Shown: piece by piece, positions 1-64,000 of the stretch | Position numbering within the stretch: the stretch's first letter is position 1 | Layout of the letters: each line of letters opens with the position of its first letter | Source: Lytechinus pictus | Lineage: Eukaryota | Assembly: GCF_037042905.1 (NCBI RefSeq) | Contig: NC_087250.1 | Coordinates: forward strand, 13,084,001 to 13,148,000 | Reading direction: 5' to 3' | DNA length: 64,000 bases | Notes under the pieces: model-generated | The model's database searches: none | What the model saw: only the letters and a program-made list of their open reading frames with translations | What the model was told of the DNA's origin: nothing | Made by a program: the position numbers and the translations under genes

Positions 1-361
1 AAATATTCTAATTTTCTCCTTATTGTCAAGTGTTACAACGATTAATTCCTCCCTGATCATGTGGAATTAGCGTTATTGAATCCTAAATGGTTCAGTCAAG
101 TTGGTCCTTATTGTCAAATCTGTAAAAATGAAATATTGTATTATTCAAACAATACAAAAACAAAGGAAATAGTGAGTGATGGACATCATCGACTGACTCA
201 CCAAGTTGTGCATTATCACTGTTTAGTGAAAAATAAGCGAAACTTTAAAATGTCATAACTTTCTTATTTTACATCCGATTTTGATGAAATTTTCAGCACT
301 ATGCTAGTTTGATTTTTCTCTATTTATTCGAGTCAGCATTTTCCTGGGGTGGACTTGACCT
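1..361 (+). mobile_element. 3' part of a TTAA-flanked non-autonomous DNA transposon (Kolobok-like MITE); same family as 62892-63471
   Basis: Closely similar to 63115-63471; ends ...GGGGTGGACTTGACCT followed by TTAA (362-365). Confidence 0.8.
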
Positions 362-1907
362 TTAACAATAATGAATAGAAAGGGGGGGGGGGTATAAACG
401 AGAGAGAGAGAGAGAGAGAGAGAAGGGGGAGGCCGGTGTATGGGTCTAACAATATTTTTTTTCCTGAGTCGGGGGGGGGGGGGGTAGCATCAATGGTCCC
501 ATTCCTGATTTTGTGGGTGATCTTTCTTTACTCTGCAATTCTTAATTGCAATTGAGGAAACTTAAACAACCCCCTTCCGGATATTTGTGAAAATTCGTCA
601 GAAACAATTATGTTTTAAAAGTTTATGATGAGGATGGGGGGGGGGAGGGGCACTCTTCGCAGACCCTAAAATAAGGTAGGAGGAGACAGATTTCCAAATT
701 TTCCAAAATTTGAACTTTATCATAATAAGTATAATTATGAGCCTCACTGCCATTTAATAGAAAAAAAACGAATATATCACGGTAAATCACTTTCATTGAA
801 CAACAAGTGGACAAAATGACAAAGTAATGATTCAAATGAGGATGCAAGTTACTTAACCATACAAAACTATTTATTGCAAAAATACATTACAGTTCGTGAC
901 AAAGTACAAGTTTGCCGATAGATGGCAGTATATAACAATGGTTCGTATGACAAACTGATCTCTCGCACTCAATTGCAATTACGTAGTAAAACAGCCAATG
1001 ACGGTGTTATTTAAAACCACGTTCTCTATTCGTAATGATTTCGAGCATCATGAATCAATTATTAAAAAGCGATGTTGACATGCGGAAAACTTCATTCATT
1101 CATTCATGGCGGTGGGGGGGGGGCAAATAATATTAAATTCTACACATAATACATTTGGCTCTCTTCCCAAAGGAGAATGCCCTTGACATATTTATCATCC
1201 TATATAATTTGTCAATCGGCAAACAATTTTTCCCCTTTTGCCGTTGATCATAACTACCCCCTACCTCATAAAACAAAATGACGGAGACCTATGAACGTCG
1301 TTGATTGCGTATGAAGATAATACACTAATATCATGTTTCACGATTTTCCAACTTTTATGACAAATCGCAAAGCCTGGTGTAGCATCGTTTATTCATTCTT
1401 AAATGCGTCCGATTATAGTAATATAACACTTAATATTTTACCATAAATTTTATTTATATTACAAAGATTAATTACCAAGAAAAAGAATAAGTATTCACAA
1501 AAAAGAAAATAGAAAACAAATGCTTAATAATATTCAAATTCGAAAGAATATTAAACATCATATATTCAAATATGGCAAGAAGTTAACCTGTCAAGAAATA
1601 AATATTGCTACATATTCAATATACATATGGTACAGTCATATAAACGCCCTCGATAAACTAACCGATAGTATACCAGACGAAAATTTATTCGGTCTGTTTT
1701 AACAGCCGGTGCAACTTGGGTATTAACCATTAATACTTCACTTTGTGACGTCGACTTCGGCCTCTGATGCACAAGCCGCATCCCATACCGGCTTTGAAGC
1801 CACCTCATTCCTGCAATATGGATGGTGATGCACCAATACGCCGAAAAAGAATGAGGCCGCCTTGAGATATTCCGAACTTTTCGCATTTCCTAAGAGGAAC
1901 TCACACC

Positions 1908-2156
1908 TCACACCACTTCCTTTGAAAATGCAATTAAAATCACAATGGAGAGTTGAGAGGCTTTTGTCGAAAATTAGTGGACTGGGGCAGATGATCATCC
2001 GAAGATTTACGTACACCGGACGAACAATTGCAAATACATGTATGTCGTTGTCCAGCGTCAAGATATTCCGATGCTGTCCCGGTCCATCAACTTTCTACAA
2101 AAGCTTCTCTGCTCTTCATTGTGATTTGACTTGCATTTTCAAAGGAATTGGTGTGA
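1908..2156. repeat. Imperfect inverted repeat (old MITE / long hairpin) in the presumed 3' UTR of the membrane-protein gene
   Basis: 1917-1991 TTCCTTTGAAAATGCAATTAAAATCACAATGGAGAG... is the approximate reverse complement of 2074-2147; a weaker outer pair is 1820-1834 / 2317-2331. Confidence 0.7.
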
Positions 2157-3613
2157 AAAGTCTGGATTATCCCCCTGAAATGATACGCATAATTAAGCCA
2201 GCTATTGAAACGAGACTATTTCTACTTCAGCATGTTCAGTGGTCAAGACTGCCTGAGTCCACTTGAGGTGATACGCACAAGTCGCTGGCTTCCGACGCTG
2301 GCTTCAGTTCACTTTCGATGTATCACCATCCTAATTCTACAAATGTCGACTAAGGAATTATTATTTCTATTTTCGAGCGACCACTGACTAGTAATAAATG
2401 TAAAGTATGCAGACCTACACGTAAGTATACAGACGAAATGGAAGTGTAAGTTTTCTAACAAGAGAGAGAGAATCATTTAAATAATGAAAGATGTATGCGA
2501 TATACGTGATTCAATGATAGTTGGCAAGATTTTCACTATTTAGTTTTCTTCATCAACAGCTACTTCTGTTCGATATTAAACACGAACCGACTTTAGACTG
2601 ACCAACCTTTTGTCATTGGTAATAACATAATGAATTTGGTAGGGAACCATGGTTGTAACTGACAGCTAATGTCGGAGCGGATCTCAATAAGCCTGTTCAC
2701 GGTTGTAAACTGCGCACGAGCAGAAAAAGGTCATTGGAGACAACCATGAAGGTGGCTTTCAAATTCACTGACATAGGCATTTGTGATTTGATGATTATTC
2801 ATGTTTCCTTTCAAAATATTTATCACATCCAAGCTGAAGAGTAATAAATAGAGCCTTCATAATCACTGGTGTTTGACAGTAGCCAAAACAATAGTCAAAT
2901 GTGCCAAAGGCAGACAATAAAACAGATTTCCAAACTTTATCCCTGATGTACTATTCTAGTCACCTGGTCTATACAATGCATTTTGTTCTTAGAATTTGAA
3001 TACTCTACCGGTAAAGCTTACGCAACATCTACATTTGAAAATGATAGTGCTTATCCTAATGAAAAATCACAAAGGTCATTTGAGAAAAGTTGATCATGAG
3101 CTAACCGTGAACTGGCTTATTGACAACAGGGAGTTTTCGCTTCCACGACCCTTGACGCCTTCCAGAACAAAGATTCATCTAGGAAGAAAGAGTTGTTTAA
3201 ATTATCTTTAACAGTGTGCGCTATATAGCACCAGTTTATTATTATTGTTATTATCATTAGACAAAGTCGCTGTATCCAATGTGGTATTGGACTATCTGAG
3301 AAGCAGACCAACCCCTTGTAATAAAAGTTAGCATAAACCGTTCGCGCATATGCACAACAGCATTTTGCTCAAAATCGTGTCTCAGAAGTTGCGTCAGAAA
3401 ATCTAAAACGGTCCGTTGTTTATAATATGATCTCATTCTGTAATATAAAGTTGAGTTGAGCAATAATGTGCTATATTCTGATTATGCTATTAAGAAACAG
3501 ATATAGGCCTAACTGATAATTTCCCATTCAGTCATTTCAATAATTTCTGACAATTAAAACATGGAAAAGAAAAGTGTCTATTTTGCGTAGGGACATGATA
3601 TATGCTTTATAAA

Positions 3614-4642
3614 TCAAACATGGCTCTCATATAATATTGATTTATATCTACGGCCATGCCCATGCCGAGTTGGTCTTCTGCCATCTTCTTCCCCCATAAT
3701 GCCTATTATCGATACTGGACGGGGTGTTTCTTCTGGGTATTCACTTCCAGAGGCCACATAAGCAGACGACGGACGCACATTACGCTTTGCTGGTTTCGGT
3801 GCAGGCGTCGGCACTGGACCGTTCCTGCGTGAGCGTCGATAATCCTGTTCGTCTTGCAGTGACATTACTGGATTGTCGTACGTACCATCGTATGTGTGGC
3901 GGTATGACGGTGGCGGTGGACGGGCGTGGTTTTGACGACGAGCGACGACGGCGTAATCGTGGGGCGTGGAATAACGGTCATGCGAACGCCGCTCGTAGGA
4001 GTTGTGATGCGCACGCCTCTCGGGACTTCCACTGCGGTTTCGTTCATCATGCCGATTGCTGTGACGTTCGCTTCTTTCTTGACGTTGACCGTGTCTTCTG
4101 ACATCGTCTTGATTATCATCGTTTACCGCGTCGGTCCTTACCGCTTCGCGATTCGTCTCTGTATGGTCTTCACCGCGGTCGCGTGGTACGTCACCATTAG
4201 CCGGTTCGGATGGCGTGGCGGTAGCCTCGGCTGCCGTTTCTCCCTCATTCCGCCTCGTATACGAGGTCAACTGCACCTCCTCATTCGTCAGAAACTCGGT
4301 CTCAAATTCGTGCGAAGCTGTCAATGTACCCGACATCAGCTCCCCGTTCGCTGTAATCGTCTCCTTCCTCATTCTCTCTGCGATTTCGGGGATGATCTTG
4401 TCCAAGCGTCGAATGTCGCTCTTGTTACGCTCAACTACGAACCAAAGGATGAGAGTGCAGAGTACGGCGAGGACGACGACGACTGCTAAGCAAGCGTAAA
4501 TGATCGCTTCCTGGTGTGTGTTGTGACCGGGGTCCTCATGAGGAGGTATAGCTGCGCGCTCGTCAGTTTCTCCGAGGTATTGTGACGTCACCCCTTGGAC
4601 CGATAGCAGGAATACGGGTAGCACGACTAGAAACGATTTCAT
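3614..4642 (-). CDS. Uncharacterised type I single-pass membrane protein (342 aa): signal peptide, tiny ectodomain, TM helix, long disordered cytoplasmic tail with PPxY and C-terminal class I PDZ-binding motif
   Basis: GC-rich 342-codon ORF in AT-rich background; signal MKSFLVVLPVFLLSVQGVTS; TM AIIYACLAVVVVLAVLCTLILWFVV; RPPPPSY; ends YESHV; splice acceptor (polypyrimidine-CAG) at 4753-4755 on minus strand. Confidence 0.88.
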   Translation of the reverse strand: MKSFLVVLPVFLLSVQGVTSQYLGETDERAAIPPHEDPGHNTHQEAIIYACLAVVVVLAVLCTLILWFVVERNKSDIRRLDKIIPEIAERMRKETITANGELMSGTLTASHEFETEFLTNEEVQLTSYTRRNEGETAAEATATPSEPANGDVPRDRGEDHTETNREAVRTDAVNDDNQDDVRRHGQRQERSERHSNRHDERNRSGSPERRAHHNSYERRSHDRYSTPHDYAVVARRQNHARPPPPSYRHTYDGTYDNPVMSLQDEQDYRRSRRNGPVPTPAPKPAKRNVRPSSAYVASGSEYPEETPRPVSIIGIMGEEDGRRPTRHGHGRRYKSILYESHV

Positions 4643-5765
4643 TTTGTCGGTTGTACAATGGAGTTAAGGAGAGACACACAGTTTACGTCCGGGTTGGTTA
4701 TTGGTTTCACGGGGGAAACTAGGGTGAACGAGGTCTACAACAACGATTTCATCTGTGTATGGAAGGAAATATAAAGGAAGAAAAAAAATCGATTAAAAGG
4801 CTATGCGTAAAAATACTTGTAAGCCTGGAAAAGGTTGACCTTAGCTTATTTATTGTACTTTACCCCTTATAATATTAATTTGGAGGATAATTTCACAACA
4901 CCTTTCCAGTAATCATGAAATTTGTTCTTGACCAATAAGTGTAGGCCTATGGACCTATTGATATACTCCGGTTATTTATCTTACATAACCTTCAAGCGAA
5001 TAGATTGCAAAGCGGTATCCACTGTTAGTGTGTTTACTTCTTTTAGAATAAGCCTATAAAAGTTTGCCACTGTTCGCAGGCCATTGTCACTTTGAGACCG
5101 GGAACCGGTTTGCTTCACCGACTATTATCCAACCATTATCCGCCGGATATCCGTTTCAACCTTGAATAACAAAGTGGTGCTGTCAAAATAAGGCTGAAAA
5201 GTGACAGTTCAATATTTTATGTAGTTTGTAATAGTTCACGTGTGCAATTTTGTATGTGCATGTTATTGTAATCTTAAAATGTCTCTCTTTTATCAGGGGC
5301 GCGAATTGCTAGTTTGTTTTTCACCTCATTTGCATATTGTGTCTGAAATTAGAAATATTGTTTTCATCTTCTAACTCACTCTCCCCTCTGAACCCAGTCC
5401 AATATATTCCCAGGTTGCAACATTCAGATTGTCAACTATCGTATGTTATGATCGCTTTCTGTTTAGTACATTGTATCTAACAGTTTTTCCACATAAAATC
5501 CGTATGTTAGTTTTAAAATATGTCATATTCTCTTCACTGTAAGTTTGTATAATCAAGCAACTGAATTTGTATATGTATCTCAGATTTCTTGCTAGTTTAC
5601 TTAAATTTTTATGTCCTTTATTGATTATATTTTTATATTGTAACATTCAACTGTTTATTTGACATAATATATGAGAAATAAGTACACTTGAATTGAACTA
5701 AATGATAAAGAACAGTATTGTAGCACGTAAACAGAAATTCCTTTCATAAACCTATATCATGCCGT

Positions 5766-6098
5766 CAGTGGCGTACCTAGGATTTTCCACAGGGGGGGGG
5801 GGGCAAAATCGGCCGCCAAAAAATTTGACAAAAAAAAAAAAAAAAAAAAAGGTCTTCAATAAACAAAAAAAAAGGTTTTCGTACCAGAAAAAAAAGTGAC
5901 AAGCAAAAAAAACAAAAAAAAAACTCATCTGGGGGGGGGGGGGGCAATAAAGGTCTTCAAGCTCGACAGGGGGGCAAAAAAGGTCTTTTAAGCTCGTCAG
6001 GGGGGGGCAGGTATATGTCTTTTGTATGGGTTGTGGCTCGTCAGGGGGGGGCAGAGTGCCAACCCCTGCCCCCCCCCCCCCCCGTAGGTACGCTAGTG
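5766..6098. mobile_element. hAT-type MITE
   Basis: Termini CAGTGGCGTACCTA / TAGGTACGCTAGTG with G- and C-tracts; perfect 8-bp TSD CATGCCGT (5758-5765, 6099-6106). Confidence 0.85.
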
Positions 6099-6754
6099 CA
6101 TGCCGTGCTGTGGGATTTTAAAAAGAGAGAGGGGAACAAGAAACTTAAGTGTCGCCATTTTGTCAACCAAATAATTGGAATATCGTAATAGTTGGACTAT
6201 AGCCATGCATCTCTTCTTTTGATACCCTATCCACATCAATTATTATTGATTTGCTGATTTCTGTTTATAATGATTTATTCAAGAGGGTGACCGTTCAATA
6301 TAAAATAAGTATTATGTTCGATGAACATCTTATCTCGACAGATAATTCTGTTTTTCGCTCGTGAGCTGTATGCCCATGCCATAACGAACAAACAAACGAA
6401 CAAATAAATGAACAGACAAGATACGTTCAAATAGCTTTTACGCATACGATCCCTCTATTTTATTATGTACTATTTGGTACGAGGAAATTAAAAAAATGGA
6501 AGCTAGCAATTTACTCTGTAAAATAAATTGCGGTAAGTCATCAAAAGGGGAATAAAGGGTTAATGTAAACAACACACTTGCTAACGACCGTGGGAAGAAC
6601 GTCGACAAAGAGCATAAATATGCTATTAGTAATATATACTGTAGCTATTGCAATTGATAATGTTAATATTTGTATGTTAATTATCATAAGAGGAGGAAAC
6701 AAATTTATAATAAAAGAAAACCATCGGATGAGATAAGGGGGGGGGGGCAATATT

Positions 6755-7001
6755 CACTGCAAAGACACCGGTGTTGATTTAACACTAAACCCGGTATTTA
6801 TATTGGGAAACACCAGAGAGGTGTTGAAACAGCACCAGGCTTGCGTTAGGCTAATAGTACCAGATAGGCATTTAAACATCAGTATCAGTCAGTTTTAGAA
6901 CAACATATGTTTGATTCTAAACTGGTATTGTTTCAATACTTCTTTGGTGTTGTCCGATATAGATACCGGCTGGTGTTAAATTAAGACCGGTGTTTTGCAG
7001 T
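6755..7001. mobile_element. Palindromic MITE with CACTG termini
   Basis: CACTGCAAAGACACCGGTGTTGATTTAACAC... vs ...GTGTTAAATTAAGACCGGTGTTTTGCAGT. Confidence 0.6.
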
Positions 7002-8349
7002 AAATAGGATTCGTCGTTTCATAACACCCATTTCAATATGCGGTTGGTGTAAAATGTTACAACATTTCAGTTTGAAATGAATCTTCCTCTTGCTAGAATG
7101 ATGAACAGTGACATAATGAGCTAAAAGAAAAGATAGACAGAAAGACAGAAAAAATAAGAGGCCATACATGGCATTTTTTCACCGAGTTGCGAGCTAGAGA
7201 AACGAGCGAACAAAATGCTGACCTATTTAATATAAAGTTTAATTATGTGAAACATATTTACATAAATTTTAACAAATGGTATCATATTCCATGCTTTTTA
7301 TTTTCCCTTTCTGTTATTTTATCTTCTTTTTCTTGATCGCTAAATTTTATTATTATTACATTACTATTATATATATATATATACACACATTATATCAGTA
7401 TATATATATATATATATACTTTTGGGGGATTTATTTTTTCTATCTGTACACCAGTGACAATAACTAATCCGATGGAAAAGGAGAATGACTATTATAACTC
7501 TAAATAATGTCATAATATTTCTTTCCGTTTCACTCCCTGATTTAAGTGGTTACTGGAAAATATCAGGACATTTTATTTTTAATACAAGTGACGTTTATAT
7601 CACTCCTGGGGCAAAACGGAGGCGGGTCATTTTATAGAACGCGCCAATAAACGTGATAAACTATATAACATTTTGTCATGACAATATAAATCATGGGAAG
7701 ACAAATATATTAAAAGAATGACATAAAGCTGGAGTCTGATAATGATAAAGGCGCATGTAAATAGTATCTTCAATTGTCACAGGAGTAACAAAAAATACAA
7801 AAATTACATTTTTTTAATCATGGTAAAAATAAATGTTCGCGGGTCAGCAGCACGCGCTCCTACCAGAGTCGTGAAGTTTCGTGCTTATAGTGCAGTTGTG
7901 AGGTGGGAGTTCAGGCATTATCTGTATACTTTAACCACCCCTCAAAAATCAATAATAAAAATGATAAATAAAACAAATAAATACATAACCGAGATAAAAA
8001 TGAATTAGAAATAATTAGAAAAGGCGTAAACATTCTTTTAGAATAAAAATCAAAATAAACACCAACCAACCGACCGACCCGTCATGCCAAAATAAGTCAA
8101 ATTGACTGGTTGGCAACTAATGAAAAGACCCCCCCCCCCCCCTCCAGTACCCCAAAAAGCCAGTACCCCAACACAAGAAAGTCAACTATGACGAGATTTT
8201 CAATTTCATTTTCGATTCAATAGGCAATCATTTCGCTGTCATGATTTATGAACCCGATGACCTTATCGCTCTCTGATAAGACAAATATGAGAACTGTCAA
8301 ACAATATCTGGCCACTCATGATGAATGACAGTTCTGTACAACATCTTAC

Positions 8350-8700
8350 CTGCATTAAAATTGCATCCTTGGTTTTCTATTAAAGTAATGCGACTCATCT
8401 TCAACTGAGTATCAATTCAAGATTCAAGATTAGAAAGATTCAAAATATCTACTGTCAGTCAAAACACAGTTTAATATAATCTTTAATGCTAATATATAGA
8501 ACATGCTGTGCAAGTATTCTTTGAATTGTGTCTGTTGAATAGTTTCCAGTCATTCACACCAAGAAGGGCTTTTCGATATTATCTTACAGATAAAAACAAA
8601 TAGTAATAATCGTATTCAAGTTATTGCGGCATATATTGAGAGTTAATAGCGGAACCCAATGAAGGTATCATCAATTGAGCTAAGGAGGGCAGCGACGCCC
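8350..8700 (-). other. Probable upstream non-coding (5' UTR) exon of the membrane-protein gene; 5' boundary uncertain
   Basis: Strong minus-strand donor GCAG|GTAAGA at 8350/8349 that could join the acceptor at 4752. Confidence 0.4.
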
Positions 8701-9745
8701 TTTGTACCCGGAAACAATGCCCTTGACTTTCAGCAGAGTTCACATAATTTAACCGGAAAGACCATTATTCTTCCCGATGGATCATCAGGATGGTGAGTCC
8801 CACGATCTAGCAAAGTGTAGAGTAGAGGAACTGTTACACCAACCGTTTTCCCCTTTAAGTCCCGTTTTTCATTTTTTTTCTATTACAAAAAAAAAACATA
8901 TTTCTTGAAAACATGCATTCAATTCTTGATATCAATAATAATTTTTGATTAACAATACAACATAGCTAGAATTTAAATTCGTTATCATGAATGATAATTT
9001 TTGTGTTAACAAAGCGTATTCCTTGATTTAAAAATGGCATGAACAAACCAATCTTATATTAGAAACTTTAAATTCTTACGATATTGTTAAGCAATGACAT
9101 AAGCCCTCACTACGTTTTTTCTATTAATGCTATTTAAATGATTCACATGCTTCAAATTTCTGATCATTGACTTGAGAGCTGTTAAGAACTTAAAGGAATA
9201 AAAAAAAAATCAAATTGATAATACAGGATTCCGTTTACAAGGTATAGGTCTTTATAATTATCGCAATATATATTTGTGTTTATGCTTCTACTGCTAGGAC
9301 TACTCAAACTCTCCTTCCTCGTTCTCCTCCTCCCCCTCCTCCTCCTACTGCTAATACTTATACACATACGATAATAATAACGATCAAGTTAATCATTGAA
9401 TACATTGAAAATGATGAAACTAAGATTTAAGATGATATACAATATTGTGTTAATGGACTTTATGTTGGCGTAAATGATATGATATGGAAAGCACTGACGT
9501 CATTTTTCGTTGAGCATTTTGCCCTTGTTGGTAATCGTAAATTTGCGGAATAAATCTGTAAATGAGATAAACTTAAGCGTGTGTGACCTCTAGCGTGACC
9601 CGGGGATAAATCTCCCCCCTTTATGACTTTACCAAGAGCTCAAGTTAAAGGTTGAAGTCAATCCTGCCATCAACGATAAAAATAGTAGCAATAATGCTTT
9701 TCAAACATATAAAAAATACTCAATATTGCTCTCACTCGCAATATT

Positions 9746-10060
9746 TAGCGCACACTGATTCTATTTTTTTTTCGAAATCTCAAAACATTGAAAATTAACG
9801 TTATTCATACTTTCCAAACGGCCTTTATGTATAATTCTATATCAATGCTTTACCTAAATCCTTTCAAAACATGTTTTATTTACAATAGCGACATTCATTC
9901 ATATCCTACACGTCACTCCTCAGACATTCATTTTACAAACCCGAAAATCATCTTAGCACCCCAAACATGACAACAAAATACGACGGCCAAGATTTATGGA
10001 ACGATATACCCAATAATGTTTTCACTCAAAATTTCACTTATTGACTCACTTTTCTTTTAA
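9746..10060 (+). mobile_element. Decayed 3' end of a LINE ORF2 (CR1/L2-group-like)
   Basis: Broken frames read ...FRNLKTLKINVIHTFQTAFMY...FKTCFIYNSDIHSYPTRHSSDIH, resembling the post-RT C-terminus of CR1/L2-group LINEs. Confidence 0.55.
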
Positions 10061-10529
10061 GCTTCCTTGAAAAAGAAAGATTATTCACGTTTATTCATAA
10101 ATCTCTTGCCTGCACTCGCATCCACTTCATTTGGTCAAGATTTGTGACATTAAATTTATTCTTACAGAGCCAATTAATGTTATAGGTTTTCATGTAGCCC
10201 TTCCCTTTTTGGCTGCTATGTTTCTATATTTATTTATTTTTTTATTTATTATTATTATTATTTTTTTTTTTTTGGGGGGGGGGGCTTATATAGGTTGCCA
10301 CTGCATTTTTATATATTAATATGTGCTTAATACATTGTGTTTTTGCTTTTATATGTACAGATCCTGTCACAATTAAATTGTCGCTTTAATAGTTATTTGT
10401 ATTTTATTCTATATTTTGATTATGTTCATGTAATGTAGATCTATTCTGTATATCATATCCAAGAAAATTAATGCAGAAAATCCCCAAATCCCCCAAGTTC
10501 CGTATTAAAAGCAGTATCGGGCCCGATAG

Positions 10530-10782
10530 AAGCAGTAGTAGAAGTGGTAGTAGAAGTAGTATCAGTGGTAGTAGTGGTAGTTGGATAGTAGTAGTAGTTG
10601 TAGTAGAATTGGTAGTAGTTGAAAAAGTACTATTATTAGTAGGAGTAGTAGAAGAAGTGGTAATAGGAGTAGAAGTAGAAGTATTATAATTAGTTGTAGC
10701 AGTAGTAGTAATTAGTGGTAGCAGTCGAAACACAAGTAGAAGAATAAGAAGTGGTGGTGGTAGTAGTAGTAGTATTAGCAAT
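10530..10782. repeat. Degenerate (AGT)n microsatellite, interrupted by the hAT element and resuming at 12295-12400
   Basis: AGT/AGTAGA repeats seen directly. Confidence 0.9.
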
Positions 10783-12294
10783 CAGTGGCGTAACTACGGG
10801 GGGGCATGGGGGGGCACGTGCCCCCCCCCCCCCCAATCGGCTGGCCAAAAACAAAAAAAAAACGGGAGAAAAGGGAGAAAAAGAGGGAGAAGAATTTATT
10901 GTACATTATAATGTTATATTATATTATATGTTGTGTTATATTACATAAGAATTATTTTTTTTCATTACTTTATGAAACATAATGTGCTCAGGGTCTATTT
11001 GTTCATTATTCCTGGTACAAGCATTGTCTGTTTAACGAGATATACATGTACAATCATGTTGTACCAAAACGTCCTGTTTTCAAGTCAATATGCACCAAAT
11101 ATATATCATCGCACTTCAAGTTATTATTGTTTTATGTAGTGACATATGCTTCTTTTCATGACTACTTAAAGTGATAGCCCCATTTTAAGGTCTGTATATA
11201 AAAAAAATCCTTGTTCGTGTTCGTGCTTACGTTCGAATTAGTGGATTGATGAGATTTGTCTGCTCTTCATGAATTCCCTGAAATCGGTCCTTAAAATGTC
11301 TCTTTTTCTAATGTAAATATCAAAAATTTTCAGCTCGCGCTTCGCGCTCGCATCATTTGTTTAGTGAAATACGTATGGTCATAGTAGATTCCTACAAACA
11401 AGCCTTAGAATGCCCCTCTTCAGATCTGAATTTCCTATATTTTCAGCTCGCACTTTGCGCTACTGAGATGCGTATGATAATCATGATTACTATGACTACA
11501 AAAAGCTCTTCATGTGTTTGAATGTGATTCTAACAAAATCAGCAATCGCTTGGCACTCGCATTGGATGACTATGGTGAGATATGTATACTCTTAATGGAT
11601 TAAAAAAAAGAAATAGTCCTTAAAATGTCCCTGTTTGGGGTCAATATATACAAAAATTTTCAGCTCGCGCTTCGCGCTCGCATCATTTTGTACGTGAAGT
11701 ACGTATGGTCTTCGTAAATTCCTACAAACAAGCCTTAGAATGCTTCTCTTCAGGTCTGAATTTCCTAAATTTTTAGCTCGCGCTTCGCGCTCGCAATATT
11801 TGATTAGTGAGATGCGTATTCTAATCATGATTACAATGACTACAAAAGGTGTTTCATGTTTTCTAACAAAATCAGCAAGCGCCTGGCACTCAAATTAGAT
11901 GAGTATGGTGAGATATGTATTCTCTTATTTGATTTCTAAAAAATAATCCTTAAACTGTCTCTGTTTGGGGTCAATAAATACAAAAATTTCAGCTCTCGCT
12001 TCGCGCTCGCATTGTTTGTTTAGCGAGACAGATACGTATTTTTTTTTTTATTTAATAGCTTATTTTGACCCTTTTTAGGTATGAATTTCAAAAATTTTCA
12101 GCTCGCGCTTCGCGCTCGCATCATTTGATCAGTGAGATACATTACATATCCGTTTAATGGCACAGTCCTTAAAATGTCTCTATATAAGGTCAATAGGCCT
12201 ATAGCTGGTAATTGAGCGCGCTTTGCGCGCTCACTGAGCGACTCAAAATTTTTGCTGGTGCCCCCCCAATGCCGTGACCCACGGTACGCCACTG
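10783..12294. mobile_element. Non-autonomous hAT-type element with internal tandem subrepeats
   Basis: TIRs CAGTGGCGTA / TACGCCACTG; 8-bp TSD TTAGCAAT / GTAGCAAT (7 of 8); about six copies of AAATTTTCAGCTCGCGCTTCGCGCTCGCA in a ~330-bp higher-order repeat. Confidence 0.85.
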
Positions 12295-15154
12295 GTAGCA
12301 ATAGTACCAAAAGTAGTTCTAGTAGTACATGTAGTAGTAGTAGAAGTAGTAATAAAAGTAGTTGTAGTATTTGATATCAGAAGTAGTTGTAGTAGGCCTA
12401 AAGTAGTCGTAGGGGGGGGGGCAAGAATACGAAAATGTGAGGGTTTTTTTCCTTTTCAATTTAACTATAATATGGGTAAACAGCTTAGACCTCCCATTTT
12501 ATTTTCTTCATAATTTTGTTTCTTCTTTTTCGTTTCACTTATTTTTCTTTGTTTTATTTTTTCTTTTTGTGGCGCGACCCTTGGTGAAAATGTAACCCTC
12601 AAGCGTTTTATTTATTTACTTTTTTTGTAACATAACATTATAGTTAACATATTTTTATGTTTCATTTTAACCAATACTGGGTATTGATTTTAATCAACAT
12701 GCTGTACACTGTAAAAAAAATAAAGAAAACAAAAACAACGCATGCAACTGATTTGAACGGGCAAAGTTCATTCGCGGGTTAAGAATGTCAAGCTATTGTT
12801 AATCACCCATCTCAGATAATAATATAATGATAAAAATAGCTATTTATTGTTACTGTTCAGTCATCGGAAATGATTGTCATGTTAGCTTCCGATTTTCGAA
12901 TTCCTATTTGGACACCTGGAGATAAAAAAAAATATTAACTTGAAAGTTACAAATTTGGTAAAGTATACCATGAATACGTTTAGCCATACTTTCTTTTATC
13001 CTATGTTCTATTGAGAAATTAATATGTTCTAATTTAATATTATGACTGAAGTATTAGTCACGCGCATTGACCATTGTTTCTAGCCATTTTCAAATAGGCT
13101 ATAATTGATCTTATTCTATATTTTCTTAATGATTACTAAAAAATCAAAATAGAAATCAAAATGAAATACATAACCTTTAAAATCTTGATATCTTTATTCA
13201 TAAAAATTCCCATAAGATATATACATGATATATGGACATATATGTATATAGATATATATATATACATACACTACAAATGATTACAATTATAGAGCAGCAA
13301 CGTTGGCCTTTTCAATTGCACAGCAAGTCTACTATGCCCGAAAACAAAAATCTCAGAATTTCCATTTATGATGATACATGTAAACCTTCAAACTCTTGTG
13401 CCCTCCACGTTCCACTCCAAAACTCCCTCGCTATGCTAACCCTCAAATACAATAGGAAGCCTCGCTCTGTTATTTCAGGAATCTAACTATCCTTTTGTCA
13501 CGAGTGTCTGGTTTTGTTTTTGGTAAAACGACCACAAATAATCCGTAGTCTGTGTTCCAGTCCAAAATGAACCCTTATCAATCAATGTTTAGAATGATAT
13601 TTGACAACAGTTCGGCAAAACGCATCGTCATCAATATGATTTTATTATATGCATATTGTGTTCTCATTTATATAGTTGATTTGAAATGATTAATGTGATT
13701 ATCAATATCAATACAATTATCAATATCATTATCAATATTTTGCAGAATTACTATATTATTATTATCATCTTTATTATTAATGGTATTATTATCACTATCA
13801 TTATTATTATCGTCATTATTAATGTTATTAGTATCATTTCAACTACCATTATTATCATGTTAAGGAAATAGTGATAATAGTAGTATCACATGTGTAACGT
13901 TATGATCAGCATTTCTTTGAAAAAAAAGCCCTCTCATTTTACTTGATAATAGCAATCTACATTTGCTTTTGTTTAAACATTGATATATCCCTTCTTCAAG
14001 TTTCATATCAATGCATTTATTTTATTCTAATTGAAAATATCTTGGCGACGTCTTTGTATTTTAGTGAATTTTACTTTATCAACATTTCAGTGATATTCTA
14101 TGATCTTCCTAAGTGTATGTTGTAAAACATGTTCATAAGTTGTAAAACTTATTTCAATAATGCGTGAATTAATTTCCATGTACCATATATGAATAAAAGA
14201 GTGGTTTGAATTGAATCGAGAAGAACATGTGAAAAGAAAGTTATTTTGAGATTCAATAATCGCACTTCTACCAGAATTACGTAACGTCCTTATTACGTTT
14301 TACTATTCCTTTATCTCCTTTCCTCCCTTTTCTGTCTTCTGACAATCCGATTTATATGTGCCTTACATACACCCCCTACAATAGGAAACACATATTTTCA
14401 AGCACTCTCAAGTAACCTATGGATGTATTGACACGTGTTTACAGGAAATAAACTTCAATTCCTATCATGTCTTATCTTTGTACTGTAAACCAACGATTCT
14501 TACCCGCCCTTTCACACGGTAAAACAAGATCGTAATTTGAATTATAATTCCAGTGCAAAATAAGGCTAATGACGATTTTTTAGCACGTGTGAACCCAAAC
14601 TAGAACATGATTAGAATCATGAACGCTAATTACAGCTACAAATTCAATTTCTACTCCAGAGGTGAAATCCAGTTATTATAAGTTTCACTTGAATAACGGT
14701 ACGAATTTTGCGTGTGAAAAGGCTTTCGACCTCCAAAACATCTTTTCGGGGCGGAGCTAATGTGACCTTTCAAGCACTTCCGTAGATAATACAATTGTCA
14801 TGCACTCATCGTAGTTTGTATTTGTGATGTTGTGCTTTGATTGACAAGTCACCAAGGACATAAACCGCTTTCGCTCGGGAATTCAATTCAAATCACAGTT
14901 TCGAGTAAGCGTGTGAAAGTCTGATGACTCTAAAGACGAATTGTAATATCATTACAATGATGATTCAAGATTATCTTGCGAAAAGGCCTAGTCAGATGGA
15001 GGTCTGTAGTAATACAAACTTTATTTTTTTACAAAGGGTTGATGAAGGGGGTAAAGATGATGTAAATGAATAGTATGAATATAAAAAAAATAGTCATAGG
15101 GATACCTGATAATGAAGCTGAAGGAGAAGAAGAAGACGAAGAAGAAGAAGGAGA

Positions 15155-15266
15155 ATAGCAGTAGTTATAGCAGTAAAAGAAGAATAATTACAAGTAGTAG
15201 TAGCAGTAGCAGCAGCAGCAGCAGCAGCATCAGTAGTAGTAATAGTAGTAGTAGTAGAAGTAGTAA

Positions 15267-15298
<32 letters not shown>

Positions 15299-15316
15299 AT
15301 AGTAGTGGTAGTAGTG

Positions 15317-15349
<33 letters not shown>

Positions 15350-15520
15350 AAAGTAGTAGAAGTAGTAGCAGTAGTAGTAGTAGCAGTAGTAGTAGTAGTA
15401 GTAGAAGAAGTAGTAGAAGAATACTACTAAGAAGTACTACTACTATACCACTACTGCTACAACAATTATTATTATTAGTATTATTATTACTACAACTATA
15501 CTGATTCTATCACTACTAAT
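15155..15520. repeat. (AGT/AGC)n microsatellite switching to (ACT/ATT)n
   Basis: Direct inspection; explains the poly-Ser ORF. Confidence 0.9.
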
Positions 15521-16091
15521 GATAATAAAATGAGGAGGAGGACGAAGGAGAATAAGATTTTGAAGAAGGAGGATGAGGAGGAAGGGAAAATACATGTATG
15601 AATGGATACAGAATGAACCCGGAGGTAGAGGGACATAACTGTGGTAAATTATAAATGAATAATTACTTACCCAACCAGAGAAAATATCCGATCCCTTTCC
15701 AATGTCATGCAGTGTTTTAAGCAATAGCGAAGCCTGATACGTGATGATTCACACATTCAATATAACTTCGTCAAAAAAGAAAGTTAACTCAGACTTCGAC
15801 ACTAGCTGCAATCGGAAATAATCTTCAGATGGAAGTAATAAAACGTCCGTTAAAACTTAATCAAAACACTTTGAGGAGTTAAACAAACTACGTGTGCCGT
15901 TCGAAGATGTGGCACACGAGCTCCCCTATTAAAACTCATAGCGATGTTCACTAGACAAAATTATATACCTCTTTTGGCAAACATGTGTATGAGTTTGGTT
16001 TCGGAGAGGCGCGCATGCGGAGACCGCACGGGGGCGTTACCCTAAAACTAATAACCACTCGCTGAGCTCAATAGTCTATGCTGAAGACCCG

Positions 16092-18096
16092 GGGCGGTAT
16101 TCTGAAAACGTTCTTATCTTAATTTTGTTCTTATCTACGTCACGATCTCAAATTGGTATTCTGAAAACGTTCTTATCTTTTTCTTATCTTTTGTTCTTAT
16201 CTTTTTCTTATCCTGCTAAACATCCTTTGCTGAGCGCGTAAATGTATTACTCGCGCATATAATACAAAAGCGCGCTAAAAAGATAAGAACAAAATGAAGA
16301 TAAGTGGTATTCTGAAAACGTTCTTATCTTTTCTCTTTCTTATCTTTCACGATATTTATGATAATATTTAAGATAGCTAGAGGGTTATCACATCTCACGA
16401 TGTCCGCGTTCTTTCTTGCTTAAAATCGATGGCCACTATTAGTAACAAGTACCCACAAGTATTCCTCCCACCCTTTCTTTCATTCACCCTTTATTTTCCC
16501 GTCTCTTTTTTCTATCCCTTTTTTCTTTCTTTCTTTCTTTATTTATTTTCTCTTTTTCTTCCTTTCTATCTGTCTGTCTTTCTTCCTTTCTATGTGTCTG
16601 TCTTTCTTTCTTTCTTTCTTTAAGTTTATCCCTCATTTATATCTTTTGTTTTATTCTTTTGAATCTTTTAATTTCTTTACTTTTCTTTTGCTTTGTTTCA
16701 TTTATTCTTCATCTTTCTTCCATTTTTATTTTCCCTTTTCATTTTATCCCTTTCTTTCTTTTCTTGAATAAGTCTTTATTTCTGCTTTTATTCTTTCCCC
16801 TTTCTCTCTTCCTTTCCTCTTCTTTTCTTTTCATTTTTCTTTCTTCCGTCACATTTTTGTAATCTTTTTACTTCTTCCTTATGTTTTTCTTTCATTCTTT
16901 CGTCTTTATATGTGCTTTTCCTTTTTTCCCCTTTTTCTTTCTTTCTTCCCTTAATATTATTTTTTTCCCCTTATTTTTTTTTTCTTTTTTTTCTTTTTAT
17001 TTTTGGGTTCTTTTTTTTTCTTTTTTCGTTCATTCGTTTGTTCTTTCTTTCATTTTTTTTATATTTCTGCTTCCTGACACTCTTGTGTCTTATTTACTTT
17101 CTTTCTTGTGTTTTATTCTTTATTTCGCTCATTCTTTTTTCGTTCATTCTTTATTTACTCTTTCTTTACTTTCCTCTCTGTGTCTTTCTTCTATCAATTT
17201 AAAAAAACCTTTTTCTTTATTCTTTCCATTAATGTTTTTTCGTTTTCTTTTTTTATTCATTCTTCACTTTTCCTGACTTTTTATTTTCCCTTTTCGTTCC
17301 TTTTCTTTCTTTGAATTTTCCTTTCTTTCTTTTTGTCTTTCTGTAATCTTTATTTTTGCTTTAATTTTCCTTTCACTTTTTTCTCTCTCATCTTTATTTC
17401 TTTGTTTCATTTTCCTTTTCCTCTCTTTTTATTCTTTTTTATTTTGTCCTTTACTTTTTTCCTTTAAGTTTCTTTCTTTTCTTTCTTCATTTTTTCTTCC
17501 TCACTGTATCATTGATAATCGTTCTATTTTTTTTCCTTATTTTATTATTTTTTTCTTTTTTTCTTTTTAAGTTCTTTTTGCTTGCTTACTTTCGTTTACT
17601 CTTTATTTCTTTCATTATTTTTTGCTTTGTTCCTTTCATCTTTTTTTTATTCCTGCTTCATTCTGACACATTTCTGTCTACTTACTTTCTTTCTTCATAT
17701 TTTATTCTTTATTCGTACCTGCTTTATTTACTTTTTATCTTTACTTTCTTTCTTTCTTTATTTTGTGCACGTGTCTCGAAATAATAATCAGTCATTGCGT
17801 ATAAAATGCCTATTTCGCGCAGTGCGCAAGAAACAGTGCACGCGCAGCGCCCATGATATTCTCTTCACATAAGGAACGCTTCTATTGGTTAAACTAACAA
17901 TATAAAGCGCATTTTGATTGGTAATATCTTAAAAATGGGCGTGTTGAAGATAAGAAGGAGGCAGTCCTTACAGAGATAAGAACGCGTTAAGAAGATTTTC
18001 AGAATACCGATTTGCAATGATTTTAGCGTCTTCTTATCTCATTGAGATAAGAACAAAGATAAGAACAAAGATAAGAACGTTTTCAGAATACCACCC
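16092..18096. mobile_element. 2-kb non-autonomous TIR element (PIF/Harbinger-like) with a 1.3-kb polypyrimidine core
   Basis: TIRs GGGCGGTATTCTGAAAACGTTCTTATCTT / AAGATAAGAACGTTTTCAGAATACCACCC; 3-bp TSD CCG; repeated subterminal TTCTTATCT motifs; T/C-rich interior about 16460-17765. Confidence 0.8.
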
Positions 18097-19734
18097 CCGG
18101 CCTGCAAGAATGAGAAAAATCACCTCTCGGCTGTAAATTGCTATTTTGATGCATGGGACAGAGTATCGCGTTGAGTGGAAGTGATTAAACGTATACAGTT
18201 TGTCATGTACATTGGTTTATATAAAGTTAACCAACCCTTACCAATATTGTTTATTTTTTTAAAGAGTAACCTTGATGTTACCTTACATGTTACAATTAAG
18301 TTACCCCCACCCCAAAACAAAATAATAATAATAGTGTACCTAATATACAATTCGATTGCAAAATTCAATTCAATTCAATCTTGGTTTATTTCGTATAAAA
18401 TCATGAAAATACAAGAGACATGTTTTACAGGCAAAAGGCTGAAATAAGCATGCTTACAATAAAATGTTCACAATGCATACAATGGTAACAACAAATACAA
18501 TTTTAACGAGTACATGTCAGAATTTGTGAAATATAAATAATATATAGTGTTTAAAGAGCAGGTGTAAATAAACATTAATTACATATAGTACAAAATGGGA
18601 TGTAAAAATCTGTAAATGAATACAATTTCAAAATGGGATAAATATTAGACAATTATAGAAATCAAAGTAGTATAGTAGTATTGAATAGTAAGTATTTGAA
18701 TTGAAATAAATTGTAATAAGAAATATTACACAAGCCACATTTTTAAATTACACTTTATTACACATGATATTATAATTAGATGAGGGCTGAATCCATAGAA
18801 TGTGGCTTTTGTGACGTCAGATGGGAGCAGCTTCCTTTGTTTATGTCATACCACAATGTAAATTTCAACAAATTTGAATACTGGTCATTGAGTGATAAGT
18901 ATATAATACAAACCTGTATCAAACTCTTATTTTTAATAAGAGGCTGCACCATACAAGCTCTGCTTATTATTAGTAGTAGTAGTATTAGTATCATTATTAA
19001 CAATGAAAATAATAGTAATGATAATAATGATGATAATGATCAATAATAATAATTATAATAATAATTTGATTGATTAAGTACTTTTTGCCGTGCTACCATA
19101 TAGGGGCGCTGAAGCATAAAAGGAATGTCTTCTAATCGAGTACCCATTCACCTTACCTGGGTTGAGAGAAGCACAATTTTGAGCAGTGTCCTCCATTCTC
19201 AACATGTTTATGTGATAGTCTTGAAAACATAGACATGTATTAATTGTTTTATTGCTTATATCAACTTGAAGATGCCAACAGGGGCCGCGGAGCTGTTATG
19301 AAACAGTGTTATACAAAAGTGGGGGGGGGGGGGTGGCTGAAGCCCACCTGGTAGAGAATCTGCCGTATTTAAAATGCCAAGAGAGGCAGAATGTCGTGTT
19401 AGCTGCCCTTATAATCATTGGGCGTGGCACTAAGAAGACGGCTACGTACCTTTATAATTGTAAATCAGACTATATTTTGTCTCTTGGAACATAAAACTTC
19501 GATACAACTAGAAGTTTTATTATTTTTATTATTTTATTTATTTATTTATTCATATGTTTACTTATTTCGTTTATCTGTTTATTTATTTAATTTTTTTGGG
19601 GGGGTGCATTCGAGATTTAACGACTAATTATTTAATGCCATACCGTATTCGCAAAACAGAGTAGTTTTAGTTTGTTGAACTTGTTCTCAAACTCGTAGTA
19701 TCTAGTTCAGACACGATTATTTAGACTGTTTATA

Positions 19735-19830
19735 ATGATAATAAAAATAATGATAATAATATCGGTATATTTACCCAGGGTAGCCACTTCAGTTCCGAAA
19801 ACTGTTCTTCCAGCGGGCCCTGCTATTATT
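19735..19830 (-). mobile_element. 3' tail fragment of the SINE family seen at 20245
   Basis: Reverse complement matches GCAGGGCCCGC.GGAAGAACAGTTTTCG...CCTGGGTAAATATACCG + (TTA)n. Confidence 0.75.
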
Positions 19831-20244
19831 GACTGCTGATTTTTACAAATTAGAAAATATAACTTGTATCCGTAATAAATTAAACCGTTTGTATTTTTTA
19901 GCCACTTCAAACGTCGAAATACCCGGTCTGCAGTGATCAAGTATATAATGTACCTCTCTGCAATGTATGTCATATTCATATATGCCCCATGACTCGGGTG
20001 TTTTTTTAATTGATAATAATTAACAGTCATTGTATAGTGCGCATATCATATTATGATTGCAATGTCTCTATGCACTTAGGACTTGGATATGAACGATGAA
20101 TTATGATATATATTTTTATGCAATAGATTTTAGTAGCGACTTTATTTATTTATTTTTTATGGTTTGTAATGGATATAATGGCATTGTAAAGGCACCTGTG
20201 CTTTTTTCTCATATCTTTTCAGATTCTTATGAATTTTAATCTGT

Positions 20245-20548
20245 GGAGCGTCGTGGCCCAGTGGATTAATCTCCAGACTTTGAAACGGAGGGTGGTGGTT
20301 CAGATCCCAGCCAATGGCGTATTTTCCTTCAGCAAGGAATTCATCCACAGTGTGCTGCACTCAACCCAGGTGAGGTAAATTGGTATCGGCAGGAAGTAAT
20401 TCCTCAAAAAGCTGTGTGCATCGAATAGGTAGCCTAGCTTAGCCGGGTAATAATACAAGCAGGGCCCGCAGGAAGAACAGTTTTCGCAACTACAGTGGAT
20501 ATCCTGGGTAAATATACCGTTATTATTATTATAAGTATTATTATTATT
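20245..20548 (+). mobile_element. tRNA-derived SINE (tail type A)
   Basis: A-box TGGCCCAGTGG, degenerate B-box GGTTCAGATCC, core CACTCAACCCAGGTG..AAAT.GGTA, (TTA)n tail. Confidence 0.85.
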
Positions 20549-21246
20549 AGAGGCAAGTTAGATGTTTTTCATTATCATTAACGTTTATACTTTCCTTTCT
20601 CGATAATCGTTTGTACAAACTTATAACTCTGTGATAATGCCTGTTTCAGTTATTGTATAATTTGCCTGTGAGACTTATATTGTTTTTGTACAATTAATTG
20701 ATTTGAGAGAAGACAATAAAAACATGTCTTAACACACACAAAAAAAATCAATACAAACTTCTTAACAAAAAAAATCGACTCAGGTATAGATTTCACTAAT
20801 AAAAAAGACATACACGTGATAGGAAATTTGCATTATAATGCCGAATATAATATAATTCACTAATGAAATAATGGTGAAATATTAAATCCATGCGATTGTT
20901 AATTCATTTTTCGGTTTATTGATTAATTGTTGAACTGCATTCTAATTACAGAAATATGAGCACTTTTTCTTAGCTGATGCCATCCAATAATAATCTCAAT
21001 ATGAATATGTACTTATAATATTATTTTTTGTATATTTTTCTGTACAATGCAATTTTTTCTCCTATACAATAAAACATCAAACACCTTACTTCTGATGACT
21101 TCGTGTCTTAATTTCTGTCGGGTGTACAATCGAGGAGCCTTCCACAGGTGCCTTCACATTGAATATAATTGTTGGAAAAGGAAATAAACGAAACGAAACG
21201 AAATGAAATAATATGCCTGCCCCCCCCCCCCCCCGTGCTTATTCTG

Positions 21247-21312
21247 CCATGGTGGCTCAGTAGTAGAGCGCATGCATCATGAACGGGAGGTCGTGGGTTC
21301 GATCCCCGGCTG
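21247..21312 (+). mobile_element. tRNA-like SINE head fragment
   Basis: TGGCTCAGTAGTAGAGC...GGTTCGATCCCCGGC; stems do not form a full cloverleaf. Confidence 0.6.
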
Positions 21313-22187
21313 AATTATACTACAGAATTAGATACAGAAATGGAACCTTCTTCCTACCTCCTATATTCGTAAAAAGCCTGTTTAATGCTTGTGACAGAAC
21401 AAAATAACCCATTCGTAATGAATATCTTCCATTCTATCATTAATGTTCACCGATATTTATTAACTATGTTTCTCCCTCTTTCTGGATCCTAGAATGAAAA
21501 ACAAATCAAACACAATCACAATGTTTTTACATGGTTGACTTCGTTTTTTTTCAGGCCTATTAAATAGGTCGCTTTTCGGAGTCTCCTTGATAACCGAAAT
21601 ATATTTATCTGTTTATTGGAAAATAATATAGGTCAGTAAATATATAGATCAATCAATTTGGGGGGATTATGGAAGGACGCCATCTCATGTCGGGTTACAA
21701 TTAGTCTATATATTGACCCTTTTTTCGTTCCGAATCTCACAATCGCATTCGTAGCAAGGAGTATACAGCATCCATCCGAATCCTGCCTCTTTCAGTTGCA
21801 ATCTGCAACCATTTCAGAGATATTTCTATCTATTCATATGTCATTGTTACTCATTACTCTTTCACCATGACATGATTTTCTTCCTAAAAATGCTTAGTTC
21901 TAGTCTTAATAACTCGAGTATACACATATTTTTGTTTTCTCTCTCAATTTGTTCACAGTAATAATGATTGATTCACCATTGGTTACTATAATCATGGACT
22001 GATCGTATATTATTTTATTGCAAGCAACGTGTTAACAATTGAATAGTTATGTTTAATTTTCAATAAAGGATTGATTACAAGTTGCACATTTTGTTCAATG
22101 GATTAAAAACCACACACATTTGTGTAAACTATGTTGATTTAAAGTTGTTTGCACTCTTAAAACGACAAAGAACGTGGTGCTGAGGTA

Positions 22188-22361
22188 CACTGTAAAATTG
22201 AAGGGCTAATTTAGCACTTACCATGCTTACAATGCTTGTATAGTGACTGCACTACGAGTGCTGATTTTCTAGTTCAAATCTAAACTAGAAAATCAGCACT
22301 CGTAGTGCAGTCACTATGCAAGCACTTTAAGTGCTAAATTAGCACTTCATTTTTTACAGTG
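22188..22361. mobile_element. Palindromic MITE (CACTGTAAAA...TTTTACAGTG), copy 1
   Basis: Near-complete self reverse-complementarity; same family as 22521-22691 and 24303-24472. Confidence 0.8.
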
Positions 22362-22520
22362 TTATATTTGATCTACCATATAGGAAAGACATTACGAAGT
22401 ACATCAGTAAAATTAAACATACAATATATACAAAATCAATTTGGATGGTATTTGAACAAATACATATACATTTATGGATTACGCCATTTATGTTGGTCAA
22501 TAACTTTAATTTAACACACA

Positions 22521-22691
22521 TATACTAAAAAATGAAGTGATAATTTAGCACCAAAGGAGTTTGTATAGTGACTGCACCTCGAAGTACTGATTTAGTACAT
22601 TAAATTTGAACTAGAAAATGAGCACCCCGAAGTGGAGTCACGATATCAAGCTCTGTTGAAGTGCTAAATTAGTACTTCATTTTTTAGAGTG
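22521..22691. mobile_element. Palindromic MITE, diverged copy 2
   Basis: AAAAAATGAAGTGATAATTTAGCAC...GTGCTAAATTAGTACTTCATTTTTTAGAGTG. Confidence 0.7.
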
Positions 22692-23099
22692 TAGGTGTTG
22701 AAACTAAACACCACAAAATTAACACCAGAGTAAAAAGACTGGTATCGTCGTCTATCACACCGGGCAATGACAGAATTTTCGCTGTTTTAGATAACCAAAT
22801 CAATCATGAATATATCATCGAAATATACACACATAATGAAAACAATGTTCGCAGAATTAACTTTTTTTAGCTAGGACATCCTATTTAGCACAGAGAGGCG
22901 ATAAAATAGATATGGGAGGGAGTCGTTGTTATTCCCTAGAATCAGTTTTAAAGTTGAATATCTAATGTACAGCGATATCCATAAGTCGTGGTGGATAATA
23001 GGATCACCCTCTTTAATCCATTTTTTTACCTTCGATATTTTACGCAGGTTATGTCAAGTCGAAACCATGTCTCGAAGTGGGGGGGGGGTGAAAATAATA

Positions 23100-23330
23100 T
23101 TATTTATATCCTCTCCCGAAGTGAACCGTAAGAAACGCCCAAAGTGCCACAAAGAGAAGTAGTCCCACAGAGAAACGGTTTGTTGAGGAGGAGTTGCAGA
23201 AGTTCTCACCGCAGCAATGGAAACACGTCTTGATCTGAGAGCCCTCCAAACAACCCTCTTGGCAGCTTGAATCGAAGGCGCATCCTCGCTGGATTCCTGT
23301 CAACGCCTTGCCGTGGTAGAATAGAACTAA
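23100..23330 (-). CDS. Ly6/uPAR (three-finger) protein A, exon 3: C-terminal half of the LU domain plus GPI signal
   Basis: Acceptor CTTTCCAG|TTA; RGC...C...C...CFHCCGENFCN followed by hydrophobic tail VGLLLFVALWAFLTV; phase 0 matches exon 2. Confidence 0.9.
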   Translation of the reverse strand, partial: LVLFYHGKALTGIQRGCAFDSSCQEGCLEGSQIKTCFHCCGENFCNSSSTNRFSVGLLLFVALWAFLTVHFGRGYK

Positions 23331-24302
23331 CTGGAAAGAGAGAGAGTGAAAGTCAGGGAGAGAGGGTGAGAACAACATATTAATACAAAAATTTAGAGAA
23401 ATTTGTTCCGGGGGGGGGGCAAGATGCATAACATTTCCTACGAAAATGGGGGAGGGAGCATGTACAAAATATTGAAATTGAATAATTTTGTGCAAACTTC
23501 TTGAGAATTTGTGAGAATTCGATTGGAAAAAAATGTTTTCAGAATTCCAGGGGAAGAGGGCGTAAGACCATGACCTTAAACTAAATCTGCACTATTTGTG
23601 GTGAAAATTAGTGTAAACAAAATCCAGAAGGATGCCGATGTTTATTCTTTTCATAAAGGTTGCACGTAAAATGTGCCGTTGCTTTGTATCATTATTTTAG
23701 GGTGCAAATTTTCCTTAGCATCATTGTTATTTTTTTTTTACGCTGATGTGATTTATTTCTTTTGATGTAAACTTCGATTCATTTTCTTTGCTAATGTTTA
23801 AAATAGTAATATTATGCTGATATATTTAAAGTCATTTATAATATGTTTTTTGTCTTATTTCGTCATACTTTGCTTTGTTATATTTAAATGTTTTTATATA
23901 AATTTCTGTATTCTTTGAATTTTTCTTGTCACAGCGTTGCTTAAAACAGTTTCATGCTGATTGCGGGCAGCATGCTTTGTTTTGTTTTTGTTTTTAAACT
24001 GTTGCCAAATACCACGTTCCTTTGCTTTGTTCCCATTATGTTATTAGTTTACTCAATAATTTTGAGGAGCCCACAAAATACAAGCCTTGCACTTTAGCGG
24101 GCCTCTTCATTTTCCAAACACACTTTGTTTGTGTGGGTGTGGGTGTGTGCGTTGGTGGGTGTGTGTGTCAAACTTCTTTTGTTATTGACTGCATATTACA
24201 ATAACATAAAACATAATACATAAAATGCTATATCAAGTACAATGATGGTAAAATATTGTTTATTGCTTTGATTCAATTCAGTTGACCAAACTGTATCTCC
24301 CT

Positions 24303-24472
24303 CACTGTAAAAAAAAATGAAGCGCCAACTTAGCACATACGGTGCTTGTATAGTGACTGAACTATTGGTGCTGATTTTCTAGTTCAAATTTAAACAAGAA
24401 AATCAGCACTCGTAGTGCAGTCACTATACAAGCACTGTAAAGTGCTAAATTAGCACTTCATTTTTTACAGTG
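24303..24472. mobile_element. Palindromic MITE, copy 3 (intron 2 of Ly6 gene A)
   Basis: CACTGTAAAAAAAATGAAG...CTTCATTTTTTACAGTG. Confidence 0.8.
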
Positions 24473-24550
24473 CTGATATCTAATTTGTCGAAAGCGAAAT
24501 TGATGAAAATAATTGAATAAAGTCAAACAAACCAAACCAAGCAAACTCAC

Positions 24551-24717
24551 GGAACAGGAATCCACATGTATGCCGCACTCGACCGTCCCCACGTCAGGCC
24601 CAGACTCATCAAAGTCAGGTCCGCATGAGGTGGGCCCAGTAACAACGAATGGGTTGGTGTCGTGTAACCTTACGGAGTCATACTTGCACTCGAAACAAGT
24701 AATCCCTTCAGTTACCC
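24551..24717 (-). CDS. Ly6/uPAR protein A, exon 2
   Basis: Acceptor TTTCCTCTCTAG|GG; (G)VTEGITCFECKY...SCGPDF...VECGIHVDSCS; donor TCC|GTGAG; 167 nt, phase 1 to 0. Confidence 0.9.
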
Positions 24718-25688
24718 CTAGAGAGGAAATACCAGTCAGTGACATGTTTAAATATATAAAATGTGATGTATGGAAATTACAATTTAATATTCTTAATATT
24801 TTTACACCCGCAAACTACAATTCATTTTCTACATCTAGATGATTTTTTTTGTTATGATCCACTAGTCACAAAGATATGAACATTTTTTTTACATTACACA
24901 TTACGAAACCTATCCATCCAATGTTTGTATTAAAAGTAAATGTAGTCAGGACAAGGACTGTCCGTCGAGTTTTCCTTCACATGACTGAATGTGTATAGAC
25001 TGCAGACATGACTACGCCTTGACGGGCAAATTAGTAATTTAGTACAGAAAGGAACCTTTCAATATGGTTATGAAAAAAAAATGTAAACAAAAATGTAAAC
25101 TCATGCACAAACTATAAAAATCAAATACGTAACTTTTCAAGATGAGATCATGAAATAAAATAAACTGTTTAATTCATTTCCTTGTACGTTGTAGTTATTA
25201 AAATATCATAATTTCTATGTTTGATTAAAGGTATCATGACAATTTTCTTAAGCCTTTATTTACTTAAATGTAAGCATGTGCCCGCAAGTTGTGGGCACAA
25301 ACTTTAAAAAGGAAATAAATTAAGAGTGAATGAGGACACAAAATATTATTGGACTACGCACTTTATTCAACGTAATAACGAAACTTGGATTGAGAGGCTT
25401 TCTGAAGAGTGCCGAAATAACGCTCATATTTCTGTGTTCAATGGACCATATCGCATAAAATCTACGCCAGTTATGCGAGTTTGCGATCATAAAATTATAT
25501 ACAACATGATTTGGTAAGTTTCACACTATACTCATTGAAATTATAATTAACATTCTTGTGGGACACGGTGTCGCTTCTCCTGAAAAAAAAAAAATTTAAC
25601 TATTTTACGTACAAATGCTTAATTCGTATCAGTTGTACCAGTGTTATTCAATGAAGATCCATTAGAGCAAATATTGAGAAATTCTTAC

Positions 25689-25746
25689 CGATCATAACAC
25701 TCATGAAAGTGAAGAAAAATCCCAGTTGCAACATTTCAGTGGCCAT
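25689..25746 (-). CDS. Ly6/uPAR protein A, exon 1 (signal peptide); spliced product 151 aa
   Basis: MATEMLQLGFFFTFMSVMI-G then donor G|GTAAG; phase 1 matches exon 2. Confidence 0.8.
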
Positions 25747-26373
25747 TGGTATCCTCAGTATACTGCTTTCTAAACACGCTCAACTGACAAAATATAAAAT
25801 CTTATCTGAAAGAACTCCTGGAATAAAGGCGTTATAATAGTGCCTTACGAACAAAGATATAGATAATGCAGTAGACTGGAATATACGGTCTAAATCTAAA
25901 AAGGAGTTTCTGGAAATAAAATCGTAAAATGTGCTCTCACAACAATACTTATAAAAGGGTGTCTAGAATTCCAAAGGCTCGCATATCGCATGATTGGAGA
26001 ATATGTAAAAAAAGTATCTGCCAAGGAAATTCCTGTTATTCCTTATATTGATACGATTGCTGATGGATGGAAAAAATGTATGTTTTTTTTTGTGTGAGGG
26101 GAGGGGTTGGTCGGTTCGTCATTTTTTTTTATTATTCCATTGTTACTATTGAGTCATTCAGCTTCAAATTGTACCCCCCCCCCTTCTCAATTAGGTTAAT
26201 AACCTTTTTCGATGTTTGCGGATCACCGTAATGTATACTGTCACACATTCTGAAATACTATTTTAATATCCAGATAATGACATGAATGAGGAACGGTAAC
26301 AGAAGATAAAAAAAACCTCATATCGACGACTTTTTTTCAAAACATTACCACCAAAACCAAAGACTCTTGTTTG

Positions 26374-26405
<32 letters not shown>

Positions 26406-27138
26406 AATATATATATATTCAGATTTTCAAAAAAAAATTCAAGGGTGAAACATAATACAACTGAATGAAACCTCGTAAAACCTGCCAAAATGTAACCAAT
26501 CATCACCAGTCAATACGACTTTCGTCAATCTTCGTTATTCTTCGGATCTTTAAGACGAAGGCTGTCCCTGGCCATTATTTGGCAATATTGATTAAGGAGG
26601 ATAGGACTGCTGTGTTCAATAATCACCATCAGAAAGGGTTTTAAGAAATGGTCAATAGCATCTCCAATGATAATCAATAAGATTTCCCGAAACACATATA
26701 TACAGGGGCTTTGCGTGTAGATTTATACTATGCCCTTTATGCGGGTTGTTAAAAATACTATCCAACACCCAGCGTTCCAAAACCTTCCAAAATCGTTTAA
26801 TTGGATTGATTCCCTAAAGTTCATCTTGAATAACTGTTAACTGGACATGATTTTAAACATACGGAGCTGAAAATCATTCATGACACCGATTGGATTTTGC
26901 CTGGAATATATATAGCTGTTCTCCATGTACTCTGTTGTCGTGGACATAACAAGAAAAGGAGTTAGTTTGTGAATATTTTTAAGTAATTGAAATGTTGTGA
27001 CCTCGCGAATGTGGACACAGTATTGTGAAGACATTCTGAGAATCATTTAACTCCAAGAGTGCACTTACCATTCGATGGTAGCGTATTCGGTAAACTATTT
27101 GGCACGACTGATTGATGATATCTATGATATGACCCAAC

Positions 27139-27193
27139 ATGGCTATTTTCAGCTATATTATGTTTTATGGATTATTCATTTTTATACAAGCAA
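27139..27193 (+). CDS. Ly6/uPAR protein B, exon 1 (signal peptide); spliced product 142 aa
   Basis: AACATGG context; MAIFSYIMFYGLFIFIQA then A|GTAAGT; phase 1. Confidence 0.8.
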
Positions 27194-27981
27194 GTAAGTA
27201 TGCTAATCATTTTATTCGTTATTACTTAAATTCGTGATACGGGAAGACCACTTAACGTTTGTGGATTAGAGATAATACTGAACCCCTATGAATATATATA
27301 GAAAAAACAAACAAAATATAAACAACAGTAGATAAAAAAAATAGACAACCTTGTATAATGAAGTATAACAAATACATCATCGGGTATTTTCTCACAGTTT
27401 TGAGCTGAATTCAGTCAAAATATTTCCAGTTATTTTTATCCGAAAAGTCTGGAAATAGACGCATGATTTGATTTTAGAGTTTGCTACATTTCATTTATAA
27501 TCAGCCTATGAGTACTACATTTCTGTGATTCGATTGCGATTTTAAATCTAACAAAACGCAGTACTTTTTTTATCAAACCCGATTTCTAAAATAATTATGT
27601 AAGACCAATCTCCTTATTTTAGGAAAAAAATGAAGTTAAGATTTTTCTCTATTTTTCCATTCATGAATTAATCCCAATGATATTAACATTCTTAAATTTA
27701 TTATGTTTAGAAATGGACTTTACCCCCCCCCCCCCCCTCGAAAATGGCAAAAACCTGTATTCTATTTCATTGTATTTATTTTATTTCCTTTTTTCTAATG
27801 ATTTTCTAACATTCCTGTTATATCTTGGCAATCGCCTGAAGAACTTAATTCATGGCTTTCATAAAAATTTACCTAAAATTGACTCACCTGCTGAGAACCC
27901 ACCTCCCCCCCCTAAAAAAAGAAGTTCCAAAACCCAAATGCAGTTTATCCTAATTTATAATAAATGTGAGTAGTTTTCAAA

Positions 27982-28385
27982 ACATGTCTTTCATGATTCG
28001 TTTATTTTAATTGTTATATTGCATGCAGAATACAATAATTTGTGTATATGAAAATATTTCTTTAATATATATTGATAATTCATGAAAATTTTAAGTGTCT
28101 ATGTACTGCTACATTTATTATGATGTATTGAATTATAAATAAAGGCAAGTCCATTTTAACAATATCCAGATTACCCTTATTCATATTCATTCGAATAACA
28201 TTCAACACATATGTATTTTTATGATTCGCTTTTTAATTATTATATTGAATGCAAAATATAATCACTCATTTATGTAAAATATTTCCTTTTCTGAAAAAAA
28301 TGCATGATAGTGTACGACTCTTTAAAGTATTAATTTATTGTTACACCATAATTGTTATGATGTCTTAAATTGTAAATGAAGGCAG
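27982..28385. repeat. Two-copy ~228-bp diverged tandem duplication in intron 1 of Ly6 gene B
   Basis: ATGATTCG.TT.TT.TAATT.TTATATTG.ATGCA and TATGATGT.TT.AATT.TAAAT.AAGGCA each occur twice. Confidence 0.6.
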
Positions 28386-28500
28386 GAAAGTTTTAAAACG
28401 ACCTTAATGAATCAAAATGTTTGCTAATTATTTGGATCATATTCGTTATTCATTCTTTAAATCGTACTTACCGATCGTTTTCTCCTTTTCGCCCTTTTAG

Positions 28501-28634
28501 ATGTGTCTGAAGGTGTTGAGTGTTACCAATGTTCACATGCCAACGGCACAGGATCTCCAGACTGTATCGAGCCATTTCCAAACCCTGTACCACTCACTAA
28601 TATAACCGTTGTTGAATGTGAAAAGTATTGCATT
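28501..28634 (+). CDS. Ly6/uPAR protein B, exon 2
   Basis: Acceptor CCCTTTTAG|AT; (N)VSEGVECYQCSH...PDCIEPF...VVECEKYCI; donor ATT|GTAAGT; 134 nt, phase 1 to 0. Confidence 0.9.
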
Positions 28635-29297
28635 GTAAGTATATATTGTCAACGATATAAGATTGATTATCAGCTAAAACGTTTTGAACTTAAATTGTTA
28701 TGTGAATAAAAATTAAAGTTCACAAGGCCTTATTTTTTTATCTTGGAAAACTGGCAAATTCTGTGATGTGTTAAAATTATGTATACATGTATCTTTTGTG
28801 GAGTAGAGGATCCAAGCTGGGGCACATCCTGCCCCCCCCCCTTCTCTCCCCCCCCCCCTCTCTCTCTCTCTCTCTCACACCTTCTTTCTGCAGTCATAGC
28901 AATACATTATTAATGAAAATGAATTTCCCCCCTCTCTCTTTCTCTCTTCTTTTTTTTTTTTCTGAACCAAAAATGTCCCCTTTTAGAAAATACAAAATCC
29001 ACCCCTGCTTTATGTAATATTACTTGTTAAACTCTTAATAAAGAGAAGATCCTGAAATATGGTGTTATATTCGTTATATGATTTGTCAAAATCTCACATA
29101 ATTCTGTCTTCATGCGTGTCATGTTGAAAAGGTCAAATAATTTCTCTCGCTCGCGATTTTACTAAAATAAAAATATTGCTCCATGAACTACATTAAGCAA
29201 CTTAAAAAATTTAGTGGCTTATTGCGCCACTTCTTATCAATGCCATCCAAACAACCGATTAATGATACTACTTCTCTCTTGTTTTATCACCTAATAG

Positions 29298-29537
29298 AAA
29301 TCCGTCACCATGGAAACCGTTACGAATCCGATGGGCGGAACAGCGAAAGAGTTCTACGCCACATCAAGGACGTGTGGATCACAGTGCATAGAAGCATGCT
29401 ACAGGGCTGCACCGGGTCGGCCCAAAGAGACCTGCACATACTGCTGCGAGGGAGAACTCTGTAATACTGCCAACACTATTTCTCATAGCCTGGCATTTCC
29501 ACTCATCCTGCTGACTTTTGCATTGAAGCTTCTTTAG
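29298..29537 (+). CDS. Ly6/uPAR protein B, exon 3 with GPI signal
   Basis: Acceptor TAATAG|AAA; KSVTMET...SRTCGSQCIEAC...TCTYCCEGELCN followed by hydrophobic tail LAFPLILLTFALKLL. Confidence 0.9.
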   Translation, partial: KSVTMETVTNPMGGTAKEFYATSRTCGSQCIEACYRAAPGRPKETCTYCCEGELCNTANTISHSLAFPLILLTFALKLL

Positions 29538-31253
29538 AAAGACCCATTCTATGATATCCTCAATTTTATATTTAAAATTACCCCTACACTGTGGAAGCTT
29601 AAATTGTTATCCAGATGAAAGATGATAGGATAATTTTCTGTGGAAGTCGAAATGTTTTTAGCGAAAGGTCAGAGGGCAAGATCTAGGAACTCGTCATGTC
29701 TACATCCTTTAGCTAGCACTGTCTTTTCATTTTTACATCCTTTAGCAGAGATGGTCAGATGATACGACCTCTCTAGTAGAAAGGATTAGATGATCATGTT
29801 TACTTGCTTTAGAAGAAATAATAGGATGGCAAGATGCTTCCCCCATGGTAGCGTCGATATCGCACAAGCAATATTTAGGAAAATAATTAGATTTCTGGGA
29901 TTTTGCCATCTAATCATCTCATCAAAGAATGTAGACATGACGAGATCTGAGATCCTATCATTTCCTCCTCCCCTCTTCAAGACCCGCTGCGTCTTTTCCC
30001 CATGGCGTTTTTCATCTTTTTCAATGTTGTTGTATTGACACTTGTCAATATCATGGTGGAGGAGGAAACGATATGTTTGCCCCCCCCCCCCCCCCCCATT
30101 GACGCCTCTGATAATTGAAATTGATAACTGAAAGCTTGGAATAGCAGAGTAGAGTTGTATTGGCATACCGGTGCAAGAAAACAAACTGATGTTTGTCGCC
30201 ATCTATACGCAACTGTAGGGATATACTAGCTAACTTCGATAATGAATCATTTAGTTTCAAACGCTCTGCATGTATAAGGAACACTTGATACAGATTGACT
30301 TGGTATGATATTAAACTGTCTTTTTTTTAATTTAGAAATATAGCAAGTAACTAACATGCTTTTATAGAGGGTACGTGTATCTTAACATGTAGATTTCTTT
30401 CCAACTATTAAATGTTAAGGTAATAAAAATTCGAATGCAAAAAGGATGCGAAAAAAAGCAACGATGCTCCCATCCTGGTCCATGTGCTAAGGTGAGAAAT
30501 GATGACAATCTATTAACAATATATTTCTCCCTGGATATGTTTAAATTCCATGGTTACACCCTTTTGATAATCAATAGAGTGCTTCAGTATTGTTATTATG
30601 CAGACCCTGAAATATTACCTTTTAAGTTATATAATAGAAGGGATCCAAAAAGTGGTACTCGTACTGCTTGTTCATATAATACAACTATTGCCAAAGGCCC
30701 ATTATTTTGGATTGATATAAAACCGAATTTAAAAAATCCGGTAACAGATATTATCTTAAACGTAAATTGAAAAACCTCTATTTTAAATATCTGAATAATA
30801 ATTAATCGGCTTCTTAATCATGTTAATGTTCATCCTAACTATTGTCAGTCCACCCTCATCTCTCTCTCTCTCTCTCCCCCCCTTTTTTTTAAAAGGCAAA
30901 TTTCCTTGTTTTTCCCCTTTGATTAATATTGATATTAAATAATGATATTTATTATTGGCAATAATTTTAAGTTATTCATAGAAAAATATAAATCACAAGC
31001 TTTTTAAAAATAGTTTACCCTTCGTATTTTCAATTTTGTAACATATCTGTCTCAAATCAGGAATGTTCAGATGTTATTGCTATTTTCTATTTATATTGAA
31101 TGATGTTAACGTATTGTATTATTCTTATTTAAGATTTATTCTTTCTTGCTGGATGTTACATTGTATTATATTTTGTGAGATATGAAAATAAACACAACTG
31201 AAACGGAAACGACTTTCCCAGGCGCATACATTACATGTATGAAACGTTGTTAA

Positions 31254-31647
31254 AGATAAATTCCAGTTTTGGTAACGATCTCAAAATGACTTTTTACAGA
31301 ATCTAATGTAATGACCACCCAAGTGTCTGTTTGTATGAATAAAAAATATGTGCCAAAGGATTCTGGAAGAAATTGTGTAATTGCGGAGAAATAAGCAAAA
31401 TAAGCGCGGATTCTGTCACTTCCGTCGGGTCTTTATTCCAGCAATAATAATACACTGTCCCACGTGCGCTTATCTGTGTTGGTGATCTTCAGTGTGAACA
31501 TTTTTCAGCGTAGATTTCAAGATTTCACAGAGTTCAGTTTATGTAACTGTACCAGATCTAGATCCTCGATGATATACTGACAATTAAGCCTGGTTTTACA
31601 GACTTTCTAATGAAATCAGTGTTTACTGCAAATACTGGCATTTCTCT
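31254..31647. mobile_element. TTAA-flanked MITE (Kolobok-like)
   Basis: TTAA|AGATAAATTCCAGT ... ACTGGCATTTCTCT|TTAA. Confidence 0.7.
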
Positions 31648-32121
31648 TTAAGGTAATACGAAAATGGGCAAAATGTATTTTTTTTTTCATCATAAAAGCA
31701 TTGTTAATGGAACCACTACATTTGTGTTTAATTTCATCTAGGTAGTTACGACCTTCACACATTATACTGTCTTGTACACTATAAACTCCTACATTTAATA
31801 CACACTTGTACAGTAAGCACTATTAAATAACATACACACTTGGTGTTCTACAATATGTATTATTAGGGCTTCGTTTACATAATAAACACATACCCTACAC
31901 GAAAGTTAGACATTATTTATTTTAAGGGGATTTTTACCCAAATCACCTCAACTTGGAAGAGAAAACACCTTTTTCCCCCTTTTTCTTACCCCCAATTCAC
32001 ATCCATTCGAAATTAAAACCATTTCTATGGTAGATTCTTCCCCTTAATAAACCTGCACCTCCTGTATGAAAATCGATCCTTGTCCACTGTTATACATCAT
32101 TAACACTGTTATATATTATAT

Positions 32122-32415
32122 GTGGAAGCGCTGTGGTGTAGCGGTTCTGACTCTCGCCTTGTAATCAGAGGGTCGTGTGTTCGAATCCCACCATGGCCTA
32201 GCGTCCTTTGGCAAGGCGTCAATCCACAATTTGCCACTCTCCACCCAGGTGTTAAATGGGTACCCGGTAGGATGCGAAAGCCTATGTAGTATGCCTAGCA
32301 ATTGAGTCTTGGAACTCTTGTTGGAATGCTCCCCAGGGAGTGGAGAAGGTGCATACATTGTATGCGGGCATGCAATGATCCGATGACCGGGGTAATAATA
32401 TATCTGTAAAGCGCG
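32122..32415 (+). mobile_element. tRNA-derived SINE lacking its extreme 3' tail
   Basis: A-box TGGTGTAGCGG, B-box-like TGTTCGAATCC, core CACCCAGGTGTTAAATGGGTACCCGG. Confidence 0.85.
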
Positions 32416-32417
32416 TA

Positions 32418-32597
32418 TGCTAGGCATACTACATAAGCTTTCGCATCCTACCGGGTACCCATTTAACACCTGGGTGGAGAGTGGCAAATTGTGGATTGAC
32501 GCCTTGCCAAAGGACGCTAGGCCATGGCGGGATTCGAACACACGACCCTCTGATTACAAGGGGAGAGTCAGAACCGCTACACCACGGCGCTTCCACT
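32418..32597 (-). mobile_element. Inverted 5' half of the same SINE
   Basis: Reverse complement of 32122-32300 with about 4 substitutions. Confidence 0.9.
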
Positions 32598-32649
32598 AAT
32601 ATTATATTATATATTCCACTAATATTATTTATCATTGCTCTGTTTTACT

Positions 32650-33481
32650 CAAATGGGTACCCAACCCACCCAAAAACTTGTTTTCAAAGGAAAAAGAAAA
32701 ATCAGACAAGTTAATAGGTGAAAGTTTGAAAAATATCGGACAAAGAATAATAAAGTTATGAATTTGTAAAAGTTGTAAGAATTGATAATCACTCTACCCA
32801 TGGAGACTTCAAATTTGCCACATATGTGATGTCATAGTGATGTAGGCCAAGGACTTTTTTTCCATGTACTCCAATAAACAAAATGGATATTTTATTCTTT
32901 TTAAGTTTTACTCCAAATTATATCTTTTTTTCAAGAGGATATAAGACAATATAGGCCTACTACATGTACCTAGGGCTGGGTTATATTTATATCACTCCCC
33001 CAGGGAATGGATAGAAGAAAACTACAAATCCCTGATAATTTACTACGCATCCTATGGCAAAGTTGTCCTTGCCCCTTGTCATAATTCACTTTAATACCCA
33101 GTTGCCAATTTGAAATCTACATAGTCTTCGGGGGTGTTGCAAGAAAATATTTGCAATCAATCGCAAATATTATGTTGCAATTTTACAGAAGTTGATTGAT
33201 CACTTTTAATTTTAGCCAATCAGATTACGCTCCTTGTTTAATGGAGCAGATTAGCAATCAATCACAAATTTGCAATGAATTGCACGGCATATGCTTGATT
33301 TCGGGAATGAAAATAGACTTGCAATTGATCGTAAGTTTCTTGCAACGCCACATAAGGATCTCAGTTTTAAAGCAGCCATAACTTTCCTATTGCTTGTGCG
33401 ATTTCTTTCAAACTTTAGCGCCATTCTGTACTTTCTTTCCTTTCCAACGCAACGTTTCATGGCGAATGCTGGATTCCTTTA
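32650..33481. mobile_element. Decayed Kolobok-like MITE containing a nested Harbinger-like MITE (33130-33349)
   Basis: Subterminal GAAAGTTTGA...AAAGTTATG motif shared with the 56444 element; nested TIRs GGGGTGTTGCAAGAAA / TTTCTTGCAACGCC. Confidence 0.55.
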
Positions 33482-34519
33482 GATATTATCATTATTTTCA
33501 TTTTTACCTTATTTCTCATTTTCATCAACAGCATTATAACAATGACCAACATCGAACTCGCTCTCAGCTAAAAAAAAGTATAAACGAAAACAAAACTTGC
33601 TTTGTCATTTTATTTTCCCAGGGCTGAGTAGAATCCGTCTTATCACAAATGTAAGAGATACCCATCACAAAGTTATCAATACCACACAAAAAGCTTCGCC
33701 ACTCATTAAATCAAAACATATAAAGTGAAAGTGATACAGACAGTTCCTTGTACCAGTGCGGTATGGCATCACCACCTCTTAAGGAAGATGGATATTAATA
33801 TCTCGATAAAGTTAGTCTCTGTCGTATTTTTCGTTTGAGGAGTCACGCATGGATACCATCGCCGCCATCTCGAAGCCCGCCCGTGCCTCGTTAATTTGAA
33901 CACACACGATCCGTGGTTATGGTAACGCGGGACGCACTCCGATGATTCTTTGTGTTTCCCTGGAAACCAACAACGCTCCTGCCGCATAGAGAAATATAAA
34001 TCGAGAGAGAAGACACTTGTTGATGGTGATGATGATGTTGCGATGCCGATATGAATTTCGGCATTGTATGAATTCCATTAGTTAATTGGTTGAAGATGCA
34101 CAGGGTTACTTGTAGTTTAGACAGTATCGCAATAAATTGCTAATAATCAAGCGCTGAAATATTAATTAGCGTCCACTACTACATTTATACATATCACATT
34201 TTTTCATCCTTGGTACTTGCAAGGACAGTTGGTGGTTGTGCTTAAGAAGCTTTGACAGGTCGAAATTGCACATAATGAGAAGAGTGTTTGAAATAATTTC
34301 CAATTCAGAAATAAAAGTAAAATTATCAGAATCCAACAAACATTGACAAATGGACAACCACACAATTCTCTGAATTGAGGATATTCAACGAATGATCATT
34401 AAAAAGCGTGTACGTGGTTGCCGAGTACAATAGTTCTTCTGGAAGAACGGGCCCCCTTCTCGCACAATTATAATTCACGTGCCCTCGCAGGACCACGTGA
34501 CATTTTGTTAGGTCAATAT

Positions 34520-34576
<57 letters not shown>

Positions 34577-34952
34577 CTATATAAATGTGTGAAGTTATAC
34601 ATGTACAACAACTTTGGCAACTCTTTTATTTAAATATTTTGTGAAAGAAATGGATGAAGAGAACAATGGTAGGCATAGCTTAAATCAAGGTTCCCCAGAG
34701 CTATCTACCCTTTGGATCCGATTAACCGTCAGATAGACAGATTTTCGACACTATACAATTATAATTTCCTTTGTCGGGTGAAGATGGGTTTTGAACAATG
34801 AACAAGCAATAGCTTTGATCCAGCTGAGGCATGGCGGCTTGTCATTGTTCAAAATCCACCTTCACCCGACAAAGGAAATTGTAATTGGTATAGTGTTGAA
34901 AATCTGTCTATCTGACGGTTAATCGGATCGGGGTCGCCCTAGCCACTCACCC

Positions 34953-35024
34953 GTCTCTGTGGTCTAGTGGTTAAGGCACCGGCGTTCAAAGCTGGGGGCA
35001 CGGGTTCGATTCCCGGCAGAGACA
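34953..35024 (+). tRNA. tRNA-like gene with UCA anticodon (opal-suppressor-like; tRNA-Glu-like body), copy 1
   Basis: Acceptor GTCTCTG/CAGAGAC 7 of 7; D stem GTCT/AGGC; anticodon stem CCGGC/GCTGG, loop GTTCAAA (TCA at 34986-34988); T arm ACGGG-TTCGATT-CCCGG (one mismatch); TTTTT immediately downstream. Confidence 0.6.
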
Positions 35025-35359
35025 TTTTTCGGCATCACCAATTTTTCCAAAGGGTTGATAGCTCTGGGGAACCTTGATTTAAGCTATGCCTACCATTGTT
35101 CTCTTCATCAATTTCTTTCACAAAATATTTAAATAAAAGAGTTGCCAAAGCTGTTGTACATGTATAACTTCACACATTTGTATACTTTCTCCCATACGTG
35201 TACTGTATCAAAGCAATAGCTTTGATCCAGCTGAGGCATGGCGGCTTGTCATTGTTCAAAACCCACCTTCACCCGACCAAGGAAATTATAATTGGTATAG
35301 TGTCGAAAATCTGTCTATCTGACGGTTAATCGGATCGGGGTCGCCCGAGCCACTAACCC

Positions 35360-35432
35360 GTCTCTGTGGTCTAGTGGTTAAGGCACCGGCGTTCAAAGCT
35401 GGGGGCCCGGGTTCGATTCCCGGCAGGAGACA
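35360..35432 (+). tRNA. tRNA-like gene with UCA anticodon, copy 2
   Basis: Same fold; perfect T stem CCGGG/CCCGG; one extra G in the 3' acceptor strand; TCA at 35393-35395; TTTTTT terminator. Confidence 0.55.
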
Positions 35433-35714
35433 TTTTTTGGCATCACCAATTTTTCCAAAGGGTAGATAGCTCTGGGGAACCTTGATTTAAGCTATGCCTA
35501 CCATTGTTCTCTTCATCCATTTCTTTCACAAAATATATATATATGTGTGTGTGTGTGATGGTGTGTGTGAGAGGGTGTGTGTGTGGATGCACATACTGTG
35601 GATGTTGCATGGATTAAAAAAAAAATAGTGATAAAGATACACCAGCTGTTGAAATATATCAGTTCTTGTTCTTCTTCTATACTGTTTAGTGATATCAGGG
35701 AGTTTATTCATAAG

Positions 35715-35945
35715 GTGTTGGGGCTCAGTGGATAAGTATACTCTCTTCGAAACAAAGGTACCGGGTTCAAAACCCTACCGCGGCACTCGTGTCCTTTGGC
35801 AAGAGGCGATGCCACTCTCCATCCATGTGAAGTGAATGGTTAAGCCTACCCGATATTTTTTAAATGCTCGAGCGCCAGATAAGAGTAGCGTTGCTAAAGC
35901 TTGGGTTATAGTAAGCGGTGTTTTAAATAATAGCGCTATTAAAAT
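35715..35945 (+). mobile_element. Diverged tRNA-derived SINE
   Basis: GGCTCAGTGG...GGGTTCAAAACCC...GTCCTTTGGCAAG...GCCACTCTCCATCCA, similar to the 32122 SINE. Confidence 0.6.
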
Positions 35946-36935
35946 TGTGGCTAATTCCTATTTAAAAGGTATGCTCTACAGAAAATACCTTTTCACTCCG
36001 CTACGTTGTTTTGTATTTTCCCTGACTTCGAACTTGTTGTTGAAAATTTGATCTGAAATTACTTTTTAAAGCAATCAATCATTCATCGATATTTGCAGTA
36101 AGCAAAATTCATCAGTATTTTCCCTATAGAATATATCAATTACCTGATTGTGAGATTATTAAATTCAATGCGGTTCTTTAAATTCCTGACCCATATATAT
36201 GACGAATGCATTAACAGGTAGAAATATATATAACAATTGATAGTTTATATATGGCGGTTCTATTGTTCATGAAAATATTGGGTTCTTTTTGGATCTCTAT
36301 TTTATCTGCCGCTTGAAAATAGATCGATAATGCATTGAAACTTGTAAGCCTGTCATTTATGGGAGAAAAAATGGCCATTAAAGAATAAAGGGACAGCACA
36401 ATAACTTTGAAAAAATGAAAGAAAAGAAATGCAAAACAAAGTTCAGGGATTTGTTTCGCATTTAAAGTCATCGTTGCTCAGGCACATAAAAAAAAAAACG
36501 TGATTTTACCAAAAAAAAAAATTCGCAGAAAGCATTAACACAATCATTCTGTAAATTCATAAAACAGGAATTTTTCTGCAATTTAACAGAACAGGTCTTT
36601 TTAGAAAGGGGAAAAGGGTGTTTTATTTAAAGATTTTTTGTAAGATTCCATACACCAAATACCAATTTCCTGTAAGATTACGCAATCTGGTAAGATTACA
36701 GGTGTTCTCGAGACTCTGCTGCAAGAACTTCTTTTATTTTAAGGATAAATTTTCTACCTGTGCAATAATGACCCCCTTCCCTACACATCTTTGGACGTTT
36801 CCTACGAGGAAAATGTGAAAATCGGGTGAAATCAAAATCTTTGAAAAGAACTAATAATTTATTATGTTTAGTACACGACGCCTAAGCGCGTGGGAAGTGA
36901 TGTTAGAACACCGAATAGCACATAATTAGCATTAA

Positions 36936-37317
36936 AGGTATTGTTTAACTTTGTGAGCACTGAGCCGATTAAAAAAATTCTCAAACCAAGATGAAACATG
37001 TGTACAAGTGCATGTATTAGAACTAATAAACCCTGAAAACAACCATTATTGAGAATGAAAAACTAAAACTACAAGGCAAACCTCGATTTCGTAAATAGGC
37101 GTCTTATAGACGCCTAAATAGTACACATAAGTGTATGGGATGAAATTAAGATGGTGTTTTCGGTCACTTTATATTTCAATTTTTGAAGCACTTAATAATT
37201 ATTTTCGAACGCAATTTTTTCTGGGCTTCATTTTTCTAACATATCACAGACACAGGTGACAAGTGTGACCTTCTAGCTCAGATTTTTTAAAAGTCAAACC
37301 AATGTTAACCAATCACT
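36936..37317 (+). mobile_element. TTAA-flanked MITE (Kolobok-like), young family
   Basis: TTAA on both sides; TIR AGGTATTGTTTAAC / GTTAACCAATCACT; nearly identical inverted copy at 54875-55252. Confidence 0.85.
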
Positions 37318-37807
37318 TTAAAGAGACCGTAATCTGGGGTCAAAGGGGATAATTCCTGCTCGGCTAGGGGAGGGGGTGGTGCTGGAAGAGCACGTGCCAA
37401 AACATATTGAAACATAGGAAAATCTCAATCACTTTCTTACAATAATAGGATATAACAATGTGATGGTAATTTTACTTTTTGGGACATTGTTCTTTCCAGC
37501 AGTTTCCAATTTCTCAATTTCTTTGTGACGTAATAAGCGTCTGAAGTATGAGCAACCTGAAGATTTTTTTTGAAGGGGGAGTGAACTGTGTGTGGTCTCT
37601 CATTGACTGTGTTTTATAAATACAATATAGTCTGTAAAATATACGTTTACATATGTCTTCTAATACGACAGAGAATAAATTTACCTATAATTGTATTTGT
37701 ATAGAGAAACTGAAATGTTTTGAGACGAAAAGTAATAGTTTGTATTGCGGTATAAATGGATTGAGTAGTTAATTAGCATGTTATCATTCAAGTGGGTCTA
37801 TATTTAC

Positions 37808-37950
37808 CATGGGCGGAAATCCCAGGGGGGACAGGAGGACGTGTCCCCCCTACTCAAAATAGTAGGGGGAACACAATAACTTTTTTTTTTGCTCGTCAAA
37901 TTTTCCAGCCCCTTGTCCCCCCTACCTTTTGGGAGAGATTTCCGCCCCTG
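37808..37950. mobile_element. Short hAT-type MITE
   Basis: CATGGGCGGAAATC / GATTTCCGCCCCTG; 8-bp TSD ATATTTAC / ATATATAC. Confidence 0.75.
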
Positions 37951-38054
37951 ATATATACTAGACTACACTTGCATTATGGGTCAGGAAACTGGCCAGGTAT
38001 TAGTAGTTGAGAACTCGAGATGGCGCTATTAGTACGTATCTTCTAGTGTTCCTG

Positions 38055-39185
38055 TATTTTTTAGACTGAAATGTGCAATGCTATGCAATAAACACAGATA
38101 ATTTCAATACAAACAATTACAAGGGGCTGTGTTCCTGTGTACACAAAAAGATAACTTTTTAAATTCGGTTTTGAGACAGATAATTTCTGTTCCTTTTGTA
38201 AAAAAGAAGTTGAGTCTTACCAACATTTATTTTTTAATTGTCCTGAAGTTAAGCGATTATGGGAAGAGATTAGTAAAATATTTCAACTGAATGAACTTGG
38301 CAGTGACGTTTGGAAAACAATTTTCATGGGGATACCTGGAAATACTACAAGAGTAGCTTTAATAAACTGTATTATATTCTTAATCAAGTATATCATTTTT
38401 AGTTCAAGAAAACAGGGAATATTGCCAACCGTACAGAAAGTGACACATTTGGTTAAAGAGTATAGAGATACGGAATATCAAATAGCGTTTAAAAAGGGGA
38501 AGCTGGGGGTGCACTTAAGGAAATGGGAATAAAGCAATGCATACCTTTCTTAATACTATGGATGTATTGGTTGCTTCATTTTGTTTCTGTTTTGTTTATT
38601 TGTTCAAATACAGATAGTTGTACCAGAGCAGGATGCATTGTGTGTGGGTGTACGTGTGTAGATGGATGTGTGAGTTTTGTGACGGGGAAGAGGGGGGGGG
38701 GGAGCTGTGAGTGGTGGTGAGTTGAAGTGAGCTTGTGTGAGTGTCTGGGGAGAGAGATGAGGGGGGAGGGGGTATGGGGGTAAGGTGAGTGTGTAGGGAC
38801 GTTTTAGGATAACCTTCCTCTAATTAACCTTTAAAATAATCTTTTATCCTTTTTTATTTCTTGTACAATTAATATGTGCAAAAGAAATTATTTCTATTCT
38901 ATTCAGGGAAAAAGTCAGTTTTTACAAAGTACGTTTTTTTTTGTGTCGATTGATACGGGTTTTTCCCCTCTGCTTTCACATTGTTATAGAAGAGAAATTT
39001 GGCAGTTTAATTTCATTTGTAATCATTTAAAAAATATTCGTAATCTCATTGATATTGATATATTTATTTGTTTGATTGTTTATTGATTGTATACATACAA
39101 AGAATCTTTATTTATATGAATTGTGATTGTTAACTTATTGATTTGAAAGAGGAAGAAAATAAAATATTATTAAAAAAAAAAAAAA
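38055..39185 (+). mobile_element. 5'-truncated L1/Tx1-clade LINE (ORF2 C-terminal zf-RVT region, 3' UTR, poly(A))
   Basis: Reads ...FQYK...CSFCKKEVESYQHLFFNCPEVKRLWEEI...HLRKWE* (stop at 38532); AATAAA and poly(A) at 39158-39185; 7-bp TSD GTTCCTG (38048-38054, 39186-39192). Confidence 0.85.
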
Positions 39186-39675
39186 GTTCCTGGATTCGTA
39201 ACCCCATTAGAAATATGAAGATAATTGCCATGTTCACTATACATAAAAAGTTAAAGACAATTGAAAACACTTTTTAAACAAAAGAGGAAAGGCTTTTTGC
39301 TTGCATCTTAACACTTCATACCCTCTTAAAATTATCCATAACAACGGTCTGTGACTTTGCAAACGTCTTTATGAAAACAAACTTCTGCCAATAACTATAT
39401 AAATTCGTTGTTCGCACTCTCATATACGCAAAAATACATGTCGTTACCTGGCACTGCTTCGAGATAATCACCAATATTGCTTCCATTCAGTCGTATCTTG
39501 GCAACTGATTATTTACCACGTTTACGAGTTCATCTATAACTATCAATATAATTCTAAATATATTATATTTTCAATTAGGATAATTTGGGGTCGTATAACA
39601 CATGATCATGTGATCCGATAGCTGAGACACCGTGAGAAGAACAATTAGTTGATAATATTCCGATAACCATACCTG

Positions 39676-39853
39676 GTGTGTGTTTCATAAAGCTGTTCGG
39701 AAAGTTACGCATAACTTTACGCACGACTGGAACCTGATCTGAGGCGCTAAATCAGTTACAAAGGGATATCATGTAGCACAAGAAAGGGTCACCAGTCCTG
39801 CGTAAAGTCATTCATATTCTACGATTTTACGAACAGCTTTATGAAACGGGCCC
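39676..39853. mobile_element. Harbinger-like MITE
   Basis: GTTTCATAAAGCTGTTCG / CGAACAGCTTTATGAAAC; TSD CTG; relative at 52927-53099. Confidence 0.75.
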
Positions 39854-40289
39854 CTGGGATTCGATCAGCGTTGTGCACCCGGCCCGAAAATCGAGGACAG
39901 GGCCAGACAGTTTTTGAAGGTCGACAACTTAAGTTTTCCGAAGTCAAGGCCTTTCCTGCCCTCATACACAAGTAAGAAAAGCAAAAGGTTTTCAAGAAAA
40001 AAAAATCAAGCTTTTAAAAGCACAACTAACAGAGTCAATACGTATGCCAAAAATAGTATTCTGTAATTGTTACGCAAAGTATTTGAGATTACACTGTAGT
40101 AAGATTGCGGGTGTCCTCGATACCCTGCTGCTGTAAGAATATTTGGGGTCTCTTTAACCCTCGAGACATGCCAGGTAAAACTGACAATGGTCTGTTTGGA
40201 CTTTAAAAAAGAGGTTGCTCAGCAATGTGTCATTGGTACGATTCTCGAAACCAGTGACGTAGATGATGCTTACTCAAAATTAAGGTCAG

Positions 40290-40434
40290 GGGCCCGTTGC
40301 AGAAAGAGTTGCGTTTAAACGCAAGCCAAAAATTCAATCGCAAGTCCCAAATGCGCGTTGTTGATTGGTTGAAAATCAAGTTGCGCATGATTTTGAGAGT
40401 TGCGATTGATTGCAACTCTTTCTGCAACGGGCTC
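40290..40434. mobile_element. Harbinger-like MITE
   Basis: GGGCCCGTTGCAGAAAGAGTTGC / GCAACTCTTTCTGCAACGGGCTC; TSD CAG; truncated relative near 62292. Confidence 0.8.
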
Positions 40435-41199
40435 CAGATCACGGTGACACGACATTTGCTCCTGCGATACTTGATCTAAGATGTAGGGTTTGGGTTGTAA
40501 TAGTGTTTATGTTAGGTTTAGGGTAGTGTAAATTCAAACAGGGTTGAAATTAGTCATTCGATTAGTGTATGGAATTTAGAGCAGAGTAATTGTCGCCGGA
40601 GGAAATGTCAAGGACCCTAACTCACTGCCCCAAAACATGTACCCTGCATTCTTCTCCTAAAAAATTGCAACATCGTCCCGATCTCAAAATGAAGTTAAAG
40701 TTCAGTTTTTATCTAAAGCATAACACATATGAAAACGTTACATGTGTAATGATCATAACATGTATCTTCATGTTTTCCCTCTTATTCATTATCACCATAT
40801 TACCAATATCGTACCGTCCTCACGGTTTCTTTGTTTTAATTTTCATCTTAATCTTAAGTAGCAACACCATCATCGTCGTCGTCATAATCATTGTTTATTG
40901 TCTTTTATTTAGTACAGACTGTATTTGGAGCTGGTTGTTTGTTGACTTTATATTATTTGTTTGTTGATAGTTTCTTCTTCGGAGGGGGGGGGGGTTGAGC
41001 TGTAATCACTTTGTTTTTTGGTGGCATTGTCCAGAAGTACCAGTTACAGGCAGGTACAGCTTGAATGATAAGATCTCCATGATAAGACCTGGCAGTCGGG
41101 CTTTGTGAGTGGCAATCGAGGGTGGTTACAATCAGGGAGTGTTATATCGGGATAATATCGATTGAGGTAATGACGGATTCAATCGATCGAGCAAACGCC

Positions 41200-41605
41200 G
41201 ATTCTCTCACGCCCCTTATATATTATCGCTCTTACCATGATCAATATCCTCAACGATCTATCGTCATCTGAAAGGAAAAAATGGAGCAAACAATACACTT
41301 TCAGAAAATCTTCAACCAATCTGCATTTTCTTTAAAAACAAACTAATAACGAATTGTCCCACGCCCCCTTATCGCTCCCAAAATCTTCATTATCCTCAAC
41401 GATCTATCGTCAATCAGAAAGGACAAATGAGCAATCGGTACACTTCCAGAAAATCTTTAATTTCAGCCAATACATTTTCGTTCAAATGTGAACTTATAAA
41501 CTATTACGAATTGTCTCACGCTCCTTATCGCTCTCAACGTCCTAATCATCATTAAGGAAATATCGTCATGAGAAAAAAAATAGCATAATATACACTCTCA
41601 GAAAT
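41200..41605. repeat. About three tandem copies of a ~155-bp unit
   Basis: CACGCCCCTTAT..ATCGCTC...TATCCTCAACGATCTATCGTCA...GAAAGGA recurs at about 41207, 41360 and 41517. Confidence 0.75.
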
Positions 41606-44044
41606 TGGTTAACCTACCTACAATTTGGTTGAAATATAAGCTTTTGGTTAACCGAAGTCACAAACAATATAATTTGGCTTTTGACCAACAGCTGGTTAAT
41701 ATTATAACAAGACTTTCTTTTAAAATGTCTGAAACGGCAAAACGATGTAAATGTAAAGTTGCTATAGACAGAGGGATAGAAGAATGGAGAGTGAGATAAA
41801 ATAAGCATTTTTAATTTTAATTATTATGATTATCATTTAATTATTTATTATTATTGTTTTTATCAACATCAGTATTATTATTATTATTACTAGCATACAC
41901 AAACAACTATTTATATGCTGTGTATACTTTAATTTCAATTGAAAACTTTTCGATTTATCAATGATATTTGCTTATTGTTTGTACTGTAATTACCAATTTG
42001 AAAGTGTAAGCTTGATTGAATATTGTATATTGATTTATGTAATTTACTTGTATTTATGTTTCTTCGATGTGTATCATTGTTAGAATAGTGAATATAGAAA
42101 TGAAATAAACCAAATACAATTGAATTCAATTCATTCGTCATCATCATTATTAGTATCAGTATTATTGTTATCATTGTTATTAATACTATTATTATTATCA
42201 TTATTATTATCATAACTTCATCAAATGACGCACATTGATAGCATATTTATCATTATTCTACATTAAATATAGTCTCTCTTTAGGTAAAACAAATAGAATA
42301 TGGATATACAAATACTAACTGATATAAAGTATTTGAGTACGAGGGAAGGTTGTTATTAACAATGCAATGTTGAAAAAAAAGAAAAAAAAGTATTGAAAGA
42401 AGCTATCCTACTTTGGTGCCAACTGTTGATTGGTTGATTCCAGCTCATCCATTTGTTGCTCTGATTTTCACCTGAAATACTACGCTTGATTTTATAAAGT
42501 CCAATCTACTTTGGAAGGTAGAGCAGAGATGGGGTGACATCAAAGTGTTCGTTATTTGCAAGAAGAACTATAATTTCATTTGTGATGCAACATATATAAC
42601 CACACACCACATCTCCCCAGGACATTCTGTTGACTGAATTTTGATATTTCACTCCGTTCAATCCCCCCTATTTGAATAGAGAGGGATTGATTCAAAACGC
42701 ATCGCTTTAAAAGCGGGATTATCAGTTTTTGTACACCAACCCCGGTGGGAAATGTAAATTCATTTTTTCCCCACAACGCCGTATCATCGCATCTTCTGCA
42801 CTTACACGCGGGGCTAATTAATCCGCGCTATATTGCTTTCGCTCAATCAATTAACAATAGTCTGGTGAACAATTGACCCTGAGCCGGTGGATGCATCGTT
42901 TGTGTGTGTGTTTGTGTGTTGACTTCATCCAGGGACAATAGGTATCATCAGTTTACTGGAGGTTGGTGGACGGGAGAGAGTGGCGCCGATTCAGAACCAG
43001 TGCGCTGTCAGGGCTGTCCCTAACTGAGGAAAAGTGGTGTTTAGATATACTTACAATTTCGGACGAGATCATCTTTGGAAAACAGAGTGCTCTGATACAC
43101 CTTTTGAAAATTAAAGTGAGTATTGATTTAAATTATTGCTCATCCCACGTAGAGAATTTACCTGCCTCTTTTTTTTTTGCTTCTTTCTTTTTTTCTTGAA
43201 GTATTGAGTTCCAGAAAAAATGAACGCCGATGCTATATTTGGAATGAACGTCAACAAAGCATAGCTTATGGATTTTAGGATAAAAATGTATTAACCTCAA
43301 ATATATCTATTTGATTTCACAAGTTGTTGCTTTTTTACAAGCTGAGATTAAAAGCTATCCATTAAAATCGTTTCTGGCAAGCCACCCCAAAAACAACAAT
43401 AAGTCACGAGGGAAGATTCTCTGTAAATAGTTCAAGCAACAAATTGATTTTCAGAAACGTGTTAAAAAGGAAACGAAAATTGGTTTATCTCACTAGAAGT
43501 TGTAAAGGTAACCAAACGGCGAGATTACATGAGTCTTTGGAAATTTCACAGTGATTGTACATCTCTAGCTTGAGTGAACCCCGGAATTTAAACATTGTTT
43601 TCTCAATATTCCTTGAATCTCTAAATGAATTTATTTTACATTCAACCAAGATCGTGTGCAGGTGATTGATGATCGATTTCGACAAGTGATATACATTAAT
43701 AGCTTAATAAAAATGTATTACAAATCATTTTGAGCGACTTATTGTTAGTTTTGGGGGTGGCAGGCCACATTTTGTTTGTGACTTGGACCCACTTTTCGCA
43801 TATTCCCAATTAATGTTGCACTGATATAAATCAAATCGCTTTAGAATGTCTAATCATGTCTATAGAAATCATTACCTAGACTTGCGGAAAGGGGAATGAA
43901 TGGAATGGACAAAATACAACAACAAAGATTTACAATATGAAAGTCGTCATGAGGAGAGAGAGAGGGGGGGGGGGAGGGTGTCGAAAGTGAAACTTGACAA
44001 TTATTATGTTCAAACTAGCAATATCAGGGCAAATTAATTTCTGA

Positions 44045-44475
44045 AATGAAGAAGGAGGAGAAAAAAGTAATAATAATGGTAATGGTAATATTGATAAGAA
44101 GATGGTGAAGAAGAAAAAGAAGACAAAGAACGGAATTAAGAAGAAGCAGGAGAGGGAGGTCGATGAGGAGAAGGTAAAGAAGATTAAACAATAAAGCGAA
44201 CAAAAGAAACAGATGATGGAAAGAAGAAAAACACCAAGAAGAACAAGAACATGAAGAAAAATATGAAAAACAACAGCAAGATCACCAAGAAGAAGAATAA
44301 TAAGAAAAAATGTAGTAAAAAATAAGCATACGGAGGGCCTACAGAAGAAGAAGAGGAAAAAGAAGAGGAGGAGGAGAAGAGGGAGGAAAACGATCAAGAA
44401 AGGAAATGAGAGATGGAGGCAAATGAATACATGAAAATGACGAGGAAAAATACAAATACTTAAAAAATAAAACAA
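44045..44475. repeat. Purine-rich (GAA/GGA) low-complexity tract
   Basis: Direct inspection. Confidence 0.85.
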
Positions 44476-45246
44476 ACAGGCAAGAGAACCATATTTTTTA
44501 ACAGTTATTCTGCTGATAAATGGTAAACTGATGTGCTAGGATTTGCAAGTGTTAGTAGATGAAGATTTCTAACGATATGATTTATCTCGAAATGAGCGTG
44601 AAATTTTAGTTTTTCTCTTATTCATACATGTAGAAAATAGAGTATTTAAATGGCAAAATTTTAGTAAAAGAAGAGTATGATACAAACAATCAAAATAGAC
44701 ATGTGACCTGAACATTCGATGGCATTGGACATTTCATATTCTCAAAAAAAAATGGTAAGAATACCACGAATTTTTTTAAAATAATTTTAAAGTGGTGTTC
44801 TTATTCATTTCAATCTGGATGAGGTAAAATCAAAGAAACAACTCAACAGATCATGGATTTTTTTTTTAATGCCAGTTTAAGCTTCATTTTGAATTTCAAA
44901 AATAATAACACTTTTTTTTGCATTACATGTAAAGGGCCTTTTAATCAGCCACGATGAGCCTCAAATTGTACATAAATAAATCAAAGGAAGTCTTGCATTT
45001 CCTCTTCTTTTACTTTATTCTTTCCACAAATAATGGAAATATATTGTAAAAAATTGAAAAAATAAAATAATTTCTCTCATATGAAAATATATATTGGACT
45101 CAGATATTTTAATTAGTATTTTTTGCTATTTTGAATGAGTTTGAAATAGAATAAATGCACAAGATGTATAAATTCTTTTTGGTAGGGACATTCATGATGA
45201 CTGATTCATACAAATAGTTTCCTCTACTTTCTTCTGATGCATATTT

Positions 45247-46067
45247 GAAGAGTTTAGTTGCAAAAGGGGTTAGGTCCACTTTGGACCATACCGAGAAAAA
45301 CCATGTTTTTTATTCTCAGTTATTGCAATCTTCTTATGAGAAACTAAATTGCCATGATGTACTACCCTATCATGTGAACATAAAATTGGGTATAAAAGAA
45401 ATCTACCTGTCTTCAATTCTTATATATATAATTTTTAAAGATTGTCATTGTGGACCTTACCCCTTTTACAAGTTAACTGAAATGAATCCAATCTTTTTTT
45501 ATTAACAATGTGATTTTTATTTGCCACTTTCATTTACGTGTTCATTTGAATTTCAAATTTTCTTTGGTATCATCAGAGTGACTAAAAATTTAGAGGTTTA
45601 GAGACAGAAAACAATAAAAATTTTGAAAAATGGACCTAACCCCTTTTGACAAATGAGTTCTTTGGATGAGTTTTGTTGCAAAAGGGGTTAGGTCCACTCC
45701 AAGAAATTCATTTCTTAAATTCTCCCATATTGCAATATTCTTATGCGAAACTGAATTTTCATGATACCCTTCCATGAGAACATAAAATTGGGTATAAAAG
45801 AAATCTACCTGTCTTCAAATTTGTTATGATATTCTTTTCCCAAAAAAAATATGTGTGGACCTAACCCCTTTTGCAACTAAACTGAAATGGACCTAACCCC
45901 TTTTGAAAAAAAAAGGGATTTTTCTTTGCCAGTTATTTCACTTTTTAATAGGAATTTCAACTTTCCTTTGGTATCATCTTATAGAGCTACTAAAAATCTA
46001 TACATTGAGACATAAAAATCAAATTTGATGAAAAATGGACCTAACCCCTTTTGCAAGTGAGCTCTTC
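45247..46067. mobile_element. Tandem-dimer MITE with 4-bp TSD (Sola-like)
   Basis: Outer TIRs GAAGAGTTTAGTTGCAAAAGGGGTTAGGTCCA / TGGACCTAACCCCTTTTGCAAGTGAGCTCTTC; TSD ATTT; internal right-end/left-end junction at about 45660. Confidence 0.75.
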
Positions 46068-47074
46068 ATTTAATAGTTTATACATTGCAAAAATATGTGT
46101 AATTTGAATATTGTAATTTATTTCTCGTAGATGGCTAATAATTTGTGTGTGTGTGTGTGTGTGTGTGTGGATTTAGATGATAAACAAATACCAAAAATAT
46201 ATCGGAAACAGTGTTTTGCAAGGCTCATGCTAATGCGGTTGTATTCTATGTGATTGTTGCTTTTAATAGAAGAGGAAATTCATGTGAAAATAGTAATGCT
46301 CATAAATGCTAATGCGACTATTAAGTGAAGTATTTTCTCCACCCAATCCATTTGCTAGTCACCTCTCGAGTCAATAATGAGATTGATGCTATACGAATTC
46401 GAGGTTGAGGGCCACAAATTAAGCAGTTTCTATTAACGATCCTGGAAGGATAATTGCAATATGTTTGGGATGACCATTCCACTCTATTTACCTTCGAAAT
46501 TTGTTTTCCCCTAAAATAAAAAAGAAGCGTTCAGCAAACTGTTTAGATGGAGGATTTTGATCCCCCAAAAATAAATACTAAAGTAATTAACATCCCTTTG
46601 CACCCTGAGTTCTGTATATTTTTTTTCCACGTGTCGATAGATTTCGATTTGACTGATCGAAAAGTCCATAATCATTATTGAAAAAATTAGAGGACAAAGA
46701 AGAAGAAGGAGGAGGAGGAGAAGAAGAAGAAGTAATTATATGCAAAGTTGAAAAGAAAAAAATCATGAAGAGTTGAGGTTTTACATATGGCTACACTTAG
46801 CTCAATCTTTCCCGAAATGAAAAGAAAATACTCGATATTATCATTGGTAATATTCAGTGTTACAACAATACATAATTTTGTAAATGATTTTTTTATTAAA
46901 TGAGGTCGTAGATGCGACTATTACCAATATCAATATTATTATTATCACAATTACTCTTACTATTGTGGTTATCATTATTGTTAGTATTATTATATTATCA
47001 TTAATACATTAATAATATTTTGGCATTATTAATAGCAGAACTTAAAAAAATTTGTAGATGAAGTAGTAGTTATA

Positions 47075-47886
47075 CCGTGCCTCCCACAAAAAACCGAGAT
47101 TTATCAATGATTTATCATAATTTAATCACAAATATAGACAAATTACCTACCATTTTAAAGCTTAGAATCTCCTCTTTCATCTGAAATTGCTAAGATTATT
47201 TCTCATCCACGCATGAGTGAGCAAAAACAACTTGAAGAGGGGATACCAAAATGTCATTCGGCGGGCTGTATCTGGGTTTCAAAAAGTAAACCACATTTCT
47301 AATATGTTCAATATTTGCTCTTTAATTTGATACCTCAATTACAGAAGATGGTCAAGAAATAAAGTTCTGGTTATTTGAAATAAGGCTTGAATATCAATAA
47401 TTTCATAAAGATGAAGAGGTCCTACCGGCTAGCGTTCAAACTCACTTGACATTCCGTTTTGTTGACGATCAGCCATGCATTAAGTCTTGTCATGCTTGTG
47501 TTAACCATGCGATAGCTTCTGTGGGAAACAGGTGAAAACACGTTTATTTAATGAAATTATGGAAATACAAGCATTGTTTCGAGGGAACATAACTTTTTTA
47601 CTTCTTAACCATTTTTTTGTGATTAAGGTATCAAATAAAGCAGATATTGATCTTTTTAGGCATGTGATTTTCTCTTTGAAATTCAGATACCCCCCGCCAA
47701 ATGAGTTTTTGGTATCCTTTCTTCAAATTGTTTTTGCTCACGTAAATGAGGAATAATCTATATAATACCAGATGAAAGAGGAGAGTCAAGGCTTTACATG
47801 GGTAGGTCATTTGTCTATTGTATTTATGATTAAGTTATGATAAATCATCGCTTAATCTCGGTTTCGTATTTTTCTGGGACGCACTG
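47075..47886. mobile_element. Long-TIR Tc1/mariner-like MITE
   Basis: TA|CCGTGCCTCCCA...ACCGAGATT vs AATCTCGGTT...TGGGACGCACTG|TA; arms of roughly 350 bp are mutual reverse complements. Confidence 0.75.
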
Positions 47887-49261
47887 TATTTATATAATCA
47901 TCATCATTGCTTTGTCAACAGTAGTAAAACTCAGTGGTGATAGTATTAATACTGGGATGACCTTTATCTTTATCATGTTTAATACAAACAATTGTATGTA
48001 CAGTAATTGCATCAAAATCAATGTAATCTTTTTTTCGTCACCATTTACTATCAGGTTCGTATAGAACACATATCATCGTCGTAGATCAAACATTTTTTTC
48101 CTGATCATTATTACGGTACGTGGACATACTCAGCAAGTAATTATATCATCCAATTATAATGACCTCAAGAATGTTGACGATACTGCATTTTTTCGTTATG
48201 TAGTATTTTCAAACAGTGACGCTGTAAAGATGATGCAATGTCGAATCTAAGTTTCAACCTCACAGCGTTGTAAGCGATGTGATACAATAAGAGCCAAAAT
48301 AGCGTTCGTTTTTGCAGACAAACAAATATGTAAAAAAAAATTTCGTCTACCAAAGTATTACAGGGGAACATGCTTTGAAAGATCAAATTTTTACTCGGTT
48401 CCCAATAATGAAAAACAAAACGAGGTAATAGCAGAATATAATTAGTTATAGTTAGGTATTGGTATTTTTATTTTAATTTGTTGTCCATATCACATTGTTA
48501 AAAAATATAAGGCAAATGTATATATGTATAATAGAAATAAAAGTCAAAAGTATAGTGAAAGAGAACCGATCAGCTTTGTTTAGTATATACATGTATAACA
48601 AATATCCATTTCCCTGTGTAAACAGTTGGATTCAAACACATGCTAGTTAAGTTGAACGGACATGAACATGTAGTATTTACGTTACAGATGCAACAATGTA
48701 AATGGTGGTCAAGAGATAAGAGGTAATGGGGAAAAAATACAAGTGTGAGAAAATTAATGAAGATATGAAATCCCCACCCTATCTTCTCTACAGTGTATCA
48801 TTCACAAACTAGTAGGCTCGACTTGGAGGAAGTCTATTTCGTATCAACCACCTGTCTGTTGATGCTACGGCGTCTGACGTTGCCATGCCAACGCAAGGAG
48901 TCATCCATAATTTCCTCTGTATTATTGAGAGATCGTGCTGGCCTGTCCTCCATGTGTCTATCTACATGGCGCCTTGACTAATAATGATCATCGGTATAAT
49001 TACGACATATCTGATGCACCCAAAAATTCGAACGAATTCATCTGGCAATGATTCCATGGTTCATTTAGTTATCACAATTTGACTTTTTTTTCTATAATTA
49101 TTCATGAAGATAGTTATGTTTATAGTTTCTGGCAACCATTTCAGTCCACCATAATGACAATTGAACATTTATGGACGAGAAAAAAAGTTGAATTATAGTA
49201 ATACTGTTCACCATAGCAGTATATTCAACAGAAACAAATAAAAATATGTACATATATATAC

Positions 49262-49306
<45 letters not shown>

Positions 49307-49860
49307 ACATATTTTATCTTTTCTATTGAATGTGCTTTATAATTCTCCTCTATATGTATTCCAATTGCCCACAACAGTATTTTTGCTTCAATACAATTGT
49401 AAGAGTGTGTAAAGCTTATAGACGTATTGATACAGAATGTGGAATTGCATAGAATACCTGTGGCCGTAAATATGTTTCCACCAATTTATCACATGATGCG
49501 GAATGTTAATGAATTTCGGTTAGATAATTAAGAGGTAGCGTAGTGTCTGCTTGGGTGTGCATGCGTAATAATCATTATTACATGAGCGATATTGGCAAAG
49601 AAAGAATCTTAAATTTTCAGTTATTTAGATTCGCATTTTTTGATAATGGTTTATCTATTTGCACTTACCTATTTCATAAAGAGATATGAACCATATCTTT
49701 ATTATAATTGTATTCATAATGTCAGAAATATTGCTATTACTTTTATTATTTTTATTACTATTATCATCATCATTAAGATTAATTATTATTAAACATTATT
49801 ATCATGATCCTTTGTATTTTTGTCTGGTTATTCATATACTAATTGTTGTTATCCCTCTCT

Positions 49861-49896
<36 letters not shown>

Positions 49897-50682
49897 ATTT
49901 CATCATTATTACAAGCACTATTGTAGCACCAATATTCTCGTAAAATTACACCGGCCATTGTCATCTTTATCACTCTTATATTCCCTGCTATTGTAATTTT
50001 CATCATAATTTCCCTTTCCTTCTATCGCATTTGTCTATTTCAGATTGGTTTTTCATCGCCTCTATTCTGATGCTGAATTCCGCTGTTCGGTCCCACATGT
50101 TGAATTTGCCGTCATAAAGCACACAGACCCTAACGTTACCGACCCGAATAAAGATCCACCTGCTATCCCTTGGCATCTACAATAAGGCATTCTCCATGTG
50201 CGACCATTCGCGATCGATTGGCGCACTAACGGCAGGACTCTGACTCAACGTTTATCAATCATGCACTACTTGTCGTTTTCACCGCGCTGGTAAGTCGTGC
50301 GACACCCCGCTTTATTTAGAGAAGCAACAGCTGACTGGAGAACGTTATTGATTTCATTTCGTGTTAAAAATTTGAAGTCACATTTATTGGATAAATAATA
50401 ACGGTCTATTCAGCGCATTATCAGCAAAGATTACTTAGTGACTGCTTTACCAAACGTGCTGTCTGCAGGCCATTCTCGTAAAGGGATTCGTTTATCGGGG
50501 AACCTGATGCGACTTTTTCGCCAATAGATATTTCGAAACTATATATCACCATGTAGAAAACTAAAACCATTATGGTGTTTCTTAACCTGTTGTAAAGCTT
50601 TTCTGAATGTAACCGTAAATGTTATTAGTTACTACCGACGTGCCTTAATATATAAAGATTTAAAATACGATACCAAATTGCC

Positions 50683-52369
50683 ATGGATCAATTGCTAAAG
50701 TTATCCAGAGGACGTTTGAAGTTCTTTGGTTTACTCATTGTAGCAGCGGTGGCTATGCCTGCTTCAGGTGTTGACGTTGGGAAAGGAGCTGTTGAAGTAT
50801 CGCTACCCGCTGTTACCGATGAATTGCCAGAGCCCGAGGGCGTCCTAGATGGAGATTGCATGAACATCTCTTTGAAGAACAGCGATTGGAGCTGGAATGG
50901 CGTCGATGGACAACAGGCAGAAGGAGAAACGGCACTGCTGCTCAGGAGACTGATCAAAAGACTAAACAATGCGACTCAACGAATCCACGATGACAATCCC
51001 AATCTGAATTCGACACAGTTCATAAATGTTGTAGCCAGTCGCTCTTCCCTGTTGTTGTTGAAGATCAAATCGTTCGCCCGTGTCTTTGGCCAGATAAACT
51101 CCTTCTATGGATACACTTGCCGGAACGGAAAGGATCTCCTGCGACATGCCCTCAACAGAAACATAACCGCAGATGAATCTGAAGATTTCGATGACGAGCT
51201 AGCTGAAGAGATAGATGCTGCTATCCATGAGGTTATGGGTGATGATAATGGGGATGCAGAAGAAGGCGGTGAGGCGGAGGAAGAGGAAAGTGGTGGGGAA
51301 GAAACGGAGCCAGGTCGTGGTCCAGGTCCGAAACCTAACAGCAAATCACTTGGAATGCAGAACAAGACACTTGCCATACGAAAAAGAAACAAAATTGCAG
51401 TCAGGATGTTCATCAAGAAAGCTCTCGTTGCTTTGTTCCTGTCACAACATCGGTTCAAAGGGTCTAGGATGTCTCTGCAAGAAGTTATCCAGCGACTTGG
51501 AGAAGATGGGAGACTCGGAAGCATAGACCAGAGCAAGCCGAGACACGTAGGTGGAAGGAATGAAACCGCGGATAGCACGGAGGTAGCTGGGGATGATGAC
51601 GGCTTGACAGGCATAATGGGTGAAGACTCAGACGAGATTATGGATATCTTCGAATCCGTAGAATGGTTTGATGACGAGGGCGACAACTCCGACGTTGAAG
51701 ATGAGGAAGAGGTCCGCAGGAAATTCACACTTGAAGGATACCTGCTCAAGCTTATGTCTGTGTATGTCAACAAGAGTGCTTCGTGCGCGAGACGGGTCAC
51801 CAGGTTCATCAGGCAGAGAGCCAAGCACCTACCGAATAAGACAGACGATGAAGAGGAATTCACTGATCTCTGGAAAGATTACATGAAATTGGTTCGTCAG
51901 ATGAATGTTTCGCGGCACCAGCAGGCCAGCGATGGTTCACTGCGTAACGGAGGGGAGAACTCTTCGAGCGAAGTTGAAGTGCAAACTGGGAATCCCCTGC
52001 AGGAGGATGGACCTCTTGTCTCCAGGATTCGTAACATCACGCAACGACTCGTTGAAGGTAAATGGAGCGGAAAGGGGGGCATCGAGGGTCGCTTCTATGT
52101 GGTTGTATTGAAAATGGCTCAAGTGATCAATAACTGGGGAAAGGCAGGCTTCTTGACCAATGGAACATACTTCGACGCTAATTGTTCGCCTGGTCGATCG
52201 TCGAGTGAGGGTGCCACGACAACTTGTCGCATATGTCCCACAGATGCCTCCATTGGGAACCTTCGAATGCTTCTCTCTGAGCTAGATGACACCATCGAAG
52301 AAGTCTATGATGATATCAGGGACAGAGTGGATAGACTGACTAAAGGAACACCAAAAGAAAAACTGACAG
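50683..52369 (+). CDS. Large uncharacterised secreted glycoprotein, coding exon 1 (signal peptide plus repeat domain 1)
   Basis: GCCATGG Kozak; signal MDQLLKLSRGRLKFFGLLIVAAVAMPASG; GC-rich ORF until donor ACAG|GTAGGA, after which composition becomes intronic; phase 1. Confidence 0.85.
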
Positions 52370-52926
52370 GTAGGACTAAATCTCATCATTTATCATTCCA
52401 ATGCATCAGTACATTTGCCAATTATCTCTCTCTCAAACTCATTAGGCTATCTACTTTTTGTAAAAAAAACCAAATACATGTAAATATACGCATAACCCTA
52501 CGGGAAGGTAAAACTAAAATCTATAACAACAAAATTATTTTCAACTTTTTTGGTAACTTCATGTTATAAAACATGACCAATATGCGTATTATTGTTTTAA
52601 AATATTGCCTAATAGATGTTTTACTCTAAGGATACAACATATTGTTCATGTACATATATGTAATTAGCTTAATTGGCGCAAATGCTGTGGATCATCATCA
52701 TCATTGTCGACTTTCATATTCATTCCATATTATATGTGGCCCGTTACCCCCAATGCCAACGATAAGTCGCCAAGGAGGTTTATCTGTACATAAACTAGTC
52801 CAAATAGTAACTTGGTGTTTATGAACTAAAATTTCGAAATCATTCTCGTCTCAAAGAGCAATTTTGAAACTGAATAAAATACGATCAACGGGAGTTTCTT
52901 TGACACCTCATTTTCCAGAGTTCCTG

Positions 52927-53099
52927 GTAGGTGTTTCATAAAACTGTTCGTAAGTATAAAGAGCGACTTCAAGAACGACCGGTGTCCCTTCTTGCGGTAA
53001 GCGGTATATTGAATTAGCGATGGTTTGACGCGTAAGAAAGGATCACCAGTCGTTCTTAAAGTCGCTCTTAACTTACGACCTGCTTTATGAAACGGCCGC
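52927..53099. mobile_element. Harbinger-like MITE
   Basis: GTTTCATAAAACTGTTCGTAAG / CTTACGACCTGCTTTATGAAAC; TSD CTG. Confidence 0.7.
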
Positions 53100-54534
53100 C
53101 TGGATTAGCACAGAGATTGTACAATATGCACGAATCATGCTCAAGTGAACCTCAGACTTCAAACCTTGTTATTTCCATATTCCCTTAAAGCTCTCACTCA
53201 ATAATTATATTCAACGTTTAGTCAAGAATCATAGTTGGTTATTGTTGATCGAGTTAGAAAATTTACATATCCTGGTAAAACTTAGGATGTGATTCATCAA
53301 ACTCAATAACAATTACAAAATACATTTTGGGCAACTTTGACCTACTGTTGGTTTATGGGGGTGCATGTCACATATGGTTTAATTTGTTTCAACCGCATAA
53401 CACGTTTTATATTGTTCGATCAATTTCTACTTCCGATTCTATTCTCGCATTATTCAATTTGTATATTTCATTATCATCACACATCCATATCACAAGTCTG
53501 CAAAACCATTTTGATTTTTTCATTCATTTTTTTTTTATTTTACCGAATATTTTAACCATCGCTTCATTCTTTAGTATTTTTGTTTTGTTTTGGGGGATGA
53601 TTTCAACCATGATTTTTCTTTTACTTAAAGCTTCACGTTCCATTATCTGCACGATGAAAAAATATTATGTCATGCTTACATGCAAAATGCGCATTCTTGA
53701 ATATTGGCATATTTCATGGAGTAGTTAGTTCTCACCCCATATTAGCTCACATTTTCAACTTAATGTTCTTAAAAGGGGGATTCAAACCAAATCAGCATTT
53801 AAAATTATATCTAAAGAAAACGACATTTGTTACCACTTCTAAGCCCTGTGACGCTTGTGCATTGCTGCCAAGATAATAGTGCATTGCTGCCCTGATGATA
53901 AATAGAAAGGAAAAGGAAATTTTATGAGACAAAAATGCTAGCAGACAATCATGAAGTTACCTTTACCCAAATTTATTGAGGCACGTAAGAGGCTAACAAA
54001 TCGGTGATTTGTTTGAATAAGAGTGGTTTTGAACTGGCCGAAATGTAAGTAATTATATATAAACATCGACACTTCCACTTTGCACGTGGGGGCAATCAGA
54101 CAAACACATGCGCGATCCGTGTGACATTTTTACGCGGGAAGCTCCCCCGCTTATTATGGGTGCTTGAGAGATCGTGACCGTCTCTATGTAAAAATCAAAT
54201 TTCAATTATTTCACTAAAAAGAGACACCAGATTTTGCGAGTGAAATGTGAAATAACAAAGTCGCATGGCTGTTTATATAAAACTTGTATAAATGGAATAT
54301 TTTTTATTGACAAGTAATGTTTTATGACACTTGTTCCACATCTACCACTAATCTCCCTATTTTTTAGATTTGCATGAACACTTTGTTAGTTCTCCTAAGT
54401 TACTTAAAAGGTAAAGCATTTCAAGCCGTCAATTCACACTCTAAATCATAAGTCACAATAAATCAAAAATGTAATTTTTCATCATTGTTATTTCTGTAAT
54501 GTATTTGTGTTTTTGCTATAATGCTCAATTCCAG

Positions 54535-54690
54535 GTCCCGTAACAAAAAAAGTTAGCGATTAATCGGTAATTTGAAAGAACAATTCTGATTGGTTCCCAG
54601 TCAGTCTACTGAGCAGACTGCGAATGCCATGATGATCGTGATAGGCCGTTTCATTTAGCGATTAATCGCTAACCTTTAGGTTACGGGGCC
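54535..54690. mobile_element. Harbinger-like MITE
   Basis: CCCGTAAC...GTTAGCGATTAATCG / CGATTAATCGCTAAC...GTTACGGG. Confidence 0.7.
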
Positions 54691-54874
54691 CTGATCATGA
54701 AACATTTTATCTTCCTTTGGAGCTTTCTTCCAATTTGAATTTGGAACAAGAATCGAACATTTCACCAATTCACCTTGTCGCTTTCATACATTGACATGTT
54801 GAGAGGCAGTATTTTGTTTGGTAGTATCTCCTGTGCTTTATTTGTTTGATCGTTTCGGTATTATTTTGCCTTAA

Positions 54875-55252
54875 AGTGATTGGTTACCATTGGTTTGACT
54901 TTAAAAAAATCTGAGCTAGAAGGTCACACTTGTCACCTGTGTCTGTGATATGTTACAAAAATGAAGCCCAGAAAAAATTGCGTTCGAAAATAATTATTTA
55001 GTGCTTCAAAAATTGAAATATAAAGTGACCGAAAACACCATCTTAATTTCATCCCATACACTTATGTGTACTATTTAGGCGTCTATAAGACGCCTATTTA
55101 CAAAATCGGGGTTTGCCTTGTAGTTTTAGCTTTTCATTCTCAATAATGCTTGTTTTCAGGGTTTATTAGTTCTAATACATGCACTTGTACACATGTTTCA
55201 TCTTGGTTTGAGAATTTTTTAAATCGGCTGCTCACAAAGTTAAACAATACCT
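54875..55252 (-). mobile_element. TTAA-flanked MITE, inverted near-identical copy of 36936-37317
   Basis: Reverse-complement match along the whole length; TTAA flanks. Confidence 0.85.
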
Positions 55253-56443
55253 TTAAGGGGATACTGGTTGCCAGAAATTTTCATCATAACGTAATGACAA
55301 ACGAAATTGACAAATTACCTGCCACTCTAAAGCTTAGAATGCTTTCTTTTATCTAGTTCAACATAGATGACACTGTTTTATCATGCATGAGAGAGCAAGA
55401 TACATTGAATAAAAAGCATAAGAAAGATACCATTTGGATCGTATCTGAATAAAAAAGAAAAAATGTTCTTGTCTAAAAAGTCAACAATTATCTGTTCTTG
55501 AATTTATTACTCCATTAATCGAAATTACGAAAGATTAGCAAACTTTTCTTCAATTTAAAAGATAATTCTTGCATTATCCTAATAAAGCGAAACTTTCGGG
55601 GTTTTTTTCAATAAATATTCCTTCATTACTGGTGTAGATCCGTGACGTCATCCTATTCAAGTGGGGGTGATGAAAATTTAGATAATTCCCCTTGAACAAT
55701 AGATTCACAACACAAATCGACACCCATGTCCTTGATCATGTTAATATTCAAGAACATAGATTATAGAATGCCCTTTATGTCAAAGAACAGATAAGAAGTC
55801 TTTGTCGAAAATTGGTTATTCAAAACAGTAGTTTCATCCTGATCTCTGTACCTGCGTCATCAGCTCCGAAATTAGTGTCGAAACTGCTGTTCCGGTTCAC
55901 CGTTTTCCACCAAGACCTCCATGATGTGTTTTTTGTAATATTGACATATTGACCGGCATTTCAGGACATTTTACTATGTTTTTAACAGTGCACTTGCGAA
56001 AAATTCCAAATGAATTTTTGGAGGAACGGCTGGAATTTCCCGACCATGGATGTTACCAAAAGTATCTCGTCGACAATTTTAAGTCGTGGTATTACTAGCA
56101 TATCCTCCAGAAAAGGACAGATGAAAGAGGCCATAGACCTTCAAATGATCTTGCTCGTTCACTGAATCACGTCTATTTTCACATTCTGTTGAAATGCAGA
56201 CAACGCCCATATGCATGCAACGTCAAAGTCGCAAAGCAAACTCCCTTGGAGGCTATACGAATACGCGCAAATGGAGAAGCGCCGGCTGGAGATTAACGTA
56301 CTTTAGCAAAGGCGCTGACGTCTATGGTGGCGGTCTGATCGGATGCCGTCGATGCACAAGGTCTACATGCAGGTTTCCCAAATTTGTAAAACTGCAATAA
56401 AAACAGAAATTATAGGTTCGATTCGGAAGTAACAATCTGTTAA

Positions 56444-57028
56444 AGGAGAATGAAACCCTTGAAACTAGCTGAATCAATATCAAAGAGAAAAATCAAAGAA
56501 ACATATTGTTGAAAGTTTGAGGAAGATTGAATGAATAATAAGAAAGTTATGAGCATTTGAATATTGAGATCACTAGTGCCATGTAGATCCTCCCATCGAC
56601 AATGCGACCAAGATCTGTGATATCACACACGTACAACTCCCTCATTACTTTAGTACTTATTTCACTTATATTCTCATTTTTTATAGAGTCTATCACAAGG
56701 TTAGGTGTTTTCTTTATGAGATGACAAGTACAGAGGTTTCACAACATTATATCATTGATGAATCGTTTGTCATATGATTAGAATGAGCAAAAAGAGATGT
56801 TTGGGGGTATATTTTCAGTGTCCGAATGGGAGAAGTTGTACGTGTGTGACATCACAGATCTTGGTCGCATTGCCAATGGGAGGATCTCCATAGCATTAGT
56901 GATCTCGACATTCAAATGCTCATAACTCTTCTATTGCTAGTCCTATTTTACTCAAAGTTTTGTTGATCTTATTCTTTGATTTTTCTGCTTTCACAAAAGC
57001 TAACTTGCTCCAAGAGTTTCATTCTCCT
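56444..57028. mobile_element. TTAA-flanked long-TIR MITE (Kolobok-like)
   Basis: TTAA|AGGAGAATGAAAC ... GTTTCATTCTCCT|TTAA; ~200-bp inverted arms (ACCAAGATCTGTGAT / ATCACAGATCTTGGT). Confidence 0.8.
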
Positions 57029-57505
57029 TTAAGGTCTTGCCACGTTGTCCCGAATCTTCAAACTGCCTTTGCAAATCACAACTTTGCCTGATCAGAATTC
57101 TGCATCATTATTCTATAAAAGCTTCTTCAATGCAGTCACTATTTATGCAGCCCTCGCATACACTTTCAGTTCATTCCACTTAGTCCTGTTTCATGTTAAG
57201 GAAGTACGGAGGGTACGTATTGTTTTACATAAGTTTTTTATTAATAGTATGTCGTAAGATTTGGTGTTAATTTAATTAGAACACGATGTATAACTTTTAC
57301 GACATCGTATCACGGATAAAAAATGAGGTATCTGTTGGCATATTTTCATGGCTCACTTGAGACCGCTGTTCAACAGTGGCATCAAGCATAATCGAATTGC
57401 CAGTGGAAGAGGAAGACCTTTTTAGAGTATTCTTGATCTCAACATTCATGTACTTATTGTTTACAGATTTTACACAATTTTTCGTTGGTCTTATTTGAGT
57501 ATTAT

Positions 57506-57782
57506 GGAGCGTTGTGGCCCAGTGGATTAGTCTTCGGACTTTGAAACAGAGGGTCGTGGGTTCGAATCCCAGCCATGGCGTAATTTCCTTCAGCAAGAAA
57601 CTGATCCACAATGTGCTGCACTCAACCCAGGTGGGGTAAATGGGTACCGGTAGGAAGTAATTCCTTAAAAAGCTGTGTGCGCTATGAACGCCTAGCTTAG
57701 CCGGGTAATATAGGAGCGCCTTGAGCACCTAACAAGGTGGATATGTGCGCAATATAAATACCCTATTATTATTATTATTATT
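57506..57782 (+). mobile_element. tRNA-derived SINE (tail type B)
   Basis: A-box TGGCCCAGTGG, B-box GGTTCGAATCC, same body as 20245; tail GAGCGCCTTGAGCAC...GTGCGCAATATAAAT + (TTA)n. Confidence 0.88.
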
Positions 57783-58361
57783 CATTTATTTTCTTGTTGT
57801 TTTGCTTTCAAACAAGCTTACTTGTTTAAGGGTTTCCTCCTTCTTAAATCAAATATTTTGACAGAGTATGCAATGCCTTGTTCATCACGAAGCCCTCTGT
57901 GGCATTTCCTTAAATCGTTAAGTTGATAAGAGTGGTGATGATCTTTCGAATGTCACTCTATCATTTTCTTGTTTTTTTGTACTACACATTCATTTCGATC
58001 ATTTCAATAACATTTTTTCTGACCCAGCATTTTCGTAAAATTGGTATTTTTCATTAAATCTTCGACGCACGTTTTACTATCTATTTGCGTTTTCATAAAC
58101 ACTTCAAATTTGCATTACTTTTACCTACGCTGCTACGCATTATTCGACTATTCTAACTTAAACAATTCTCACTTTACTTTTTATCTGGAAATTAGCACGC
58201 GTACCTTTTCCTTCGTTAACACAACACTTGTTTACGCTCGCATCTAATCAATCTTTTTCAGTTTCATTGCATAGAATATTAACATAAAAATGTGTTTTTA
58301 GTCCCGAATTGTCACATTGTTCAGCGGTCAGATACATTGGAATATTCCTAATTTTTAACAG

Positions 58362-60583
58362 GGATGTTCACAAAACCACGGCGACTTCTCAATACGCACG
58401 GCGCCGACTGCTTCGCCCTAACCTTCGCAACAAAAGACTGGCGTCTGTTTCAGTATGAGAGCCTCAGTGGAAAAACGAAGGATGGTGGAGACGAAGGTAA
58501 TAGTGATGAGGGCGAAACTGATTTGGAAGAGGATGATGACGAGGAAAACATTGGTGATGTCGCAGACGAAAACGATCAGGGAGAGGCAAATGCGACGGCA
58601 AATGTAGAAAGCGAAGTGGACCAGAAAGGGACAGATAGAAAAGATGGTCACCAGGCCCGTAGGTCACCTTTTCCACGTGCAAGGAATATTCTTAACAGCC
58701 AAAGTAGACAGATTCGGATGATCACTAGGGATATTACTATTGGAAGGATTGTGCGGCTTATTGTGAGGCAATCTGCAGTTCGCATGCTAAAGGTTCTGAC
58801 CTTTGAAAGAGTTTTTAAAATGATTCACAGATCAAACAGTTTTATTTGTACGAATGCAGAGCCTCTCATGAGGGAAGCACTAGGGCCTAACGCAACATAT
58901 CTAGAATTGTCAAACATGTCGGCAGTTCTAAAGGCTATCAATCGAACGATAGCCGAAGTTCGTAAGGAAAGTACCCCAATTTCGAGCTCCAGTTATAGCA
59001 AATCTGGATCCGTGTCATGGTTAACCGACACTGGTCGGTATCAAGACCGTGATCGGGAAGGGTCAGAACCATCAGGTTCACTAGAAGATCCCAGGCCAGA
59101 GTCAAGAGAAGGGTCTCCTTCATCGGGTTCACGAGAACGCATCGGACCAGAGTCAAGAGAAGGGTCACGCCAAAGTTATGAGAGTGGATCGAGCGATGAC
59201 GGCTACAAAGCAAAGAATCCAATGAAGACACTAGAGGTGGAGGAAAGACAAAGTCTTTTGCAACGATTCAGGCAAGCAGCAATAATTGGATTATTCTCTG
59301 CGCCTCGGAGAATAAATAACCAAAGACTGTCTCTTTCCGAGTATGTAGCGATGTTGGCTTCTTTTTGTCAACATCAGAGACGTGGACCAAACTCAGTGTT
59401 CCGTGACTTAGACAAATGGTTACAAGAATATAGGGAGAATGTGAATGCACGTAACTATACCATTAACAAACACAACAAATCACTTACATTCTTAAAGCCA
59501 GGAGTACGTCCTCGAATTATCACATCAAGGCGAGAAAGGTATCGTCATGGCCAAAGAATGGAGATTATTACTTCATCCTCTTTCAAGTTTTGTTTGCCTG
59601 ACGATATTCATGGCTACTGCGGTAACAGGGAGGAACGCTACGGTAAGGTGATTGATAGATTTATAGGAATGTCTAGCAGTGCCAACACATCAGTTGTAAA
59701 GGAAGTAGACAGAGATAAACACGAGAAGGCTAAGGCAGATGAGACGAAGATGGAACATTTTACCATTGAAGAATTTCTTTTAGAGCTGATGATATCCATG
59801 TCCACGAAGACTTCTTCCTGTGCGAGTAGAATTAATCGTGCCTTGCGATTACATGGAAAGCCTGTGTTTGGTGTTCCCAGAATGAAAAAATACAATGGTA
59901 CAAGAGCTAATCCGGAACCTCGTAGTGCAAAGGGCATTGCTGTAACGCGGACGCCCGGGAAGAAATCGGACACACCTGGATCTGAACATTTTGTCTACAA
60001 ACATAACAAGAGTTCGAAGATGTATAAGGAGTACTTGGAGAGCATGAAATCTTGCCGAGGATCCGACTTTATCGAACGTCGGCTGGAAGGCCACACATGG
60101 GGTGAAACCTACCAAATAAGCTTGTTCTACTTCAAGGTCTTAATGAAAATTTCAGAGATGATAGACATATGGGGACGTTCCATGCGGGAAGGAGGAGAAA
60201 CCTTATACAATACATCATGCCAACAAAACGAAGACGGCGACGTGTTAACAACATGTAAGGTATGTGTTAGAGAGTCCGCAGTCGGTACTTTCGAAGATCT
60301 TGTTGGCACTATCGACGACATCCTTAGATCAACCAAGGAGACTTTAGCAACGGGTGTCAACGACTGGAAACAGCTCGGGGTATCTAAAAATAATGGAACC
60401 TTTTGGCAAAATGGTGATAAAGAAAGAAAGGGTCAAAAGGGTGACGATGACGAAAGGAAAGGAGCTGAAGGGAAAGGGACAAGCGAAGAAACTGATGGAA
60501 TGCCAGGCAGAAGACCTGATGGCAACCCCGGAAGAAACCCAGGAGGAAGATCAGATCACAGAACAGGTAAATACTATTCATAA
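58362..60583 (+). CDS. Large uncharacterised secreted glycoprotein, coding exon 2 (repeat domain 2); ends at stop 60583 or splices at donor 60566
   Basis: Acceptor TTTTAACAG|GG is phase 1 and joins exon 1 in frame (G+GG = Gly, then MFTKP...); colinear homology to exon 1; candidate phase-1 donor ACAG|GTAAAT at 60566/60567. Confidence 0.85.
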
Positions 60584-61031
60584 ACAAACAAACAAAACAT
60601 CAACCACAAGAGGATATTGATAAAAGATAGCGATGAATAAAAAAAGTGATATATATATATCAAGGGACAGGTCTCGCGTATATCAAAAGAAACACTCCAT
60701 TTCCCTTTATAATGGAAGGGATGGAGCTGAAATTATCAGTTTTCCTTAACGATTCATAAATCGTCACTTTAGCATATTCTAATTTAAAACATGGAAAATG
60801 GACGAATGGTCCCAAGTTAGAGATAAGTTATCAAAGTCCAGACGAAGGGTGCCTTATTGTATCACAGATCAGCGCAAAGTCAACGTAAAAAAAGTTTACA
60901 AGAGGATTTATTTGTTGTCGTAATTAAAATGCCGAAATCCGAATCAAAGGGATAAATAAAAGTTGTACTCACCTTACATGTACGTAGAGGAGTAGCATCC
61001 ATTAATTGTGACATAATTAGTCGTTCCATAA

Positions 61032-61480
61032 TTTTTGTCTCGCCTACATAGCGAGACTATAGGCGCCGCTTTTCCGACGGCGGCGGCGGTGTCAACAGTA
61101 AATCTTAACCGAAGGTTAAGTTTTTGAAATTACATCATAACTTAGCATGTAATTTATATAGACCTAGTTCATGAAACTTAGGCTTGGCGGTTAATAAGTA
61201 TTACTGAATATCCTGGCAAATTTTCACGTTACGTGCCTAAGGTCAAAGGTCATTTAGATTTAATGAACTTAGACCATGTTGGGGTAATCAACATCGAAAT
61301 CTTAACCTAAGGTCACGTTTTTGAAATGTCGTCTTAACTTAAAAAGCAAATAGACCTAGTTCATGAAACTTGAAAGAAAGGGTATTAAAGTACTACTGAA
61401 AATCCTGTACGATTTTTTAGGTTATACGACTAACGTCAAAGGTCATATAGGGTCATTGAACTTTGGCCGTGTTTAGCAAA
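61032..61480 (+). mobile_element. Non-autonomous element with 5' hairpin, (GGC)n and ~200-bp tandem core repeats (Helentron-associated HINE / Tsp-like)
   Basis: TTTTTGTCTCGC..GCGAGAC hairpin, CGGCGGCGGCGG, two copies of GACCTAGTTCATGAAACTT...GTCAAAGGTCAT. Confidence 0.55.
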
Positions 61481-61970
61481 TTTCGATGGCACGGGTTTTA
61501 ACATGCACAAAAGGAATATAAGATGATATTAGTTTAAACAAAATAGGGATGGACGGACGTGGGGCGGGCGGGCATTGGAAAAAAAAAAGAAGTTCACAAA
61601 GAAGATAAAAAGAGGAGGAAGGATAAAAAAAAATTTACCTGCTGTTTTGAAAACAAAATTATGTCAAAATCTACACAAAAGTAGATTTTCAATTTTTTGT
61701 TTCATCGAGATACTGATGAACAAAAAGAATCACTACAATTTTATAAGGGTTACCTTAAAATATCACAATTTAATTTTCTGCCAAGATCGGTGCTTATGTA
61801 CCATAAATTTAGGCACATTTTGTGGGGAGATCACAAATACCCAAGGAGACAGCATATGCAGGACTTTCATGTGGTTTTACATGAAATTTCATAGATTCTA
61901 GGGTGACACGACATGTGCTTCAGACCTGCAACATTTGCTCCGGTCTTGATTAGAGTTAGGATTGTAATAG

Positions 61971-62168
61971 GGCAATTCCATAAAATATGTACGTCCGATC
62001 CCTTTATATGTGGGACCTTCATGAATTTTCTGTATCCGATTTGTTGTCCTTATAGCAGTTCGTAATGTTCTCAAAGGACCATGACTTTGTCAGTTTATGC
62101 AGTGAAGTAAGACTTGAGAAAAATGGGGGTCGGACGTACGAAAAGGTTGATTATTTCATGGAATTGCC
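61971..62168. mobile_element. MITE with 6-bp TSD nested in another repeat
   Basis: TIRs GGCAATTCCAT / ATGGAATTGCC; TSD TAATAG (61965-61970, 62169-62174); host resembles 40443-40620. Confidence 0.75.
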
Positions 62169-62525
62169 TAATAGAGTTTTTGGTCCAGAATAGTGCAAAG
62201 ATAAGGATTATGGTTTATTAGCTTTGCTGGTTAAGTTTCAATGTCCATCGGAGCAATTGTCATGGAACTGATTCTACAACACAGAAACATCGGGCCCGTT
62301 GCAGAGAAAAAATGTGATCAATCGCAACTCAAAGCATCAGTCCCAACTTGTATTTCAACCAATGAAACATTCGTAATAAGGAAATAAATTTCATTTATTC
62401 ATCTATCGGACATCCCGTATACCAGGGACCCCGGAATAATTTTTCTTAAGTTTTAATACAGATGGGGGTGCTGGATTGTTAAAAGCAAAAAACACAAACA
62501 AACAACAACACCCCCCCCCCCCAAA

Positions 62526-62557
<32 letters not shown>

Positions 62558-62891
62558 TAAAGATATTCGGCTCAAATCTATACCTGTTTAGCATTCCACT
62601 CTAATTTTCAGGGGTTCTTCAGATTACGGTCTACAACATACACATTACCCGCATATAAAAAGTATTCGGATGTTCCTCGGCAACTCAAGACCTCCTCTTC
62701 CAAGTGCCGTGTGTTATAACTGCAAAATATTCTGAGAAATCCAATTTGATGTACAGGATAATAATTTAAAATTATATTTTCTCTTGTTCGCATTATCTGA
62801 TTTTTAAGTGTACATGGTTCTAACAGCGTCTACCTACCTTGACAGTAAAGAGCATTATGGCATCTTCCTTGTGAACGATCGGGAACATTAA

Positions 62892-63471
62892 AGGACAAGT
62901 CCACCCCAACAAAAAATTCATTTGAATAAGAAGAGAAAAGTCCAACAAGCATAACACTGAAAATTTCATCAAAATCGGATGTAAAATAAGAAAATTATGA
63001 CATTTTAAAATTTCGCTTAATTTCACAAAACAGTTATATGCACATCCTGGCTGGTATGCGAATGAGGGGACTATGACGTCATCCACTCATTATTTCTTTT
63101 GTATTGTATTATATGAAATATTCTCATTTTCTCCTCATTGTCAAGTGATACAACAATTAATTCCTCCCTGAAGATGTGGAATTAGCATTGTTTAATACTA
63201 TATGGTTCAGTCAAGTTGGTCCTTATTGTCAAATCTATAAAAAGTGAAATATTGTATAATTCAAACAATGAAAAACAAAAGAAATAGTGAGTGATGTACA
63301 CCATCGACCGACTCACCTGGTTGTGCATATCACTGTTTTGTGAAAAATAAGCGAAACTTTAAAATGTCATAACTTTCTTATTTTACATCCGATTTTGATG
63401 GAATTTTCAGTGTTATGCTAGTTTGATTGTTCTCTATTCAAGTCAGCATTTTCCTGGGGTGGACTTGACCT
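62892..63471 (+). mobile_element. Full-length TTAA-flanked MITE (Kolobok-like)
   Basis: TTAA|AGGACAAGTCCACCCC ... GGGGTGGACTTGACCT|TTAA; second copy at 1-361. Confidence 0.85.
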
Positions 63472-64000
63472 TTAACTAGTACAAGCAAGGTTTTTTTTTC
63501 ATCCCATCGAACCCCCCCCCCCCCCCCACACACAAAAAAAGATAAATATAGAATGCGAGATAGAGAGGGGACAGAGACTAAGAACTAGAGACAGGAAGAG
63601 CGAGAAAGAATGGAAAGGATGTTAGGAAAGACATACATTTCTGTAGGTTCATTGAAATGAGAGTAAATGAAACAGTATCAACAAACGCATGTGAATATGA
63701 TTATATGTTTATATACATGTATATATGGTTATTGACTTTTCCGTTTCGCCTCCATGGCCTATTGTTTATTGGAACAATGGTTTTTTCCAAGCACTTCCCC
63801 TCGCATAGCTCTAAAATGATGGTTGTCAATATTTTTAATATTCTCTTTATCTTGATCATGTAGATGATGAAGAATGCTTTGTAATTAAGGCATTTTAAGG
63901 CATAGCGACGAGTACTTGCCGAAGGTTAGCGCGTGCTGCACGCTCTTTTGTTACAAAAAGGCAAACAATCATTAGAATGATAACTCTGCGACCTCATTGC

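Follow-up and report, generated by a model that had tools for sequence, protein, structure and literature searches.

The Insertion and Its Three Copies

The window, meaning the whole 64-kb stretch of DNA analysed here, is eukaryotic and AT-rich, and it contains tRNA-derived repeats and the zf-RVT remnant of a LINE. By self-comparison, one insertion in a microsatellite can be resolved into three parts: a full unit (copy A), a shorter direct copy (copy B), and an inverted copy (copy C). The features that matter for what follows are these.

34516-34583, no strand: left target, (TA)n of ~34 units, its last bases overlapping the end of copy C (repeat scan)
34578-34807, minus strand: copy C, inverted and 5'-truncated, equal to unit positions 34837-35184 with the 3' tail, minus 118 nt (alignment)
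34715-34716, minus strand: deletion joint in copy C with a 2-nt TC microhomology, removing unit positions 34930-35047 (alignment)
34804-34807, no strand: head-to-head junction of C and A with AAGC microhomology, within the 5' arm of an 8-bp hairpin
34804-35210, plus strand: copy A, the full 407-bp unit (alignment)
34953-35024, plus strand: tRNA cloverleaf in copy A, anticodon UCA (34986-34988), with A and B boxes (RF00005)
35025-35029, plus strand: T5 run, Pol III terminator-like (sequence)
35042-35046, plus strand: second T5
35207-35226, no strand: perfect 8-bp hairpin spanning the tandem junction of A and B
35211-35536, plus strand: copy B, in direct orientation and tailless, 96% identity with A (alignment)
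35360-35432, plus strand: second cloverleaf, in copy B, anticodon UCA, its acceptor stem containing an additional G (RF00005)
35533-35590, no strand: right target, (TA)n for ~12 nt, followed by (TG)n/(GA)n (repeat scan)

Copies A and B align at 34804-35135 versus 35211-35543 (96.1% over 333 nt, spacing 407). Copy C falls into two parts, one being 35046-35184 inverted (34578-34716; 97%, 139 nt) and the other 35244-35336 inverted (34715-34807; 96%), and the 118 nt lost between them include the entire tRNA plus 23 nt on either side. Exactly four bases, AAGC, are common to C and A at their junction, and the end of copy B, at ~35536, overlaps the target by ATAT. The two outer arms stop at different unit positions, 35128 versus 35179-35184, that is, ~50 nt apart.

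The initial annotation had the overall plan right, namely a unit of ~407 bp, a direct copy lacking the 3' part, and an inverted copy (34578-34807) joined through AAGC. Its boundaries for the unit (34803-35208) and for the direct copy (35209-35535) move to 34804-35210 and 35211 to ~35536, and it had missed the gap in the inverted copy that takes out the tRNA. It had also placed the insertion between (TA)n tracts, which is correct for the long tract on the left; on the right there is only ~12 nt of TA before (TG)n begins.

Apart from TA repeats, the two flanks have no k-mer of 6-12 nt in common, so no target duplication is visible. Poly(A) is absent from the insertion, and its longest open frame is 66 aa (128 aa with TGA read through), which upholds the earlier statement that there is no TSD, poly(A), or ORF. 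Neither strand of the insertion has a purine run of at least 10. We also agree that a canonical hammerhead core is missing: neither Rfam (E up to 10) nor two pattern scans revealed one, the second of these scans using a descriptor run without a positive control.

The Repeat Family in Public Sequence Data

Four public runs, picked from 24 listed and representing organisms A, B, and D, were mapped on the unit reference 34804-35245; run X20 (share 0.08) and organism C were left out. The matches (9196 contig pieces in organism A, 916 in B, 29 in D, and 2110 RNA reads in A) are not copy numbers, and in each run they cover 30/30 bins of the reference. The unit is a copy of an abundant, non-coding, 407-base repeat family. 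The head-to-tail joint, 35210 to 34804, is crossed by 140 RNA reads with 56 different starts; such a joint arises from genomic tandems as well as from a circular monomer RNA.

The 3' ends of family members fall into two zones, which bound a tail.

35118-35135, plus strand: upstream zone of recurrent family 3' ends; the end of copy B falls here
35136-35184, plus strand: tail of ~50 nt reaching from one end zone to the other; C and A have it, B lacks it
35176-35184, plus strand: downstream zone of family ends, inside an AC-rich stem-loop of the tail (fold prediction)

Among 21 of the 639 entries there are 12 loose ends on the 3' side, 9/12 of them within 35118-35184, and 7 of these 9 continue into (TA)n or (CA)n, with organisms A, B, and D all represented. 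Organism A, for example, has 49 contigs ending at 35176 and 25 at 35184, and organism B has 6 at 35135 and 8 at 35184. Copy B ends in the upstream zone and copy C in the downstream one (35176-35184). Candidate ends at 35025, 35029, 35124, and 35131 were excluded as clipping at known indels.

Strand changes also recur in the family, with five distinct pairs of places among 15 of the 65 joints, each seen in one contig. The 118-nt deletion of copy C is missing among the same 15 of 65 and is therefore probably a local event at this locus. Records that continue into unlike sequence make up shares of 0, 0, and 0.01 in the three contig sets, a scarcity that is a weak sign because most contigs are short. 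The unit behaves as a self-contained family, with no sign of an adjoining ORF. Of the proposal that it is a non-autonomous pLTR fragment of a PLE (Penelope-like element), the insertion pattern stands; an origin as a fragment of a coding PLE finds no support in these shares or in a unit that joins to itself head-to-tail.

In the RNA run (organism A) depth rises from ~420-450 in the left arm to ~910 at 35074-35103, an increase toward the 3' side that staggered 5' truncation would give. Both directions are about equally represented, and there are no sharp starts or ends. Contig depth over the tRNA and body also exceeds that over the left arm, ~4-fold in organism B, where the left arm carries indels that depress mapping. 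A common 5' end at tRNA +1 was considered for this jump and rejected, as the raw reads have no step there. The organism D run (X15), with 29 contigs and few variants, suggests a small, uniform copy set in that organism.

A Single Template Lineage

All three copies carry T at 34920 and at 35087, and both letters are rare in the family: by depth, organism A (run X1) reads C in 99.2% and 98.4% of cases, respectively. Two family-rare letters in every copy point to one template lineage, and the simplest reading of the alignments is that A, B, and C would be one insertion event from it. Private substitutions (7/407 in A, 3/326 in B, and 2/225 in C, or ~1.3%) fit one age (p=0.54). As the source of the template, a homogenised array and a circular monomer both fit.

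The tRNA Module

The UCA tRNA-like module proposed earlier is well founded, with RF00005 scores of 53.8 bits at 34953-35024 and 49.3 bits at 35360-35432. In copy A it is 72 nt long and has a 7/5 fold; its 7-bp acceptor stem is perfect, and its variable loop measures 4 nt. Selenocysteine tRNAs are recognised by a long variable arm and an extended acceptor-T helix; the 4-nt loop, the 7/5 fold, and RF00005 as the best Rfam family rule out a tRNA-Sec identity here, and the "SeC" label given by ARAGORN most likely reflects the anticodon. The selenocysteine link drawn in the initial annotation is accordingly not supported; the Sec-coding Naiads of PMC8557442 come from spiders and clams and use SECIS elements.

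With a T5 run directly behind the tRNA (T6 in 405/698 RNA reads), a Pol III transcript should stop at ~78 nt. In organisms A, B, and D most copies appear to carry UCA, because no anticodon position is among the best-supported variants and the five differences of the dominant organism D contig lie elsewhere. Variants occur at 1/72 sites inside the tRNA versus 29/335 elsewhere (p=0.04, from 40 of 133 entries), which may be taken as a weak sign of constraint. As to a parent isotype, BLAST against phages gave weak Gly and Cys matches only (best E 0.05 among 25 of 110 matches), too weak to assign one; the D and T arms may resemble those of eukaryotic tRNA-Glu. The G at tRNA position 32 is unusual.

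A Left Arm Predicted to Mask the Cloverleaf

34804-34952, plus strand: left arm, the predicted mask, with imperfect complementarity to the tRNA and to the flank 3' of it (fold prediction)

The plus strand of the unit is predicted to fold as a long imperfect hairpin (z -4.1, 0/100 shuffles as good). Shuffling the 149-nt left arm alone costs ~29 kcal/mol (z -6.7 and -6.6 for copies A and B, 0/150), and the effect persists with the tRNA removed (z -4.0 and -3.9). The predicted partners of the arm are the D arm, the T arm, the acceptor strand, and the 3' flank. On its own, the tRNA folds near the cloverleaf (-29.6 versus an MFE of -30.4 kcal/mol). The predicted cost of forcing the cloverleaf within the unit is 14.6 kcal/mol for copy A, as against 21.4 for the majority form, and the acceptor-pair probability drops from ~0.75 to at most 0.001 once at least 25 nt of upstream sequence are included. 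Given this pairing of the arm with the tRNA and 3' flank, the cloverleaf is predicted to be absent, that is, masked by the left arm, in long transcripts. A monomer starting at tRNA +1 is predicted to fold so that its two ends lie side by side.

The complementarity of the left arm escaped a strict BLAST self-comparison (best E 0.098). A looser aligner recovers it (4 and 0 of 1000 shuffles), with a centre chosen after the fold was known. No selection on the long hairpin is seen among 31 variants, of which 10 keep a pair, 7 break one, and 14 are unpaired, and so the left arm may be a mere fossil of an earlier head-to-head insertion.

Probable Mobilisation by a Penelope-like Element

Our best explanation, to which we assign a probability of about 0.65, is that this non-autonomous 407-nt family is copied in trans by the RT + GIY-YIG protein of a microsatellite-targeting PLE (Naiad- or Neptune-like) and inserted by way of two cDNAs. 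As no autonomous partner was found, we infer PLE mobilisation from the way the unit inserts: it works like a non-autonomous PLE, an assignment made by insertion pattern.

That pattern consists of a partial tandem forming a pLTR-like repeat, an inverted 5'-truncated copy at its 5' end, and a microsatellite target without discernible TSD. There is also a one-sided extension with recurrent end zones, although at ~50 nt it is longer than the 30-40 of PLE papers. Naiad insertions, as described by Craig et al. (2021, PMC8557442), are 5'-truncated partial tandems with an adjacent inverted copy and a 30-40 bp tail at one end; they have (TA)n targets and no canonical hammerhead, and non-autonomous Chlamys elements have head-to-tail copies. 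The PLE-type pattern read from this locus in the initial annotation agrees with this description and recurs at the level of the family. Biochemistry is also informative: in Frangieh et al. (2024, PMC11167929), both target strands are cut and extended by a purified PLE protein, whose reverse transcription begins at two neighbouring internal positions that delimit the tail. Initiation there is reported to proceed without target homology, whereas here the ends sit at CA or TA microhomology with the target.

The insertion could have arisen as follows. The template would be either a circular monomer or a long transcript that runs through a head-to-tail array; it must span at least 733 nt (A + B), for which a Pol III transcript ending at T5-6 is insufficient. 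By computation, this RNA would fold as the long imperfect hairpin that masks the cloverleaf. Judging from PLE biochemistry, both (TA)n strands would be nicked and each would prime one cDNA, starting at one of two internal zones ~50 nt apart; one cDNA from each zone would leave a tail at one end only. Two short cDNAs would then be joined head-to-head through AAGC, one of them having skipped 118 nt between two TC dinucleotides, and this product is what the sequence displays. The UCA anticodon, on the PLE explanation, would have come down from the family founder.

Several searches were made for a partner. No PLE ORF is present in the 64-kb window, judging from 25 frames of at least 120 aa, five of which were scanned against Pfam with one match (zf-RVT). 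Scans of viral, metagenome, and prokaryote collections for an autonomous PLE with the same 3' end gave chance matches or none. The 72 viral-contig loci (16-mer) and one metagenome locus (19-mer) were set aside as chance, with no extension past ~31 nt; the 19-mer included a family-rare letter, which makes that metagenome scan a weak one. A 21-mer was absent from the viral and the prokaryote contigs alike, and none of three 12-nt motifs occurred in the supplement of PMC8557442, whose long cells were searched in part.

A more elaborate reading, tentative and on balance unlikely, makes the family a rod-shaped, possibly circular, ribozyme-free RNA parasite of PLEs with a switch. In DNA the unit would offer a Pol III tRNA, possibly releasing a short UGA-reading tRNA; in full-length RNA the arm would hide the cloverleaf from RNase P/Z, so that the template would survive for reverse transcription.

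Other Explanations

The tRNA invites two explanations of a different kind. A LINE that targets microsatellites, or else DNA repair, might have spread a tRNA-derived SINE-like or satellite unit, its inversions arising by twin priming or fold-back. The A and B boxes, ends placed at CA or TA microhomology with the target, and a contig depth that is higher over tRNA and body than over the left arm (~4-fold in organism B) all speak for it. We nevertheless consider it decidedly unlikely: the tRNA sits 149 nt inside copy A with T5-6 directly after it, poly(A) and TSD are lacking, the raw RNA reads have no step at tRNA +1, and the left-arm indels of organism B account for depressed mapping. Moreover, twin priming is not known to duplicate sequence, as the inverted copy here does. 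It is very doubtful, too, that RNase P or RNase Z cuts multimers at the tRNA into monomers, which may circularise, the tRNA thus replacing the hammerhead of retrozymes, much as the initial annotation had suggested in making it a processing signal in place of a ribozyme. A unit size near the 170-400 nt of retrozymes, the lack of a hammerhead, an isolated tRNA close to the cloverleaf (-29.6 versus -30.4 kcal/mol), variants that avoid the tRNA (1/72 versus 29/335 sites, p=0.04, in 40 of 133 entries), and a monomer from tRNA +1 that folds with its ends together would suit such cutting. What disfavours it in silico is a cloverleaf predicted to be unfolded in long RNA, at a cost of 14.6 (copy A) or 21.4 (majority form) kcal/mol and with acceptor pairs at a probability of at most 0.001 behind at least 25 nt of upstream sequence. 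Read ends do not pile up, the deletion in tRNA-less copy C lies off the tRNA edges and is no precise excision, and a precise tRNA-less joint is missing among 15 of 65.

DNA-level mobility, either as a foldback/MITE-like element or as a non-autonomous rolling-circle element (Helitron/Replitron-type), would explain the inverted outer arms, the perfect 8-bp hairpin, and a weak self-complementarity, and tandem copies are expected of rolling-circle copying. Outer arms that end at 35128 versus 35179-35184, an inversion point that varies among loci, and the lack of a TSD make it highly improbable. We give next to no credence to the idea that a PLE containing in-frame UGA codons obtains a functional UGA-reading tRNA from the element. 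It has on its side an intact cloverleaf with its own T-run and the apparent UCA majority in organisms A, B, and D; against it are a fold that is not tRNA-Sec, the unusual G at position 32, and the fact that no linked ORF or SECIS was seen, and repeats are known to give excess "suppressor" calls. In two rust genera, for instance, all predicted tRNA-Sup-CTA genes derive from Helenus, according to PMC10886601. Since the rest of the repeat is predicted to hide it, the tRNA probably serves neither for cutting nor for selenocysteine; on the PLE explanation it most likely matters as DNA (A/B boxes, open chromatin, read-through transcription at source loci) or is a passenger.

Relation to Known Elements

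Like Naiads and Chlamys elements (MRC1; PMC8557442), the unit forms partial tandems with an inverted 5'-truncated copy, targets microsatellites, and lacks both a discernible TSD and a canonical hammerhead; with the non-autonomous Chlamys elements it also has in common the multicopy head-to-tail insertions. It too is tailed at one end only, but the tail is ~50 nt long, and it differs further in carrying a complete tRNA gene. Poseidon PAc of Anolis (PMC11167929) likewise has two internal end zones bounding a tail, an AC-rich stem-loop at the distal one, and AT-rich targets, but it is a coding element with a hammerhead, and its initiation does not involve target homology. Non-LTR retrozymes (PMC7229834; bioRxiv 10.64898/2026.07.22.740005) resemble the unit as short, non-coding tandem units with strongly structured RNA and a proposed dependence on PLEs, although the type I hammerhead that defines them (PMC7229834, PMC4209133) is absent here.

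Helenus/TRIMp3 (Kojima 2024, PMC10886601) is also a non-autonomous retroelement with a tRNA-like sequence inside the repeated unit that inflates tRNA and suppressor counts. It has a PBS and PPT between two LTRs and, in animals, a 4-bp TSD, whereas our unit is without a purine tract, a convincing PBS, or a 4-bp TSD and has variable ends, microsatellite targets, and inversions. SINE2 elements are abundant, short, retroposed repeats whose tRNA has A and B boxes, as here, but in them a 5' tRNA reads into the body and there are an A-rich tail and a TSD; the unit has neither tail nor TSD of this kind, and its tRNA is internal and fully folded, with T5-6 behind it and a complementary arm facing it. 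MITE and foldback DNA elements have fixed terminal inverted repeats and a TSD, unlike the outer arms here, which end ~50 nt apart without a TSD.

Parasites that bear a tRNA have been described for LINEs (SINE2) and for LTR elements (Helenus), and the switch reading, if true, would add their PLE counterpart. None for PLEs appeared in the literature surveyed at the level of titles and abstract openings, with Repbase and Dfam outside the survey. What this locus contributes is the evidence for a single template, the tRNA-less inverted copy, and the predicted masking arm. The insertion supports the two-cDNA model of PLE inverted repeats, and the unit offers a short natural template for PLE priming tests. 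It also flags a source of false tRNA-Sec and opal-suppressor calls in these genomes.

Other Features of the Window

The remaining features are independent observations. The LINE remnant lies at 38155-38532 on the plus strand (zf-RVT, Pfam E 5.7e-08). Two open frames of 637 and 743 aa (50656-52569 and 58352-60583, plus strand) have no Pfam match and are distant paralogues (21% over 580 aa, E 7e-17), and a 349-aa frame on the minus strand (3614-4663), also without a Pfam match, begins like a signal peptide and contains a single hydrophobic stretch. A diverged tandem pair of ~405 bp each at 45244-46068, with short inverted repeats at its bounds and a (TG)13 nearby at 46144, has no similarity to the 407-bp unit. 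A further tandem at 11314-12138 comprises ~2.5 copies of a 330-bp unit. At 32111-32607 there is a palindromic element whose 190-nt arms are 96% complementary and separated by 117 nt, with a degenerate tRNA-like head near the outer end of each. Further degenerate tRNA-like heads, probably SINEs, are found at 57513-57573 and 20253-20311.

Follow-up and report, generated by a model that had tools for sequence, protein, structure and literature searches.

The tDNA repeats of Xenopus and zebrafish are tandem Pol III genes comparable to the unit described here, and the 5S gene in the LTR of Cassandra elements is independently terminated. Sequences in repeats that resemble tRNAs are known to give rise to false 'suppressor tRNA' calls. 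Helenus elements (TRIMp3) of marine invertebrates are an example: according to Kojima 2024 (PMC10886601), they inflate tRNA predictions, including those of suppressor types, show frequent mismatches between anticodon and body, and are the source of every tRNA-Sup-CTA gene predicted in some rust fungi. The tRNA-derived SINEs (SINE2) resemble the present locus in their A and B boxes and high copy number, and their bivalve forms (PMC11481361) also resemble it in having simple-repeat ends and direct and inverted multimers. No description of the repeat family reported below was found in our literature search, whose bivalve focus was a guess; the oyster satellitome literature searched contained neither 'tRNA' nor a 407/408 monomer, and the oyster genome literature did not contain 'tRNA'.

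The locus lies in a window of 64 kb, by which we mean the whole stretch of DNA that was analyzed (64,000 nucleotides). It is built on a direct repeat with a period of 407/408 and 96-97% identity (Table 1). The 407-bp unit (34804-35210) consists of the loop, the proximal arm, a 118-nt tRNA cassette, the distal arm and the linker, and in the window it forms a near-perfect hairpin of 607 bp, the arms of which are 97% complementary. Folding of the foldback DNA gives -257.9 kcal/mol (z -35), with the cassette as a bulge. The left arm lacks exactly 118 nt, namely the leader, the tRNA and two T-runs, between two TC dinucleotides (alignment A1). The order within the cassette is a leader of ~23 nt, the tRNA, T5, 12 nt and a second T5 (35042-35046). 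The end of the distal arm at 35176-35184 is a family boundary, beyond which other copies continue in (TA)n or (CA)n. Outside the locus, blastn detected no further copies of the unit in the 64-kb window.

Table 1. Features of the tRNA-bearing repeat locus, in window coordinates
Feature	Positions	Strand	Evidence and remarks
(TA)n microsatellite	34516..34583	.	Tandem Repeats Finder, sequence; abuts outer end of left arm
Left arm, inverted copy of proximal and distal arms without the 118-nt tRNA cassette	34578..34801	-	Inverted repeats I1, I5, I6; blastn; alignment A1
Hairpin loop	34802..34841	+	Also first ~40 nt of the 407-bp tandem unit (unit start 34804)
Proximal right arm	34842..34927	+	Pairs with 34715-34801
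tRNA cassette, 118 nt plus shared TC at each edge	34928..35047	+	Alignment A1; not in left arm
tRNA copy 1	34953..35024	+	ARAGORN, Rfam, folding; anticodon TCA 34986-34988, G32 34984
T5 run, Pol III terminator-like site	35025..35029	+	Sequence; directly 3' of copy 1 discriminator A
Distal right arm	35048..35184	+	I1; 97% complementary to 34578-34716
Linker, head-to-tail junction of units 1 and 2	35185..35210	+	Repeats and alignment A1; joint recurs in contigs/reads
Second direct copy of 34804-35135, 96% identity	35211..35543	+	blastn, alignment; ended by microsatellite
tRNA copy 2	35360..35432	+	ARAGORN, Rfam, folding; anticodon TCA 35393-35395
(TA)n(TG)n microsatellite, right edge of locus	35544..35585	.	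Sequence, Tandem Repeats Finder

ARAGORN called tRNAs with the anticodon tca at 34953-35024 and 35360-35431, labelled 'SeC' because of the anticodon alone; the TCA anticodon corresponds to no sense isotype. The Rfam tRNA model RF00005 (gathering score 29) matched the two copies with 53.8 bits (E 8.7e-09) and 49.3 bits (E 1.6e-07), respectively. Both cmscan alignments are full-length (model positions 1-71 of 71), and they are the only gathering-level matches to this model in the 64-kb window. The aligned structure includes a 7-bp acceptor stem (GUCUCUG/CAGAGAC), a 4-bp D stem with one G-U pair (GUCU/AGGC), a 5-bp anticodon stem (CCGGC/GCUGG), a 7-nt anticodon loop (G-U-UCA-A-A) with U33 and a purine at 37, a 4-nt variable loop, and a T arm with a 5-bp stem and a loop of the UUCRA type (UUCGAUU). 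Each copy has a defect of its own. In copy 1, the T stem begins with a private A (35000) that forms a non-pair in the cmscan alignment, and copy 2 has one surplus G within the 3' acceptor strand. The minimum-energy structure of copy 1 is the cloverleaf (-28.9 kcal/mol, z -2.17); for copy 2, folding did not cleanly reproduce it (z -0.70).

The tRNA contains TGGTCTAGTGG and GGTTCGATTCC, which we take to be the A and B boxes from their consensus rather than from tool scoring. Copy 2, like copy 1, is followed directly by a T-run, T6 at 35433-35438 behind its discriminator A. The elongator-type features thus comprise 7/4/5/5-bp stems, both boxes and a T-run terminator, with the exception of position 32, which is G in both copies and not a pyrimidine. 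With its leader, a canonical 72-nt cloverleaf and a T5-6 terminator, the cassette makes up a complete and self-contained tRNA gene of Pol III type. The earlier note had described two copies of a 72-nt TCA cloverleaf with these stems and loops, one different defect in each, T5/T6 immediately behind the discriminator, and intact A and B boxes in a stand-alone, repeat-borne gene of tRNA type with its own T-run terminator. ARAGORN, Rfam and the cmscan alignment agree with that description, the two calls being of 72/73 nt.

We placed contigs from DNA runs of three organisms and reads of one RNA run (X21) on 34804-35210. The family is represented by 8581 contigs among 31.7 million records in organism A, that of the window (X1), by 882 among 13.8 million in organism B (X10), and by 186 among 0.59 million in organism C (X12). 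The joint from 35210 to 34804 is exact in 21 X1 contigs, and 29 have it with near variants (rows 35196, 35209 and 35210 to 34804-34806). Head-to-tail joints are also present in 4 X10 contigs and in 345 X21 reads (272 + 73). Head-to-tail copies of constant period recur at many places in the genome, which is a satellite-like tandem arrangement. Many copies stop at 35176-35184. Loose ends past these positions enter (CA)n or (TA)n in 48+23 X1, 1+3+8 (12) X10 and 4 X12 records, and the sequence past (TA)n is diverse. The terminator is T5 or T6 in the family, a T insert behind 35024 being found in 58 X1 contigs and in 398/673 of the X21 read depth. The family is very abundant and exists in both tandem and foldback forms, the latter with (TA)n at their outer ends. 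The two window cloverleaves, each with private decay, are slightly damaged members of this abundant family, which is common to a lineage. A search with the tRNA core pattern, in which seven loop letters were left free, yielded no matches in metagenome, prokaryote-genome and viral contigs.

Of all parts of the repeat, the tRNA is the best preserved. The variant data comprise the best-supported 40 of 98 rows, so that rarer tRNA variants may exist. Within these 40 rows there are 39 distinct variant positions, 2 in the 72-nt tRNA and 37 in 335 flanking nucleotides (Fisher p 0.027, binomial p 0.022); the leader is variable at 6/25 positions versus 2/72 in the tRNA (p 0.003), the variant density of the tRNA is four- to eight-fold below that of the flanks, and the p-values are provisional because only 40 of 98 rows were counted. 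Among the same best 40 of 98 rows, across three organisms, no variant affects the anticodon or tRNA positions 1-47, and none affects G32. G32, against which the earlier note had cautioned, is the family letter and not a private error. At 35000, C is the family letter in nearly all contigs and reads and restores the pair, so the T stem of copy 1 is mended and the consensus cloverleaf is canonical, as had been proposed. The other tRNA variant, 35020 A>G, converts U4-A69 to U4-G69, and the pair is kept. Near-fixed differences of organism B in the best 40 of 98 rows (34900, 34904, 34909, 35159, 35168 and 35180) are all located in the flanks. The earlier note had also suggested checking the conservation of the anticodon and stems among copies; the expectation was borne out in part, with an invariant anticodon in the best 40 of 98 rows and a tRNA less variable than its flanks. 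A-to-I editing at 35020 (A>G in 306/676 RNA reads versus 8 X1 contigs) was rejected because those reads also carry the X1-rare transversions 34910 A>T and 34931 G>C, and they represent a subfamily.

With modest confidence, a little above even, we favor the explanation that a complete Pol III-type tRNA gene module is borne and amplified by a non-autonomous foldback/tandem repeat and is kept as a gene, rather than as a proven decoder. A foldback/MITE-like DNA repeat of the non-autonomous kind would have received a copy of a tRNA gene in one of its arms, either through insertion or possibly through retro-insertion of a read-through pre-tRNA ending at the second T-run. The founder copy would already have had UCA and G32, and the cassette would then have multiplied along with the repeat. 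The module is presumably transcribed by Pol III, and its body may be kept through selection or gene conversion acting on a processable module that binds Pol III/TFIIIC, decoding probably not being the reason. A decoding role appears to be absent, since G32, the private stem-breaking changes and the lack of a linked coding element with in-frame TGA speak against it. With respect to the last point, the earlier note had envisaged linked autonomous elements with in-frame TGA codons, and none is present near the locus or in the window: the 112 window ORFs gave a single Pfam match, a zf-RVT fragment at 38155-38529, which is the sole transposon-like one. No homologue was found for the 743-aa window ORF.

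The carrier repeat may be a foldback/MITE-like element, with arms that are 97% complementary, many copies ending at 35176-35184 and no ORF matches. No target-site duplications, empty sites or transposase partner were seen, and duplications are illegible inside (TA)n. The conservation of the module counts against the explanation that we favor, as a repeat moving as DNA has no obvious need of an intact acceptor stem, anticodon arm and terminator.

It is unlikely that the carrier is a retroelement that uses the tRNA part as a Pol III promoter or LTR module. This explanation takes two forms. The first is a tRNA-derived SINE, with a head from 34953, a body and a (TA)n tail at 35184, occurring in tandem and palindromic arrangements; such structures are on record for bivalve SINEs (PMC11481361). 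Speaking for a retroelement, coverage in organism B between the tRNA and about 35167 exceeds that of the upstream part and linker four- to sixfold, and copies finish at 35176-35184 in simple repeats. However, the T5-6 run right behind the tRNA would halt a SINE transcript, and the repeated unit includes the 150 nt 5' of the tRNA. An ordinary decayed SINE head, which the earlier note had set aside, does not fit either, as the whole cloverleaf and the T5-6 run are the family consensus. The other form is a Helenus/Cassandra-like TRIM with the tRNA inside its LTR, and tRNA-like sequences are reported in Helenus LTRs (PMC10886601). Here GAGGCA|TGGCGGC (34826-34838) is readable as an LTR end and primer-binding site (PBS), and AAAGGAAAT|TG (34871-34881) as a polypurine tract (PPT) and LTR start. 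These candidates are weak: the purine tract is poor, the putative internal domain is just 49 nt long, no target duplications were seen, the candidate PBS is unlike the few Helenus PBS sequences compared, and the observed ends of the family lie at 35176-35184 rather than where the LTRs would end. A stretch of 16 nt from the tRNA was not in the Helenus consensus file, where a match across line wraps is possible.

We regard as improbable the stronger alternative that a lineage of animals maintains thousands of intact UCA-tRNA Pol III genes by selection and concerted evolution, and that the product is made and used. A conserved gene with a fast-evolving spacer in tandem, a further point against the explanation favored above, is typical of functional Pol III gene families, e.g., 5S rDNA, which favors a real RNA function. 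The product might be a tRNA for regulated UGA read-through or recoding; non-decoding candidates are a module released by RNase P/Z, a TFIIIC/chromatin boundary element and a source of small RNAs. If this were true, the family would represent a new class of repeat-encoded functional tRNA-like genes and not of pseudogenes.

It is quite improbable that the cloverleaf is instead a tRNA-like processing signal, at which RNase P and RNase Z would cleave long transcripts of the arrays or foldbacks, as for mascRNA on MALAT1. Cleavage would set free spacer or hairpin RNAs that might be small-RNA precursors or circles, and the foldback would yield a double-stranded stem of ~225 bp. Recognition by RNase P/Z requires that the entire cloverleaf be conserved, acceptor stem included, as it is here, and RNA reads extend over the full unit and through the head-to-tail junction (272+73). 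The X21 reads also carry 34910 A>T (180/436) and 35175 C>T (310/525), each versus about 1% of X1 depth, and this difference in subfamily mix between RNA and DNA suggests that particular loci are transcribed. On the other hand, coverage in X21, an mRNA-type paired library unsuited to a 72-nt RNA, is flat, with equal strands and no tRNA-sized ends, and the tRNA borders have no pile-ups of read ends. Carry-over of DNA or an unstranded library would account for the equal strands and for the recurrence of the joints in DNA contigs. A T5-6 run belongs to a Pol III gene and not to a processing signal, the Rfam mascRNA-menRNA model scores 17.6 bits versus a gathering score of 42.5, and no ribozyme was found. 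A ribozyme or retrozyme was rejected separately: up to an E of 5, Rfam gave neither a hammerhead nor any other ribozyme.

Opal suppression by the repeat tRNA is disfavored, and we consider it highly improbable that some copies are transcribed by Pol III, processed, CCA-tailed, charged and insert an amino acid at UGA. Charging would presumably be weak, perhaps via TrpRS through C35, A36 and A73, if the identity rules apply. The fully canonical consensus cloverleaf with its boxes and terminator, the T stem mended by the family letter, the conservation of the tRNA relative to leader and arms, and the absence of anticodon variants among the best 40 of 98 rows in three organisms are all compatible with a working suppressor. 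A37-A38 behind an anticodon ending in A is typical of tRNAs for U-starting codons and suits such a reader. Against this, the family letter at 32 is G; a purine at this position is very rare in decoding tRNAs and is taken to speak against efficient decoding. The two window copies are both damaged, and no mature RNA is evident in the only RNA run, which is of mRNA type and unsuited to a 72-nt RNA. Low-level suppression is tolerable, but suppressor genes active by the thousand would be costly. The two long window ORFs (743 and 637 codons) both terminate in TAA and contain no TGA in frame, giving no hint that TGA is a sense codon; a check by ORF counts is uninformative, as counts go up whichever stop is removed. 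A tRNA-Sec, against which the earlier note had already decided, is ruled out by anatomy: such a tRNA is about 85-90 nt long and is defined by an extended variable arm, acceptor/T stems of 9/4 or 8/5 and a 6-bp D stem, whereas the present tRNA has 72 nt, a 4-nt variable loop, a 7/5 arrangement and a 4-bp D stem.

The family shows the possible scale of suppressor look-alikes, and we advise masking or flagging it in tRNA annotation. It also raises the questions of whether a selfish repeat may carry a live tRNA gene, whether its copies could act as Pol III/TFIIIC landmarks, and whether a natural UGA-reading tRNA could be expressed in an animal nucleus.

Among known systems, tRNA-Sec and natural or engineered opal suppressors share the UCA anticodon with A37-A38, while tRNA-Sec differs by its long variable arm and 9/4 (or 8/5) fold, as opposed to the 7/5 fold and 4-nt variable loop found here. 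5S rDNA and the Entamoeba tRNA gene arrays (PMC2652664) are similar in having a short conserved gene and a faster-evolving spacer arranged head-to-tail, with microsatellite-like sequence between or beside the units. These arrays encode normal decoding tRNAs or 5S RNA, unlike the present family with its stop-reading anticodon, G32, and foldback and dispersed forms. Cassandra TRIMs, which build long tandem arrays (PMC7215508), are likewise non-autonomous repeats carrying a stand-alone Pol III gene, but that gene is 5S and not tRNA, and the carrier is a plant LTR element with PBS and PPT. SINE heads normally have no intact acceptor stem and no terminator between head and body, both of which are family consensus here; the complete cloverleaf, the stop-reading anticodon and the dedicated terminator are common to three organisms, and a further departure is that the tRNA is less variable than the adjacent leader and arms. 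Helenus (Kojima 2024) is similar in carrying an A/B-box module resembling a small-RNA gene on a short non-autonomous repeat. Its LTRs (PMC10886601) are about 130-200 bp long with TG..CA ends, and it has a well-defined PBS and a PPT rich in purines, features that are weak or absent here, whereas the present unit is characterized by long inverted arms, (TA)n ends, a complete cloverleaf and a strong terminator of its own.

Two tRNA genes with anticodon TCA, and no further ones, were identified by ARAGORN in the whole 64-kb window. Both copies also match the Rfam tRNA model over their full length (53.8 bits, E 8.7e-09, and 49.3 bits, E 1.6e-07; gathering score 29), and no other Rfam RNA match in the window reaches gathering level. 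In the Rfam alignment both copies have a 7-bp acceptor stem, a 4-bp D stem, a 5-bp anticodon stem with the loop G-U-UCA-A-A, a 4-nt variable loop and a 5-bp T stem with the loop UUCGAUU. A at 35000 disrupts the first T-stem pair of copy 1, and the 3' acceptor strand of copy 2 has one additional G. The minimum-energy fold of copy 1 is the cloverleaf (z -2.17), while that of copy 2 is less clean (z -0.70). Thus, the two cloverleaves with this anticodon and these stems, the single and different defect of each copy, and the T5 or T6 run directly behind the discriminator, all claimed in the earlier note, are borne out. Its exclusion of tRNA-Sec holds as well, since the molecule is 72 nt long, has 7/5 acceptor/T stems and carries a short variable loop; the ARAGORN label 'SeC' on both copies is derived only from the anticodon.

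Features of the repeat locus and of the surrounding window
Feature	Position	Strand	Remark
Skewed block	16001-20000		GC 0.313, GC skew -0.143, AT skew -0.247
Open frames	16381-17869	+	three of three frames open
(TA)n	34516-34583		adjoins locus on left
Inverted copy, outer part	34578-34716		pairs with 35046-35184 at 97%
Inverted copy, inner part	34715-34801		pairs with 34842-34929
Direct repeat, first copy	34804-35135		period 407/408, 96-97% identity to second
tRNA copy 1	34953-35024	+	
T5 run	35025-35029	+	adjoins discriminator A of copy 1
Second T5 run	35042-35046		end of 118-nt cassette
Direct repeat, second copy	35211-35543		
tRNA copy 2	35360-35431	+	
T6 run	35433-35438	+	adjoins discriminator A of copy 2
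(TA)n(TG)n	35544-35585		adjoins locus on right
tRNA-head-like stretch	35690-35830	+	~150 nt downstream of repeat
zf-RVT, C-terminal part	38155-38529	+	E 5.7e-08
Uninterrupted ORF	50656-52569	+	637 codons
Uninterrupted ORF	58352-60583	+	743 codons

Each unit of the direct repeat carries one tRNA copy, and an inverted copy lies to the left; no part of the repeat recurs elsewhere in the window. As single-stranded DNA, 34578-35184 forms an almost perfect 607-nt hairpin (-257.9 kcal/mol, z -35) with the tRNA region as a bulge. When the reverse-complemented left arm is aligned with both units, it lacks exactly 118 nt, and the gap is edged by TC on each side (34928/30 to 35045/47). This cassette starts ~23 nt upstream of the tRNA and comprises that leader, the tRNA, a T5 run, 12 bases and the second T5 run. 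One possible origin is insertion of a copied read-through pre-tRNA transcript; another is that the left arm lost this stretch by deletion between the TC microhomologies.

The 407-bp unit (34804-35210) was compared with four public sequencing runs at a likeness of at least 85%. Matches comprised 8581 contigs from the 31.7 million records of X1 (DNA, organism A), 882 contigs from 13.8 million of X10 (organism B), 186 from 0.59 million of X12 (organism C), and 2068 raw RNA reads from 12.9 million of X21 (organism A). The X1 contigs fall into likeness classes of at least 99% (1508), 95-99% (3475), 90-95% (2950) and below 90% (648). Three contig collections (metagenome, prokaryote-genome and viral) contain no match to the tRNA core pattern. 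Among the 15 of 67 joints listed, head-to-tail joints from 35196-35210 to 34804-34806 occur in at least 29 X1 contigs (at least 21 exactly from 35210 to 34804), at least 4 X10 contigs and at least 272 + 73 X21 reads; therefore, the 407-bp period is characteristic of the family. Numerous copies stop at 35176-35184 instead, where (CA)n or (TA)n follows and the sequence behind it is diverse (at least 48+23 X1, 12 X10 and 4 X12 records among the 24 of 629 loose ends listed), and others among these ends break at 35135 into (TA)n, like unit 2 in the window. Such (TA)n or (CA/TG)n tracts were seen at the ends of family copies both in the window and in other contigs; either (TA)n microsatellites are the element's target, or they arise from its AT-rich ends. 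Summed depth, a poor measure, decreases from the distal arm through the tRNA and the proximal arm to the linker, and by the same measure organism B has four to six times the depth from the tRNA to ~35167 as over the rest.

Within the family the tRNA appears to vary less than its flanks. The best 40 of 98 variant rows represent 39 distinct positions, with contigs counting sequence forms rather than events; of these, 2/72 lie in the tRNA and 37/335 in all flanks pooled (Fisher p 0.027, binomial p 0.022), including 6/25 in the leader (p 0.003 against the tRNA), 16/124 in the loop and proximal arm and 13/137 in the distal arm. In the same best 40 of 98 rows, none of the four runs has a variant in the anticodon (34986-34988), at G32 (34984) or anywhere in tRNA positions 1-47. 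The family data thus bear out in part the check set by the earlier note: among these rows the anticodon is constant, and the tRNA has fewer variable positions than its flanks. Almost the entire family has the first tRNA variant, 35000 A>C (116 X1 contigs; 538/586 X21 reads), hence the A in the window is an error private to copy 1, and all stems pair in the family consensus. The second variant, 35020 A>G (index 68, partner index 4), leaves pairing intact by replacing U-A with U-G. Organism B differs from the window in a near-fixed manner at six flank positions (34900, 34904, 34909, 35159, 35168, 35180) and, among the best 40 of 98 rows, at none inside the tRNA. The T run behind the tRNA is T5 or T6 in the family. 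Anatomically, the module matches a stand-alone Pol III tRNA gene rather than a SINE head: the family consensus includes the whole acceptor stem, and the terminator comes immediately behind position 73.

The carrier most resembles a foldback/MITE-like, non-autonomous DNA repeat that can form tandem arrays too: its inverted arms are long, its outer ends are defined and lie beside (TA)n, it lacks coding capacity, and its copies occur both dispersed and in tandem. It is unlikely that the tRNA serves instead as a promoter or LTR module of a retroelement. For a TRIM of the Helenus type there are weak candidates (CA|TGG and a short purine run before TG, which would leave a 49-nt internal part), but the Helenus consensus sequences examined (PMC10886601) have clear TG..CA LTRs, PBS and PPT and appear to lack a 16-mer of this tRNA. 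A SINE would agree with the depth profile, the simple-repeat ends, and the tandem and palindromic SINE structures of bivalves (PMC11481361); it is contradicted by the terminator directly after the tRNA and by 150 nt of family sequence upstream.

Elsewhere in the window, the tRNA-head-like stretch contains GCTCAGTGG, similar to an A box, and GGTTCAAAACC, similar to a B box, with further sequence behind them; it resembles a tRNA-derived SINE and is called neither by ARAGORN nor by Rfam at E up to 5. The zf-RVT match, a predicted fragment of a non-LTR retrotransposon, is the only Pfam match among 112 ORFs. No autonomous element is linked to the repeat, and the window thus offers no linked coding element with the in-frame TGA codons that the earlier note suggested looking for. 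The 637- and 743-codon ORFs align over 543 columns at 21% identity (E 7e-12), as distant paralogues. They contain acidic stretches, Ser/Gly-rich stretches and conserved blocks that include Cys; neither matches Pfam, and no homologue of the 743-aa product was found. The skewed composition and open plus-strand frames at 16001-20000 suggest a strand-biased low-complexity or repeat block.

X21 is an mRNA-type paired library that can neither reveal nor rule out a mature 72-nt tRNA; its coverage over the unit is flat (~200-490 per strand class, both classes equal), with no excess of molecule starts or ends at any position. As 39% of the matched reads continue into unrelated sequence, some in perfect agreement (e.g. 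38 reads behind 34887), some of the signal stems from fragments that lie within other transcripts. X21 and X1 have strongly different variant mixes: 34910 A>T (180/436 reads), 34931 G>C (144/396) and 35175 C>T (310/525) each account for ~1% of X1 depth. Together with 35020 A>G, these variants mark a subfamily that is rare in X1, the organism A DNA run. Most of its reads span the head-to-tail junction, thus one or few arrays seem to be transcribed. In our reading, the RNA signal reflects specific loci or arrays being transcribed, not general DNA carry-over; a strain difference is a possible explanation of the contrast.

On balance, we lean slightly towards a tRNA gene module that travels with the repeat and is kept as a Pol III/TFIIIC-binding, processable gene, not as a decoder. 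The founder copy would already have had the UCA anticodon and G32, and the module would have been amplified as a passenger of the repeat. Selection on seeding copies or gene conversion may then have kept a putative Pol III/TFIIIC-binding, processable gene with no decoding role, while individual copies would decay, as seen in both window copies. A role as an RNase P/Z processing signal within long repeat transcripts appears improbable. A working opal suppressor is more doubtful still, considering the purine at position 32 (very rare in decoding tRNAs), a UCA class I body with no known matching synthetase except possible weak recognition by eukaryotic TrpRS (C35, A36, A73), and, as weak evidence, the two long ORFs, which lack in-frame TGA, both stop at TAA and give no apparent sign of TGA being read as sense.

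Among known systems, tRNA-derived SINEs carry small-RNA genes, Cassandra carries 5S, and true tRNA genes form tandem arrays in Entamoeba, Xenopus and zebrafish. In the literature searched, we found no description of a foldback/tandem repeat family with a complete, self-terminated UCA tRNA gene consensus; the interest of the family would grow greatly if mature or charged RNA were found. According to PMC10886601, tRNA-like LTR parts of Helenus TRIMs explain mass tRNA gene predictions, among them every tRNA-Sup-CTA call of some rust fungi; the 407-bp repeat differs in having only weak candidates for the LTRs, PBS and PPT that are clear in Helenus. With functional Pol III gene arrays it shares a conserved gene and a variable spacer within a tandem unit, and because this is their signature, the module may have a real RNA function.

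Follow-up and report, generated by a model that had tools for sequence, protein, structure and literature searches.

tRNA-like genes with a UCA anticodon on a 406-bp satellite-like repeat of Lytechinus pictus

Two tRNA-like genes with the anticodon UCA, which would read the stop codon UGA, lie close together in a stretch of 64,000 nucleotides of Lytechinus pictus (contig NC_087250.1, positions 13,084,001 to 13,148,000 of the forward strand). This whole stretch is called the window below, and all coordinates without a contig name refer to it. The initial annotation described the two genes as copies of a repeat-borne gene that might encode an opal suppressor tRNA. The locus therefore raises the question of whether these genes are maintained because they decode UGA, or whether they have multiplied with the repeat on which they reside.

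Two tRNA-like genes and their surroundings in the window

The following features were recognized, with the basis of each in brackets:

34516-34583, no strand: (AT)n tract that bounds the inverted arm on its outer side, adjoining the reverse complement of the 3' end of the unit (TRF, period 2, 34.5 copies)
34578-34801, minus strand: inverted partial unit without the 117-bp tRNA segment (inverted repeats)
34804-35210, plus strand: repeat unit 1, 407 bp; the majority unit of the family is 406 bp (direct repeats)
34930-34952, plus strand: 23-nt G+C-rich leader upstream of copy 1, kept in single copies (sequence)
34953-35024, plus strand: tRNA-like gene copy 1, anticodon TCA at 34986-34988 (ARAGORN, Rfam, fold)
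35025-35046, plus strand: trailer with two T5 runs (sequence)
35211-35543, plus strand: repeat unit 2, which ends at the internal TA-rich site of the unit at about position 330 (direct repeats)
35360-35432, plus strand: tRNA-like gene copy 2, anticodon TCA (ARAGORN at 35360-35431, Rfam, sequence)
35534-35590, no strand: (TA)n/(TG)n simple-repeat tail after unit 2 (sequence; TRF at 35547-35585)

Both genes can be drawn as cloverleafs, of 72 nt in copy 1 and 73 nt in copy 2. The stems, the GT-TCA-AA anticodon loop, the 4-nt variable loop and the A- and B-box letters are all present in the sequence as the initial annotation described them. The same holds for the T run right after the discriminator, which is a T5 run in copy 1 (35025-35029) and a T6 run in copy 2 (35433-35438). 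A second T5 run lies at 35042-35046, 12 nt beyond the first terminator. Each copy has a different single defect, as had been noted earlier: a T-stem mismatch in copy 1 (A at 35000), and an extra G in the 3' acceptor strand of copy 2.

ARAGORN called both copies 'tRNA-SeC (tca)', a label that is given from the anticodon alone. The best Rfam family was the general tRNA model RF00005, with 53.8 bits for copy 1 (E 6.8e-10) and 49.3 bits for copy 2 (E 1.2e-8); both copies span model positions 1-71, and the gathering score of the model is 29. A 31-nt core of the tRNA matched twice in the window and never in 100 shuffles. The minimum-free-energy fold of copy 1 was the cloverleaf (-28.9 kcal/mol, z -2.17). 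Thermodynamic folding adds little here, however, because the minimum-free-energy fold of a true tRNA-Gly gene was not a cloverleaf. Position 32 is a G in both copies, which the initial annotation had rightly marked as atypical, and also in the family majority. Cytosolic tRNAs are expected to have a pyrimidine at this position, and a G is rare in decoding tRNAs.

The two units form a direct repeat with a spacing of 407/408 bp and 96-97% identity. Between the inverted arm upstream and the direct unit, one stretch of 139 nt is 97% complementary and shorter ones of 42-46 nt are 93-98% complementary. Compared with the direct unit (34578-34801 versus 34842-35184), it lacks exactly the 117 bp at 34930-35046, from the start of the 23-nt leader across the tRNA to the last base of the second T run in the trailer. 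This is the stretch that a Pol III primary transcript might cover, and a further copy (L017) ends at the same right-hand boundary. A tRNA-free sister family, into which the module would have been inserted late, was considered and rejected, since the tRNA-less junction is unique in the genome: both a full-length search and a junction pattern with at most 3 mismatches matched only the window itself.

Just past the repeat, at 35700-35800, the window contains further tRNA-like box letters (GGGGCTCAGTGG ... GGTTCAAAACCC). ARAGORN and Rfam made no call in this stretch, which may be the head of a SINE.

The repeat family and the anticodon of its tRNA

The genome assembly comprises 811.7 Mb in 368 contigs. 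A pattern that fixed the D-loop, the letters TTCAAA and the T-loop found 1,948 copies with a TCA anticodon in the whole genome and no control matches; one of the 100 matches listed first belonged to another tRNA-derived family. A pattern that fixed only 13 nt upstream and 16 nt downstream, and left the tRNA free, gave 910 matches, again with no control matches. The window copies are 2 of about 1,900 copies on a unit of 406-407 bp, in agreement with the claim that they are repeat-borne. At 406 bp for each of roughly 1,900 copies, the family amounts to about 0.1% of the 812-Mb genome. The D-loop letters recur in another, scattered tRNA-derived family, which differs in its anticodon arm and has variable anticodons (e.g. 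C8:32557234, C9:24239857, C12:23657967).

The units occur in two arrangements. Head-to-tail arrays with a period of 406-407 bp are found at L011, L014, L015, L018, L019 and L042, several loci of 3.1 kb hold seven units each, and at least 35 consecutive units are present at C2:8.866-8.880 Mb. Such fixed-period head-to-tail arrays are characteristic of a satellite. In addition, the units are dispersed in hundreds of short runs with (TA)n at the end. The family is present on all large contigs, and contig C1 (44 Mb) has, among the matches listed, 56 copies in roughly 45 places. The unit and its tandem junction were also found in reads or contigs of 4 sequencing runs under three organism labels, with joints between successive units of 404-407 bp in all 4 runs. 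The sequence strings of the family tRNA had no match in the literature searched; most subscription journals were outside the reach of this search, so that an earlier description is possible.

To place the tRNA itself, we read genes for tRNA-Gly(UCC) (a 27-gene cluster on C13), tRNA-Glu(CUC) and tRNA-Glu(UUC) from the same genome. In the D arm (GGTCTAGTGGTTA) and throughout the T arm, the family tRNA equals the genome's own tRNA-Glu, in line with the likeness to metazoan tRNA-Glu noted in the initial annotation. The loop-plus-stem letters TTCCAAGC are shared with tRNA-Gly(UCC), with the exception of the third anticodon base. Over the aligned columns, identity was 57/76 with Glu(CUC), 54/75 with Glu(UUC) and 52/74 with Gly(UCC). 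Hence, the family tRNA can be described as a hybrid in likeness, with Glu-like D and T arms and a Gly(UCC)-like anticodon loop. Scores against RF00005 were 48-60.8 bits for family copies, including 57.6 bits for a near-majority copy with one T-stem substitution (L086) and 60.8 bits for a copy with the anticodon TCC, as compared to 63.6 bits for a true tRNA-Gly gene.

True tRNA genes are clustered in this genome as well. The 27 tRNA-Gly(UCC) genes lie within 80 kb (C13:22.08-22.16 Mb), and tRNA-Glu clusters at C17:25.857-25.881 Mb and C16:2.595-2.599 Mb comprise a run of Glu(CUC) genes and a Glu(UUC) array with a period of about 386 bp.

With stems of 7, 4, 5 and 5 bp and the conserved letters of the D- and T-loops, the family gene has the form of a cytosolic tRNA. 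It has the anticodon UCA in common with tRNA-Sec. In tRNA-Sec, however, the acceptor/T helix is extended (13 bp in all), the D stem has 6 bp and the variable arm is long, whereas the family gene has a 7-bp acceptor and a 5-bp T stem, a 4-bp D stem and a variable loop of 4 nt. We rejected tRNA-Sec on these grounds, as had the initial annotation.

The third anticodon base (position 36) varies within the family. With the same pattern, it was A in about 1,940 copies, C in 22, T in 9 and G in 6. The TCC pattern had 58 matches, of which 28 were true tRNA-Gly genes and 8 belonged to another family, in addition to the 22 family copies; the search for T or G at this position had 16 matches, one from another family. 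Simple recurrent mutation is made less likely by these counts, since the transition product G is rarer than C. Eight of the 22 TCC copies were fetched, chosen among those with few other changes, and ARAGORN called all eight tRNA-Gly. A flank marker was present in 4 of 7 TCC copies versus none of 23 TCA loci, and the median flank divergence was 0.077 for TCC and 0.043 for TCA (one-sided Mann-Whitney, P 0.011). Hence, the TCC copies are best regarded as a separate lineage that differs from the TCA copies by one base.

The age gap between the two lineages is partly what one would expect for any mutation carrier (observed mean TCC flank divergence 0.082, calculated expectation about 0.063), so that it does not prove the direction of change from UCC to UCA. 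Our preferred reading is that UCC was ancestral and changed to UCA, because the anticodon of a tRNA gene must originally have been a sense one; the alternative is that the TCC copies are a side branch. In either case the family has amplified with a sense (glycine-type) as well as with a stop-reading anticodon, which implies that it was not built around the decoding of UGA.

Maintenance of the copies and possible roles of the tRNA-like gene

Selection on the tRNA was studied in loci L032-L072 only, which were chosen without regard to the tRNA letters and comprise 91 matches in 34 loci. Loci L001-L030 were dropped because they had been picked for their similarity to the tRNA segment. All letters prescribed by the search patterns were left out as well. 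Overlapping loci were merged; L047-L049 are segmental duplicates 4.2 kb apart, which the clustering counted as three loci.

Private substitutions per locus-site were about as frequent in the tRNA (35/2,376 = 0.0147) as in the flanks (116/6,413 = 0.0181; OR 0.81, P 0.31), and this also applied to non-CpG sites alone (0.0129 versus 0.0180, P 0.13). The stems, with 31 variant types on 42 sites, were no less variable than the loops, with 17 on 30. The pair was broken by 22 of the 31 stem variant types and kept by nine, versus 18% expected to be kept for random changes, and the 52 sampled copies contained no compensatory double change. Since private substitutions match those of the flanks and stems break freely, the individual copies decay at about the neutral rate and, as judged from their sequences, are not maintained as suppressor genes. 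The initial annotation had named neutral decay of the stems as evidence against its proposal of an opal-suppressor function. Such decay is what we found, and the proposal is not supported by these data.

CpG sites in these loci gained private substitutions about 1.1-1.9 times as often as other sites. This low excess implies that the copies do not look heavily methylated in the germ line.

Many copies are still intact. In the unbiased sample, 16 of the 52 copies equalled the majority sequence, 30 kept all 21 pairs and 51 kept TCA, while ARAGORN still called 48 of them tRNA. The majority sequence is a perfect cloverleaf, in line with the earlier expectation that the consensus would be fully paired, and the same was true of 51 of 75 copies in a sample biased towards best hits. 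Most copies look intact because the burst of copying was recent. With its boxes, its leader and a T run that was present in all 52 sampled copies, the gene has the form of a stand-alone Pol III gene, as the initial annotation had recognized; the first T run was T6 in 50 of them and T5 in two.

Variants shared between loci showed another pattern. Their load per locus-site was about threefold lower in the tRNA (0.015) than in the flanks (0.047), and variants in at least 10% of the loci occurred at 2 of 72 tRNA sites versus 29 of 217 flank sites (P 0.014; P 0.12-0.34 at higher cuts). In a sequencing run under another organism label, the single common change in the tRNA was A68 to G (35020), in about half of the reads, and this change keeps a pair (U4-G68). 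Because shared variants are rarer in the tRNA and the common change is pair-keeping, source copies may possibly be under constraint.

Taken together, we consider it probable that both genes in the window are a tRNA-gene-derived module that rides on a young 406-bp satellite-like repeat amplified as DNA, with the opal anticodon as a by-product. The module would consist of the leader, the 72-nt cloverleaf with its A and B boxes, and the T run, all in the middle of the unit. The repeat would multiply at the DNA level, into long head-to-tail arrays and into hundreds of short runs that often form head-to-head inverted pairs and that end on their 3' side at fixed TA-rich sites followed by (TA)n. The module would be carried along as a passenger, or at best act in cis as a Pol III/TFIIIC site. 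However, for a passenger the module is unusually well kept, given the perfect majority cloverleaf, the 48 of 52 copies called as tRNA and the lower number of shared variants. Moreover, an active Pol III gene requires intact boxes and a T run at its end, and the module has both.

These counterarguments lead to an alternative that we regard as unlikely, namely that the module is kept in source copies for a role in cis, to which decoding is irrelevant. The tDNA, bound by Pol III or TFIIIC, could act as a boundary, a chromatin mark, or a site of replication or recombination. Alternatively, the module could serve as a tRNA-shaped handle at which RNase P and Z cut long array transcripts. A cis role would fit the depletion of shared but not of private variants, the preservation of the A- and B-box letters and the T run, and the continued amplification with either UCC or UCA. 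The depletion, however, was measured in 34 loci whose copies are related, and it reaches significance at the 10% cut only.

Transcripts bear on this alternative as well. Four of the 24 listed sequencing runs were examined for the unit, one of them with the raw reads of ordinary paired RNA-seq. The 20 runs in which the unit occurs carry 0.22-0.36 of the sampled words, and none of them is on record as RNA. In the one RNA-seq run, the whole unit was evenly covered on both strands (about 130-390 reads per bin), and reads crossed the tandem junctions. This would fit transcription of the arrays, and hence a handle for processing, although it could be carry-over of DNA. Against processing, read ends did not pile up at the borders of the tRNA in this run, from a type of library that misses 72-nt RNAs. 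DNA carry-over, read-through transcription and array transcription could each account for the coverage, which has no bearing on a processed tRNA.

That the copies are active natural opal (UGA) suppressor tRNA genes, which allow read-through of host or element ORFs, we consider improbable. Several observations speak for it: the complete form of the gene, the UCA anticodon of the great majority of copies, the high score of the near-majority copy (57.6 bits), and the fact that none of the four runs, under three organism labels, had an anticodon variant at 10% or more. Furthermore, eukaryotic TrpRS reads features that include the discriminator A73, C35 and A36. These points are set against the neutral decay with its broken stems, the sister lineage that reads a glycine codon, and the G at position 32. 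Moreover, roughly 1,000 intact suppressor genes are expected to be harmful if active.

The surroundings of the gene add to this. The 40 nt upstream of the family gene are 38% A+T, as compared to 82% (40 nt), 63% (27 nt) and 50% (26 nt) in three true tRNA genes; such G+C-rich upstream DNA, unlike that of these true genes, is a weak hint against active genes. The repeat unit has no coding element linked to it in which a TGA might be subject to read-through. In the one gene family examined for the use of TGA as a sense codon, HSP70, there was no sign of it: all five long exons, with frames of 589-608 aa, were free of in-frame stops, TGA included, and the stops at the ends of short HSP70 exon matches were a mix of TAA, TAG and TGA. 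Presumably the genes are silent or their RNA decodes poorly. So many potential suppressor genes might be tolerated by the cell through silencing, poor decoding or absence of charging.

The long ORFs of the window had no Pfam match. Two stop-free frames, at 50656-52569 (+) and 58352-60583 (+), encode 637 and 743 aa without a Pfam family; several motifs recur in both translations, which look like paralogues, and the N-terminal part of one of them includes a hydrophobic stretch.

A variant of the suppressor idea, to which we attach very little probability, is that the roughly one thousand intact UCA genes form a normally silent reservoir. Derepression in the germline, under stress or in a hybrid would then yield a charged, UGA-reading tRNA; from the anticodon and A73 it would presumably be charged with Trp. 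If so, a burst of genome-wide stop-codon read-through could follow, from a repeat-borne opal suppressor under the standard code.

Mode of spread and comparison with known systems

The ends of the repeat were analysed in 117 runs that lie wholly inside the examined loci. The 3' ends were sharp, with most runs ending in the bins at unit positions 330 (40 of 117 runs), 370 (14) and 380 (41), and the 3' flank was TA-rich in 86 of the 117 runs, or in 70 by a stricter test. The 5' ends were scattered across the whole unit. On the 5' side, 67 of the 117 runs adjoin an inverted copy, as is the case in the window. Foldback elements and MITEs have inverted terminal arms around a constant inner part, together with a target duplication of fixed length. 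A relation to such elements may exist; the inner junctions of the runs vary by locus, and no regular duplication was seen: a target-site duplication of at least 8 bp was found in one of 14 usable runs (13 bp, at L059), versus 3% of shuffled pairs. No carrier element was seen in 12 aligned single copies, which share nothing beyond the unit and (TA)n.

The tRNA occupies positions 150-221 of the unit. Its position in mid-unit, the T run that follows immediately, the scattered 5' ends and the few duplications exclude an ordinary Pol III-transcribed SINE and indicate copying at the DNA level. We infer that this copying is primed at (TA)n tracts. As (TA)n is self-complementary, a broken AT tract may act as a primer on another AT tract and start the copying of the unit beside it. 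Copying would run inward from the 3' end of the unit for a variable distance, before the two sides are joined in a head-to-head arrangement. In this way the fixed 3' ends, the (TA)n and the head-to-head pairs hint at spread by copying from broken AT microsatellites.

It is highly unlikely that the unit is instead a tRNA-derived SINE, i.e. a retroposon copied via its Pol III transcript by a LINE enzyme, for although it has a tRNA-like part with A and B boxes, fixed 3' ends with a (TA)n simple-repeat tail, variable 5' ends and one copy with a 13-bp flanking duplication (L059), the tRNA is not at the 5' end but has 149 nt of the unit upstream of it, just 3 of the 117 runs begin right upstream of the tRNA (bins for unit positions 120-149), a T5-T6 terminator follows the tRNA in all 52 copies with a second T run 12 nt later, perfect head-to-tail arrays reach at least 35 units, and target-site duplications are confined to 1 of 14 runs. 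The statement of the initial annotation that this is no ordinary SINE head, since the tRNA is complete and has its own terminator, is borne out by its place in the unit.

The family has a practical consequence for annotation, since about 1,900 'selenocysteine' or 'suppressor' tRNA genes will turn up in the output of tRNA finders for this genome; the family should be masked as a repeat. A similar case is Schistosoma mansoni, in which, according to the part of the source covered here, about 2,368 tRNA-Gln(TTG)-like calls are Sm-alpha SINEs (PMC2770079). In both cases a single repeat family yields thousands of tRNA calls and inflates one 'isotype'. In contrast to Sm-alpha as described there, the carrier in L. 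pictus is not a SINE: the tRNA, which lies in mid-unit, is complete, acceptor stem included, and is followed by a terminator of its own, and the 406-bp units stand in tandem arrays. Moreover, the anticodon reads a stop codon here and a sense codon there.

Tandemly repeated tDNA clusters of Arabidopsis are reported, in the part of the source covered, to be transcriptionally silent through their genomic and epigenetic context (PMC7544208). They resemble the arrays described here in that head-to-tail units each contain an intact-looking tRNA gene with conserved Pol III elements. However, the Arabidopsis clusters, as far as that part of the source describes them, are few and consist of genes equal to functional tRNAs with sense anticodons, whereas the units in L. 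pictus are also dispersed, often as inverted pairs with (TA)n ends, and the tRNA body matches no single isotype. Silencing is reported in Arabidopsis and only inferred here.

Bivalves have dispersed satellite-like repeats that are tied to mobile elements, according to the covered parts of two papers (PMC7492417, PMC8268682). They share with the present family the short arrays and single monomers scattered through the genome. In L. pictus, by contrast with what those parts describe, the 12 single copies have no conserved ends of a carrier element beyond the unit. The text of the two papers covered here mentions no tRNA genes in the bivalve repeats.

Hence, repeat families that flood tRNA finders, and silent tandem clusters of intact tRNA genes, were already known. 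What differs in L. pictus is the combination: a whole tRNA gene with its own terminator lies in the interior of a satellite-like 406-bp unit, the unit apparently spreads as DNA, with (TA)n ends and head-to-head pairs, and most copies have a stop-reading anticodon. It suggests that a complete tRNA gene can ride on a DNA-amplified satellite-like unit rather than on a SINE, and can flip between a sense and a stop-reading anticodon as it does so.

Follow-up and report, generated by a model that had tools for sequence, protein, structure and literature searches.

The window, a 64,000-nucleotide stretch of the sea urchin Lytechinus pictus genome, carries two long open reading frames on its plus strand, one from the ATG at 50683 to a stop at 52567-52569 (628 aa) and one from the ATG at 58364 to a stop at 60581-60583 (739 aa). 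The original prediction held that the two splice in frame, in phase 1, into a single protein of about 1300 aa or more, and direct reading of the sequence agrees with this. The donor after 52369 reads ACAG/GTAGGACT and the acceptor CCTAATTTTTAACAG/GG, so that exon B starts at 58362; both sites are canonical (GT/AG), and the junction codon, G+GG, encodes Gly. Scripted translation of 50683-52369 joined to 58362-60583 yields 1302 aa with no internal stops, and a script comparison found it identical at 1302/1302 residues to P0003, i.e., RefSeq XP_063957013.1, titled "uncharacterized protein LOC135154531 [Lytechinus pictus]". XP entries in RefSeq are predicted models, and this one gives the same protein without a domain, name or function: the gene model is already known as 'uncharacterized', the protein itself is undescribed.

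The features of the locus are collected in Table 1. X1 and X20 are transcript-like contig sets of two public runs, whose status as RNA is a guess. Since an acceptor, TTTGTCTATTTCAG/ATTGGT, precedes the 5' UTR part at 50044, at least one further 5' exon would lie upstream of 49900; the X1 and X20 contigs on 50044-50602 continue 144 and 443 letters beyond it, off the stretch. The GC content of the intron (0.356) is lower than that of the coding exons (0.487 and 0.447). We propose a single gene, LOC135154531, of three exons or more. Its 5' end would comprise one or several exons upstream of 49900; next would come an exon at 50044-52369 that carries the 5' UTR, signal peptide and module A, then the 6-kb repeat-filled intron, and then an exon from 58362 to about 62400 that carries module B with a short tail, and the 3' UTR. 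A phase-1 donor-like site, ACAG/GTAAAT, also closes the module B tail.

Table 1. Features of the two-module gene, in positions of the window
Feature	Position	Strand	Evidence and remarks
5' UTR of first large exon	50044..50682	+	X1/X20 contigs on 50044-50602; no listed piece over 50603-50675
Signal peptide, 29 aa, predicted cleavage ASG/VDVG	50683..50769	+	Hydropathy, translation
Exon A coding: signal peptide and module A, acidic, pI 4.94	50683..52369	+	Ends at phase-1 donor ACAG/GTAGGA
Intron, 5992 bases, repeat-filled	52370..58361	+	X1/X20 depth zero or near zero in unique bins
Exon B coding: module B, basic, pI 8.98, Gly/Arg/Pro-rich tail and stop	58362..60583	+	Sequence, X20 contig
Probable 3' UTR, to AATAAA at 62383-62388	60584..62388	+	X20 contig pieces; 3' end position inferred from AATAAA
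Module A six-cysteine codon span	50857..52236	+	Codons at 50857, 51118, 51784, 52183, 52225, 52234
Module B six-cysteine codon span	58409..60265	+	Codons at 58409, 58847, 59819, 60218, 60254, 60263

The two exons encode colinear homologues, as originally proposed. Modules A and B align by BLASTP with E 3e-17 at 21 % identity over 580 columns, and profile-profile comparison (hhalign) gives a probability of 98.9 % (E 1.1e-17, 446 columns). The five matching blocks quoted earlier were all found in the translations, and the six cysteines claimed to be conserved (residues 59, 146, 368, 501, 515 and 518 in A; 16, 162, 486, 619, 631 and 634 in B; codons checked) are invariant in 6/6 aligned sequences. 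The last two cysteines of module A (codons 52225 and 52234) form a CxxC motif placed in a predicted beta-hairpin. Two colinear modules, each on one exon and both joined in phase 1, would trace to an old tandem duplication of a module-coding exon. The predicted phase-1 exon duplication stands, though with two copies only: no others turned up in the 812-Mb genome, nor a decayed third copy within 84 kb, and the duplication is old, with no ongoing expansion.

The module belongs to no recognised family, and here too the searches agree with the earlier view. In Pfam, neither half matches a family at the gathering cut-off (hmmscan); the one row, GntR, reaches 11.7 bits where the cut-off is 27, in 1/6 family members scanned, and the C-terminal pieces of A and B hit no family at E up to 5. 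Profile searches of PDB sequences returned no significant match (the top hit among 177,635 distinct sequences has E 0.63 and 11.7 bits), and the ESM Atlas gave none. Among 1,835,955,588 representative proteins three matched, one of them the query protein itself, leaving two relatives. The A-type relatives (P0004, P0006 and P0007; Logan assemblies) are 556-559 aa long and 58 % identical, and P0004 has a signal peptide. The B-type relative, P0005, from an ENA contig, is 1129 aa long and 28 % identical to B, lacks a signal peptide and carries a similar Gly/Arg/Pro tail; it matches the B half with E 2e-17 versus 0.049 for the A half. All four, probably ORF calls on single contigs, comprise one module each, with the block order and six cysteines of the L. 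pictus protein. The tree separates A from B with support of 100/100 and branch lengths of 1.0-1.6 changes per site, and the duplication is older than the divergence from one or more other species. As far as searched, the family would be tiny and confined to a few related sequences in these databases.

Several sequence features point to secretion. The signal peptide claimed for the joined protein, MDQLLKLSRGRLKFFGLLIVAAVAMPASG, is the sole hydrophobic stretch in 1302 aa: windows with a Kyte-Doolittle mean >1.4 start only at residues 10-17, and the n/h/c regions were read from the sequence. P0004 keeps the P-A-x-G/VDVG context around the cleavage site. N-glycosylation sequons (N-x-S/T) number 24, versus 9.4 +/- 2.8 in shuffled sequences, with 0/2000 shuffles reaching 24; three sites occupy the same alignment place in 3/4 lineages, two of them directly before invariant cysteines. 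S-x-[D/E] motifs are not enriched (16 versus 18.0 +/- 3.7). With a signal peptide, no membrane anchor and an excess of sequons, the product is probably a secreted glycoprotein: the 1302-aa chain would enter the secretory pathway, be heavily N-glycosylated and, for want of a membrane anchor, be released outside the cell.

The fold is less accessible. AlphaFold2, run on 6-row alignments, reached a mean pLDDT of 37.4 on 562 aa and 42.1 on 223 aa; a Foldseek search of the PDB with the 223-aa model returned no match at E <= 0.001, a blank that does not count given the poor model (pLDDT 42.1). The predicted module core comprises about ten helices and a beta-hairpin with the CxxC motif, interrupted by fast-changing charged loops. 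The 'mostly helical' description draws solely on the secondary structure of these two low-confidence models, and 'disulfide-bonded' on the invariance of the cysteines in a secretory protein; the six would probably form three disulfides that hold the core together.

Transcript-like contigs cover both exons at depth 3-68, compared with 0-0.54 in the unique intron bins (53396-54269 and 57766-58202); repeat bins are thousands-fold deep. A 790-letter contig, which lies whole on 51580-52369, ends exactly at the donor in both X1 and X20. An X20 contig of 2746 letters places letters 27-2746 on 58358-61077, hence letter 31 on 58362, so exactly 30 letters stand ahead of exon B, the first 26 of them unplaced and the last four (ACAG) equal to the end of exon A. 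Logan contigs, built from a 31-mer graph, overlap by k-1 = 30 letters (PMC12424806); the 30-letter overhang equals this overlap. Downstream, X20 pieces on 58358-61077, 61326-61997 and 62122-62345 have similar depths (8.3, 6.5 and 4.2), with repeat between them. The 52369>58362 joint is not among the 15 joints listed out of 63, and an exact look-up of a junction-spanning ORF found 0/3 sequences. Neither exon drew a read from two raw RNA-seq runs with the same species label, of which ~6 % each was read, suggesting that expression is restricted or low.

These data fit one spliced gene over two, with indirect support for the exon A-exon B joint. Two separate genes, the outcome against which the original prediction had been set, were not what emerged: the joined model is XP_063957013.1, and contigs end at the predicted junction. 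We put the probability of the overall explanation, one spliced gene for a secreted two-module glycoprotein that arose by an old tandem exon duplication, at about three in four. It is very unlikely that RefSeq's pipeline, and the original prediction with it, fused two tandem paralogous genes, the second of which would start from a small signal-peptide exon somewhere in the 6-kb interval. Such a short exon could hide in the repeat-rich bins, exon depths differ up to tenfold in X1, and the joint is seen through contig ends, not junction letters; however, the exon A contig stops exactly at 52369, the 30 foreign letters of the exon B contig end in ACAG, and the joined frame is intact and equal to the RefSeq model. 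Moreover, exon B has no signal peptide of its own and its frame opens just 4 codons upstream of the acceptor, yet it keeps secretory-type features.

A question within the single-gene model is which form predominates. Contig word depth, a poor measure of expression, is higher over exon A than over exon B in both sets (40-66 versus 3-7 in X1; 14-18 versus 8.3 in X20), which suggests that in X1, where exon A is ~10x deeper, the two-module form accounts for a small part of the product and the one-module form may predominate. That the main product is a module A-only protein, with the 1302-aa form minor or conditional, is compatible with the overall explanation and would change which protein matters; we consider it possible but doubtful. 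The exon A contig break exactly at the donor in both runs implies, in a 31-mer graph (PMC12424806), more than one continuation; the frame stays open beyond the donor to 52567-52569, and an AATAAA lies at 52873-52878. P0004, P0006 and P0007 terminate six residues beyond the point that corresponds to the junction, and the alignment of P0004 to the stretch reaches 52380, inside the intron, but these may be ORF calls on genomic contigs that say little about isoforms. Simple intron read-through, in turn, fails to explain a break exactly after 52369, as the intron and exon B both begin with G. Module B, with its six cysteines, its open frame and a B-type relative in another species, is under selection. 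In the proposed single gene, a second continuation from the 52369 donor is probable, and one- and two-module forms are both probably made, in sample-dependent proportions.

As to function, we tentatively favour, at somewhat below even odds, an extracellular coat or matrix glycoprotein, in which variable charged loops would project from stable helical cores and serve in ionic or partner binding. Next, but unlikely, comes species-specific recognition, between gametes or in immunity. There the loops that vary would make up the surface for recognition, and diversifying selection would lie behind the fast divergence: divergence is very high (58 % identity to A-type relatives, 28 % between B and P0005, the long tree branches), a 51-base tandem duplication falls within a module B loop, and expression is absent from the portion of the two RNA runs that was read. 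In exon A, 6/8 listed differences between X1 contigs and the stretch change a residue and 2/8 are silent, a ratio near the neutral expectation, these eight being the best supported, with at least 113 more. The divergence, for its part, is not a rate, and relaxed constraint by itself lets disordered loops diverge quickly. A granule cargo of the regulated secretory pathway, granin-like or prohormone-type and cleaved into peptides at dibasic sites, would account for the acidic stretches, 21 dibasic pairs and signal peptide, but is highly improbable: what is conserved is the long helical blocks and the cysteines rather than short dibasic-flanked peptides, Pfam gave no family match, and heavy sequon enrichment is atypical of peptide precursors. 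A bolder and distinctly improbable proposal is that the module represents a novel extracellular fold found in sea urchins alone, with disulfide-locked helices and a CxxC hairpin carrying fast-evolving charged loops for species-specific recognition (gametes or immunity). Regulated splicing would then produce either an acidic protein of one module or a two-module form, in which the basic module B could pair with the acidic A.

The family lacks a description and a Pfam model, its structure is neither solved nor predictable, and it counts two relatives among 1.84 billion representative proteins, which makes it a blank spot. For now, the protein stands with the many uncharacterised, lineage-restricted secreted proteins of animal genomes, and the present analysis adds to its description module boundaries, invariant cysteines, conserved sequons, the duplication age and probable isoforms. 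Should the module prove to be a novel extracellular fold, or a recognition protein that evolves fast, it would be added to the few echinoid-specific secreted proteins whose role is known; a knock-out would be feasible in L. pictus, which is used for genetics.

Among known systems, Wnt chains occupy 6/50 listed Foldseek rows for the C-terminal model (ranks 1, 5, 42, 43, 44 and 48), none of them significant (E 0.37-1.6, probability <=0.20, TM <=0.16, model pLDDT 42), and there is no Wnt row in Pfam. The N-terminal domain of Wnt is likewise helical with disulfide-bonded hairpins, but Wnt has 22-24 cysteines as against six per sea-urchin module. The sperm proteins IZUMO1, SPACA6 and TMEM95 have a helical bundle followed by a CXXC hinge, an Ig-like domain and a membrane anchor. 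The order of extracellular helices followed by a disulfide-stabilised CxxC beta-hairpin, here predicted, is similar, and may serve only as a lead: the sea-urchin protein lacks the Ig-like domain and the anchor, its module is several times larger, Pfam scans at E up to 1 returned no Izumo row and no second hydrophobic segment is present. Bindin and SpTransformer (185/333) are secreted sea-urchin proteins that evolve fast and have their coding sequence on few large exons. They showed no sequence similarity in the searches run and lack helical blocks with six cysteines, but share with the present protein a signal peptide, a restricted taxonomic range, large coding exons and variable stretches of charged or repetitive sequence.

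Translation from the first ATGs of the two long open frames (see the table) reproduces the ORF sizes of the original prediction, 628 and 739 residues, and both sites of the in-frame splice that it placed between them are present. The donor of the first exon (exon A, encoding module A), read in the first ORF as ACAG/GTAGGACT, cuts after 52369; the acceptor of the second (exon B, encoding module B), read ahead of the second ORF as CCTAATTTTTAACAG/GG, sets the exon start at 58362; and the junction is in phase 1, exon A contributing the first base of a Gly codon and exon B the other two. A script translation of 50683-52369 joined to 58362-60583 yields 1302 residues and no internal stops. The two coding stretches have GC contents of 0.487 and 0.447, compared to 0.356 in the 5992-base interval separating them. 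A search limited to longer proteins returned a single protein, XP_063957013.1 (P0003; "uncharacterized protein LOC135154531 [Lytechinus pictus]"), whose sequence equals the joined translation; the observation of a spliced two-module gene is thus confirmed, and the splice is that of the RefSeq model.

Coordinates of open frames and repeats (L003, flanking DNA past the window end; other positions are those of the window)
Feature	Coordinates	Strand	Details
Stop-to-stop ORF, 637 codons	50656-52569	+	628 residues from first ATG
Stop-to-stop ORF, 743 codons	58352-60583	+	739 residues from first ATG
Tandem duplication, 51 bases	59057-59158	+	73 % identity; within Ser/Arg-rich loop of module B
Inverted repeat, 153-base arms	56486-56638 / 56834-56986		82 % complementary
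Open frame, 349 codons	3614-4663	-	signal peptide, one membrane-spanning helix, Arg/Ser/His-rich tail
Open frame, 612 codons	L003 817-2655	+	signal peptide; 0.8-2.7 kb past window end

The RefSeq model is a prediction that carries neither a domain nor a function. LOC135154531 was not mentioned in a literature text search, the two supplementary files of PMC12516323 that were searched held 0 occurrences, and a literature search on secreted sea-urchin proteins of restricted taxonomic range found nothing relevant; none of three sequences (module A, module B and a junction-spanning part of P0003) has an exact match in a sequence collection. The acceptor ahead of exon A, TTTGTCTATTTCAG/ATTGGT, is rated good, and contigs on 50044-50602 continue past it by 144 and 443 letters upstream, so at least one further 5′ exon lies upstream. 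At the other end, a donor-like ACAG/GTAAAT (60563-60572, plus strand, phase 1) precedes the exon B stop by five codons. It has ACAG/GTA in common with the exon A donor and is not homologous to it in position, the NGTF codons being without GT; a contig runs through it unbroken (set X20, see below), and it may be a relic no longer in use, or else serve as an alternative donor for some downstream exon.

Transcript evidence for 49900-63000 comes from two Logan contig sets from separate studies, X1 and X20, taken as RNA by guess. Together they cover 50044-52369 and 58358-61077, plus pieces as far as 62345, at depths of 3-68; their depth is 0 to 0.54 in the unique intron bins (53396-54269 and 57766-58202), while the remaining intron bins show thousands-fold depth and are therefore repeats. 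Both sets behave like transcript assemblies. In each, a 790-letter contig lies entirely on 51580-52369 and terminates exactly at the donor. A 2746-letter contig of X20 is placed on 58358-61077 from letter 27 on, so that letter 31 corresponds to 58362, and the exon B contig of X1 leaves the same 26 letters unplaced. Logan contigs are described as constructed from 31-mers (PMC12424806), and at 51393-51422 and 51580-51609 adjacent contigs share 30 letters; the successor to the exon A contig is expected to have an overhang of exactly this length. The final four overhang letters sit on the intron ACAG, which also matches the last letters of exon A. The junction 52369/58362 is thus well supported, if indirectly, by contig ends and overhang; the joint is not among the 15 joints listed of 63. 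In about 6 % of each of two raw RNA-seq runs with the same species label (X21 and X22), 0 reads fell on exon A and exon B, so expression is not ubiquitous. In X20 the 217-base stretch 51393-51609 is present in two contig versions, one identical to the window and the other with 9 differences: an allele bubble within exon A that diverges by ~4 % and takes in a conserved helix block together with part of a variable loop, at module A residues ~238-309.

The two exons are unequally represented: contig depth in X1 is 40-66 over exon A vs. 3-7 over exon B, with a smaller gap in X20 (14-18 vs. 8.3). Since the contig is broken exactly after 52369, a second continuation must exist in the graph; plain intron read-through does not account for the break, because the intron and exon B both start with G. 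The exon A frame remains open as far as a stop at 52567-52569, and AATAAA is present at 52873. A one-module product therefore probably exists, and it may be the commoner form in some samples.

The two modules are colinear homologues, as originally proposed: BLASTP of one half against the other gives a single colinear alignment (E 3e-17), and hhalign of the A-type against the B-type profile reaches a probability of 98.9 % (E 1.1e-17, 446 columns). The six conserved cysteines noted at the outset (module A positions C59, C146, C368, C501, C515 and C518) are invariant across all six available sequences, and the predicted variable loops separate the conserved blocks, being acidic in A and Ser/Arg-rich in B. 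The blocks at least 30 % identical to both B-type sequences cluster at module A residues 50-166, 238-303, 341-382 and 505-528. The tandem duplication in module B encodes two 17-residue copies, EGSEPSGSLEDPRPESR / EGSPSSGSRERIGPESR, indicating that loops expand via local duplication.

When 1,835,955,588 representative proteins were scored with a profile built from both halves, three passed the cut-off of E <= 0.001: P0003, P0004 (556 aa, E 3e-147) and P0005 (1129 aa, E 6.5e-15). The A-type relatives are P0004 and two members of its cluster, P0006 and P0007; they come from Logan assemblies, carry a signal peptide and show 58 % identity. P0004 ends six residues beyond the junction-equivalent point, and its alignment to the window reaches 52380, within the intron, as would be seen with a transcript left unspliced or with an ORF called from genomic DNA. 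The B-type relative is P0005, encoded on a 29-kb ENA contig, with E 2e-17 against the B half and just 0.049 against the A half. A maximum-likelihood tree sets A and the A-type sequences apart from B and P0005 with support of 100/100 and long branches; the duplication had therefore taken place before L. pictus and the species of P0005 diverged. Three queries of the L. pictus genome (812-Mb assembly) found just two copies, A and B, and tblastn of the window and 10 kb on either side found no third or decayed copy (other HSPs, E >= 0.8).

The original prediction recognised no known family, and the searches agree. All six sequences and the C-terminal pieces stay below the Pfam thresholds, the best E in a sequence profile search of the PDB is 0.63, and the ESM Atlas gave no usable match to whole module A or to residues 440-556. 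Word-indexed searches found no match for module B at near lengths and just P0003 itself for the six-row alignment; both were limited to the 8000 candidates with the most words in common, missed relatives known otherwise and are uninformative. AlphaFold2 models from the same alignment are below usable confidence (mean pLDDT 37.4 over module A; 42.1 over its C-terminal 223 residues, 340-562) and agree just on secondary structure: long helices and a hairpin, predicted at residues 497-503 and 512-519, that would bear three of the cysteines. Foldseek with the 340-562 model found no match in the PDB at E <= 0.001; a likeness to Wnt, in 6 of the 50 listed rows (probability <=0.20, TM <=0.16), is noise-level.

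The sole hydrophobic segment of the 1302-residue protein is its N-terminal signal peptide. N-glycosylation sequons (N-x-S/T) number 24, a count that 0 of 2000 shuffles attain (9.4 +/- 2.8); three sequon places are common to three of four lineages, and two directly precede invariant cysteines. Module A is acidic and module B basic (pI 4.94 vs. 8.98). Exon B has no signal peptide, and its frame opens just four codons ahead of the acceptor, yet it keeps secretory features, which speaks for its dependence on exon A. P0003 is predicted to be a secreted, N-glycosylated, disulfide-bearing protein.

As to function, an extracellular coat or matrix glycoprotein, in which disulfide-locked helical cores would bear variable charged loops, is our tentative reading, at a probability of about 0.4. 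The main alternative, species-specific recognition, is about half as probable, and a granin-like cargo is unlikely. An acidic phosphoprotein is unsupported, since secretory-kinase-type S-x-[D/E] motifs are not enriched in P0003. Of the exon A differences by which X1 departs from the window, eight are listed and six of these alter the residue; this small, filtered set is compatible with relaxed or diversifying selection. The interpretation first offered is supported, with the qualifications given above, and the gene model could already be found in RefSeq. The new element is an account of a two-module family, restricted to its lineage, that had not been described before; families of this sort are well known from animal genomes.

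Acidic repeats rich in sequons, of the (T/S)GDQ / NQT type, occur by the dozen in the 612-codon frame just past the window end, which has no Pfam match; it is a second, adjoining secreted repeat protein of lineage type. The 349-codon minus-strand frame has just sub-threshold Pfam rows. Contig depth runs to tens of thousands over the repeats of the intronic interval 56455-57765, and X21/X22 read depth reaches ~1400, on one strand, over 57329-57765. An ORF at 57297-57728 (minus strand) includes a GFEPTT-type stretch, which we take to be of the kind found in tRNA-derived SINEs; Rfam and ARAGORN tRNA scans of 49000-64000 found nothing. Strand asymmetry is extreme over the 2 kb of 16001-18000 (GC skew -0.36, AT skew -0.51), a pyrimidine-rich low-complexity tract closely preceded by a serine-codon microsatellite ORF at 15100-15504.
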